Position numbers and translations under genes: made by a program. Of a stretch of 64,000 bases of DNA, positions 1-64,000 are shown one piece after another. Source of the DNA: Haliotis rufescens (lineage: Eukaryota); contig NW_025964002.1 in the NCBI RefSeq assembly GCF_023055435.1, forward strand, positions 1,178,001-1,242,000. Direction: 5' to 3'. The notes under the pieces were generated by a model. The model was not told where the DNA came from and did not search any database. It saw nothing but the letters and a program-made list of their open reading frames with translations. Positions within the stretch are counted from its first letter, which is position 1. The number at the start of each line of letters is the position of its first letter.

Positions 1-2230
1 ATGGTCCATCCTGTGCAGGGCAACCTACATGACTTGATCACATGACTACCCTTGACGCGTTATTTTTCTTTTGCAGAACTATCAGGCTAGAGGAGCTGTG
101 ATGCAGGGATCGTCGGGAGGGCATACAGCTTGTGAGATAGGATAAGGATACAAATATACGCGGGACAAGCAGGACAACAGGATGGACCAATTTGCTGCTG
201 ACACATTTCGCAGATTCGCTAACATCCTTGGAGGCGGAGAACGACATGGTGTATCTGGAGGAGAACTTCAATCCTCCCACCCATGACTTCACGGAGATCA
301 CGCTTGGCAGGCACGAACTCTGTCACTCTCTCTTCTGCTGTTCCTCCAATTGTCTTAGATGTAGTCGAAGTAGATCGACAGACACCTTGGGATGGGTGTC
401 ACGTGTAATGTCTTGAATCTGGAGAGACTGACTTGACCAAGGGAGCCGGCACAGGCATGCCTTAAAGGGATCGTCCCATTGATCTTGTTGAAGGACACCT
501 TGGCGTCGAAGGGCTGTAAGAGCAGGTCAAACATGGTTTCAGTCCCCGAGAGGACAGTGAAAATCAAAGGGAGCATAACGATGGTATCCAGATGAGCCAG
601 ATGGAAGTCCTCCACAGAAGTCATTGTAAGGCTGGGACTGGTAACTCAGGTACTCAATCGGGTGTGTACTGAGAAGGATCTGGGTACCCACAGGGCAACC
701 AGGACCCGTGGTTAGTCACCTGATATATTGTTTAATGGCAAAAATGACCTAAAGTTCACATTCACTTTTATATGTTTAAATAAAGAATAAATTTCAGTCA
801 GCTTCAGTGTATGTATGACCATATCATATTATACATGTAGCTAAATACATTTTGCCAGGACTACGGTCAAACTATTCCTAATCGTAAATTTTGTAACTAT
901 CTCTTGAGGCTGACAGCCGGGTTCCCGGGATGGGTGGTGTAATAGAGGGGTGGGTACCTCGGTAGTAAATTTGGACTCGTCCAAGCTCTAATCACTTGGG
1001 ACAAAGGGTCAACATCCCCATCCAGGTCAGGAGCTCTAGCAAAGCTGAGACAGTCCATGTGTGCAGGATTCTTCCACACGAACACGTGGAGGCTGCAGCC
1101 GATCCCGCAATCAGTCATGACAGGCCTGGGAGGGAGCGTTAGGTTCAAGGAAGTCAAGCTGTCAAGAAGAGGTACCACCGGCAGTCTGGAGCGATCCTGG
1201 AAGGCAGAAGTCACAGACTGCAGGAACAATTCTAGGTTCGACGCAGGAATATTATCCAGGTTGCGATGGTCCCAGGAGGTAAGTAGCAGTTGAGTTGGTG
1301 ACGGGATCGTCGTAGAAGGACGCAGTGCAGATGACCGGGAATGATTAGGTGAGTGGCGATCCACACAATCGTGGAGTAGAGGGGAACAGCGATCGTGATC
1401 CAAGGTAGTTCCAGAAGAGGAGAGCGGTAGTAATGAACAGGGGAGAGGAAGTACAAAAAAGACGAAGCATACAGGTACCCATGCTAGTGAGGAGACGGGT
1501 CCATACGTAACATGAAAGTCCTGTTGATGACGATTCTACGTTGATCTGAATAACCTGAGGACAGGGAGTGACACCAGGTCAGAGGAGCCATCCTCTAAAT
1601 CATGTTCAGCGGGAGTGGTACAAGATGAATCTGTAGTGTTTGTGCGAAAGCATCGATGCAGAGAGGGTCGTTACTCCAATTGTTGATCCTGAGATGGTCA
1701 ATCCTCCAACTGTGGATAGCAAGAGTGTCAATCCCGAGTACAACCAGGTGATCTGGAACAACGATCCTCCGACTGTTGAACAATAGGTGAGCGATCCTTA
1801 GAGCGCCACTCCTGCAAGCAACTATTCTTGGAACGGTGGCCCTTGGAAGAAGCGATCCATCAATCCTTAGTAGAGGGTGGACCTGTTCGACCAATCCCAG
1901 GGAAAGTCGTACTCGTCACTTTGATGGAGGAGTGCCAGTATCTTTGGATGAAGAGAAACGAGCATCACTAGCTGAAATATCACATAAGAAGTGACAGATG
2001 AACGAGGGGTGGTAAGAGGGTCGACCGGGGACACAGTCAAAGCCGACTTGGGGAAATCGACGGAGGAAAGAACCTTGCGAACGTCCGATGTAGCTGGTTG
2101 TTCCAACAGAGGCACGGACCCGGTCATATCAGGAACGGACTGTTGAACTTGAACTGACACAGTAGAGACGAGTATCAGGAGGGTCCGAAGTAGAGAAGGT
2201 AGTTCTACAGTTCAGGAAGCCTGGGCGATG
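1..2230 (-). mobile_element. Decayed GC-richer coding-like segment, probably a retroelement ORF1/gag remnant, in TRIP13 intron 7
   Basis: Minus-strand Ser/Arg/Pro-rich frame (e.g. SKGHRSKN..RSKDRSP..) broken by TGA/TAA stops consistent with CpG decay; interrupted by a MITE at 627-990. No diagnostic domain recognised. Confidence 0.3.
627..990. mobile_element. Degenerate copy of the hAT-like MITE at 8028-8420, opposite orientation
   Basis: Ends taaggctgggac... and ...gtccaagctcta, and internal ctgggtacccacag...atatattgtttaatg, match the reverse complement of the 8028-8420 element. Confidence 0.65.
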
Positions 2231-2456
2231 TTTCTTATCCACTTTCCTTTTTTCACAAACAATAACTTAAGTATGAACTTGGCGGTAATTCTAGCAACAA
2301 AAACAAAAAAGCGGTCTCTGAACACTCAATGCACATCTCCACTGTGTGGCCATTTGTTTGGGTGGTGACCATGATGATGCTGAGATGTGTTTCGGTGAAT
2401 TGTTTTTTAGAAGCTGGAAACTTTGTGAGATAGAATAACTATAGGGAAATGTATAC

Positions 2457-2563
2457 CTTTTGATCTGGTCGATCTGGGTAAGGAGTGCGTTGACCACCCG
2501 TATAGCATCTGATGGTTCACTGCCTGACAGGGCGCTCTTCCTGGCTGACGTCAGGCTCTCTAC
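2457..2563 (-). CDS. TRIP13: TRIP13 coding exon 7 (VESLTSARKSALSGSEPSDAIRVVNALLTQIDQIK-R); the gene continues left of the window
   Basis: EPSDAIRVVNA.LTQIDQIKR motif; GCAG| acceptor, AG|GTATAC donor; 107 nt. Confidence 0.97.
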
Positions 2564-2713
2564 CTGCACAACATTGGCAACACACATCTTAGACTGGATT
2601 CAATAACATAAAACAGAACACAGACACAGGCTCATACAGCACCAATGCTTTACACAAAGGATGATAAGCTACAAGAACTGACATATATGTACAGCCAAAC
2701 CTTGTTGTGTCAA

Positions 2714-2874
2714 GGGGCGGTCAGGTAGCCTAGTGGTTAAAGAGTTCGCTTGTCACGCCAAAGACCGGGGTTTGATTCCCGACATGGGTACAATGTGTGA
2801 AGCCCATTTCTGGTGTCTCTCGCTGTGATATTACTGGAATATTGCTAAAAGCAGTGTTAAACCATACTCACTCA
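2714..2874 (+). mobile_element. tRNA-derived SINE, family A
   Basis: A-box GTAGCCTAGTGG, B-box-like GGTTTGATTCCC, (CTCA)n tail, TSD-like ttgt(g/a)tcaa. Confidence 0.9.
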
Positions 2875-3164
2875 TTGTATCAAACTCGTGGAGAACTGGG
2901 GAAAAGTTTGAGTCATGCGGGGTTTGAGACAACCAAGAAAGGGAATTTTCGAAAACCAAACATCATGTTGTGAGATTATTACATGTAACTTAGTTTTCTT
3001 TAGTTTTCTTTAGTTTCATACGTTTCAATGTTCAAAACATGTGGTTACAAACAATAATAGATATCTCCAGGCCAAACCAGATCTTTTTGCTAGATTACTT
3101 GATTTTCATTAACTTCTGATGTAAGGTGGGCTTTTTAAGGTGGCATGTTATTAGAAAACATCCT

Positions 3165-4362
3165 CAGAGATGCCAACCCTCATTGATGCCTTGGAGTAGT
3201 CAGTGGAGTAAAACAGTGTAATTTCATGTGAAAAAGTGCAGTGTCAATAGTACTATGATGCAGGTTTGTACCCTGACATTTCAGGCCTAGACGTACGTGA
3301 AACACAAATACACATGCATTGATGCTAGTGATAGAGTCACATTGGACAACGTCACTACTTGAAACATCAGGTGATAAAGCTCAAAATAAGCAGATAAATG
3401 AGCCCACTTGCATTTGTAGGGTTAAATATGACTAAACCTCGAAATTGGAAATCAAACCATAAATATAAAAAAATTGGACATCAACATTGATAAGTACTCG
3501 AGTTTGATAACTATGTGCGACAACCTCATCAGTGATATCCATCAGGGCCACATTTCAACAAACATATTTTGTAACTTTGGTAATTAAAATTACATTCACT
3601 TATCAAAGCATTTAATTCAAGCTCCTATGTGTGGTCAAGCCACCAAACCCCTCCAATTTTCACACGGCGACTACACAGGGCATCTCATAAAATTTGCGGA
3701 AGGTGCCCGGTATACTGCACTCTTGCCGTAACACAGAGTCAAAGCTCCACACATTCATAATTCATCATGTGATGATATTTACTGCAGAGCAGAGAGACAA
3801 TGTGGTGTTTCAAGTTGGGAAGAAATATCAGTGTACATGCAATTAGTTCCCTGTAGAATGCGTCATGTGACCCGTGCACCAACAATTAGATCTTCGTGAT
3901 GGCTAATGCATGTAAATAATTTGTCAAAAATGTCAAAAATCATAATTTGGGAAGTACAAGAGTAATAGCGTAATTTAAGTTCAAAAGCGTAATTATTACA
4001 CCAAAAGCGAAAAGCATAATGGCGGCAGCAATTGCTATGAGGTCAGTCAATTGTGTGTGAAGTAATTTCAAATTTCAAAGTTTGGCAAGTGTGAATGTAT
4101 TTTATTTTAGTTTTGACTGTTCGAGTCATCAGGAGATTTTATGCATAATGTGGATAGTTGGCACTCCCAAATGAGTTCAAGAGAAAGGAGAATTTGACAA
4201 ATCCAAGTATAAATGATGAAGACAGAAGACACATTTCGGAGCGACGGGAAGCTGAGTTTGGGGAACTGGTAATTTGACACATCCAAGCTTGATACCACAA
4301 GGTTCGACTGACTATACTGTACTTGAGTAAATAACTAAGTATTACAGGAGTTGGCAACTTTG
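3165..4362. mobile_element. Possible non-autonomous DNA transposon
   Basis: Imperfect TIRs cagagatgccaac / gttggcaactttg; no TSD seen. Confidence 0.3.
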
Positions 4363-4398
4363 GTGAAACATTGGATGATTGTGAATCTAACGGACAGC

Positions 4399-4945
4399 TT
4401 ACCTCGTCTATGAGAACAAAGATCAGAGAGTCGGGATCATTGATGAGTATAACTGAAGTCTTACCTCATCTATGAGAACAAAGACCAGAGAGTCGGGATC
4501 ATTGATGAGTATAACTGAAGTCTTACCTCATCTATGAGAACAAAGATCAGAGACTCGGGATCATTGATGAGTATAACTGAAGTCTTACCTCATCTATGAG
4601 AACAAAGATCAGAGAGTCGGGATCATTGATGAGTATAACTGAAGTCTTACCTCATCTATGAGAACAAAGATCAGAGAGTCGGGATCATTGATGAGTATAA
4701 CTGAAGTCTTACCTCATCTATGAGAACAAAGATCAGAGAGTCAGGATCATTGATGAGTATAACTGAAGTCTTACCTCATCTATGAGAACAAAGACCAGAG
4801 AGTCAGGATCATTGATGAGTATAACTGAAGTCTTACCTCATCTATGAGAACAAAGATCAGAGAGTCGGGATCATTGATGAGTATAACTGAAGTCTTACCT
4901 CATCTATGAGAACAAAGACCAGAGACTCGGGATCATTGATGAGTT
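4399..4945. repeat. 62-bp tandem array spanning the TRIP13 exon 6 end and splice donor (9 donor copies)
   Basis: The unit is 45 nt of exon plus 17 nt of intron; minus-strand GT at 4898, 4836 ... 4402. Confidence 0.97.
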
Positions 4946-4985
4946 CCTGGATCTTCTGGAACATCTTCATCACCAACTTCCCACT
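4899..4985 (-). CDS. TRIP13: TRIP13 coding exon 6, Walker B (SGKLVMKMFQKIQELINDPESLVFVLIDE)
   Basis: TGCAG| acceptor, GAG|GTAAGA donor, 87 nt, phase 0; Walker B VFVLIDE. Confidence 0.95.
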
Positions 4986-5037
4986 CTGCAACATTCAGTG
5001 ATGTGACGTGAACAAACACTGGGGCAGTTACCAGACA

Positions 5038-5205
5038 TGCTAAAGCTAAGATTGCACTTCAGACTTGCTTAAGCTTCAGTAGGACTTCACACCTGCTAAA
5101 GCTTCAGATGCACTCTACACGTCCTTAAGCGTAAGTTGCACTTTAAACTTGCTAATGCTTAAGTAAGACTTTTAAACATTTTATATTAACTTGCTAAAGC
5201 TTGAG
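5038..5205. repeat. Degenerate ~28-bp tandem repeat
   Basis: tgctaaagct..g.tgcactt..ac recurs 5-6 times. Confidence 0.6.
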
Positions 5206-5624
5206 TTGTTGTCAACCACAGGCAGATCTTTGGGACATGGAATACAAACCTCATGCATCATCAAAATGTTGTGAATTGTAACTATTATGTAACATAACAC
5301 CACTGGCAAGAAATGCGTAAATCTAGACTGAGAAAAAATTAAAATATTGCAATCTCAGTTGTCCATGATCATGTGATTTCAACACTACATGTAAAGATCA
5401 GCACAAACCGAGATTTTACACTGATGACCTCAAAATACAACCAGGCGCAAAAATGTTGTACCTACACTAAAGTAGCATAGAATTTCGCACAATTATCCCT
5501 AAACTTTCTCTCGGGCAAAAGAACATATTTTAACTTTCTCTCATGCAAAAGAACATATTTTTATGAATTCAACACCTATGTGAGGTACGAGTTAACATAT
5601 GGAATGTTCAGTATTTTTCCTGAC

Positions 5625-5761
5625 CTCTGAGAACCATTTGGAGAACAAGCTGTGACTGTTGACCTCGATCAGCTGACCATATGTGTATCTGTCGGACAGT
5701 CGTATGGACAGTTTCTGTGCCAGGGCCTTACACAGCGACGTCTTCCCTGTGCCGGGGGGGC
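5625..5761 (-). CDS. TRIP13: TRIP13 coding exon 5, Walker A ([21 protein letters not shown]...[12 protein letters not shown])
   Basis: Walker A GPPGTGKT and pore-loop [11 protein letters not shown] diagnostic of Pch2/TRIP13; 137 nt, GT-AG boundaries. Confidence 0.97.
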
Positions 5762-5857
5762 CTAGGGAGAAGAAAATGTCCAAGACTGTAGCTAATTCCA
5801 TGTATGAGAGCAGTGTGGGTGACACCTGCTGATTTACTGATGCATACTGTACCACAA

Positions 5858-6138
5858 AGAGGGAGTGATGGAGTTGGGTTTAACACTGCTTTGATAACAT
5901 TCCACTTAGTTATATAACGGCATGTCAGCTTTGTGGGAGGAAAACCCGAAGTAATGCAGGTCTCAGATGTTTACCACTTTGGTGAAACACACAAGCAAAG
6001 GTATAATGCTAACAAACCTAGAAACATAATGATCGGGGCAAACTGGGAATCAAACCCACGATCATAGGTTTCTAACTTGACCAAGGGATGCAAATCTGCA
6101 CGGCGAAATGCAGCGCCTTAGACGACTGGGTTACCATG
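5858..6138 (-). mobile_element. tRNA-derived SINE, family B
   Basis: Homologous to 14010-14273 and 62051-62337 (ctaggtttgt.agcacc, ttcaccaaagtgg, gtgttaaacccaactc). Confidence 0.8.
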
Positions 6139-6655
6139 CAACCATTAGCACAAAGAATGTATGTCAGTAACAAGATAATTTAGTTGAGTTGTTCTGTTAA
6201 AGATGTTAACAGAAAAGATATATAACCAAGCGATTAACATAATATGACAATGTATATGTTCTAGACTGGGTTGCAATACAAGAAGAGTGTATAACAGCCG
6301 AAGCGCTTCATGGTAAATTTGCTCCCGTGAGGCACTGTCTTCATCAGCTGATGAACGTCAACAAATACAACTTATATTGATTAATCATGAAACTTTAATT
6401 ATTTATAGCGAACTATATCAAGACGGAGAATCGTGACGTCGTGACGTCATCCGTTCCAAACATTCCATTTAGAGTGACATCCCTTGGTTTTACAAACGGC
6501 AGAAAATGGTGGCTACCACAATGTCATTCGCTTGAAATTCAAGTTGCACCCTTGAAAGTTAGCGGTGGAATTGGAAACAAAATCCAGACCCGGCTCATGC
6601 TGACAATGGAGACATATCAACGTTCTGTGAACTTTTGGTGTGTGTTTGAGTCATA

Positions 6656-6867
6656 CTACGGCTGCTGATGACGGGGATTATCGCTTGAGGCGAAGCGGTT
6701 GAATTTACTGAAGCACGATAGTGTGGAGGTCGGTGATTTCTTTCGGTAAGTCGAGCATTCTCTGTTATAGCTTAAAATGGACGCTTCAGTTCGGTGACCC
6801 GACATATACATGATCTGTCTAACTTTAAAGCCTGCATCATTCACAGCCTAAATTGATGTCGCTCTCA
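6656..6867 (-). pseudogene. Tyrosine recombinase C-terminal fragment (Crypton/DUF3504-like)
   Basis: LRATSI*AVNDAGFKVRQIMYMSGHRTEASILSY matches the YR box II pattern (H)-x-LR-AT...GH-R/K-S...Y; contains an in-frame stop. Confidence 0.7.
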
Positions 6868-7046
6868 GTTTTCCCTAATTATTTGTAATGTTAATTTTAG
6901 ACATTGAGGAATTCCCCTAAAGTAGTTCCGTAAGTCTCTGCGCGATTGACAACGTAATCACGAGATATTCTGACGTTCATCGGGAAATGAACAACAGTCA
7001 GCTTGGTCGTGTTCACCTAGGTGAGGTCACCCACTACTGTCAATAT

Positions 7047-7684
7047 TAAGATATGGTCTACACAGGGTGGCAATACAAGAGTGTATAACACATGCTCTAC
7101 ACAGGGTGGCAATACAAGAGTGTATAACACATGCTCTACAGTGGGTGGCAGTACAAGAGTGTATAACACATGCTCTACACAGGGTGGCAATACAAGAGTG
7201 TATAACACATGCTCTACACAGGGTGGCAATACAAGAGTGTATAACACATGCTCTACAGTGGGTGGCAGTACAAGAGTGTATAACACATGCTCTACACAGG
7301 GTGGCAATACAAGAGTGTATAACACATGCTCTACAGTGGGTGGCAGTACAAGAGTGTATAACACATGCTCTACACAGGGTGGCAATACAAGAGTGTATAA
7401 CACATGCTCTACACGGGGTGGCAATACAAGAGTGTATAACACATGCTCTACACAGGGTGGCAATACAAGAGTGTATAACACATGCTCTACACAGGGTGGC
7501 AATACAAGAGTGTATAACACATGCTCTACACAGGGTGGCAATACAAGAGTGTATAACACATGCTCTACACAGGGTGGCAATACAAGAGTGTATAACACAT
7601 GCTCTACACAGGGTGGCAATACAAGAGTGTATAACACATGCTCTACAGAGGGTGGCGGTACAAGAGTGTATAAGATATGGTCTA
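7047..7684. repeat. 39-bp minisatellite, 16 units
   Basis: Unit ctctacacagggtggcaatacaagagtgtataacacatg; abuts the exon 4 donor. Confidence 0.97.
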
Positions 7685-7686
7685 AC

Positions 7687-7777
7687 CATGTAGCAAGACA
7701 ACTCTATTCCAGGTGATGATATTACTGTCTACAGCACGATCGGAGAACAGCAAGGTGGTTGTGGCGTAGTTTAACAA
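7687..7777 (-). CDS. TRIP13: TRIP13 coding exon 4 (LLNYATTTLLFSDRAVDSNIITWNRVVLLH-G)
   Basis: Characteristic TLLFSD..VDSN.ITWNRVVLLHG; polypyrimidine tract plus CAG acceptor; G|GTTAGA donor; 91 nt. Confidence 0.95.
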
Positions 7778-8027
7778 CTGAAAAAAAACATACATTGGCT
7801 AATGTATTGGTATTATCATTTCAATTTAATCATTAACATTATTTACTTTAAACATACAAAAGACTCTTGATGTTTGTAAGGATCATAAAGCTTGAGTTGG
7901 CATTAAATCAGTGATGGTCCATATGAAGGTAACCAGTCTCATTAAAGTCAGATCTCTCACTACCATATGATCCCTCTCTGCATGAAGATCTGAAGACACA
8001 TAGGAGGTCGTCAGGAGTACTTTCTAA

Positions 8028-8420
8028 TAGGGCTGGGACCAGTCCAAATTTACCACATGGGTACCTGACCCCCTATTACCCGACCCTACCCGGGTACCCA
8101 CTGTAGGTCTCAAGAGTTGGGAACAAAATTTCTGATTGGGAATTATTTTACCATGGCCATGGCAAAAACTGTTTAGATACAGGTATCAAACGATCAGATC
8201 ATGCGTACACTGAAGTTGACTGAAGCGTTATCTTTACTCAAACATATACAAGTCAAAAAGTATGTGTGCATCGTCAGAAAGAAATGCGATCATTAGCGAC
8301 TTGAAGTGTAACCACTGAGCTATAGTGAGTTTTTGTCATTAAACAATATATTACATGAATAACCAGGGGTCTGGGTAGTACTGTGGGTACCCAGGTCCTG
8401 AGTTACCCGTCCCAGCCCTA
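8028..8420. mobile_element. hAT-superfamily MITE
   Basis: TIRs TAGGGCTGGGAC...GTCCCAGCCCTA; perfect 8-bp TSD CTTTCTAA at 8020-8027 and 8421-8428. Confidence 0.85.
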
Positions 8421-8936
8421 CTTTCTAATCTAAACACCATTGGCTTATATCCAACTACTGCCACACTCATTTCGAACTTGTGGTTTCGGTAAAAATCTAT
8501 AATTTTTTTAGAAAACCACCAGTCCCTCTAGATTGATACTAGCCTTGGTCTAACAGACTAGTGGCTATGTCTATCCCCAATAAGTGAGCGAAGCATCCAG
8601 ACAACCTTTCAGATTTCTATATCTCAAAATTGAAAATAATCCAAATGCATTCAATAAAGCAGTGACTATATCGTTGTGGATGAACATCCTGTCCTTTATG
8701 AGTGCCATGGCATCTCAACCCACAAAGGCACATTAACGAGGTAATACTTGTGTACTGTGGCAGTTGTCTTTTGTTATTCTAAATTGAACTGGTTAAGAAA
8801 TGAAGCCAGCATCTCATTGGTTCAAGAAATCACAGATTCTTCATTTGGATTGGACAGTCAAAGTTCTCCCAGTGTTCACATGGCACGACCTCGTGTAGCG
8901 GTGTCGTCAGATTGTCATGCCTAGAGGGCTTGTATA

Positions 8937-9266
8937 CAGTGTCTGAAAATATCTGCCTGCCTGTAACAGGTAACTTTTCTGTCGGGCTGCATGAAATTTT
9001 CCTCCACATGCCTGACTGTCTGGCACATAACTTTAAGACTACGTACGTATGCAGTTTTATTATAACTCCATGTAGATTCTCAAGTCATTGTTAAATGTTT
9101 GCATTATTTCAACTGAATCAAGACTTGAATTGTCTCTTAGTTTTTGAGAGTTTTTTAATATTCATAATGCCTGAGTGCGGGCAGTTAATTTTGAAGATGG
9201 GTAGGCAACACTTTGGGTCACCAACCCGACTGTCCTGTTTGGTTTTTTAAATTATTTCAAACACTG
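8937..9266 (+). mobile_element. CAGTG-ended MITE (hAT-like), copy 1
   Basis: Ends cagtgtctgaaaata...attatttcaaacactg; degenerate 8-bp TSD; a homologous copy lies inverted at 12128-12435. Confidence 0.6.
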
Positions 9267-9476
9267 CCTGTGTACCACTAAAATTACAAATCCTTTAACT
9301 CGAACTGATCAAATCAGTGTCCCTGGCAAATATCATACACAGTAAATACATTCTTCTAATAAACTCTATAGAATACTACTCTTTGTTTTAAGATACTTCT
9401 TAAAAGTTACTAAAGTCAGTTCAAATTCTCAAAAGTGTAAGACAATACACCATGTACAATGTGTCGATGCATTCAC

Positions 9477-9656
9477 CTTTGCCTTGACCTCCTCATCAAA
9501 TACAAGACTGTCCCATATTCCATGGAAATCAGAGGACGGAAGGAGCCAGTGACTGGCTGCAGCAAGATCTTCATCATCAATCTCCTCCTGGCCCGGTCCG
9601 TCATCGTGAAGTTGGAAGACATGGATATGGAGTATACATGAGGTCAGGTCAATAGC
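9477..9656 (-). CDS. TRIP13: TRIP13 coding exon 3 (AIDLTSC...AAASHWLLPSSDFHGIWDSLVFDEEVKAK)
   Basis: Conserved HWLLP..FHG.WDSLV motif of TRIP13; TTTCAG| acceptor, AAG|GTGAAT donor; 180 nt. Confidence 0.95.
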
Positions 9657-9865
9657 CTGAAACACAACAATTAAATCACGACATCATTTTCAGTCAATTC
9701 TAGTGTTATATGGACAATTATGAGCTGTTTACACGACAGACTAGTGGATAGGATAAATCTGTAGACTGATGTCATGAAACTTAGAAGACCCAACATGTAT
9801 TAATATTATAGCTGTTTCCAACCATTCACTCACCAACTGGACATTCAGACTATCCCTATTCCAAG

Positions 9866-10237
9866 TAGGGCTGGCTAAAAGATTGATAATCAGAATTATA
9901 GTTGATGGAAAGAAATATTAACTATTGATATGAAAATTGCGTCATTGAAAACATCTTACACAAACTGTTGTGATGAAATAAAGTCTTAATTTACTGAAGC
10001 AGACCGATTTTACCATTGCCGAAGACAGCATGCAACTGATTTTGTTATATCCTAAATGTCCACAAAGTGAACCATGCATGAATGTGTCACCAATCATCAG
10101 TGACGTGAAATATGTTGTTTTTTGTCTGAGCTTTTTGCATATTTGCTCAAAGTTACTTCTCCGATATTTATCGATAACGGATTGTTATTTAGTTTACAAT
10201 TAGCGATCTTTAAGATTTATATCGATAGCCAGCCCTA
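9866..10237. mobile_element. hAT-like MITE next to the TRIP13 exon 2 donor
   Basis: 12-bp TIR TAGGGCTGGCTA/TAGCCAGCCCTA; degenerate 8-bp TSD attccaag/agtcaaag. Confidence 0.65.
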
Positions 10238-10259
10238 AGTCAAAGTGTACTACACTCAC

Positions 10260-10425
10260 TTTTCGACCTGTGTTGGACAGATCTGTATCACATAAAGATA
10301 TGGACTTGACATGCTCCGTCAGGAAAGCATCGTCATACTCGGTCACTGTAAAGTCTCCATAAGCAACTTTCTGTTTCCTCAATGCAGCCAGCACATGTTC
10401 CTGAACCAGAGACACTCTGGCAGTG
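10260..10425 (-). CDS. TRIP13: TRIP13 coding exon 2 (STARVSLVQEHVLAALRK...DLSNTGRK)
   Basis: Acceptor TGTAG|, donor AAA|GTGAGT, 166 nt, in frame with exons 1 and 3; overlaps ORF 10200..10415. Confidence 0.9.
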
Positions 10426-10844
10426 CTACAAGTTCACAGAAAAGTGATAGAAATTAATCATGTTTAAACAGGCTTTCCTCAGGCAAGTTCATTGATTTGT
10501 GAGAATCGTACCAGCACCATTGTCTTGCCTCCACTCACTGGCAACTCTGTTGAAGCTGGTGAAGAGAGCTCTCTCATCTCAGTTGTGGCAAGTCTTAACC
10601 AAATACCAGGTACAGTGATTATAGTGTCTTGTAAAACCATAGCAAGTGTCGTCAATCACAAAGTAAGCACTTGTTGTCTGTGACCCATGTGAGAACAGCA
10701 TGCTGAACAGTGACAACAGAGGTTGTTGTCAGTATCGCCAGCATCACCAACACCTTCCCAATCCACTTGAACATTATTCAGGTTACCATGGTTAACATAG
10801 TCGCTAAATGCAGCTTGGATTCGGGGACTGTCACAATAACTCTC

Positions 10845-11342
10845 CAGAGCTCCAGATAAGCTGCGTATCTGCGTAAAATACGCATCAAACATGCCGAAAT
10901 ATGCAGTAAAATAAAATCCAAGCGTATCAAATACGCAACGAACATTACAGATACACTAAAAAATAAAACTTGTGCATATCATCAAAATATTGTGAAGTAA
11001 CCCTGCGTATTCGATTAGCAAATCAGCAACTTATTTTGAAATTATAACCGGACATTCTGTCAACCTTGCCACGATGACAGTTACATCATGATCATTTGCC
11101 ATCACACTTTCTTATGGAAGTATCGTGGTATTTTTGAGTCCTATAAAGCTCTCGAAACCACACGACACCAGTTTGCAGGGACTTGATGAATAGTGTTTTT
11201 AAATATTTTACTTAAATACCCACATGTGTAAAAACTAGTGGGTAACAGAAATTTGAATACCCAGATAGAATTACTGATACCCAATGATTTAAAAATGCAT
11301 GGGTAAAATACCCACAACACCAAAAGATTATCTGGAGCTCTG
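10845..11342. mobile_element. MITE with perfect 15-bp TIRs, superfamily unassigned
   Basis: CAGAGCTCCAGATAA...TTATCTGGAGCTCTG, flanked by ACTCTC on both sides. Confidence 0.75.
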
Positions 11343-12127
11343 ACTCTCACATCCATACAAATCACTCGCTTGAGTCACAACATGATATATATACTAGCTA
11401 GCGACCAATTATTGCCAACTCCCTGTTATAGCACATGTGATCTCATCTTGTTTTACTTCTGCTATGTTTCATTGGATTGGAAGAGAGAAATATTTAACCA
11501 AACAAAACTGACTCTTGTGAAGAAATGTGAAAAAACAAACCATATCATCATCTTGCTCAAATACAACTAAAGAGAAGACACGCGGGCGGTGTCATGTGAC
11601 TAATTCAGGTGTTAAGAAAAATCCAACAACACAACGATGCACATTCAGTTCTGTCACCGCTTCCTATCTGTCTGCCATTTCTTCCCAAAATTACAATTCT
11701 AAAACTAATTTGAGCTACTTTTTAAAAAATCCATAACCCTGTATATATCGCGAAAGCCATAGTACATTGTGCTGAGGATAAGCATGTGTAAATCGAATTT
11801 ACGGAATATTGGTGTACGTTAGTCTTCAGACAACAAACTGATAAAAGCATTTCTTATTAATTGTAATGAAAATAAAACTTGAGTGCGACACAAGAGAAAA
11901 TAGAAAATGTAATATGTAAATCTGAAGCAGTCTGCGTGATCATGTGGCATGTGCTGTTCAGACGATGGTGATAACTTGTACAGTTGGTTGATAGGAAGGA
12001 AAGGAGAAATTGTCAAAATATTTTTAGAAGTGTAGTCGCCAATTTGAAATTAGTGACCCGTACTGGGGTGTTCTCAGATCTTTGTTTAGCGGTAGTGAGA
12101 ACAAAGATCTGATTTAATGAGATTGGG

Positions 12128-12435
12128 CAGAGTTCGAAATAATTTTAAAACCCAACAAGACAGTAGGACAGGTGACCAAAAGTGTTGTCTGCCCATCTTC
12201 AAAGTAACCTGCCCGCATTCAGGCATAATAAACATTGAAAATTTGCAAAGGCTAAGAGACAAATCATGTTGAAATATTGCAAACAATTACTTGAGAATCT
12301 ACCAGGTGTTATAAAATAACTGAATATATATGTAGTCTTAAATTATCTGCCATATATTTGGGCAGGTGGAGGAGAATTTCATGCAGACCAACAGAAAAGT
12401 TACCAGACATGTGCAGGAAGTTATTTCAGCCACTG
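12128..12435 (-). mobile_element. CAGTG-ended MITE, copy 2 (inverted relative to copy 1)
   Basis: Reverse complement aligns by eye with 8937-9266 (e.g. tgcccgcattcaggcat versus atgcctgagtgcgggca). Confidence 0.6.
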
Positions 12436-12758
12436 AGGGAGGGTAAGGGTTAGCTCTCTCTTAGAGCGAACAAATCCAATGTAATTTGATGAAAATCTGT
12501 AAATTTGAGAAAACTGAGAAAATGGCTACTACGACTAAAAGCAAACAATTGGGTGCAGATCACGCTGATTACTTGGGCCCATTATTTGTGACAGCACCTG
12601 TGGTCCCATGGTAAAGTGTTGGCTTATTATAATAGATTAACACTTTAGCCCGGCTAGTTTCAAGATGGCAACAGGAGTTCCAGGGTGCTAACTGAAATCC
12701 GAAAAAGTGTGTCAAGTAAAATGCACTTCTCCCCAGAAAGGAAACAATTATTACTTAC

Positions 12759-12850
12759 CTACATGGGTTCTGATTGACTTCCACGTGAAACTTGGATGGA
12801 CAAAGAGGTGCACTGGGTAATGCATCGCCAATTTCTGAGACTTGATCCAT
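12759..12850 (-). CDS. TRIP13: TRIP13/Pch2 coding exon 1 (MDQVSEIGDALPSAPLCPSKFHVEVNQNPC-S)
   Basis: ATG at 12850-12848; HVEV motif of the TRIP13 N-terminus; donor AG|GTAAGT; 92 nt, phase 2, joins exon 2 in frame. Confidence 0.85.
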
Positions 12851-13151
12851 AGGTTAATTTACCCAAAACTTGGTCACTTAAAAATGTCTATGAAAGTATC
12901 AATAGCTAAAAAAACACAGTCAACAGGTTAAACAAACAGATGGTCACAGACTCACACCTTCAAGATTTCATTTTACTGCCTATGATGACATCCGATTAAA
13001 AGCGATATTATTGGATAGATAATGAGAATACCTATATTATATCACCACAGTTTATGCAGGAATTCGCTTATCGTTTCCATAAACATAACGACGTTTCTTA
13101 AAAGAAACTATTTCACATATAAAACATCGATATGAGGACGCGTATTTTCCT

Positions 13152-13166
13152 TTCAAATCTGGCGCT
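13152..13166 (-). promoter_or_regulatory. Putative CDE/CHR (DREAM/MuvB) cell-cycle element upstream of TRIP13
   Basis: Minus strand reads AGCGC-CAGA-TTTGAA about 300 bp upstream of the ATG. TTTGAA preceded by a GC-rich element at 4-nt spacing matches the CDE/CHR layout of G2/M genes. Confidence 0.45.
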
Positions 13167-14009
13167 CTGGTACCTGCCGTAAAGGAATACCTGCTGCCAA
13201 AAATCACATATGACTATTTTACGACATATTAAAATGGATTTTTGTTGTAATTTTACGAACCTGAACAATTATTAATGCAAAACTTAACCAATTCTTTAGA
13301 TGTTGAGGTCAATAACATATGAACAAGAATGAATATGTTAATTAAACAACGTCTAAAATGAAAACTTCAATTTACGACAATAGCAAGGGAACCTACTCGT
13401 CCGAACACATACTGCGCATTGATGGTGTGTATTGATGAGTGCGTCGTAAACGGTTTGGATTTTACGTGTGCATCTCCTAATACTTTAATAAATTATTTAT
13501 AACTCCATGGCTGGGAATAAAAAGAATGTTGAAAGTAAAAAAATATGTTTAATAGCATATCCTGAATTTTTATGAATAAACATTAAAATAACAATGTTTT
13601 TAATAACTATTTTCTTATTATTTAAAATCGGGCCAGTTATTGTGTTTACTTATTGAGTTTGCGTACCGACCCGTGGGATCTGTGTTAGAATAAATCCCCA
13701 ACATTCTATAGCTTGTCTTCAAAGCCTGCTAAGTTTAGTCTGGTGGTGGGACCCTGTGAGTTGGCTGACCCTGTGACACGGGGTGTTAGTGCTTATATCT
13801 CACCAAGATTTGATTATTTACAGACTGCCTTGATACAGCTGAATATTACTGACTGTGGTTGCGGCCTAAAACAACAACCAAACGTACCACCCACCACTTC
13901 AACGTTGAGCAAAACACCAAATTATTTGTCCCTTAAGGTATCTGTTAGAAACTATTTCCATTGACTCTTTGTCTCTTTCGAAAACATGCCAAATGAAGTA
14001 GGATAGATG

Positions 14010-14273
14010 CACGGTGCACAGAGGACCCTATAGCTATCGCCCAAGGCAGAGTTGCGTCCCTTAGGCGTGCCAGAATCCTATGGTCGTGGGTTCGAATCCC
14101 AGATTCACCCTGTATATATATGTTTCTGGGTTTGTCAGCACCACACCAGCTCTAGTGCGTTTCGCCAAAGTGGAAACATAAGGACTACATTGGTTCTGGG
14201 TTTTCTCCCCGATGAATCTGACACGCCGTGATGTAACTGAAATACTGGCCAAAGTGTGTTAAACCAAACTCAC
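14010..14273 (+). mobile_element. SINE family B
   Basis: B-box GGTTCGAATCCC followed by the family B body and tail. Confidence 0.8.
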
Positions 14274-14769
14274 TAGTATATCAAATGAATGCGCCAATTT
14301 CAAACCACCGCAAAATGCACTGAACCTGTCAAAATACATTTGTCGTTTCTCGTCACTTTTAAAACTTCTATATTTGATTAGTTTTTTGTGATAGATATCT
14401 TCCCGCTTCCTAATGGAATACATGTGCAGTGAGAAATGGATTAACAAACAGAAATATGTTGGAAAAAAAGAGGGGTGCTCACTAAGCAGGTTTATACAGA
14501 GCGTGCATCCGTGACCTAATCACTTGTATACTGCCAGGCAAAAGAAAGTATACACTTGAAAATTGGATTTGACCAAAACATTACAAGCGCTCTCAAAAAG
14601 GTACTAGGTTAATAAAACAGTCGCCGAAATACTGTAAACTAGAGGTCTAAAACACAACTATGATACCCGTATATATCAAATATATCTCCATCCCAAAACC
14701 ATTTCTTGTAGCCACCATCAAAGACGCGTGTATACTTTCTTTTACCCGGCAGTTTATGTTGAATAAGAT

Positions 14770-14965
14770 TGATTGATTGTTTGTTGTTTAACGCCGCACT
14801 CGGAAATATTCCAGCCATATGACGGCGGTCTGTAAATAATCGAGTCTGGACCAGACAATCCAGTGATTGATATCCTGAAGATCGATCCACGCAATTGGGA
14901 TACGATGACATGCATCAACCCAGTCAGCGAGCCTGACCACCCGATGCAGTTAGTCGCCTCTTACA
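14770..14965 (-). mobile_element. SINE-like family C (AAAC tail)
   Basis: Homologous to copies at about 13668-13885(+), 31748-31885(-), 35435-35556(-), 35612-35857(+), 39065-39250(+), 47305-47577(+) and 57207-57568(+). Confidence 0.85.
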
Positions 14966-15342
14966 AATGCACTTGCGTTTTCAGTCATCATGTTAGGCAT
15001 ATGCAGATTATTACCCGAGTATATTTCCGCACAGTAAATATGACATATTCGGAATAAAAATTGTATTATACCAGCCTTGGCGCGTAATGCATATATTCTA
15101 TTAGAGATATATGATATTTACAATGCAGAATTCGCTCGAGTAATAATCTATTTATCATATAATGTAATTCTTAAAATATTCGATGTTTACGACGTAATTT
15201 CGCTCACCGATGTAACAGTTTATGAATGAATATATATGCAATGCATATTCGTCTGACGCGCCGCGATTTTCTATGCAGCATCGCGTTCATAAGAAACCGG
15301 TCAACTGGGTTTCTTTGATAGGCGTTTAGAAGTTGGAGTACT

Positions 15343-15500
15343 GAGTAAGGATAAGAATTTATGGATGAACAACTTCTTTATTACAATTAAGAATGACGTT
15401 TCGGCGAAGGTTCTAACACCGTTGTCAAGCAAGTACGATGATAACGTCGCTCTTAGTTGTAATAAAGAAGTTGTTCATCCATAAATTCTTATTCTTACTC
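15343..15500. mobile_element. Fold-back Penelope-like terminal-repeat remnant with a degenerate hammerhead core
   Basis: 58-bp inverted arms with 4 mismatches; minus strand TTGACAA-c-stemII-GAAACGTC followed by AATAAAGAAGTTG. Confidence 0.6.
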
Positions 15501-16144
15501 GATTAACTAGGGTTTGAGACTCGCCCTATTTTTAAAAAAAAATTCAGCACCATATCTATTCTTGTGGATTTCACCAAAGTGATATCTAATTCCGACTTGC
15601 ATCACTTTGGGCTTTCATCGAGCATCAACCTGACATGCCGTGATGTAACTGAAATACTGTTTCAATTGGCATGAAACTCACTCACTCACTCACTCACTGT
15701 ATGGGACTCAGTCTGAGCCAGTACATTAATTGCCTACCTTCTACATACAGTTAAGTGGCACGATTCAAGTCGTTCTGAGACCACGTTGTTATTGGCCAAC
15801 TCAAACTTTACTGTTTTTATCAATCTAACAACCATAATTACTATGATTACACAAAGAATGTCTCAGTTACACATATATCCATGCGTGGCATTAACATTAA
15901 ACCTATATCGAAAGAGGCCAACCGACTGGTAGTGTTTAACTGCAAGCAAAGACATTTTTGGCCCATTTGGCGTGTCTATCTAAGCAAAATTATGTTGGGC
16001 AACATATCGCACTTAATTCGTTCATGCAAAGACGTATATACGTCTTTGGTTCATGCCATGCACCGTTTGTCTGTCATGCAGTTCTGAATCACGACCACAA
16101 ATAACCCACAGGCCAGCTAACAGCTGATCGAAGCTTCCGTGTGG

Positions 16145-16169
16145 CAGTCATATGACTGGTCACGTGACC
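16145..16169. promoter_or_regulatory. Two abutting palindromic extended E-boxes (CLEAR-type GTCACGTGAC plus GTCATATGAC variant)
   Basis: CAGTCATATGACTG (16145-16158) shares one base with GGTCACGTGACC (16158-16169), in a locally CpG-rich stretch about 150 bp upstream of a candidate first exon. Confidence 0.6.
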
Positions 16170-16315
16170 GCTAGTATGGCAGATAGAACTCCCACCATGG
16201 CTGGTGGTGGAGGCTCGCTACATTACACAATTGTACTTTGAAACGTGACGGTAGAAAACCCGGGATTCCCCAGTGTCAACTGACCAAAGTCCAGATCCAC
16301 CGTGGCTTCGACATC

Positions 16316-16340
16316 ATGAGCGAAAGTTCGACTGGCGAAG
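16316..16340 (+). CDS. Candidate first coding exon A of an unidentified + strand gene (MSESSTGE-G)
   Basis: atcATGA start, strong donor AAG|GTAGGT, phase 1, CpG-rich promoter-like context. Confidence 0.6.
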
Positions 16341-17193
16341 GTAGGTGGACTTTGCCTGACTCGACTTATCAACTTGAGCTGCGGAGAGTTCGCTTGTTGC
16401 TAGCTGTTTTCTTCATACTGTTCGCGACTCTGCCGGCGTTATCAATCTAGATCACCTACTTCGCGACGCAGAGACACTGTGTCATGGTGGCGCATAACCT
16501 TGGACATGATATTGCTGTGAAATATGTTTAAATCAAGGGACCGTATGCCTAATATTGGCTGCACGATCGTGTTGTTTACATCCCGAGTGGATGAGCGCAA
16601 TAGGCCTACCATGTGCTGTCAAGTATGACTGACAAGAATAGCTAGTGTATTACAAATCCCTCGAAGGTTCATTAGCGATCTTTGGTGCGATTTCATGGTC
16701 AGTGAGCGCAGTTAATAGGTCGAACTAAAACAAGCCACTTATCATCTACCTGTTGACAGCGACTAACTGACCCGGTTACACAATGTTATGGTGTGGGTGG
16801 AGGTCTGGTTGGGGTCATGACCTCGAGTGAAGCAGATGACGCCAGCAGGGGATGGGATAATTTTACACGGAAACTTTTTGTAAGAGAATGAACTGAAACC
16901 AGCTACAATCAATGTGACACTGTTTCTTCTCAATTTAGCTCAGATGATGAGAAGGAGATTATGTTCTCGTGGTAGATATAACTTGTTGCAGTTTGTGGTC
17001 AGAAGCAGAGATGATTATTTCATTGCTTGTCAACTTATAAGACAAGTACTGTAAATGATGCAATCAGTTTTTGATAAACCCAAAGCATTCAAGCAACATT
17101 TTAATGGAACCATATTGTCTGACTTTCACTGGGAAAGCAATTCTGTCTTACCATACTCATCTTGACGTACGGACAAATCTATTGATTTATTTT

Positions 17194-17386
17194 TTTAAGG
17201 AAGAGAATTTCTGGATGTCAACTTCTTTATAATGAGGAACACAACGTTTCGGTGTAGATGCTTACTCCTTCATCAGGTGAATAAATGCTTTGAAGCAGAG
17301 AACCATTATATGTTCCTGTAAGAGCAACAGAAGTAATAAAATAAGAAAAGGTAGAAAGTGACATCAAAGAAATTCTCTTCCTTAAA
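17194..17386. mobile_element. Fold-back Penelope-like terminal-repeat remnant containing the hammerhead
   Basis: About 27-bp inverted arms at 17194-17220 and 17359-17386; shares aaagaagttg..catcca.aaattct with the 15343 element. Confidence 0.55.
17237..17282 (-). ncRNA. Minimal type I hammerhead ribozyme motif (Penelope-type)
   Basis: cac-CUGAUGA-a-ggagua(agcauc)uacacc-GAAAC-GUU-gug: intact core, stem II 5/6 bp, 3-bp stem I, palindromic ACGU in place of stem III. Confidence 0.65.
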
Positions 17387-18699
17387 TGCATGTGTATCAC
17401 TTCTGAATGCCATTCAAAGACTTTATTTGTTTGTTTCCATGGTTATATGTCTCCAAAAGAGTATAAGTGGTGGGAGTCAGCTGATCATTTCTGCATCCGA
17501 GAAGCAGTAGGCCAAGTGTTGGTATGTGGAAGAAGGAATTGTTGACTGAAAGATGTAGTTAGGGAACAGGTTGACGTGAACACCTGCTTGTTGTCAGACA
17601 TCACGATACAGTACCTTGTAACTTGTAACTTATCACAGTCTGTACCAGGACTTGTCAGTCCACTCGCCCCAATGTTTCTCTTGCCATCTTTTTGAGTAGA
17701 TTTTATTATTTATATATAGACTGTTATTAGCTTCTCCTACTAGACGATTTTACTAGACACGGGCTTCGGACCAGTTGCTCAAGATGCAGACTGTGTCTTA
17801 GTGATCAGATTAACACAAGAACCAGTCAGACAGTCCAAAATGATCTGAGGTCAACTATAGCATTCAATATTACTGGTATGATAAGATTTATTTTGGGAAT
17901 GCTTTTGACTGGACCCTGCCATTTTATAAAGTGATACAATTTTATTATACTTCTTTTTTATCTTTTATAACAGTTTTGTATATTTGTCTTGTCAGCCTCC
18001 ATAATCACCTGCCCTATTAATATTTGACTCCCTTTGTTCACCCCCCCCATCCCCCCACCCCCACTAAACACCCACATGCACTGTTGCTGATGTTGGGTCA
18101 TTCAATGTTCAGTCATGAGTGTGGCATTGCTTCTGCCTCTCTGTGGGTGCAAGAATTAGCACCGACATGCAGTATTTGGGTGCATGGCTTCCAAACCAAA
18201 CGAACCTCTTGTAAACATAACATGCACTTGTGACAGGCACATTTGTCAACATGCTCCTCGCATTGCATGTCACCATCATTACCCTTTACATTAGACCTCA
18301 AAGAACGAGGGACAACACTGTAAGGAGCTTTGTTGCAAAGCTTGGAGATAAGGTGAGGTGAAATGGGGTTTAACATCGCATACAAGATTATTGCACTTTA
18401 ATGGCGACTTGCATGCACGTGTGTGTGAATGCTGAATGCCAGGCAGGATGACAAGTACCATCTTTTAATGTCTTTTGTTATGACGCATCTGGAGATCAAC
18501 CACCAACCTTTAGCTCTATGAGCAGACTCACAATCCACTAGACCACGGAGGCTGTCGCACAACTTGGAAGTAGATGTGTCGATTACCATACCTGAATGTA
18601 ATAGTTTGCAGGGAAGCTCTCATATGGCATGTCCGATAATCAGCGATGTAATATGGGCATGGGTTTAGGACACTTTGGACCCAAACAAGCATTAAAAAC

Positions 18700-19170
18700 G
18701 ACAATACGTGAAAATTCCTGTGTAACACTATCAGACTTCCATCCATTATCCTGAGAATCACTGTGCCGAACAGTATGTCGCGTTTTTGTCAAGAAGAGTG
18801 TTTTAAGCTTCCTTGGGTTGTGAAGGACCCCATATCATTAATGACAGTATGTCTGTTGTTCATGCTGTCAACCACTGGATTGCCTGGCGCTGACTATTTC
18901 CAAATGGCGTGATGCAGATGTAAAATTGCTGCTGGTGTCTGTATAATAGTCTGGTCCAGACATACCAGTGGCTATGCAACATCCCACGCTGTCCATTTTT
19001 GTGGACTCTTACTGATATAGTGGAAACATTATTCCAAATCCCATGATTCATGTGTATCCCTCTATCTGCTGCCTGAACCAGGCCTGTACCCTGCAGAGTT
19101 AGGTTCCTTGGTATTTATGATCCACTGGTGAAGGGTTCGACTTTGCCATTTCCCCTGATTATGAACTTTG
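18700..19170 (-). mobile_element. Possible heavily decayed LTR-retrotransposon RT fragment
   Basis: Fragmentary motifs (…CITPFG…, …VINDM…) reminiscent of Gypsy RT; frames are broken. Confidence 0.2.
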
Positions 19171-19175
19171 TGTCA

Positions 19176-19375
19176 TTACCTTACCCCTAATAAGGTACCT
19201 TTTCCTTTGACATGATCCTCCAGGCTGACCGGTCCCTGTTTTAGCTCCTTATTGCAGAGCGTCAGGCAGGGTAACAACAAGTACCATCTTTGAACATCTT
19301 TTGGTATGATGCAGCCAGGGATCAAACCCTGGACCTTCCGCTCTCCGGGCGGATGCTCTACCACTAAACCAGTTC
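19176..19375 (-). mobile_element. tRNA-derived SINE, family D (core resembles the MetaSINE domain, from memory)
   Basis: tRNA-like head then ataccaaaagatgttcaaagatggtacttgttg; related copies at about 18398-18555(-) and 61480-61585(+). Confidence 0.6.
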
Positions 19376-21007
19376 AGAACCATTGCTTCAGAAATGGAAC
19401 TGATCCCACAGAAATGTCTGCCATGACATAGCATCAGTAAAAGATTTTACACCTTTTTTATCGCAAAATATTTCACCCTGTTCTGTCTTTTCATTCTGTA
19501 TAAGGTGAACAAAGTAAGGAGATAGACAATTCATATTTTCCACTAACCAGTTCTGGACCACTTCTAACATGGGTCCTCTTTCACACTGAGCAGCATTTGT
19601 CTCCAGGACCAGCGTTTGTCGGCGCCTTGTACCAGTTGTTATAAGATGACAAGTGGCAGTCAAAAAGCATTACGCTGCAGTCAACAACTTCCTCTTCAGT
19701 TTCTCCCTCTTCGATCCTGGATTCATCAAGTAGAACATTATTATGGTGTGCTACGGTGGAGTGTTTTCATGCTTTTATATGTCAGATATGAGACACGGTT
19801 GATGTTTGACCTTGAACAAAGTGAGCTTAAAAAGGAAGCGACACTTGGTCGGTTCTGGAATGTCCGAAGATGGGAGATGCTCCAGAGGGAAGAGTTCCTG
19901 AGTTCAGAGAGGAAGTATGGATGTGTCACGAGGGTACACTTCCTACACTGTGTGTACACGAGGGTACACTTGACAAATGAATGTAAAACACTGAAGAGGT
20001 TTCTGTACAAGTTTTTGAACAAGCTGTTTTGATGTGATGTGATTTTTTTTTACGGAAATACAAATTGTTCGGTAATAACCACTTGCTTGGTGATACCCAA
20101 CACAGCTCAACATTATATACCAGAGTTCATAAGCAGGATAAACTCAAAACTTTTTGTTTCTGTTTTAAATGAAGCTTTAAGATATTCATTCCAAGGCTTG
20201 TGCTCGATGGACATGATTCAGATCCTGTTTGTTATTTCCTGTTTGTGGGTTGCGATCCCCGGAGCCTGTCATGATGATAAATGTTTGATAGGAAGGACCT
20301 GCATTGACTTCACTATGTTATATTATATCAAATTCATGTGAGTCATACAGTTTCTTAAGAACTTCTTTGATTAAAGGTAAATATATAACACATATTATAA
20401 AAAATGAAAAACCCACCATGTTTTCTGTCCCTTGACAAGTATTTCTTTTTTACTTGCTAAACTTGTGCAGGTACAGTGTTGTAATGGGTCGACAATATTG
20501 TGTCCTATACACTTAAAAGTAGGAATTGACGCAAATAATAACAACCTTGAGTCCCATTGGATGCAAAAGTGTATGGATGTTGGAATAAGATTGAAGCACA
20601 TGCGGAATATTTTGGTGATATTTCTGTTCTTATAAGAAATACTGTCAAAATGTTCGGACAGTCCATTTAAGATTTTTCTTCTTTCAGTCATAAAGTTTTA
20701 ATTCAAACAAGGAAATCCCAATATATAATACACTTACTGTATCACGCATACTTTGAATGTTTGTTGTTGTGGTTCAGTGGTCAATCTTAATGCTGGAAAC
20801 CTTCCTAAGCACTCACAACCATATATAGACCAATGGGAGTCTGTTAGACCTGTATTTTGTCTAATTAGGCAACATACATTACAGTCATAAGGAGTTGTTA
20901 GGGGTGTAGTAGCGTAATCAAAATATCAGGATTACAGTTTTGTAACCAATCCTTGGATTAGCCTGGAGATTTATGCAGAGTCAGCCTATACATGGAAGAA
21001 AGAATGT

Positions 21008-21667
21008 GGCCTTGTGGTGAAGGTCATACTACAATGTTAGGCCAGACCAAGGCCTTGTGGTGAAGGTCATACTACATGTTAGGCCAGACCAAGGCCTTGT
21101 GGTGAAGGTCATACTACATGTTAGGCCAGACCAAGGCCTTGTGGTGAAGGTCATACTACAATGTTAGGCCAGACCAAGGCCTCAGGGTGAAGGTCATACT
21201 ACAATGTTAGGCCAGACCAAGGCCTTGTGGTGAAGGTCATACTACATATTAGGCCAGACCAAGGCCTTGTGGTGAAGGTCATACTACATGTTAGGCCAGA
21301 CCAAGGCCTTGTGGTGAAGGTCATACTACATGTTAGGCCAGACCAAGGCCTTGTGGTGAAGGTCATACTACATGTTAGGCCAGACCAAGGCCTTGTGGTG
21401 AAGGTCATACTACAATGTTAGGCCAGACCAAGGCCTTATGGTTAAGGTCATACTACAATGTTAGGCCAGGCCAAGGCCTTGTGGTGAAGGTCATACTACA
21501 ATGTTAAGCCAGGCCAAGGTCTCAAGGTGAAGGTCATACTACATGTTAGGCCAGACCAAGGCCTTATGGTTAAGGTCATACTACAATGTTAGGCCAGACC
21601 AAGGCCTTGTGGTGAAGGTCATACTACAATGTTAAGCCAGGCCAAGGTCTCAAGGTGAAGGTCATAC
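21008..21667. repeat. 42/43-bp minisatellite, about 15 units
   Basis: ggccttgtggtgaaggtcatactaca(a)tgttaggccagaccaa. Confidence 0.95.
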
Positions 21668-22124
21668 CAATTGAGGATTTGTTTCAGGGATTTGCCTTAA
21701 ATTTTGCAAAAGAGAAAAAAGTCAATGCTATGTTTGATAGAAAATATTTGTTTCCACAGTAAACTATGGTATATGACAAGCTAAAAGGGAGCACTAGATT
21801 TAGTTTGTTATAACCGTATTTCGTTATTAGTTTTCAGACTATCAGACATCTAGGATCAGGTCATGTGACCACATAATATTACTCGATAGGTGGCATAAAT
21901 GTGAAAAATGTGAACTGTGTGATGTCGTATATCCACCTGTACACTGGTGGCAAACTTTGCACGATACAATACCTGATACATTTAATTTGGCATCGATTCA
22001 CATTTCACCCCATATTGATTGTCCATGTTGATCTCGCGTCGATATCAATAAGCAAGTACCAACTATTTGTTTAATTCCCTTATAACTGACTGACCAGCTT
22101 TTCCTTGCTGCCTTTCATAAATAT

Positions 22125-22843
22125 AGATTACTAATCGAGCTCCCGTGTAATACCAATTTTATGAAACGAGTGAACTATTCACGAGGTTCATAAAATTGGT
22201 TTTACCTGGGAGCGAGTTTAGTATTTTATTTATTACTTGCCATTCATAACGTTTTTAGAATTATACTGTTAAGTTTGAATAGGCTGTCACCTACACGATA
22301 CACGGCATAATCCAATTGAGTTTAACAGAATAATATTACTAACACGTCAAAAAAGTTGAAACCATAGACGATATATTTGTGGTCCATGTTGAACAGACCA
22401 CCTTTAGAATTCAGGTGTCTGTTCCACAAAGCTATCATAGCGCTAAGGTTATCGCAACTTACATACTTTAACATACACTTATGACTGTCGTTGCTCTACG
22501 GTACGATCGCCTTGTGGAACGGGGCCTTGCACCACAAAGTTTACAATCATGTCACAATACCCGATGACGTAATTTGTGGAATTTTTTTGCAAGATCCATC
22601 GGCGAAACAATGTCATGTGACGTCACACTAGGGGTTATAGAGTGTGCATAAGCTCCTCTCAGTGATCTATCATCTCCGCACACAATGTCATTGAATAGGC
22701 CAAGGGATGTTGAGAGCTTTCAATATTTGTTGAAACTTGTTCCAAGAGTACATAAGCACGCGTTTTGGTATTACACAATGTGTAATACAGCTGTATGTCT
22801 GTATGTTTGTTAAATGGTTGATCTCTTCACGGGCAAGTAATAA
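22125..22843. mobile_element. Non-autonomous element with terminal hairpin (Crypton-like architecture)
   Basis: 27-bp inverted arms at 22139-22165 and 22187-22213, then TTATTACTTGCC (22230-22241) inverted against GGCAAGTAATAA (22832-22843). Confidence 0.4.
22412..22527. mobile_element. Small palindromic MITE (PIF/Harbinger-like ends)
   Basis: gttccacaaag...ccttgtggaacggggcc inverted ends; a related half copy lies at about 37480-37555. Confidence 0.5.
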
Positions 22844-23429
22844 CACTGTATGTAAGCTTGTTTGTTTGTTATCATATTTCTCATACAGAATAGCTGACTG
22901 ACTCAGTGTCATGTTGATGGGTATGGGTTAGTTGTCAGTTGTCCTTCTTTACTTTTATGAGCGAGTCTATGGACTCTATTCTCAGTCAAATAACCAATGA
23001 TGACTGGGTTTTCCGCACAAAATGTTGACTATGCATTATCAAGATACATATTGTATTGTGGCCTCTGCATCAAGATATGTATGGTATCGTTGTGAAACCT
23101 GTATCACGACATCTGTAATATGTGCTAGGTTATTTATTTCATAATTTACATACCAGTACCTTGCGAGGTACCTTGTCGAGTATGTTCAATGAGTTCCAGT
23201 GGTGACAACAGACTTGTGCACAGGTGCATTGTCCTTGTGTAACACCACACCTATAGTATGTAACCATGACATTTAGCCATGACATTCTCAAGTGGTTGCC
23301 TGAGCTGATTAGCATAATATTTCTCATTAATGGTCTGAAATTTAAGGAGGTTGTCCACCAGTATGATTCCTTTGGATTTCCTGAAAACCATGGCCTTGCC
23401 AGCTGATGATACAGACTTGGCCTTCTACG

Positions 23430-24272
23430 TCAAAGATGTTAGATGCTGCCACTTTGACTGTTGTTTAGTGTCTTGCTGATAGTAGTGAACCCAAGACTCA
23501 TCCTTGGTTACAAATCGCTGAACAATGTAAGATGAGTCTGTTTCTAAACAAGATAAATTCTCACGAGAGATGATGAACGTGGAATGTGTCTGACCAGGAG
23601 TCAGAAGCCTTGGAACCAAGTGTGCTGAAGCCTTTGTCGTGCCAGGTTCATTCCTCAGACTGTTCTCACCTCTGTCCTGAGAGATGCCCACTGTGTTGGC
23701 CATGTGACATGATGAGTCATCGATCCTCTGTAATCATGTTATATAATATATCAACTTTTGTATTCTGGGGGCAGTTGAAGATCCTCCTGATCATGGATGA
23801 TCTTCGAGGCTTTCTCTTCCCCTCTTGGACTCCACTGTCCACCTCTGTGGTAAAGGAGTGAGTGAGTGAGTGAGAATGGTTTACACTGCTTTTAGAAGTA
23901 TTATAGCAATATCACAGCAGGGGCTTGAGAAATGGGCTTCACACATTGTACCCATGTTGGGAATTGAACCCGGGTCTTCGGTGTGACGAGCGAACGCTTT
24001 AACCACTAGGCTCCCCGACTGTGCCTGTGGTAGAGGAAAGAGCATCATCCTTTCGATGGCTGTTGCAGATAACTGATGATAGTGCAATGGCCAATTTTGT
24101 CCATCTTTTCATCCAGAAAGAATACCAGGTCACTTTGTTATCTGTAGACGTATGCTGCCTGGTTTGTTTATGTGGCTCAAATGAAGTCGGTAAGCTTGGA
24201 AAGTATTGTACTAAATACATGCCAACTGTTACATCTGTTGTTGTTAGGCTCCGAACCTTCAGCCCTCCTTGT
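23430..24272 (-). mobile_element. Mariner (Tc1/mariner) transposon remnant interrupted by a SINE
   Basis: MDKIGHCTIISYL start near 24104; VPRLLT and RFVTKDESWVHYY..TKQQSK motifs of mariner transposases; TIR-like end TACAAGGAGG...GAGCCTAAC near 24243-24272; frameshifted. Confidence 0.8.
23858..24022 (-). mobile_element. SINE family A inserted in the mariner remnant
   Basis: Reverse complement of family A; TSD-like ctgtggta(a/g)agga. Confidence 0.9.
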
Positions 24273-25067
24273 ATGTCATGACACTGACTTGAGAAAAAAA
24301 CTAGGATGGTGTTTTGGGACAGCTGGAATCAAACTTGTCAGAGCTTTGCCCAACCTTGTCCCCCGCTAATTAAGGCAGCGTTTTAAGAAACAACACAAGT
24401 CTACAAGATAGTTCTTGTTAGTTCCAGCCTGCTGCAGGTATAAGCACTCTCCCGTGGAGTAGAGGTAATCTGGGTTACGGGAGATATTGTATGCACGGGT
24501 TGGAGGTAGTGTTCTGTGGATTTGTAGTAATCTGGATTAAGGGAGATATGCATGTTAGTGGTAAAGGCAGGAACACGACCTGTCGATGTGGTTCTTTTCC
24601 GAGCTGAATGGCCCCGGGGAATTGGGGAAGTCAAGGCCATTATGTTGAGGATTGCTTCAGTGTCAGCACAGATTCAGGACTTGTTGAAACATATGGGCTG
24701 TGTTGGGGGATTATGAAAACCTGTAAGCTTTCACAAATTATGATGTGTTTATAAAGCTAAACAGAAGGAATGTTTGATCTAATTGGCATCCCTTTTGGCT
24801 TGAAATGTTACACGGGACACAGGTGATTAGGAATATATATGGAGGTGTTTTGTATATTCACACTTTTCTGGTCTTGATGGTAATTTGAGATTTACCATTA
24901 AACTTTCATAGAGTGAGTGCATGAGTTTGTTTAAGCGCCCCTTGCAACATGACTTCAGTTCTATGATAGCCTGTGAATTTAACGTGGTAGGAGAGCCTGA
25001 TGTACGTCATGGACATTCACCAACTTGGTGAACCTGATGAGCATGGGTGTGGTGCTGGCATATAAGT

Positions 25068-25589
25068 ATGATATATATATGTAGGCAGAAGTTTGCTAGG
25101 CATGTAGAAGTTAGGTATAAATATGATATATGTAGGCAGATGTTTGACAGGCATGTAGAATTTAGGTATAAATATGATATGTGTAGGCAGATGTTTGACA
25201 GACAAGTAGAAGTTAGGTATAAATATGATATATGTAGGCAGATGTTTGACAGGCATGTAGAATTTAGGTATAAATATGATATGTGTAGGCAGATGTTTGA
25301 CAGGCATGTAGAAGTTAGGTATAAATATGATATATGTAGGCAGATGTTTGACAGGCATGTAGAAGTTAGGTATAAATATGATATGTGCAGGCAGATGTTT
25401 GACAGGCATGTAGAAGTTAGGTATAAATATGATAAGTGTAGGCAGATGTTTGCCAGGCATGTAGAATTTAGGTATAAATATGATATGTGTAGGCAGATGT
25501 TTGACAGGCATGTAGAAGTTAGTTATAAATATGATATCTGTAGGCAGATGTTTGACAGGCATGTAGAAGTTAGGTTTAAATATGATATG
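25068..25589. repeat. 51-bp minisatellite, about 10 units
   Basis: atatgtgtaggcagatgtttgacaggcatgtagaagttaggtataaatatg. Confidence 0.95.
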
Positions 25590-27261
25590 GCCCAAACATT
25601 CAGATAAAAAACCTGCAGCAACAAGGCCACTCAGTCAGTAGTCATCGTATTTCATTCCACCAAGTAATTGCTGTGAGCTTGTGAACACATAATATCCTTG
25701 TACTAGATAGCTTGCTGATGTAAGTGCACGCCTAAATGAATAAATGGTTGCCTGCAGAGCAGACATGGTACAAAACATGCTGTTGGTATAGTCAAATACT
25801 ATGTCAGAAACACACATTGTTTGCTTTTCACAGATAGGGCCTGAAAGTTTGAACTGCACACGAGGGCAGGTATCTAAATCAGGGGGGGGTTACATGGAAA
25901 GTAAAGCCACATGACTCGGCAAAATTGCTTGTGTACCTGGAAACTCGTGTCATGTAGTTTATCATGGGGAATTATAAGGTAATAGTAGTGCTTGATTTGA
26001 GGGTCTACACAGGGGTATTATGTCACATTATTTATGGAGCCATTGAAGGGGAAAGATAAGGTTACAGTACTGGTGGATTTGTCAGTGTCATTGAGGCTCT
26101 ACACGGGGTGCTTCATTACTTATAATTGGACTCACAAAATCATGTAGATGGTTGACATGGCATGGTCGACTTTTCACTTTCATTGATGATTTAAGTTTCA
26201 TTTATGATTCGGGAATTTTGAAAGTTATCTTGGTGTCAGAAATGATACTTTATATGGTGAAATTATTTGCACAAAATAATAGCTTCAAATTTAGTCATAC
26301 CTTCAGCTCAGTAAATATGTTATGGGGATGAATGCATACCCTTGCTTCGTGTTGCACACCTGGGATGTAGACACACCCATGAGAAATGCAATGCAGCGCA
26401 CACTGTCTCTTTAATTCTATGAAGTAGGAATTGTAGTCGTGCTGGGAAATAAGTGAAGTTCTCTGAATAGATTTTAGTGTTGAACTTAAGTGGCTGCTTA
26501 GATAACATGGACCGGGGACAGACAATTTATTATCCTGTCAGTTTTTTGTCGGCTATTCAAACAATTCTCTGTTCATGTGCCTTAGTTTAGGGATATTCAT
26601 GTTTGATCTGTCCAAATTAGGTTCATAACGGCCTAGATCATGTGTTGCCTTAAGGAAACACTGTCCTCACGATCTTGAGGCCATTTTCAGTTCACAGGCT
26701 GTGTAATTCGTTCAGTGTGTTTAACAGAAACATTGCCTCTGCATTTTGTGAGTGATCATTAACTGTTAGACTAATATACGTCAACATATAGTTATGAATC
26801 AAATTGGCTGGAGCTGCCAGTTGGCCAAGCCTAGTCCGCCTTTAAGGCCTGTGAAGGGCTGTCAGCTAATTATCCATTGTTTGATATGGACAGCGAAACA
26901 TATGCTCACCGTCTACCTCTTCTTCCGCAGTCAGCAGAATAGCAGAATAAAGGAAAATCTATTTAGGATCTTATTCTAACATTTTTAAGTTTTTTGATGT
27001 GAGAAATACACATCGTGGGAGATGCAAGTCCATCTAGGTATGCGTCAGTTTTGTTCCTGAAACTTGTGGATATGACATGACAGGTTAAGGGTATGATTTC
27101 AGGAAGTGAGATGTCCCCCAGGATATGGGATGAGTTGTGTTGATATGTGCAAGCAGGGAGATGTATCATATACTTGAAGCTGAAGCCCTTTCTCCAAGAA
27201 TTGTTGTTTAAGACTTTTTGATGACACAAGGAAGGTCTGGTTCTCCATAGGGATGTGGAGG

Positions 27262-27510
27262 GCACGGATGGCTGTGTTGCTGAGCAGAGTTGCTTCCCTT
27301 AAGCATGGCAGGAACCTATGATCGTGGGTATGAATCCGAGGTTTGTCCAGATTATGTTTCCAGGCTTGTCAGCACCATACCGTAGCTTGTGGGTTTCACC
27401 CAAGTGTGTCTAAGACCTTCATCACTTCAGGCTGTCCTCCCATAGTAACCTGACATGCCTTGATTTTACTGAGATGCTGCTCAAATTGGTGTTAACCCCT
27501 ACTCACTCTC
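27262..27510 (+). mobile_element. SINE family B with tail expanded into (CT)n
   Basis: Same body as the 14010 copy; the tail merges into a CT-rich tract to about 27627. Confidence 0.75.
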
Positions 27511-27795
27511 ACTCTCTCTCTCACTCATTCTCTCCTACACTTTCTCACTTGCTCTCTTTCTCTCTCTTTCTCCAACTCTCTTTCTCTCTCTCTCACTCTC
27601 TCTCTCTCACTCTCTCTCTCTCTCTCTTTTTGCAGGCCATTGTGTAATCATCAGTCAGCATGACATCACAATCCTATGACATCACCCATCTCCCTGCCAC
27701 TGTAACTAGTAAGCTGTCCACTGCTTGGTGCTGTTGTTCACAAGCTAAATACGTTTGAAGAATCAGATGTTGGATGATATAAAGAATCTCACCGG

Positions 27796-28256
27796 TTGTC
27801 TTTTGATATCACACATGATCAACACTTCATGATAAAACCTTTATTGACTCGTGTTGATATGTTTAATATCGATTGTCTTTTGATATCACACATGATCAAC
27901 ACTTCATGATAAAACCTTTATTGACTCGTGTTGATATGTTTAATATCGATTGTCTTTTGATATCACACATGATCAACACTTCATGATAAAACCTTTATTG
28001 ACTCGTGTTGATATGTTTAATATCGATTGTCTTTTGATATCACACATGATCAACACTTCATGATAAAACCTTTATTGACTCGTGTTGATATGTTTAATAT
28101 CGATTGTCTTTTGATATCACACATGATCAACACCTCATGATAAAACCTTTATTGACTCGTGTTGATATGTTTAATATCGATTGTCTTTTGATATCACACA
28201 TGATCAACACTTCATGATAAAACCTTTATTGACTCGTGTTGATATGTTTAATATCG
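27796..28256. repeat. 77-bp tandem repeat, 6 near-identical units
   Basis: Units start at 27796, 27873, 27950, 28027, 28104 and 28181. Confidence 0.97.
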
Positions 28257-28319
28257 GAAGACAATTGGATGAGACTCTATGTTTATCAAGTTCAGGTGAT
28301 GAACTATACAGCCGACCAG
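28244..28319 (+). CDS. Candidate alternative first exon B (MFNIGRQLDETLCLSSSGDELYSRP-G; another in-frame ATG at 28214)
   Basis: CAG|GTAAAT donor, phase 1; two TGACATCA sites near 27660-27695 suggest a promoter. Confidence 0.35.
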
Positions 28320-28470
28320 GTAAATGTGAGTGTAGTTTGATACCGGTCACCACCTCCATATTTCTACCTGGCCAGAAGCCTGTGCAGGAGCTGTCGTGGT
28401 AATGCATGCAGCTGAAACAGACCTTACTTATGTAATGGACAAATTCACAGCTAAAACATAAAATCATAAA

Positions 28471-28644
28471 AGGGGCGGTCAGGTAGCCAAGTGGTTAAAG
28501 CGTTCACTCGTCATGCCGAAGACCCGGGTTCGATTCCCAACGTGGGTACAATGTGTGAAGCCCATTTCTGGTGTCCCCCGCTGTGATATAGCTGGAATAT
28601 TGCTAAAAGCGGCATAAAACCATACTCACTCACTCACTCACTCA
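28471..28644 (+). mobile_element. SINE family A
   Basis: Full-length copy; TSD-like gctaaaacataa. Confidence 0.9.
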
Positions 28645-30101
28645 GGGCTAAAACATAAGTCAACCAGACGACAGGTGCTGATGAGTGACAACTGTCAACT
28701 AAAAAAATAATTCTTTTCATATCTTTAAAGTTCTGTAAATAAGCTCTATAAAAGACACATACATGTAAGCAATGCCTATTAGTGGGGAAACCATGTCTGA
28801 CAACGGTAACGCTTTGTGCATTAAGCTTGTGGATTCAAACTTGGCTGGTTCATTCTATGCTTTACTGGACATATTTACTTGGTTAAGCCTTAGAATTTTG
28901 GAAAATAGCTTAATTGCAATTTCTAATTATCACTAAAACTTTAGTAATTGCTGGGGTACGTCGTGATGGACGAGTGGTGTGTGCTTGGTGATGACCCAAA
29001 GGAAGAACTGTATGAGGACCAGCTATGTACTGTATTGCCTCTAAGAGGTGCACCTGTATTTGTCAGTCAGTATAATGTGGTTCCTGGAGACATCTAATAG
29101 AGACTTAAGTTCACTGGAGTGTTCAATGTTTGGTTTCTAACTGTGGACCATTCATGTTCTGTTTCCTACTAGACCGATGTGTTTGTCTGGCATATATTCA
29201 GAATTGTCTCTTTGTCTCTTCCCGTCGACATTGAGCAGACATGACATGATATTCTAACTAAAGTTTTGTTCAAAGTGGTGTTAAACCCAGCTTACTTTTC
29301 CAATTCCATTTTTGACTGATGTCTACTGTAGTCCCAGTTTTATTGTAGGTAAGGCGGTATTGAGTTGTATCTGGAGCGGAGGCCTAGCTGGTATAGATTC
29401 CTGGGTGAAGGTGGTGAGCGAGAGACCCAAACACCACGCAAACCTGTCGCTGGTAGACAAACATAGGAGGAGTATTGAATCTAGCTGACTCAAGAATCAG
29501 TATTGTGCAAGTGTCCCACATTTTGACCTGGTCGTAAGGTTCAGTGGTAATAAACATATTGATTCAGGCCTCAAAGTTTAATTTTTTACCAAGTTGCCAT
29601 TTGACTACAGATATTTTTGTCCATGTAGCCACTGGTGAAATCAAGTCAAGCCATTAATGAAGGTAGCCAAAAACATTTGAAATTATCTTTCATCAAATAA
29701 CTACTTTAATATGTGCACATCATAGCACTAGTCTTGGAAGCGTATATTAGTGGAAAGTGTACTTGATTTTTGTTGTTTGTGACGCAAACAATGATGCAAT
29801 TTATGTTACTAGAGTATATGGGTAAGTCCCTGCTATGTTCAAACATTTAGTTATTGTACTGCGAATCATTGGATAATGAGCATTGTCAACTGAAATAAAA
29901 TACTAATTACCGGTACAATTATATTTATGTATTTCTGTTCATTGTGGACGATAGGAGGAATTATTCGCAAGTGCAAACATTAGCAGACGTGTTTACCACG
30001 ATCAGCTGTTAATTTCGATGGCATGCAGGAGACAACAATCTGCCCTTCACAGATTTCTATGGGTCTTCCACAATGTGTGTTTAGATCGTAATTGAATATA
30101 T

Positions 30102-31009
30102 TCAAAGAGATAAGACATTAAAAGCAACAAACGGTATTGTAAATGGTATCACAGTTTCATCCTACAATGAATATTGTCCCAGGTTCACTCTTTTGTTAAA
30201 TAAGCAACAATTAAATAATATTTTCCCGCAAAAGGCAGCGTGTTTGCCATTTGGAGTAGCCAGAAAATGTTGAAGTGTTGAAACACACTGTTGACATTCC
30301 TGATGTTTCTGAGTTACATTTGAATGATTAGGTCACACGTTTCAATATCTATGGACAAATCTGGAAGCAAACATATCGTAGCATGTTCTAAGCCTTAACT
30401 TGGCCACTAGAAACAGTTCAAAATTCGTAATTCCCTCCCAGTAGCCATTCTTGTAGGAGGGTACTTCGTGAAACCTCTTCCACCAGTGCTGTCTTACCTA
30501 AAGGCAAATATCATCTAAAATATGATTGTTTGTGATCTGAATTTCGTATATTATTTTGAAGAAAGAATTGCAGGTACATCCATTTAGTTTTTGTTTTGTA
30601 GTCATTCCAAAATCGAAATTTGTCTGCGTTTAGAAACTTTGCCCATTATTGTTTGGTTGTCTTAATTTCTGGTAGGATTTAAGTGACAACAAAATATGTA
30701 AAACTTACGCTGTGAAAACGAACATTCAGATCAGGGATCGGGGGATCAACAATGTTGCACACTCGGCCATTGTCAGCTGCGAAGCTCCATGCAGCGATAT
30801 AGGAATCAGTTATGCACAGTGAGAGGTCGCATGCAGTGTTGCAAGTATGCAACTCGCTGTTTCGACTGACAGCTGATGATGAATGAATAAACAACTGTGT
30901 GAGCTTTTAACATTCTTAGGTACGGTAGATAATTTTATTCAAGCAATACAATTCTTTCGATTTTTGAAAGTGTAACAGTTTCAATGAAAATACAGTCATG
31001 TCTCTTTAA
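30102..31009. mobile_element. Possible Kolobok-like non-autonomous element
   Basis: tcaa-AGAGATAAGAC ... GTCATGTCTCT-ttaa (9/11 TIR match, TTAA-like flanks). Confidence 0.3.
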
Positions 31010-32855
31010 TCCGTCAATCGGCTTTATCTGACAGTAATGATGGGAACCGATTGAATCAGTGCTAATTCTTAAGCTTTGCGGTACCAGTTTCAAACCAGTT
31101 TTGAATAAGTCATACAGTCTGTAACAGTTGTTTTGTGTTAAACTTTAGAGGTTGCATGATTAGAAAACATATTCTGCCAACAATGTAACATAACAATATG
31201 AATATATATTTTTTATTTTTTCATAACGTGTTTGAATCATTATCTATCATGTAATTGTCCGATTTTCGATCACGAACATTGATACCACTTAATTTCATTT
31301 ATCCGACAAACATGTAAAGCTGACATAAACATATGCAACCATTGATGTCGGATTAACGGGACTTGACTGTAGATGCGACATCTATGACAACTATGCTTGA
31401 GAGAATCACAGCTTAAGTCAATCTCTGTGACTTTATTGGCATCCATTGGCTTGGAATCACGGCAAACATCACTATTACTAGTTCCAGTGGTACTGTCATA
31501 TTCGGTTTAACTCACAACTTTTAGTGTTACGTTCGTTTTTTGGCTCAAGATTTAAAGTACTTTTCACTGGATGTTGTCAAGTGAAATGGAATGGCCTACG
31601 CATGGCAGAAGTTCAAAACCCCGATGCTCTGCACACAGGGAAGTTATTTAGTGTCACCAAATCCTCATAATGCTGCCTGGAGCTGTCGAAATGTTCATTG
31701 ATGCAGACGATGAGTATGGTTATATGAGTTCCATTGCAATCAGGATTTGGTTGGTTGGTTGGTTTGTTGTTTAACGCCGCACTCAGCAATATTCCAGCTA
31801 TATGACGGCGGTCTGTAAATAAACAAGCCTGGACCAGACAATCCAGTGATAGATATCATGAGCATCGATCCACGCAATTGGGATTGCTGAAGTCGTGTGT
31901 GAACTGATCCAAGGCCGCTACTGGCACTTTGAAACAAACTTTAATGACGCCTATATCATAAATGACGCCATATTTTGACTTGTTAAAAGTCTTATTTGTT
32001 GTAGTTTGACTATTATATGTCAAAATAACATTTTCGCACACAGGGAGCCTGAACGGTGACTGGTATAATTGTTCCATACGTACAAAATCAGCTGCACCAA
32101 AGTGCTATGCTTATGGTTATTGTTATTGTTATTTTAGATATATCATTATAGTTAAAGATCCAACCAAAATAACACGATATTGGAATATATTATTCCTTTT
32201 ATAAAAATAGTTTCAGATACTGTGTCTTCCAATCACTGTATCAAAATACTTCAACATGCAGGCCCCTTAACAAATTTTGATATGCTATTTTATGAAATTA
32301 CGTGTGAATTGTGGGTGGCACATGGCTATCCCAGTCACTGGATGTATTTGTGTAGCGATGCCTTTCCTTGTGTCTGGATCATTGTTTGATAGAAGCAGGG
32401 GCATTCTGTCACCACACCTGCCCCAGCCATGACTACCATTACCATCTATCAAGCAGTAAATGATGCACAGAATTTTAATTGCTTTTGAAACTCATAAAGC
32501 AACATTTTTCCTTTGTGACTATTCAGGCACCATATTGGAGTTCAATTACCGGTACTCTGCAGGCTGCGCCTATACCCACTAGTCCGATGCCAGAGTCAGT
32601 AACACTCTGTTGGGTCTAGTAAGTTCAATTATTACCAGTCCATGACACTGAAATGGAGTGAAGGTGATGGAGTCATGTCAGGGCTGGTAGATAGGAAAGT
32701 GTTTTGGCACAAATTGCTTTGTTCATTTATTTGCTCATTATTCGCACTATTATACACAAGAAAATACTGTATTACTGCAAAAAATGATTTTATGATGGGG
32801 GCGGACACAGCATGTATTCAGTTACAAACTGTATAAATATGAAAGCATGGTTTCT

Positions 32856-34112
32856 GATGCAAGTGCTAGCCGAGATGCAACTGGCAGCAGACATGCAAGT
32901 TCTAGCCGAGATGCAAGTGGTAGCCGAGATGCAAGTGCTAGGCGAGATGCAAGTGCTAGCCGAGATGCAAGTGCTAGCCGAGATGTGGTAGCCGAGATGC
33001 AAGTGCTAGCCGAGATGTGGTAGCCGAGATGCAGGTGCAAGCCGAGATGCAAGTGCTAGCCGAGATGTGGTAGCCGAGATGCAAGTGCAAGCCGAGATGT
33101 GGTAGCCGAGATGCAAGTGCTAGCAGACATGCAAGTGGTAGCCGAGATGCAAGTGCTAGGCGAGATGCAAGTGCTAGCCGAGATGCAAGTGCAAGCCGAG
33201 ATGTGGTAGCCGAGATGCAAGTGCTAGCAGACATGCAAGTGGTAGCCGAGATGCAAGTGCTAGGCGAGATGCAAGTGCTAGCCGAGATGTGGTAGCCGAG
33301 ATGCAAGTGCTAGCCGAGATGTGGTAGCCGAGATGCAAGTGCAAGCCGAGATGCAAGTGCTAGCCGAGATGTGGTAGCCGAGATGCAAGTGCAAGCCGAG
33401 ATGTGGTAGCCGAGATGCAAGTGCTAGCCGAGATGCAAGTGCTAGCCGAGATGCAAGTGCTAGCCGACATGCAAGTGGTAGCCGAGATGCAAGTGCTAGG
33501 CGAGATGCAAGTGCAAGCTGAGATGCAAGTGCTAGCCGAGATGCAAGTGCTAGCCGAGATGTGGTAGCCGAGATGCAAGTGCTAGCCGAGATGCAAGTGC
33601 AAGCCGAGATGTGGTAGCCGAGATGCAAGTGCAAGCCGAGATGCAAGTGCTAGCCGAGATGTGGTAGCCGAGATGCAAGTGCTAGCCGAGATGTGGTAGC
33701 CGAGATGCAAGTGCTAGCCGAGATGTGGTAGCCGAGATGCAAGTGCTAGCCGAGATGTGGTAGCCGAGATGCAAGTGCTAGCCGAGATGCAAGTGCTAGG
33801 CGACATGCAAGTGCTAGCCGAGATGTGGTAGCCGAGATGCAAGTGCTAGCAGACATGCAAGTGCTAGCCGACATGCAAGTGCTAGCCGAGATGTGGTAGC
33901 CGAGATGCAAGTGCAAGCCGAGATGCAAGTGCTAGCCGACATGCAAGTGCTAGCCGAGATGTGGTAGCCGAGATGCAAGTGCTAGCCGACATGCAAGTGC
34001 TAGCCGACATGCAAGTGCTAGCCGAGATGTGGTAGCCGAGATGCAAGTGCTAGCCGACATGCAAGTGCTAGCCGACATGCAAGTGCTAGCCGACATGCAA
34101 GTGCTAGCCAAG
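32856..34112. repeat. 18/14-bp compound minisatellite
   Basis: gatgcaagtgctagccga interspersed with gatgtggtagccga. Confidence 0.95.
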
Positions 34113-34639
34113 ATAAAAGAGCTAGTCAGGCTAACAAAAAAAGGACATTTTGTTTGTATAACATGATATATTATGTGAGAATTGTCAGTGATTTAGTGTG
34201 ATTTTTAAAAAAAGTAGTGTTCAGAATGAGCTTTTATTTATTTTAACTAATTGCCTAACATTTCATTATATGGCCGGCATGGTTACTTAAACGAACAAAA
34301 CTGTTAATTTCAAAACTTTGACAAACATTATTGATTGCTTTAAATGTTCTACTTTGCTGTTTCAATGATATCCCAGGAAATGGCCAAAGTACCAATATTG
34401 TTGCAATGGGCAATTTGTCGAGTCAATTATTCTGACTATTTCCACCACATACTGATAGTAGGGTTGGTAGTCCGCCAGTCCATAGCTACCAGGGTATGCC
34501 GGTATTGTGCTTGAACCGTGACAGTCTCAGCTTGATAATGTCCACAGTTATGGACAGTTGCTGAGTTGTTAGCTCACCTTACCACAGTTATTGCAGCAAA
34601 AAATGTTTTTTAAAGGAATGTGCATTCCTGCTTTTTTCT

Positions 34640-35412
34640 GCGTGATATATACAGTGTGATGTAGACAGTGTGTTGTAGACAGCCTGATGTAGACACTGTG
34701 ATGAAGACAGTGTGATGAAGACAGTGTGATAAAGACAATGTGATGAAGACAGTGTGATAAAGACAGTGTGATGTAGACAGTGTGATGAAGACAGTGTGAT
34801 GAAGACAGTGTGATGAAGACAGTGTGATGTAGACAGTGTGATGTAGACAGTGTGATGAAGACAGTGTGATGAAGACAGTGTGATAAAGACAGTGTGATGA
34901 AGACAGTGTGATAAAGACAGTGTGATGAAGACAGTGTGATGTAGACAGTAGACAGTGTGATGTAGACAGTGTGATGAAGACAGTGTGATGAAGACAGTGT
35001 GATGTAGACAGTGTGATGTAGACCAGCCTGATGTAGACAGTGTGATGTAGACAGTGTGATGTAGACAGTAGACAGTGTGATGTAGACAGTGTGATGTAGA
35101 CAGCTTGATGTAGACAGTGTGATGTAGACAGTGTGATGTAGACCAGCCTGATGTAGACAGTGTGATGTAGACAGTAGACAGTGTGATGTAGACAGTATAC
35201 AGTGAGATGTAGACAGTGTGATGAATTCAGTGTGATGTAGACCAGCCTGATGTAGACAGTGTGATGTAGACAGTAGACAGTGTGATGTAGACAGTAGACA
35301 GTGTGATGTAGACCAGCCTGATGTAGACAGTGTGATGAAGACAGTAGACAGTGTGATGTAGACCACCCTGATGTAGACAGTAGACAGTGTGATGTAGACA
35401 GTGTGATGTAGA
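34640..35412. repeat. 14-bp minisatellite
   Basis: gatg(t/a)agacagtgt with variants. Confidence 0.95.
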
Positions 35413-36953
35413 AATGTACATGTTGTCTACGATTTGTTTGTCATTGTGTTGTTAAACTCCACACTATTCCAGCAATATGACGGTGGTATGTAAATAATCG
35501 AGTCTGGACCAGACGATCCAGTGAATGATGCCATGATCACTGATCCACATCGTTGGGGTGGTGGTTGTGGTTGGGGGTGGAGGGGAGCATCAAGCAGCTA
35601 TGGTACATATAACGCAGGGTTTTACATGATGCACAAAGGCTACTATGCTTGTCGTAAGAGGCGACTAATCGATTAAGTGGTCAGACTCACTGACGTGGTG
35701 GATGCATGTCATCATATCCCAATTGCGTAGATCGGTGCGCATGATGTCAATCACTGGACTGTCTGGTCCAGACTTGAATATTTACAGACTTCACTCATAT
35801 AGTTGTAATATTGCTGAGTGAGGTTGTAAGCAACAAACAAACAATTAAACAAACAACATGATGCACAAGTATGAGACCCTTACCATTATGCTCAAATATA
35901 GAGAATGGATGCAGAAAACATAAACACTGCTTCCTGAGGGATGCACAATTATATTCATTGTACCTACAGAGCATCAAGAGCAGTTATAGGTGTCTGTTAT
36001 TTCAGCATCAGTCATGATCATTGATTCAGTCCAGGCTCTAAAGTTATTATCAAAACATACAGTACACTACATCATTCGATTACTTTTCACGACCCTTATA
36101 TTGCCTGCAAGGACCCTTAAAAATAATTATTTGGGTTCCTTATTTGTACATCATGATGAAACCCTGTTATTGTCATTTAAGTGACATGAAGCCCTTTTCT
36201 GGTGTCCCCCACCATGATGTTACTGGAATATTGCTTAAAGAGGCGTAAAATTCAACTCACTCACTCACTCACTCACTCACTCACTCACTCACTCACCCAC
36301 TCTTAAGGTGAATTGGAAGAACAGCTGGTGATGTGATTTAGCTCAATTTCTGATTCATTTTTTAGAAATTTGTTTAATTATTTATCATGAAAAACATTGT
36401 ACTGAAATAACAGAAACATTACTAGAAAAGCTAGATTCACCATTGTGGAAGAAAACAGCAGCTTGGATGTTTATGTTTTCACAGTCAAATTCTCCAGGCT
36501 ATCTGTTTTAGCTTCCGAAATGATCAAATATGGTGTCACAAAACATTGAGCTTGAAACATACAAAACAACCAGTATAATATGAATTCCAGGTATTGGATA
36601 GTGTGTTTGGAACAGGATTACAGGTCTAGCACATCCAAATCACTCAAGGGGATGGTACACCATTAAATAAGGGTGAGCTTCTGAACCTCTGGTATTATCA
36701 ATACAATTGTTACATATGTATCCAAATAGGTTATTCAAGAAGTAAGTCCTGTTTTCAAACACTACATATATCAGACTGACACCTTTATCATTTCACAGCA
36801 TGTTTTTACCTGTTGGGGGAGTTCCATGATCACACCAGACCAGGCGTGTCCCACACAGTCATCCAGCATTCCACTTTCTCTATCCAGGGGCTGTTCTTTT
36901 CAACGCAGGTTTACACTGTGAGTTGTATTGAAGGAGTTGTGTCGCTGTGGGGC

Positions 36954-36966
36954 ATGTGCAGCATGT
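36954..36966 (+). CDS. Weak candidate alternative first exon C (MCSM-)
   Basis: ATG TGC AGC ATG T|GTGAGT, phase 1; very short and could be chance. Confidence 0.2.
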
Positions 36967-37168
36967 GTGAGTGGATTGATGTCCCCTTGAGGCGTCAGTG
37001 AAGTCGTTCATAACGGCACACGGTACCCCCTGAACGACTAGTTGGATAACAGAATGGCCAATATCAGTCACCATTGTATCTTTTTATTTGGAATTGAAAA
37101 AAATGTTAAAATGATATATGATGTCTGATAAGCTGTGAAACAGTGAGTCACTGCCGTGGGCGGGGAAG

Positions 37169-37514
37169 TTGCTTGTACTGAGACCCCCGGCAGGGTGACC
37201 GTAACTACCGTACTTAAACATAGACTTGCTTGTACTGAGACCCCCGGCAGGGTGACCGTTACTACCATACTTAAACATAGACTTGCTTGTACTGAGACCC
37301 CCGGCAGGGTGACCGTAACTACCATACTTAAACATAGACTTGCTTGTACTGAGACCCCCGGCAGGGTGACCGTAACTACCATACTTAAACATAGACTTGC
37401 TTGTACTGAGACCCCCGGCAGGGTGACCGTTACTACCATACTTAAACATAGACTTGCTTGTACTGAGACCCTCGGCAGGGTGACCGTAACTACCATACTT
37501 AAACATAGACTTGC
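37169..37514. repeat. 57-bp tandem repeat, 6 units
   Basis: ttgcttgtactgagacccccggcagggtgaccgtaactaccatacttaaacatagac. Confidence 0.95.
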
Positions 37515-37910
37515 GACAGTCGTAGCTCTACGATCACTTTGTGGAATGGGGCTCTGGAAACTTGATCAGTGACTTGACCATTCTCAGCTCCATTGGGAGT
37601 ATACAACCCAAGCAGCCTCGAAGGCAATAGAAGGTTTAACCAGGTGGTTAACTACACATTTAAACAAAAATTCAGTTAATGTAAATTTTTGAATTTATTA
37701 CATGTACCTTCTTTTGTCATGTCCTAGAAGTCCTGTATATTGTGATGGTTATACTCCACCTTGTGACCAAGGATGACTTGATGATGACTGGTGAGAGCTC
37801 AAGAAAAACATCCATTAGTTGGAGTGGTGGGGACTTGAGAAAACATAAGCTGGAACGAGAGAGTTGGCTTTAAAGCTGCTATGAACAGTATTCCATTTAT
37901 ATGACGGTGA

Positions 37911-38076
37911 GGGGCGGTGGGGTAGCCTAGTGGTTAAAGCGTTCGCTCGTCACGCTGAAGACCCAGGTTCGATTCCCAACATGGGTACAATGTGTGAAGC
38001 CCATTTCTGGTGTCCCCCGCCGTGATATTGCAGGAATATTTCTTAAAGTGGCGTAAAACCATACTCACTCACTCAC
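37911..38076 (+). mobile_element. SINE family A nested in a family B SINE
   Basis: Full-length; TSD tatat(g/c)acggtg; the host SINE continues on both sides (about 37860-38280, minus strand). Confidence 0.9.
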
Positions 38077-38290
38077 TATATCACGGTGTGCAAACTTGAT
38101 GTGGGAGGAAAGCCTGAAGCGATGCAGGTCTAAAACTTTAACCACTTTGGTGAAACCCACGAGCACGGGTTGGTGCTGACAGACCTAGAACCATAATTGG
38201 GGCTAACCAGGACTTGAACCCACAATCAACATGGCACAGCAAGATATAGCGCCTTAGATGACTTGGCCACCTGTGTTGGGAGGATTAAGA

Positions 38291-38550
38291 CTTGGGGAAA
38301 CATCAGCTGGATGGGTGGGAACTTGGGGAAACATCAGCTGGATGGGTGGGAACTTAGGAAAACATCAGCTGGATGGGTGGGAACTTGGGGAAACATCAGC
38401 TGGATGGGTGGGAACTTAGGAAAACATCAGCTGGATGGGTGGGAACTTGGGAAAACATCAGCTGGATGGGTGGGAACTTGTGAAAACATCAGCTGGATGG
38501 GTGAGAACTTGGGAAAACATCAGCTTGATGGGTTGAAACTCTGGGAAACA
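38291..38550. repeat. 31-bp minisatellite, about 8 units
   Basis: cttggggaaacatcagctggatgggtgggaa. Confidence 0.93.
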
Positions 38551-38759
38551 AAAGTTTGATAGATGTCAACTTGGAAGAACATTTGTTGGAATTCAGAAAA
38601 AAACATTCCTCAAACCACACAAATCAGGGTCACTGCCTTTAAGGTAAGTTCATAAGTGGGCTATAAACCGGTCACCTAAACCAACCTGGGACAGTCAGAC
38701 AGCTTTATTGCAGGTTATGTTTGTAATAACATCTCTTCATCTAGCATACAGAACACAGG

Positions 38760-38965
38760 GCCAGGTGACCCCGAGCCAGGTGACCCCGAGCCAGGCGACC
38801 CCGAGCCAGGCGACCCCGAGCCAGGGGGGAAGAGCCAGGTGACCCTGAGCCAGGTGACCCTGAGCCAGGGGGGAAGAGCCAGGTGACCCCGAGCCAGGCG
38901 ACCCCGAGCCAGGCGACCCCGAGCCAGGTGGGAAGAGCCAGGTGACCCTGAGCCAGGCGACCCCG
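38760..38965. repeat. 15-bp GC-rich minisatellite, about 14 units
   Basis: ccagg(t/c)gaccccgag with ccaggggggaagag-type variants. Confidence 0.93.
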
Positions 38966-40377
38966 CTATATATGAGTCCTGGGTCTCATTGCAAAATCAG
39001 ACAAATTTGGATTTTCTAATAAAAAAATTCTTTCTCATGTCCTCCATTGTGCCCTAGTTATACCCCATGGGGAGTCTGGGTTAGAATCAGTCCCCAGCAA
39101 GCTGTGCTGGTTGTCAGGGGTGACGTCATGGATTGGGTGGATAGGTCTGGTGACTTGGTGTGATGGCATGGATCGTTGCTCATTATATCAATCACTGGAT
39201 GGTTTGGTCCAGACTTGATAAATGACAGACAGACAGACAGACAGACAGATCGAGGGTATCAGGGTCACAGTTGTCACAGATCTTACAATCACATTTACCG
39301 TTTGTTCAGTGTAGGGAGATGACAGCGGGACGTCCATGAAGCAGTGTAGTCAGTCAGGTGTAGGAATTAGAGTTTGCTGTTAGATGATCGTAACACTAGT
39401 CACTGGAAGAAAGATACGCCCAGACTGATGTGTGATTTCTTCATCTCCAAAGTCTACAGATTGGAGTCTACACACAAAAGGATGAAAAATTATACGCTCC
39501 ACTTTCTAAACGTTGAGAGTATTACAACGACATCTCTTTGACGTAAGTCTACTCCAGTCACAAGTGTAGATAGAGCTGTCACAGGGGGAGGAGAAAGGAA
39601 TGGCCAGGATGAAGTAGGTGATGATGGGTGTCACATTGCTGTAAATAAACACTATTGTTCCCTGTAGCTGTGTACAAGGTGCTCACTGGACCCCCACAGT
39701 GCAGTTCCCCCCTCGGCTGTGTGGCAGATGCAATCACAGACTACTGGAGCGTAAACTACTTACTTTATACTTACTTCTAGCAGCTGTGTTAAATTGGCCT
39801 CATGGTCTCTGGAGGGGAATTTGACGATCAACATTAATTTGATTGAATTACTTGTTTACAGATTTTGTTTCAGAAGTCTGTTGGATTGTTGGTCAAAATA
39901 AAAATACAATGTTATGATGATGTGTGTTGTGTAGACCTTCCAAACTGACTTTGAGTAATAATGTGGCAGACTTAAGAAGGGAGAAAATGTGTTCTTAATA
40001 GTTTAGTTTCAAAAATTTGGTCAGCATATTGCAGGCCTGCAGACCAAACATTTGGCAGGTGACCTGAGTAATCACAGATTAAGTTCCAGTATATTCGCTG
40101 TGTAATGAAGCCTTGGTGGCCTGGTGACAGAGATGACACAATCTGAATTGTATGATAGATTTCAACATTTGTGAAGGGTCAGAGAGACAGTAGCTCAGCT
40201 AGTCAGGTAATAAGTATGGCTGTTTCTCACATTATTGGGGGTGCACAGTCGTCTTAGGCACTGCGATTCCCTGTACAGAGTTGTGTCCCTTGTTCAAATC
40301 CTGGTTCGCATTGATTGTTTCTAGGTTGGACAGCATGATACCCGTGCAAGTGGGTTTTCATTTTCACTCACTCAACA

Positions 40378-41240
40378 AGACAGTGTAGTGTTGCACTCAG
40401 AGTACACAATGAGAGACAGTGTAGTGTTGCACTCAGAGTACACAATGAGAGACAGTGTAGTGTTGCACTCAGAGAACACAATGAGAGACAGTGTAGTGTT
40501 GCACTCAGAGAACACAATGAGAGACAGTGTAGTGTTGCACTCAGAGTACACAATGAGAGACATTGTAGTGTTGCACTCAGAGAACACAATGAGAGACAGT
40601 GTAGTGTTGTACTGAGAGTACACAATGAGAGACAGTATAGTGTTGCACTCAGAGAACACAATGAGAGACAGTGTAGTGTTGCACTCAGAGAACACAATGA
40701 GAGACAGTGTAGCGTTGCTGTGAGTACACAATGAGAGACATTGTAGTGTAGCATTGAGAGTACACAATGAGAGACACTAGTGTTGCACTGAGAGTACTCA
40801 ATGAGAGACAGTGTAGCGTTGCTGTGAGTGTACTCAATGAGAGACAGTGTAGCGTTGCACTGAGAGTACTCAATGAGAGACAGCGTAGCGTTGCTGTGAG
40901 TGTACTCATTGCGTGTAGTGTTGCACAGAGAGTACTCAATGAGAGACAGTGTAGCGTTGCTGTGAGTACACAATGAGAGACAGTGTAGCGTTGCTGTGAG
41001 TACACAATGAGAGACAGTGTAGCGTTGCACTGAGTGTACTCAATGAGAGACATTGTAGTGTTGCTGTGAGTGTACTCAATGAGAGACAGTGTAGCGTTGC
41101 ACTGAGAGTACTCAATGAGAGACAGTGTAGCGTTGCACTGAGTGTGCTCAATGAGAGACAGTGTAGCGTTGCACTGAGTGTACTCAATGAGAGACAGTGT
41201 AGCGTTGCTGTGAGTGTACTCATTGCGTGTAGTGTTGCAG
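40378..41240. repeat. ~36-bp minisatellite
   Basis: gacagtgtagtgttgcactcagagtacacaatgaga with variants that change along the array. Confidence 0.95.
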
Positions 41241-41428
41241 GGCACCTGCTGCCTGTGAGAGAGAGGCGGCGGCCATGAGTTTGATGCTGATGTAAACACT
41301 GCCTGGTGTTCCTGGGTGGAATCACCTGTTAAAGTAGCGAGGCTGTATGGATAATGCCTTGCTGTCTGGCACAGAGCGCTTGCAGCCTCTCACTGGACGA
41401 CACTAGGGCTGTGAGGAGGAAACCTGTG

Positions 41429-41465
<37 letters not shown>

Positions 41466-41919
41466 TCCTGAGGTGGTTTTCCCCCATGAAACACACTGAT
41501 GTAATGTTACGTCAGACATTTAAGAAGATCTTTCTGAGAAACTTGAGGATATGTGATTGTGCTTAACCGTCTCAGAGGCCATCGGTGCCTGAGTGTATCT
41601 CAGTGTTACTGGATCTGCAGGAGGAAAGTTGAGTCTGTAGGATGTGAGACATTTCTGGGTAAACTACAAAACACAGGGCTGGCCTGAATAAGTGAGGGAG
41701 TAGCATGAAGAGGGTCTTCATACTGTCTGCACAATCATCGTTGTCACATTGAGTGAATGAGAAAAATACAGAGTTCATCTCTTTCATCAGAGTTATAAGC
41801 AAGACTCTAAATATTCTGTTTGTCATCATAAAGTGTCCTCATTAGTAGAAGCTGTCATGGTTGTCTCCCTTTACATGGCTGCTTTACTTCAGGACCATCA
41901 TTTGATGGTGGAGAGAGAC

Positions 41920-43147
41920 AGTTTGTTGTCACAGCTGAAGCAGTACTTCTGACTGTTGTCACAGCTGAAGCAGTACTTCTGACTGCTGTCATTCTGTTGA
42001 AGCAATACTTCTGACTGCAGTCATTCTGTTGAAGCAATACTTCTGACTGCAGTCATTCTGTTGAAGCAATAGTTCTGGCTGTTGAAGCGATGCTTCTGAC
42101 TGCTGTCATTCTGTTGAAGCAATACTTCTGACTGTTGAAGCAATACTTCTGACTGCTGTCATAGTGTTGAAGCAATACTTCTGACTGCTATCATTCTGTT
42201 GAAGCAATACTTCTCACCGTTATCAAACGGTTGAAGCAGTATTTTTTAATGCTATCATTCTGTTGAAGCAATACTTCTGACTGTTGAAGCAATACTTCTG
42301 ACTGCTATCATTCTGTTGAAGCAATACTTCTGACTGTTGAAGCAGTACTTCTGACTGTTGGAGCAGTACTTCTGACTGTTGTCATACTGTTGAAGCAGTA
42401 CTTCTGACTTGTCATACTGTTGAAGCAATACTTCTGACTGTTGAAGCAGTACTTGACTGTTGAAGCAGTACTTCTGACTGTTGAAGCAGTACTTCTGACT
42501 GTTGAAGCAGTTCTTGACTGTTGAAGCAGTACTTCTGACTGTTGAAGCGATGCTTCTGACTGCTGTCATTCTGTTGAAGCAATACTTCTGACTGTTGAAG
42601 CAATACTTCTGACTGCTGTCATAGTGTTGAAGCAATACTTCTGACTGCTATCATTCTGTTGAAGCAATACTTCTCACCTTTATCAAACGGTTGAAGCAGT
42701 ATTTTTTAATGCTATCATTCTGTTGAAGCAATACTTCTGACTGTTGAAGCGATACTTCTGACTGCTATCATTCTGTTGAAGCAATACTTCTGACTGTTGA
42801 AGCAGTACTTCTGACTGTTGGAGCAGTACTTCTGACTGTTGTCATACTGTTGAAGCAGTACTTCTGACTTGTCATACTGTTGAAGCAATACTTCTGACTG
42901 TTGAAGCAGTACTTGACTGTTGAAGCAGTACTTCTGACTGTTGAAGCAGTACTTCTGACTGTTGAAGCAGTACTTCTGACTGTTGAAGCAGTTCTTGACT
43001 GTTGAAGCAGTACTTCTGACTGTTGAAGCAGTACTTGACTGTTGAAGCAGTACTTCTGACTGTTGGAGCAGTACTTCTGACTGTTGAAGCAGTACTTCTG
43101 ACAGTTGAAGCAGTACTTCTGACTGTTGGAGCAGTACTTCTGACTGC
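41920..43147. repeat. 21-bp minisatellite with a 460-bp higher-order duplication
   Basis: Unit tgttgaagcagtacttctgac; the unusual block tatcaaacggttgaagcagtattttttaatg recurs at 42221 and 42681. Confidence 0.93.
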
Positions 43148-44372
43148 ATGGTTCCAGGAATCCGACCTGTGCTGGGGAAGGTTGTTATGTGAAGACCAAG
43201 CTATGTGTATCAAACACTGCCAGCATCCTTCACTTCATGTCCTAGCGGGCCAGGGGAGGACAGAGTTATCCAGAATCTTTCAAAACATGATATATTGCAT
43301 TCCAAAGCAATTACTGGAATATGTGAGCAGGGATAGGATTTCTAGAATTTCAATTGAAACCTGTTTTATGCTGTTTTGTATTGTAGTCACAGCAGCTGTG
43401 GTTTACAGACTGCTTGTACGCAATGCAATGCAAGGGGTCATTGTATGTCATTGGTTGTAAACAGATGTAGTCTACTACAATGGTTTCAATTTCCCACCAT
43501 TGTGGACGACCGCACAGCTTAATTCAGATCAGTTGTTGTCAGTTTGACAAAGTCTAATTGGATTTGCAAGCCGAATGAGACCTTGTGTCAGGTGTTTCAG
43601 TGTTAGCAGTAGCTAGCTCAACTAGACTTTAAATAATTTCATCACTTACTTCCTTTTTGATTCATAATTGTTGGAAAGTATCCAAAAGTTTGAGAATATT
43701 TAGTAGTTCTTCTTACACTTTAACAGACATAGACAGAGTATGAACTTTAGTTTATTTCCTTAACAAATTAGCTTTAAGTGTTTAAGCATCTGCTAGGGTT
43801 TTAAACAAAGTTGGTTTATACAAACCTGGGATGTATTGAGGGGGACCCAAACAACACAATTTGTCAGCCTCCAGTACCAGCAGAGTTGTCTCCCCTTGCC
43901 CTTGGTCGTCCTGCAGTAAATGTGTCAACTGGTCTTCAAGTGGCTCCTTGTCTGCTCTAGAGGTCTCGTGCCGACCCTCATCTCAAGTGGAATGAGAAAC
44001 ATCACCTGGATTTAATATCCCGGGATTAATTTGCGCTTTGCGTCAGAGCGAGATGGGGTAATAATCATATGTTTGTTGGGAGATGGTTAAGGAGTCATCA
44101 GTATTCAGCTGTTGTTTGAAGTGGAGAGATTAAAACCAAGTACATGGAGTGTTTTAAGTGTTTCAAGGAGAGTAACTTATGTTTGACACTTACAGGTGGG
44201 ACTGGTCATTTTGTATAGGAGTGGGTGAGATTACGGGGAGGAGGGTGGGGGGTATGGGGGCATGAAAAAATGACACCGCAAAAGATTGGGGCAGCCAAAT
44301 ATACCAGAAACATATGTATGGGACAAGTGTGTGACAAAATGACAGTTCTATTTTAATACTTTTTATAAAATT

Positions 44373-44532
44373 NNNNNNNNNNNNNNNNNNNNNNNNNNNN
44401 NNNNNNNNNNNNNNNNNNNNNNNNNNNNNNNNNNNNNNNNNNNNNNNNNNNNNNNNNNNNNNNNNNNNNNNNNNNNNNNNNNNNNNNNNNNNNNNNNNNN
44501 NNNNNNNNNNNNNNNNNNNNNNNNNNNNNNNN
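44373..44532. other. Assembly gap (160 N) followed by poly-C
   Basis: Run of N. Contiguity across the gap is scaffold-level only. Confidence 1.
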
Positions 44533-44883
44533 CCCCCCCCCCCCCAATATCATTGCGGGGATGTTCTCGTAACGTGCCATTTTATTACCAGGCATGATGG
44601 ATGAGGGAAATAGATATGTTAATTTCATCACATGATGATGAGTGTTTCGTTTTATTTATATCCATGTCTAACATAGCAAGTTTAAATAATTTAAATCGGT
44701 GAGGTGAAATTAGTATTCACATGATTTTAATAAAATAACTGGAGGTACAGCAAGAGATAACAATTTGCTGGTTTTCTGGATGAGAATCCTGGCCATGCAC
44801 TGTTCACTATAACCCAGTTGAAGCACCCCACAAATCCTGCATACCTGCAACTGACATAGTTCCTGCACTGGTCCTCTTCTTGT

Positions 44884-45043
44884 GTGAGTGAGTGCTTTTA
44901 AGCTGCTTTTAGCAATATTCCTGCAATTTCACAGCGGGGGACACCAGAAATGGGCTTCACACATTGTACCCATGTCAGGAATCAAACTCGGGTCCTCAGC
45001 GTGACGAGCGAACGCTTTAACCACTAGGCTACCTGACCGCCCC
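44884..45043 (-). mobile_element. SINE family A
   Basis: Reverse-complement copy; TSD-like tcttgtgtga. Confidence 0.9.
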
Positions 45044-46525
45044 TCCTCTTGTGTGAAATGTAAACCCAAACAGTTTTATATGTAATAGAAAACTAAATTT
45101 TACAAATTTTATGTCAAACATATTCTTCTTGCTATCACTACAAATTTTGACCTTGTAGCATATTAAACCAGGAACATGTTCCCTCTTCCAACACAAAAAC
45201 ATAACCTGGCTATATTTACTAACTTTGCCAAGATTGAAAATTCATGAGCAGAAAGATTCCTGTTGATGTTGAGGATTGACTGAGAGATTTAACTTTTTCA
45301 CATTTACAAAGGACTATTGTTGTGTTTCGAGTAGCGCTGCATCGGCACTATGGAGGTGAGTCATGTGAGTCGGACATGATGAGTGTAGCACTTCCGCAAT
45401 CACTTGACAGGATTCGCAATAACGGATACTCCAGTTACGAAGGTAGAGGCAGTATCCACGGGGAGCGTCTCCACTCATACCTTAAATAATTATTGCTGGA
45501 TATTAGAATTGTGAATTGTTTGATAGAAGTTGACAGATGACAAAGTAGACACAATATATGGATAACAACTTCTATAGTTTACAGTAACAGCGACATTTTG
45601 GTATTGATCCTTGTGTCTTTGCATGACAATGGTATAAGGATGATACTGAAACATCGCCATTAGAGTAAGAAGTTAGTCTTCTTTACTGGAATTGGGGACT
45701 GAAATGTGCCAGGGATGTCGAAGATGGCTTGCATGTAACAGACTATCCATTACTTATCATCAAAACTTTTTTTATTTCATGAAGTGGACATATTACAATG
45801 CTCTTTGGAATTGTAAGCCGACCCAACAATATTTGGCTTTACTAATGCTGAAACACAACTAACAGCCCCCAAACCTAGACTGATCCCAATATGTGAACTA
45901 TAAAAGATTTTTTGTGTGGAAAGTATTCAAGGTACCTTCTATCAGGTTACCAAGTTTTCTAAGGTGTCACAATTCACCCTAGGAGATATAGCTAGGGTGA
46001 GATCAAGCAATATCTATATTGTAGATATCGCTGCAAAGAAATTGCATCACAATGCTTTGGAGACCATTGTGACGTCATTGGTTACCATGAGGTCACAATC
46101 AAATGACATCACTAATGGCTCAGCTACTGAAGCTGTTAGCAGTACTTTTTACTCTTAAGACACTGCTTATTACTGTCTACATACTGAAAAAGTTGGAAGA
46201 ATGATGTTGGATGATAAATAAAATCTCACCCGAGTGTCTTTTTGGCAAGCTTCAAAGTTCTTCCACTTTTATCAACTTGTGTTGATATGTTTGATATCAA
46301 AATACACTCGGGTGAGATTTTCTCAATCTTTTCAAACTTCAGCGTGATTTGGCCTGAATTTGTTGAGGATCTAGTAGGTTCTTGACAGTCTCCAGCTGTA
46401 GTGGAGGGAAGGGAACCTCCTTCACTTGCTTGTTTCCCCACCATGTTGTTCTCCTCTTGAGTACCTCTTACATGCTCTGGTTCAGATGAGGTGATTATCA
46501 ACATTACATGGCTTATTGGTCGTCT

Positions 46526-46691
46526 GGGGCGGTCGGCTAGCCTAGTGGTTAAAGCGTTCGCTCGTCATGCCGAAGACCCGGGTTCGATTCCTGACATGGG
46601 TACAATGTGTGAAGCCCATTTCTGGTGTCCTCCGCCGTGATATTGCTGGAATATTGCTAAAAGCGGCGTAAAACCATACTCACTCACTCAC
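46526..46691 (+). mobile_element. SINE family A
   Basis: Full-length copy; TSD-like tattggt(c/a)gt. Confidence 0.9.
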
Positions 46692-47304
46692 TATTGGTAG
46701 TGTACATGGATACAGTTGGGGGAAACTCTGGCATACATTTTTACAAAAATATTTGTCTGTATTCAGCATGGTTGGTTTGAATCATCCCATGCAAGACGGT
46801 GATGACAGAACCACAATGTTATTTTATTTCTTTGCCTTGTGTTGTTCCTCGTGACTGTAACTATGGCGTATGGACTCACGAGTGGCAGTGTAACTTTGAT
46901 CACAAAATATTATGACTATCATGGTTGGTAATCAAGCTATTTCAATCAGATGTTGACTGTTGGCTATGAATGATAAAGACGACGTGTTATGCTACATACA
47001 GTAAACATACAGCTACACAGTACATGTCCAGCGTTCGGACAGCCACAGTGATGGTTGAAGTCCTTGTATCACGTTGTGAATATTGCAAACAAATCTGTCA
47101 GTCTTATAAACAAACATTTCAGTTCATCAGGTTATTATCCCCTGCCCAAACGATTTATATTTTTGGCATTTCCAATTCAACCAGTTAGATTTAGGTTCAA
47201 ATGAGTTTGGGGTAGTCTAGTGGTACCAGTGTTTGCTCGTCATGTCGGAGACTCAGGTTCAGTTCCCACATGTGTACAATGTGTGAAGCTCATTTCTGGT
47301 CAGA

Positions 47305-47577
47305 TATGAACATATAGAATTGGTCTCCAGCAACCTGTGTTTGTCGTAAGAGGCGACTATGCTTGTCGTAAGAGGCGACTATGCTTGTCGTAAGAGGCGA
47401 CTATGCTTGTCGTAAGAGGCCATTTATGGAAAAGGGTGGTCAGATTCGCTGACTTGGTTGATGCATGTCATTGTATCCCTGTTGCACAGATTGATGCTCA
47501 TGATGTCAATCACTGGATTGTATGGTCTAGACTGCTGTCATATAGCTGAGTGTGGCGTTAAACAACAAACAAACAAG
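47305..47577 (+). mobile_element. SINE-like family C with an internal 22-bp tandem expansion
   Basis: About four copies of (atgcttgtcgtaagaggcgact), then the family C body and AAAC tail. Confidence 0.85.
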
Positions 47578-48427
47578 CTATACAGTTCATTGTAGTCACT
47601 AAGAATATTCCCCATGGGCATTACAGGTTAAACAGGTCATGAGGGGCAACATAAAAAGGATTGGGTGGTCAGCGTTGACTTGGTGGATAGTCTGTCATGG
47701 ATTCCCCAATATCATGGATCATTGCTCAATATGTCAATCACTGGATTGTCTGGACCAGCAGCTGTCATCTAGCTGACACGCTATAAGTCCTTCTACAAAG
47801 GAATTTCAGTGTTACAAGTCTCTGAACTCCCATACTTGGACATGGACTTCTGAGAGTTATAACGCTAAGATCTCTTTGTGGAGCGGGGTCCTGAGTCAAC
47901 CCACTGGTTTGGTGTTCCTTGGTAGTCCCAGACGCCCATGTCATGTCCATCTTAGTAGCCACTGTGAGTAGCAGATCCACGTTTAGCGGTAGGAACGATC
48001 TGATATGGCCTTGTAGTGGTGTTGAAGTTATAGAACTTCAAGAGTGATGTCCACTAGCTTTAGAAGTGATGGATGAAAAAATACCTTGAAATGTTACTTT
48101 TACTTTACGTTGGTAACCTTCACTATAAGTGTCCAACCTTTTAGGGTCAAGGGTTCTCTCAGAATGATCTTACTGAACCATCCTAGACAGGTATATCCAA
48201 GTATGGACACCTGTACAATCACAAAGGAGACGTGGTTATGGGAGATGTGAATTGGTCGTTTTAGCCTTTAAATCGTTTTCGAGAGATGAAATGAACGCGT
48301 GTACGACATCAGTGTGTGCTTACCTAATGTGTATTGTCCCCTCGTCATGTGCTTCGGAAGAACTTGTGTCTCATTTCCTCTGCACTTGTGACATCTTGGC
48401 TGACCTTGTGCTCAGTCACAGCTCGAC

Positions 48428-48452
48428 ATGAAGTGGCTGATGGAGGATTCGT
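48428..48452 (+). CDS. Candidate alternative first exon D (MKWLMEDS-)
   Basis: gacATGA start, T|GTGAGT donor, phase 1, in unique non-repetitive sequence. Confidence 0.45.
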
Positions 48453-48774
48453 GTGAGTATCTCTCTCAGGTTTATACTTTGTGAATGTATCGATGTCTGT
48501 ACCTCACTGTGGGTTTATCCTCTATGTTGTATCTATGTCTGTCTCTTCAGTTTCCACAGCCGATCTCTTCCTGCCCAGCCAGGTCTGGTGTAGCCACTTC
48601 AGCAGGTTTTAATGAATTACTGAATGTGTGACTTGATGTTAACAAAGGGATGTTATAGATAATGTACTGGAAACTATGTTGTGTGTCTGTGATAAGGATG
48701 CTGTACGTCATTCAGTAGAAGCTATGTCATAGATATCTGGAAAGGGTACTGTTATCCAATAGAAACTACATTGG

Positions 48775-50090
48775 TGTCATTCAATAGAAGCCCTATAAGT
48801 ACATGTGTGATAAGGGTGCTGTCATTCAATAGAAGCCCTACAGGTACATGTGTGATAATGTGCTGTCATTCAATAGAAGCCCTTTAGGTACATGTGTAAT
48901 AAGGGTGCTGTCATTCAATAGAAGCCCTTTAGGTACATGTGTGATAAGGGTGCTGTCATTCAATAGAAGCCCTTTAGGTACATGTGTGATAAGGGTGCTG
49001 TCATTCAATAGAAGCCCTACAGGTACATGTGTGATAATGTGCTGTCATTCAATAGAAGCCCTTTAGGTACATGTGTGATAATGTTCTGTCATTCAATAGA
49101 AGCCCTATAAGTACATGTGTGATAAGGGTGCTGTCATTCAATAGAAGCCCTTTAGGTACATGTTTGATAAGGGTGCTGTCATTCAATAGAAGCCCTTTAG
49201 GTACATGTGTGATAAGGGTGCTGTCATTCAATAGAAGCCCTACAGGTACATGTGTGATAATGTGCTGTCATTCAATAGAAGCCCTTTAGGTACATGTGTG
49301 ATAATGTTCTGTCATTCAATAGAAGCCCTATAACTACATGTGTGATAATGTGCTGTCATTCAATAGAAGCCCTTTAGGTACATGTTTGATAAGGGTGCTG
49401 TCATTCAATAGAAGCCCTTTAGGTACATGTGTGATAAGGGTGCTGTCATTCAATAGAAGTCCTTTAGGTACATGTGTGATAAGGGTGCTGTCATTCAATA
49501 GAAGCCCTATAAGTACATGTGTGATAAGGGTGCTGTCATTCAATAGAAGCCCTTTAGGTACATGTTTGATAAGGGTGCTGTCATTCAATAGAAGCCCTTT
49601 AGGTACATGTGTGATAAGGGTGCTGTCATTCAATAGAAGCCCTTTAGGTACATGTTTGATAAGGGTGCTGTCATTCAATAGAAGCCCTTTAGGTACATGT
49701 GTGATAAGGGTGCTGTCATTCAATAGAAGCCCTTTAGGTACATGTGTGATAAGGGTGCTGTCATTCAATAGAAGCCCTATAAGTACATGTGTGATAAGGG
49801 TGCTGTCATTCAATAGAAGCCCTTTAGGTACATGTGTGATAATGTGCTGCCATTCAATAGAAGCCCTTTAAGTACATGTGTGATAAGGGTGCTGTCATTC
49901 AATAGAAGCCCTTTAGGTACATGTGTGATAAGGGTGTAGTTATTCAATAGAAGCCCCGTAGGTACATGTGTGATAAGGGTGTAGTTATTCAATAGAAGCC
50001 CTATAGGTACATGTGTGATAAGGGTGTAGTTATTCAATAGAAGCCCTTTAGGTACATGTGTGATAACAGTGTAGTTATTCAATAGAAGTT
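48775..50090. repeat. 45-bp minisatellite, about 29 units with degenerate flanks
   Basis: tgtcattcaatagaagccctttaggtacatgtgtgataagggtgc. Confidence 0.97.
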
Positions 50091-52313
50091 ATGTTGTAGA
50101 TATGTGATACTGGTTCTGTTATTCAATAGAGGCAGGTACAAAGTCATTGTGTAAAAATGTTTAAATCCCTTTTATGTGATAAGGTTGCTGTTATCCAATA
50201 GAAGCTATGTTTTACATTATATGTGATAAGGATGGGTTTTTTTCAATAGAAGCTATGTTGTATAACTGTGGAAGGGGTGCTGCCATTCAACGGAAGCAGG
50301 TACAAAGAAAGACATTATGTAAAAAATGTTTAAATGCCTTTAATTTATGAGGTTTTGTGGTTGTGAACACAAAAAAGTACCAAACTAAAATTAACAAACA
50401 ATATTTAGATTATGATTTTTTAACAAATGACTTCCATATTTTCTCTTTTTAACTTTGCAAGCCTATTGCAGGCTCATTTGTAAAACAAGGTCAAATGGTT
50501 TTGCTGTAATAAGATATCCTAAACTTTCACATATTTGAGAGTGAAAAGAGGACTGTAAGATTGAGCAACAAGGGGCCCTTCTGCCCATCACATCAATAGT
50601 CAAATGATGATTGCTCTCTTGACAAGATACCTGCTTTATGGCTGCCTCGTTAGGAGTAATTAATGACTTAATTGTAGTGCTGCAATCTCGCTCCTCACCT
50701 CAGCTGGTGTCTGTGGCCTGGGGATCAGCTGTGCGTATGTAGACAACCATCAGCAGTTTCACAACCCAGCCTAAACATCGCTACTGGGATGGTGGGTGGT
50801 TCTTACTGGTTCCATGTGATTGTTTCCAGGCTGGGCTTGTTACTGTTGATAGCTAATCATAACCAAAAAAAGTGTTGTCAATATACAATGGATTTGTTTT
50901 GTGCATATCTATGTCATTGAAAAATATGTTTTGGTTTGTAATTAATTATAATACAGCTCACAGTGTCAGTGACATGATTAAGAAGGCTGTGTGGACAAGA
51001 AGACTAGTCTAGTCATGCTAATATCTTGTTTTTCTGTAGGCTTACAAAATATGTGTTGAAATACAATGTATATTATTTATGTTACAGAGTAAGTGCTAAT
51101 AGTTTTTAAATTAAAAAATAAACATAGTATTGTAAATGATTATGTATGTAGTATTCAGCAACCCTTTTTTATGTTTCATTACAAACAAAAAAATAATAAA
51201 AAAAATCCAGATATTGAAAATGTGAAGTTTAGAAAGCCTTTACAAATGATTATATTGTTTCAGAGTCTTGTGGGTAGCCTGTCTGAAATATTGAAATAAG
51301 ATACTCTTAACAAATATTCATAAACTTCAGACAAATAAAAAACCCACCCTGATGAGAATTATGGTAATAAAGATCTGAGAAGCCACAACGATGACAATCT
51401 CTTCCGGTTGTCGATATCACAGAAGCGTGCTTAGTATTAGAAAACACATCCAGAAGAACGCTAAGTAACGCTAATGTGAACACAATCTACCCCTATCCTG
51501 CCGGGTCACATTCAAGGCTAACACATTAAGCCTATTAGTATATCTGACCAAACATTCGTCCATCAACTTTCAACACTAACAACGGTAGATCCAACACTGT
51601 GTCGAGTTGTCGGCCACTAATACCCGTCCACACCCATCGGGGTGTCAAATGATCCTCGCTATTGTATGTAAATCAGGCCATTGTGTATCCTACCCTCTCC
51701 TCCAGCCCACATGGCTGACATCAAGACGTGTACAGAGCCCTTAAGAAAGATGTTTAAGTACAATATTAAGGAGGATGATGTGATTGTTGTTTCTGCTCAA
51801 GTAGTGACAATGATGCTAAGTGTTAATCTGTTTGTTGGGGCTGTAATTAAGAGTGTTAAATGACCATCTAGGTGTTTGTGTGCCAGGGTACCTTGCACAA
51901 CTTCACTCAAGAGCTGTATGTTTTACAATTCAGTGTCAGTGATTGGTTGGTGGATGTCAGATTTGAAGTAAGCTACATCCCTGATGTGAAGATGTGCTGC
52001 TATTGGCCAGAGGTTGACTGAGTGACAATTGGGATGTACCGCGGCGTGAGTCCAGGGCCACATTGAGTTACTGGTCTTTGATTCCCTGTGTTCAGGAAGC
52101 AGCCGATAGAGGGACTTTACCCACATGCTACACTTTGACTTGCCTCATTTCACACATGTTTTCTCATCCTTGAGTTCAATTTTGTGAAGAACTTTATCTT
52201 TTGCAATTTCGCAATCAAGGACGTACAAGGAAGAACATTGAGGATTTATTCTGAGGATGGTTTGAGATTTTGAGACAGAAACGATAAAATCTTGTTTGAA
52301 TTCGATTTGAATT

Positions 52314-52665
52314 ATGTACGACCGGGCATATCAGTGGCCAAACCAGCAATGCCAATGGCAACAACAGCATCAGCAACCACAGCATCAGCAACATCAGCAG
52401 CAGAATACCCAGCCTGCAACTCCGACTGTCGTCATGCAGTCGGAAACTGCTGGTTACCCAAGCAACTACCATCCGCAGCAGACAGACCAACATGGCGGTC
52501 AGCTGGGACAGAGGAATCGGTCACTTCAGCCTGCTCAGAATAGTTATCGCACGTACCAGCGATATTACCCCCGAGGTTACAACAGTTCCAACTTTCCTAG
52601 TTTCCGATTCCGGTCCGACTGTCGCTATGCAAGTGCCAAGGCTTTGCAGGGACTTCTGACAAAAG
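52314..52665 (+). CDS. Candidate alternative first exon E, Q-rich 117-aa N-terminus (MYDRAYQWPNQQ...ALQGLLTK-G)
   Basis: Long open frame with natural low-complexity protein composition, ending at consensus donor AAG|GTAAGT, phase 1; ATG preceded by an in-frame stop. Confidence 0.7.
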
Positions 52666-52686
52666 GTAAGTGTATCACCCCAGTTT

Positions 52687-52717
<31 letters not shown>

Positions 52718-53605
52718 GCTTGGCGGCTGCTGACTCCTGGCTGAGGGAGGGACGCAGCATCTCCAGGAATGTGGTCTCAGTCGGAACTAGCAGGATCGGA
52801 AATTAATTTTTCAAGACAAGTAGAAACCATATTTCACGAGCCCTTGTGGTTTGTAGTTTGTTCTTCTTGAAGAAGAAATATCTACTATGTTTGCATTTTC
52901 TGTTTTATTCAGTTCCAATTTGTAGTAAAACTGAAGAATTGAGACAGGCTCAGAATCGTACGTATCACCCAACTGCTAAGTAAGTCGGCAATGACAACTA
53001 CCATTATGGAATTTTTATTTGTCCTCAGCATAATTTAGTAGTCATGGACTCGCATGGATTTCTAAGTCTGGTTTTAAAGGGGAGTCGCATAAGATGAGGT
53101 GCAGTGATAATACGAGGCAGTGCAATGGCAGATCCAGAGGGGGGGGGGGTCCAGGGGTCCTGGCTGTGGATTCCATTCTCCTTCGTCCTAGACCAGGAAC
53201 GTCCTTGATGTTGCCATTATGTCTTGTAATTCATGGACACTCCTGTAATTCCCAGTATTGCCAAAGTTCATGGATGGCATACATGGATCTATACCCCACT
53301 GCCATGACGAGAGGATTTCTATGATTGTTAATTCAGTTCCTTGTACACGATCCTTGTAAAACCTCCCTTTTGGGATACAGAACATTTCAATGTTCAAATA
53401 TCTTATCATGTTAAAAATCAGTTTTTGAATCGAAGCTGAATTTATAACAAATCAATATGCAACACAAGCCACATCAGTTTATAACCCAGCTCAAGCAAAA
53501 GGGAAAACAAATACTTGTTATAGACTGGGATCAGTTTGGTCTACAATGGCGCCACCTGGAGGTATAAGCACGTGCAGTTTGTACTTCATCTATGGGAGAT
53601 GCTGA

Positions 53606-55887
53606 GTCAGGTCACTGTGTGTCAGCGGTCACTGTGAGGCTCACTGTCCTGGGTGTCAGCAGTCACTGTGAGGCTCACTGTCCTGGGTGTCAGCGGTCAC
53701 TGTGAGGCTCACTGTCCTGGGTGTCAGCAGTCACTGTGAGGCTCACTGTCCTGGGTGTCAGCGGTCACTGTGAGGCTCACTGCCCTGGGTGTCAGCGGTC
53801 ACTGTGAGGCTCACTGCCCTGGGTGTCAGCGGTCACTGTGAGGCTCACTGCCCTGGGTGTCAGCGGTCACTGTGAGGCTCACTGCCCTGGGTGTCAGCGG
53901 TCACTGTGAGGCTCACTGTCCTGGGTGTCAGTGGTCACTGTGAGGCTCACTGTCCTGGGTGTCAGCGGTCACTGTGAGGCTCACTGTCCTGGGTGTCAGC
54001 GGTCACTGTGAGGCTCACTGTCCTGGGTGTCAGCGGTCACTGTGAGGCTCACTGTCCTGGGTGTCAGCGGTCACTGTGAGGCTCACTGTCCTGGGTGTCA
54101 GCGGTCACTGTGAGGCTCACTGTCCTGGGTGTCAGCGGTCACTGTGAGGCTCACTGTCCTGGGTGTCAGTGGTCACTGTGAGGCTCACTGTCCTGGGTGT
54201 CAGCGGTCACTGTGAGGCTCACTGTCCTGGGTGTCAGCGGTCACTGTGAGGCTCACTGCCCTGGGTGTCAGCGGTCACCGTGAGACTCACTGTCCTGGGT
54301 GTCAGCGGTCACTGTGAGGCTCACTGTCCTGGGTGTCAGCGGTCACTGTGAGGCTCACTGTCCTGGGTGTCAGCCGTCAATGTTAGACTCACTGTCCTGG
54401 GTGTCAGCAGTCACTGTCCTGGGTGTCAGCGGTCACTGTGAGACTCACTGTCCTGGGTGTCAGCAGTCAATGTGAGGCTCACTGTCCTGGGTGTCAGCGG
54501 TCACTGTCCTGGGTGTCAGCGGTCACTGTGAGGCTCACTGTCCTGGGTTTCAGCAGTAACTGTGAGACTCACTGTCCTGGGTGTCAGCAGTCACTGTCCT
54601 GGGTGTCAGCGGTCACTGTGAGACTCACTGTCCTGGGTGTCAGCAGTCAATGTGAGGCTCACTGTCCTGGGTGTCAGCGGTCACTGTCCTGGGTGTCAGC
54701 GGTCACTGTGAGGCTCACTGTCCTGGGTGTCAGCGGTCACTGTGAGGCTCACTGTCCTGGGTGTCAGTGGTCACTGTGAGGCTCATTGTCCTGGGTGTCA
54801 GCGGTCACTGTGAGGCTCACTGTCCTGGGTGTCAGCGGTCACTGTGAGGCTCACTGTCCTGGGTGTCAGCGGTCACTGTGAGGCTCACTGTCCTGGGTGT
54901 CAGCGGTCACTGTGAGGCTCACTGTCCTGGGTGTCAGCGGTCACTGTGAGGCTCACTGTCCTGGGTGTCAGCGGTCACTGTGAGGCTCACTGTCCTGGGT
55001 GTCAGCGGTCACTGTGAGGCTCACTGTCCTGGGTGTCAGCGGTCACTGTGAGGCTCACTGTCCTGGGTGTCAGCGGTCACTGTGAGGCTCACTGTCCTGG
55101 GTGTCAGCGGTCACTGTGAGGCTCACTGCCCTGGGTGTCAGCGGTCACCGTGAGACTCACTGTCCTGGGTGTCAGCGGTCACTGTGAGGCTCACTGTCCT
55201 GGGTGTCAGCGGTCACTGTGAGGCTCACTGTCCTGGGTGTCAGCCGTCAATGTTAGACTCACTGTCCTGGGTGTCAGCAGTCACTGTCCTGGGTGTCAGC
55301 GGTCACTGTGAGACTCACTGTCCTGGGTGTCAGCAGTCAATGTGAGGCTCACTGTCCTGGGTGTCAGCGGTCACTGTCCTGGGTGTCAGCGGTCACTGTG
55401 AGGCTCACTGTCCTGGGTTTCAGCCGTCAATGTTAGACTCACTGTCCTGGGTGTCAGCAGTCACTGTCCTGGGTGTCAGCGGTCACTGTGAGACTCACTG
55501 TCCTGGGTGTCAGCAGTCAATGTGAGGCTCACTGTCCTGGGTGTCAGCGGTCACTGTCCTGGGTGTCAGCAGTCACTGTCCTGGGTGTCAGCGGTCACTG
55601 TGAGACTCACTGTCCTGGGTGTCAGCAGTCAATGTGAGGCTCACTGTCCTGGGTGTCAGCGGTCACTGTCCTGGGTGTCAGCGGTCACTGTGAGGCTCAC
55701 TGTCCTGGGTGTCAGCGGTCACTGTGAGGCTCACTGTCCTGGGTGTCAGTGGTCACTGTGAGGCTCATTGTCCTGGGTGTCAGCGGTCACTGTGAGGCTC
55801 ACTGTCCTGGGTGTCAGCGGTCACTGTGAGGCTCACTGTCCTGGGTGTCAGCGGTCACTGTGAGGCTCACTGTCCTGGGTGTCAGCG
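53606..55887. repeat. 34-bp minisatellite (about 2.3 kb) with 21-bp deletion variants
   Basis: ctgggtgtcagcggtcactgtgaggctcactgtc. Confidence 0.97.
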
Positions 55888-55918
55888 TTATTAAGTATAT
55901 TCAGGTTCTGCACAGGCT

Positions 55919-56128
55919 TGGGCGGTCGGGTAGCCTATTGGTTAATGCATTCGCTCCTCATGCCAATGACCCGGGTTCGATTCCCGACATGGGTACAATG
56001 TGTGAAGCCCATTTCTGTTGACACAGGGCAGTCAGGTAGCCTTGTGGTTAAAGCGTTCACTCATCACGCCAAAGACCTGGGTTTGATTCCCTGCCATGAT
56101 ACTGCTGGGATATTGCTAAAAGCAACAC
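55919..56128 (+). mobile_element. Two truncated family A SINEs in tandem
   Basis: Two tRNA-like heads (about 55919 and 56026) with internal deletions. Confidence 0.75.
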
Positions 56129-57206
56129 TGATCATGCTGCAAGGATAGTTTATGAATAGCTGTACTGAAGCATATCAAATCTATTATCTCAAAAGAAGAT
56201 AAAAAACACTATTATTTCATATTACTATAGTTAATCTGTCATCAGGTGTTTTTTAACTTCTTTTGAGTATTGTCTGCGGATATCATTGTTATTCACAGAT
56301 GATTGTTGAAGAGTAACCTTTCTGTCACATTATTGAAACATGGATATAGTTCGGTAGACTTGCACAAGTCTGTAAGGCAATATTTATCAGTTTAAATCAT
56401 TATTTCTAGATTAAGCAATTAGAACAAGTTGTCCCTATAAGGGACTTGAGTCACATGTCAGAGATTTGCCTATTAGGAGAATAGAATTACTTAACATCCA
56501 TGGACTTATATTTCAATAGCATGGCTGCAGCTTTCATTGTTTATCACAGATGATCTGGTAACAATATAATTTTAATGTTACATCACTGAAACAATTACAA
56601 GCTACAGATAGCCATCATTATCAACCTCAGATGATGGACTACAAGAATGTACTTACAACTTTATGCAACATATCAAACATAGTGTGGCTGCAGATATAGG
56701 TAACATTAGTCACTGATGATGTGGTAGGAGCGTCACTATTGATACGTTTAATTGGCTCCCCCGCATCCCATGTCTGCCTGTCTGTCCTGGTCACGGAGTC
56801 CATCGCTTGCGTCTTGCTGCAGATGAATCAGCTGGGGAAGGAAGCTTCATTGATGTCACTCGCTTGGAGACTGTGTTGTCCTGGCGGCTCTGTGAATGAA
56901 ACTGTTTCACTTTGATGTGCTATATTGAGGATATCATTTGGGGTATCAGTTAATTATTGGTGTTAATTCTGTGTTATTTGTTAACAAAGGAACGTCATTG
57001 CTAACAATAGTCCATTCATTGTGTAATGTGATTGTTCTGTAGGGACTCGGGGACAGACAAACCATGGGTTGATAGCATGAGCAATGATCAGGACACAATG
57101 TGATGCTACCAGATACTCTGAAGACCACTGAGTAGTGCTGGGCTGTCTCCTTCAGAGTCATGTTTTATAACTGAGAGATCACTTAACCTTAATGAGTACA
57201 GGTATT

Positions 57207-57568
57207 CCCGTGAAGATCTGGGGTGGAATAGGTCTTCATCTACCCATGCTTGCCGTAAGAGGCAACTACCCTTGTCGTAAGAGGCAACTACCCTTGTCGT
57301 AAGAGGCAACTACCCTTGTCGTAAGAGGCAACTACCCTTGTCGTAAGAGGCGACTCCCCTTGTCGTAAGAGGCGACTAACAGGATTGGGGGGTCAGACTT
57401 GCTGACTTGGTTGATGCATGTCATTGTATCCCAGTTGCGTGGATCGATGCTCACGATGTCAATCATTGGATTGTCTGGTCTAGATTTGATTAATTCCAGA
57501 CCGCCGTCATATAGCTGGAATATTGCTGAGTGTGGCGTTAAACAACAACAAACAAGCAAACAAACAAA
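57207..57568 (+). mobile_element. SINE-like family C, near full length, with an internal 22-bp expansion
   Basis: cccgtgaagatc... head, about six copies of (ctacccttgtcgtaagaggcaa), body and AAAC tail. Confidence 0.85.
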
Positions 57569-60500
57569 GTGAGGTATTCCCGAGGAAGGTGTCCCCGTTC
57601 CCTGACAAGAGACACCTCACCCAGCTGTGTAATGAGGCAGCTCTAGGTCGTCGTTTCCTCCACCAGACTTAGTCATTATTTCAGAAGTTTTATTTCTTTT
57701 TAGGGAGACAACGTAATATCTGACAATATTTTGTTGTTTTGAAACCTAGCTCTTGTTTAGAAAATTCTGTTATCAAGTACATATCTTAGTCTGGTGAATA
57801 ACACTCATATAGTACTACATCAAGTTGTGCCCAAACTGTGCTGTGTGTTATTGTCTTTTAACAAACAGTGGGGTTTCTGATGAGGATAACGGGAAGATGT
57901 GTGACTAGACCCAGGTGCTTGGGACAAGTGACTAAAGTCACAGACTGCTATATATGACTCCCATGCCAGATCCTGTATTGGGGGAAATGTACGTTAATAC
58001 TCTCCTGCACTTTAACCCACCCCCAAAGATGAGGATGGAAAATAACTGGCATTGAGGACTATTATTTGTGTTAATGAACAGCAGCCCCCCTCCCCCCTCC
58101 CCCTGTGTGGCAGCAGCAGTGGCGGGATGATCTTAGGTAGACGGATGATGCCTGTCCCCGTTGCCGCAGGATGTGATATAGCTATTATTCCTTCACTACA
58201 GTAAATATGTTTCCTGACCTCCATGTAGGAGCTGGTGTTCCCACGTATAAATTTAGACTTGTGTATTAACAATACAGGATTTTTGGCCCACATGTTTAAA
58301 AGACAATATGTTCACGTGATATGACTGTGATTCCTTGTAAAAGTGCAGATGGTGATCACATTCCAGGTTTATGATGCACACTCACCCACTCACCCCGACC
58401 GAAACCTGGGGAGCTGCAGACCCCATCTTTATTAAGCATAATTTAATTGTCATGTTTATAAATTATAACATATGCTTACCATCTTATTATATACTCACTG
58501 ACAAAAGAAACGTGTATACCATGCGTTTTGGTTAATATATGAAGAATTACTCGTATTCAAGAGATATAAGATTGGTTCGATGCACAAACCAATATACCTT
58601 TATGTTACGTGAACCGTTCTTAACATACATACTTCTTTACATGTTTCTATGATTCTCGTTAATTTTTGTGTTGAGAATATATGCATTATTAGTCAACACA
58701 GGTTGAAATAATAAACTGAATCAATGCATGTGTCATGACTATAAATGGCACTATTCCGAGACAACAGATCAAACTAGGCACCAAGGTTTTCAAACAGATT
58801 TTACAAAATGACATTCAGGAAAATCACTTAGAATCTCAGTGTTGTCATTGAAAAATTAATACTTTAATTTGCCAAAGCAATATATTGCTTTTCTCATCTA
58901 GTTTATGAAAAGGATATATTAACATTTATGACAAAATTTTGTTTGCCCACTTGCTAAGCTGTCCCATTGTGAATCCTGTATTGTGTTGATAAACATTAGT
59001 TCATCTTCTTCTTGCTTCTTAATCTGCTAGTTTTCTCCTCTTTTACTACTGATGGTCAAGAGGCCTTGTTTATAAGACCAATGAGATATATGTTGCCAGT
59101 TTCCTGTCGGAACCAAGTTTAAGTAGGTAAAAGAGCCTGATTGTAGATATCCGTATGTCAATGTTGTGTAAGAGTTAGTTAAACACCAACGTTTAATGTC
59201 AATAGGAGTTGTAAGGATATCTGTCAAGATGGCCGCTTCCGCTGCTCGGTCCCTCTGGGGTATCAAGTACTTCTATGCCGTGATGCATGACTCTCTGCTC
59301 AACTTCAGCTTTGCTCAAGATTATGTATATTAGATTGGTAGAATTAAACCTGTACTCCTCAACAAATTGTGGAACTGCAGCGATGGTGTCACAGTTATCT
59401 CCCCTTACCGAGCAAGTGTGGGAGATATCTCTCCTACAGACCCCGGAACGAAAACCTCCAATCAATCCCAAGCTACTCTACACTATAGAGTTGAAGATAC
59501 AAGTGTCTGTCAGATACCATTTATCTTACGAGTTGTTTCAAAACATATCTAACAAGCGAAAGCGAGTAAGCTATGCTTTGAAACAACGAGTTGTTTATAA
59601 ATAGTGTCTGACAGGCCCGAGTGCAGTAATCGGTTTCTTACACATCCTAAAATCACACCTTTTGAACAACAAATCGATGCATTTTATCCTCATCACCCGA
59701 CGTCCATGGCGCGTTAAACAATGCGATGGTCACGAGTGACGCCATCTGACATACTGCTTACTACTCATAAATGATGTGACCCTACACAAAATGGTTCCCG
59801 CCATATCTGTGGATTATCAAGGTGATGATGATAATGCAAACTAGATAAGATTAAAGAACATGTATTGACCCACTTGATGCTGAGTTCATAATTTTCACCT
59901 CAAAGTAATTACCAAATATGTACAACATTGTTCACTTTTGTGTGACATCACTACCGATGACCGACTTTACAAAATAGCGCAGTTCGTAGGATTTTAAGAG
60001 GAGCATTTACTTTGATCGAGGGATCGTATTTACATAGATGTGTCATGTAAGTAATCAGAAACAATCTGACAATCTTCGTACTGTTATGTTTTTATTAAAG
60101 TTTTCCAATGTAACCAAGAGAATTAGTCAGAAATGCAGATTACTACCGTCGTCGTTGTGTGTGACTTTGCGTCTGTCATAGCGTCACACAGGATGGAAAC
60201 TTTTATGATTTCTGTTAAATTTACCTACTCATTGTAATGAATATATTTTTTATAGCATAATTCGTGCTACGAAACTCTTCCATGAATATTGTCAGTGAGC
60301 CAGAGGGAGTCAAAGTAAGCCAATGTATGCACCAGTTACATGAATGGATCTCTCAAAATAGGAGAAAATGCTACACAGTGTAAAATCTGGTTTTTGCTTT
60401 GTTTACATTTCAAACAAGTACAGTTTTCCGATCACAGTGTTTGTTTCCACACCTTGTTTATTTCACTTGATTTCATGGAGATACTGGTAGATAATTTGTA

Positions 60501-61583
60501 GTGGTGACAAAGACCATTTGCCTTATGATACTAAAATGTATGAAGAATTCAGAGATGTATGTATTGTATTATAAATATATACGTGATCCAATATGTGAAA
60601 CAAAATTATGTAAACACTATACAATATGCCGGAAAGTGCACTTTGGGGTTTGTGTTTGCATATTTTCCAAAACATTCTAAACAATTCTAGGCTTATCAGC
60701 GACGTTTCAGAAGTAACATTAGTGATTTGATGAAAAACAGATACCCGTGATCACTAATATTCGAGTAAATATCCGATAATTTGATTTTTAAACATACAGT
60801 AATTTAAAATGCCATGAATAGTGATTTAGTAATGTATAAAAAATTGCAAGATTTCTCATGGACCTAATTTTTAGTGGTCAGTTTTCAGCAATTTTGATTT
60901 GCCTAAACTGACAGTGGATCATATCACAGAACAGGGAATTTCCCACAGAATTCACCCTCTGAAGTGTATTAGTGTGCTTGATGTAATTTAATTTGACTTG
61001 GAAGTGAGGGTTGATGAGGAGGGACATATCTGTCGCTGTGGCATCCAGGCGGTAACACTCTAAACCAAAATGTTCAACACAGACGTGGGTGAACATTCAT
61101 CTTAAGCACAGGTAACTTATCAATGACTTATGATCAGGAAAGTAGTCGTCAGGTCATCACTATGGAGTAGCCAATCACAGGCCTGGAATTTGATCTCATG
61201 CATGTTTCATACCAGATATCTCAAAAGTGTTTCCAACCCACAGGTGTGTAAGAAACAACAAATCTAGACTTCTTCAGTTTCTGAAAATGAAGAAATTCTC
61301 TGGTTCTTGCTAGTTTTGTGTTATAAGAAAGTTTAACAAAATATATCTGACACTGATTTCAATCAGGGACTAATTGTCAGCCCATTGTTATTTGAGTCCC
61401 AGTCCCAGTCCTGCCCCCATAACAGTGGAGTATGTGTCGGATCAGCTGTGGTTGTGCTTCAACATTGGCAAGATAGAGGGTGGCCTAAGTGACCACCTTG
61501 GTGAATTAAAGTAAATAGAGTGTCCGCTCGGAAACTGGAAGATTGGTGGTTCAGTCCCCAGATGGTACTTGTTGTTACCCTCT

Positions 61584-61591
<8 letters not shown>

Positions 61592-61648
<57 letters not shown>
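61592..61648. repeat. (CT)n microsatellite
   Basis: Direct reading. A (GATA)n tract also lies at about 41430-41465. Confidence 0.95.
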
Positions 61649-61651
<3 letters not shown>

Positions 61652-62050
61652 TACTCACTCACTTTTTGAGTGCAGTAAGCTCTGTCAGCACTACTTCATC
61701 TACATCACTACAGCCTGTAAATAGTCAGATTGGAAACCCAAACCAGTGGTTGATGGCATGAGCAACGGCCACCTGGGCTTATGAATGCGATCAGGTCACA
61801 CATTGTAATTACCCATTCCCAATCAGACTTGGCTAATGTGACAAGTACGGGGTACTGGGGAGCTTGTACTCATACTTTCTTAGCCCTCATTATTTTCCCA
61901 CAGATTTATTAGGGAAGGAAATACCAGCATGCAAGGAACATACTAGTGAAAACACTGTCAGACATTGGTGCTAGGTTCCTGCTACAGTCCAGTCACACGC
62001 CTCTCTATTGTTGCCCAATAAAGGATTACAACATGCTCACAGTCAATTCT

Positions 62051-62337
62051 GGGGGCACGATTGGCCCAGTCGTCTAAGGCGCCGTGATTCGCTGTTCAGC
62101 TGTCCCTTGGGCATAGAAACCTATGATTGTGGATTCGATTACCGGTTCACCCTGATTATACTTCTAGGTTTGTCAGCACCATACCCGTGCTTGTGGGTTT
62201 CACCGAAGTGATAAACATCACCTCAGGCTTTCCTACCACATAAGCTACCACGCCGTGATATAACTGGAATACTGTTAAAATCGGTGTTAAACCCAACTCA
62301 CTCACTCACTCACTCACTCACTCACTCACTCACTCAC
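62051..62337 (+). mobile_element. SINE family B
   Basis: tRNA-like head, family B body, (CACT)n tail. Confidence 0.8.
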
Positions 62338-63811
62338 AGTCAAGTCTAATTTGAACATTTACAAATCTGTGCATACATCAAGTCCTACTACATCAAGACA
62401 TCTGGGCAACACAGACCCATTTAAAAGATTGATGACTTGCAGCTTTTATCAAGGTTATGTAAATAGCCAGGCAAAACTCAATGCAACAATATATTACCTA
62501 CTTCTAACTTGTCTTGATCTGCCGTGTAGTCACATGATCTCTGTGAGGTCGGACAGTGAAGGGGATAGGCATGTTTTACATCTGCTTCCAACTGCCATTA
62601 TGTATATGGAAGAGACATCACCTTCTCTGACCCCGCCACAATGCATGGACGGGAGAAGGCTGCCCGCTTGACCCACACTCCAGCATACAGGGGGGCTGAC
62701 TGTGGGCTGTTCTGAGAAGCGAGTTACCCATGGCTGGTGTTGGTCTCCTGATGTGTCAGACCAGCCTGTCATTAGTACCACAGGAATTGGAAGACGGACA
62801 TATAAATAACAGTCAATAATCTGTGTTGGGAAAAGGGACACTGACAGAATAGCAGAAAGTATGGTGAGACATTACATTCAGGGCATCTGTTAGTGGACTT
62901 GTAGGAGCATCCAGCACTAGTGGCACACCTGTACAGGTAAATGCATGGGCTGGGAGATATTGACTTTGTTTGATTCCTGTGAGTTTTTCATGTGAAGAGA
63001 TTACTCCCCTGAATCACAGTGATTGTTAATACCTCAAAATCTGCATCAAGATTTACAAATATACATCATGGACCAATTTGTGATGAAGACATATCAAAGA
63101 CGAGTTCCCGACTTCTAAGGACAATATGTGAGTGAACCAGCTTGAATAGGATTCCCTGAACCAGCTCTCATGTCCGTAGGTCTGTGTGTTCCAAGTATAC
63201 AGTTGTGTTGCACATGGAGACGGGTTGTACAGTTGATTGTTGTCACTCCCAGCACTGCTTTATTCCTGCGTGTGATACGAGATATATTCACTACTTTAAT
63301 GTGTCAGTACTTGACTGTATTCTGGGGCAACCGTCTTGTGTCATGAAAGAGCCTTGAACAATTTCACAACACCAATGAGTCCGAATAACTTGACCAAATA
63401 ATTATTCTTCATGTTGTGTCATGAATCAGCTGATGGGAGATATTCAACTCATTAGATGGTTACAGCAGGGATTTAAGTGTCTTTTTCTGTCATCAGCACA
63501 TGGAAGATTTGTTACAGAAAGGCATGTCTTGCACAATATTTCAAACAATTAGCAATCTGTGATAGCAGCAGTCACAGAGACTGTGAATTATGCAGTTACT
63601 TCTCACACATTTCAGTATGCAAACTGGCTATTTCAAGGCCGATATTCCAAAGGTGGTAAAGTCACGCAAAATGCTTAGGTTTGTTTCTTAGCGGGTAATT
63701 TTGGCAACAGTGTGATGTCATGGCCAATAGATGGCTAATATCTTTATTACGACTTGTGATTATTGGAGCCATAATGAAATTGATAACAAGCCGATGGACG
63801 AGTTGTGATGT

Positions 63812-63974
63812 ATGTGTGGTGGTTATCTGATTGTTCGACCAGCTTGTCAGGGTGACAGCATGTCGTGTGATATCTCCATCTCATGTCGGGAAATGTACTC
63901 CAAACTGCTCGGACAGGACAGCATGGACTTCTGCTTCGACTGGGAGAACGCCGCACCCATACAGTTCGAAGAAG
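63812..63974 (+). CDS. Candidate alternative first exon F (MCGGYLIV...MYSKLLGQDSMDFCFDWENAAPIQFEE-G)
   Basis: Frame is open from ATG 63812 to the window end with several in-frame ATGs; candidate donor AAG|GTGAAC, phase 1; CCAAT near 63724. The true 3' end may lie beyond the window. Confidence 0.45.
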
Positions 63975-64000
63975 GTGAACCAGGTCATGCTTTAAAACTC

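Follow-up and report, generated by a model that had tools for sequence, protein, structure and literature searches.

A hammerhead-bearing fold-back in Haliotis rufescens as the probable truncated 3' end of a Penelope/Poseidon-type retrotransposon

A 64,000-nt stretch of the Haliotis rufescens genome (contig NW_025964002.1, positions 1,178,001 to 1,242,000; hereafter the window) contained a hammerhead core on its minus strand, enclosed in a short fold-back element. The question raised by this locus was whether the fold-back represented a small mobile unit in its own right or the remnant of a larger element. We considered it very likely (probability about 0.92) that the window element was the 5'-truncated and 5'-inverted 3' end, or pseudo-LTR (pLTR), of an abundant EN+ retrotransposon of the Penelope/Poseidon type, and that it carried an ordinary minimal ribozyme that was likely inactive here. 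This reading followed from collinearity with reverse transcriptase (RT) and GIY-YIG endonuclease (EN) sequences, two shared 3' ends, variable 5' ends, a one-sided tail and decay of the motif at the rate of its flanks.

The hammerhead motif and its conservation

Direct inspection of minus strand positions 17279-17240 gave CAC-CUGAUGA-A-GGAGUA-AGCAUC-UACACC-GAAAC-GUU-GUG. The elements CUGANGA, GAAA and NUH and the palindromic ACGU were all present in the window copy, and the GUU cleavage triplet ended at 17243. Thus, a core with a short stem I and ACGU in place of stem III, which had been proposed from the sequence alone (the sequence-only reading), was confirmed, and the sequence that this reading placed beyond the hammerhead, AUAAAGAAGUUG, was found at 17230-17219 of the same strand. 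The parts of the motif were the following.

17240..17279, minus strand: minimal type I hammerhead, identified from its sequence, the column counts in 53 copies and 113 metagenomic motifs of the same architecture with other stem letters
17279-17277 / 17242-17240, minus strand: stem I, 3 bp
17276-17270, minus strand: core CUGAUGA
17269, minus strand: unpaired A before stem II
17268-17263 / 17256-17251, minus strand: stem II, with an A-A mismatch at 17266/17253
17250-17247, minus strand: GAAA
17247-17244, minus strand: palindromic ACGU
after 17243, minus strand: predicted cut
17301..17306, minus strand: segment complementary to loop II (UAUGCU or UAUGUU in the family, degraded in the window copy), candidate pseudoknot

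The claimed stem II stood in part, since both of its strands were in place but the A-A mismatch interrupted them in the window copy; the corresponding column was an A-U pair in 44 of the 53 genomic copies. A search with hammerhead models, also suggested by the sequence-only reading, turned up no hammerhead family match in Rfam (window 15000-20000, E<=10). Moreover, a loose core pattern occurred six times in the 64-kb window, so the reality of the motif rests on family and class evidence. When the 47-nt hammerhead was folded alone, the drawn structure was not obtained (z +1.06), and the predicted probability of stem II was 0.01 for the window copy versus 0.54-0.99 for the four other copies folded. 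The ribozyme of the window copy was likely inactive according to these predictions: it would not cut since it was single, had a mismatch in stem II and lay antisense to the likely host transcript. No neighbouring core was available as a dimer partner. Additionally, a UUCAUU just 5' of the core, seen in the window (minus strand 17285-17269) and in family copies, can pair with GAUGAA; in predicted monomers this fold-back onto the core was a possible off state.

Conservation within the genome was assessed on an alignment of 53 distinct copies spanning the region (55 hits, of which two identical ones were dropped). Rather than a random sample, the examined copies were the 30-53 with the highest scores among more than 1,600. 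Stem II mostly formed six perfect pairs. The whole core was kept in 27 of the 53 copies, all of stem II in 28 and stem I in 45, and the core and both stems were intact together in 13. Selection on the core was considered and rejected, with a column conservation of 0.93 for the core compared to 0.94 for the other columns (0.91 for stem II, 0.96 for stem I). Such decay of core and stems at the rate of the flanks fits copies that were dead on arrival. Of 136 columns, 15 differed between the window copy and the family majority, some of them in stem II, against a family mean of 5%, which was in line with neutral decay of its sequence.

Evidence for the motif as a class came from a pattern scan of metagenome contigs, which gave at least 120 loci and 113 distinct motifs for analysis. 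Among the matches listed, stem II averaged 5.75 bp compared to 2.74 in shuffles and stem I 2.69 compared to 1.06 with swapped partners, values that overstate independence because many of the metagenomic sequences were kin. The base before the cut was C or U in 106 of these 113 listed motifs. Sister families in the same genome also had different stem II letters. Covariation of the stems, proposed earlier as a check, was therefore seen across the metagenomic motifs, many of them related, but hardly within the window family, where a double change was present in only one of 53 copies. Since the stems were kept with differing letters across families, the sequence comparison identified the motif as a true minimal hammerhead.

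In the window family, a hexamer approximately 25 nt upstream of the core was complementary to loop II. At every one of its six positions, pairing was possible in 43-51 of the 53 copies. The two C/U variants at the family level each faced a G, so that the pairing would survive as G-U. However, neighbouring wobble pairs would arise in one common haplotype, and no compensatory change was found in the 53 copies. Among the matches listed from other families, the mean best loop II pairing was 3.18 nt, compared to 3.06 with swapped partners (reached in 13 of 300 trials, no clear signal) and 3.09 in shuffles (reached in 23 of 300). It seemed doubtful that a loop II pseudoknot allows efficient cutting about 63 nt before the start codon and thereby defines the 5' end of both mRNA and template, unlike in PAc, the Anolis Poseidon element. 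If this were true, the hammerhead of the family would not be truly minimal.

Genomic copies and the autonomous parent

The fold-back noticed by the sequence-only reading was present (MFE -55.2 kcal/mol, z -6.7, 0 of 200 shuffles as stable), although its dimensions required revision. Namely, the arms measured about 33 bp in total rather than ~27 bp, with 19 perfect base pairs (17194-17212 / 17368-17386) extended by 13 bp at 85% (17214-17226 / 17353-17365). Furthermore, the family sequence did not stop at the proposed boundary of 17386 but continued for ~37 bp, to about 17423. The window copy therefore spanned about 17196-17423, with a head-to-head joint at about 17353, and it had neither a promoter region nor an ORF of its own. 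We distinguished these segments.

17196..17352, minus strand: main body, the last ~157 nt of the pLTR / 3' end, 5'-truncated, 83-88% identical to the best genomic copies
17353..17385, plus strand: second arm, an inverted copy of the last ~33 nt of the element, without core (inverted repeats I1 and I11)
17386..17423, plus strand: after a few extra bases, the optional ~33-nt tail of the Penelope-like element (PLE), the same tail being found at the sense end of 9/30 copies
17186..17192 with partner 17422-17428, plus strand: possible 7-bp TSD, TTTATTT, uncertain and read from sequence only

The main body ended, without a tail, at the shorter of two family 3' ends; the other best genomic copies ended at query positions 6-18, mostly 11-15. 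The tail of the window copy was located on the inverted end only, and the loose ends of 26 contigs fell at 17423. Relative to the GAAAC anchor in natural long copies, the inverted arm corresponded to +31..+88. As for the TTTATTT repeat, it was of low complexity, its right copy overlapped letters that were possibly element-derived, and no empty site was seen.

A genome search with the window element returned at least 1,673 first-look candidates, which verified that the element was multi-copy. Forty of these were scored and were 83-88% identical. The scored matches shared the left end of the query and stopped before its right arm (query 155-194), and none of the other 39 scored places had the right arm of the window copy. 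Among 30 loci that were fetched, two 3' end points about 33 nt apart were observed, with the additional stretch, or tail, in nine copies, and the 5' extent, counted upstream from the core GAAAC, varied between 94 and 596 nt. An inverted copy of the 3' end lay upstream in seven of the 30 loci, the window copy included. These seven arms differed in length and each had its own junction, so that the fixed ends for which the sequence-only reading had proposed a test were not supported. The tail was inverted in six of the 30 copies and was found on both ends in none. Similarly, at least nine of 30 EN loci had inverted partial copies upstream. Candidate numbers by segment (queries of 181-251 nt, first-look counts that are lower bounds) were 1,673 for the 3' end, 565 for EN, 123 for the RT C-terminal part, 22 for the RT N-terminal part, of which 9-10 belonged to the window family, and 7 for the ORF start. 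Such a fall from 3' to 5' was expected from 5' truncation.

At one locus, L117, a local duplication had placed two cores of the same direction 56 nt apart (oriented coordinates about 1626-1761, minus strand); no other fetched locus was noticed to have such a pair.

The longer copies revealed what the window segment had been cut from. The two longest of the 30 continued into the end of an endonuclease ORF, and longer copies ran unbroken into an ORF for a GIY-YIG endonuclease and RT. The main-body segment was collinear downstream of EN and the 3' UTR in L031, L035, L039, L041, L047, L052, L064 and L096/L265, and L265 had RT, EN, 3' UTR, window segment and tail in that order on one strand. This agreed with the earlier suggestion of a Penelope-type pLTR hammerhead. 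The EN motif was present in L018, L034, L039 and L041, and its form YQIPCNCG..YIGET..LKEH in L034, L039, L041, L051 and L056. Pfam made no GIY-YIG call on the three ORFs scanned; the putative endonuclease was assigned from this motif and from a pairwise match to P0015, a carrier of PF01541 (33% identity, E 1e-14). The RT was represented by L073 (417 aa), with an RVT_1 match of E 1e-5, below the Pfam cut-off, and 64% identity to the intact 797-aa RT-EN protein P0001. As a query, L073 retrieved 16 RT proteins at E<=1e-20, and the RT was ~50% identical to proteins labelled Haliotis and Patella. The C-terminus of P0001 was in turn 57% identical to the EN of L034. Together, the EN motif loci and the RT of L073 bore out the expected GIY-YIG/RT parent.

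The window segment followed the EN stop codon and also preceded the ORF N-terminus in L116 and L118. From 17407 the tail translated as MPFKDFI, and the intact relative P0001 began with MPFKNFI. In L116 and L118 the tail continued into the ORF N-terminus, which aligned to P0001 residues 1-57, so the tail likely covers the start codon. A pLTR with its minimal hammerhead at the junction to the ORF was thus present. Measured on natural copies with a tail, the predicted cut was ~63 nt upstream of the ORF start. The sequences of L041, L051, L056 and P0001 showed no Cys cluster between thumb and EN. A Zn-finger-like linker between RT and EN has been described for Neptune and Nematis (PMC8557442), and the lack of a cysteine linker, as in that description, points to a Penelope/Poseidon type; this placement came from reading the sequences. 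The parent was pieced together from overlapping decayed copies, and there was no intact full-length copy of the exact family among the genome-search loci for EN, RT and ORF start. The literature search, confined to listings of papers, found no name for the window PLE family.

Related elements were also observed. A sister PLE family (L104:906-3074, L106 and L107) had an open RT-EN frame of 723 aa and a U3-A8 core, and its RT was 50% identical to that of the window family. Its copies were 87-97% alike, so it looks younger. The window itself contained a second fold-back from a different PLE family at 15349-15500, with 416 candidates. Its hammerhead (15428-15395, minus strand) had the U3-A8 variant core UUGACAA ... 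GAAAC GUC, and stem I was broken in that arm. This variant core has been described previously (PMC4209133).

The region upstream of the window core also had a splice-acceptor-like site, namely a pyrimidine tract ending in UUACAG at 17335-17315 of the minus strand, ~40 nt upstream of the core. The site had AG in 18 and AU in 34 of the 53 copies. Introns that end near the ribozyme are known from PLE pLTRs.

Origin of the fold-back and competing explanations

Published PLE insertions have an inverted 5'-truncated copy by the 5' end and a tail of 30-40 bp at one end only (PMC8557442, PMC3846280). In vitro, PAc cleaved both strands of AT-rich DNA, and its reverse transcription began within the RNA at two adjacent sites, which delimit the tail (PMC11167929). 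By analogy, the protein of the element would have cut AT-rich DNA at the locus, and reverse transcription would have been primed at two neighbouring internal sites of the element RNA. One cDNA may have stopped after ~157 nt; the other, begun at the outer site and hence provided with the tail, may have stopped after ~70 nt, and both short cDNAs would then have been joined head to head. From the sequences compared, we recognized the fold-back arms as the usual inverted 5'-truncated copy and not as terminal repeats of a unit. In an active parent, cleavage by the ribozyme would take place in a dimer or with the help of protein, at a site ~63 nt before the ORF; the PAc hammerhead cuts only with protein and is dispensable for insertion (PMC11167929).

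The sequence-only reading had instead favoured a distinct, retrozyme-like non-autonomous family. In that case, a fold-back of ~190-230 bp would be transcribed, self-cleaved, perhaps circularised and re-inserted by a PLE protein acting in trans. It could be argued that short copies far outnumbered long ones (1,673 vs 7 at the ORF start), that some 5' ends clustered at 103-117 and 151-177 nt, that pLTRs can act in trans (PMC3846280) and that animal retrozymes are traced back to pLTRs in a 2026 preprint (10.64898/2026.07.22.740005). However, clustering of the 5' ends was to be expected when copies were ranked by their similarity to a 157-nt query, and the sample suggested a smooth spread without a recurring junction. 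The 5' ends did not define a fixed unit of 150-450 bp but ranged over 94-596 nt and on into the ORF. Head-to-tail units were likewise absent: 0/30 loci had a second core in the same direction or a tandem unit, and no tandem repeat was detected in window 14000-21000. Three small-RNA runs under another organism label contributed no mapped reads, a count without weight for or against discrete linear or circular RNAs. Considering also that the right arm was private to the window copy among the scored places, that every inverted copy had a different junction, that the core was no better conserved than its flanks and that the segment was collinear with the 3' end of an autonomous element, we found this explanation very unlikely. 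A MITE with a captured hammerhead fragment that targets TTAA, presumably Kolobok/T2- or piggyBac-like, deserved mention because the arms began with TTAAGG and ended with CCTTAA. It had next to no probability, since both arms were the 3' end of the PLE itself, family sequence ran ~37 bp past the right arm and other copies lacked a second arm; collinearity with the RT-EN parent refuted it.

It could also be proposed that a 5'-truncated PLE insertion was later exapted, with a ~33-bp hairpin or the antisense ribozyme acting on the RNA of a host gene. The relevant feature was located upstream of the insertion.

16178-16340, plus strand: likely first exon, with ATG at 16316 and a GTAGGT donor at 16341

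The insertion lay ~850 bp downstream of this exon, and the sequence-only reading had placed it antisense in the first intron of a plus strand gene. The ATG, the donor and one contig (from a run presumed to be RNA) that ended at 16340 were consistent with a first exon, and no second exon was identified. Namely, a splice-site scan with Pfam on 127 plus strand stop-to-stop frames of >=48 aa downstream of 16300 gave 0/127 hits, and there was no splice joint in 15800-20200 among the joints listed. Contigs under two other organism labels, with flanks 2-3% different, crossed the insertion joints (X1 the left junction, X2 the right junction, X15 and X17 the inversion junction), so the insertion was shared rather than recent and private. 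Moreover, a stable hairpin was predicted for 241 nt of the plus strand (-64.6 kcal/mol). On the other hand, sharing at 2-3% divergence was expected for any fixed repeat, and the departures from the family majority, stem II among them, were as in neutral decay. The ribozyme was also antisense to the likely transcript and, if the host gene is real, cannot cut its RNA. Thus, we gave exaptation only a slight chance, and the truncated and inverted PLE 3' end remained our preferred reading.

Other features were noted in the neighbourhood of the insertion. The 101 bases at 18011-18111 were skipped in X1 and X2, which had one organism label, and present in X15 and X17; the ends of this segment were neither GT-AG nor CT-AC, suggesting an indel. 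Very high-copy repeats were located at window 18350-18550 and 19260-19371. Rfam reported a tRNA match of 31.9 bits at 19316-19371 on the minus strand, corresponding to the tRNA-like head of one repeat, and both repeats were probably tRNA-derived SINEs.

Comparison with known systems

The window family resembled described EN+ PLE insertions (PMC8557442; PMC3846280) in its frequent 5' truncation, the adjacent inverted copy and the one-ended tail of 30-40 bp. It also shared with EN+ PLEs a pLTR and tail overlapping the ORF start, and a single ORF with RT followed by a C-terminal GIY-YIG domain. In comparison, all that was left in the window copy was an extreme stump, with 157 nt in sense orientation and ~70 nt inverted. 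Published PLE biology leads one to expect thousands of stumps of this kind in a genome. The shorter 3' end of the family was separated from the start codon by 16 nt, and the tail spanned only the first ~5 codons, unlike in Adineta Pen2a, where the corresponding span was residues 13-22.

Similar to the metazoan PLE hammerheads of Cervera and de la Pena 2014 (PMC4209133), the motif had a palindromic 15.2-16.2 and no stem III, one unpaired base before stem II, a G10.1-C11.1 pair, a long stem II and a short stem I, and it occurred mostly as single dispersed copies with some opposite-strand pairs. Stem I was 3 bp here and 4-5 bp in the schistosome consensus of that paper, and the GUU triplet and the candidate pairing of loop II with an upstream segment were further differences.

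Animal non-LTR retrozymes (Cervera and de la Pena 2020, PMC7229834) were likewise short, ORF-less, PLE-related and equipped with a type I hammerhead. They are described as tandem repeats of 150-450 bp with canonical hammerheads and circular RNAs (PMC7229834; 10.64898/2026.07.22.740005), whereas the window copy consisted of one head-to-head stump and carried a minimal motif.

The closest parallel in the arrangement of the ribozyme was PAc (Frangieh et al. 2024, PMC11167929), in which the hammerhead likewise sits where pLTR and ORF meet, a tail separates two 3' ends and the target is AT-rich. The two 3' ends observed here likely represent the reverse-transcription start sites of a mollusc Poseidon-type family. 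The ORF of PAc starts at stem II and its cut falls 26 nt inside the ORF, whereas in the window family the predicted cut upstream of the start codon would leave the ORF whole. This contrast in the position of the ribozyme bears on what PLE hammerheads are for.
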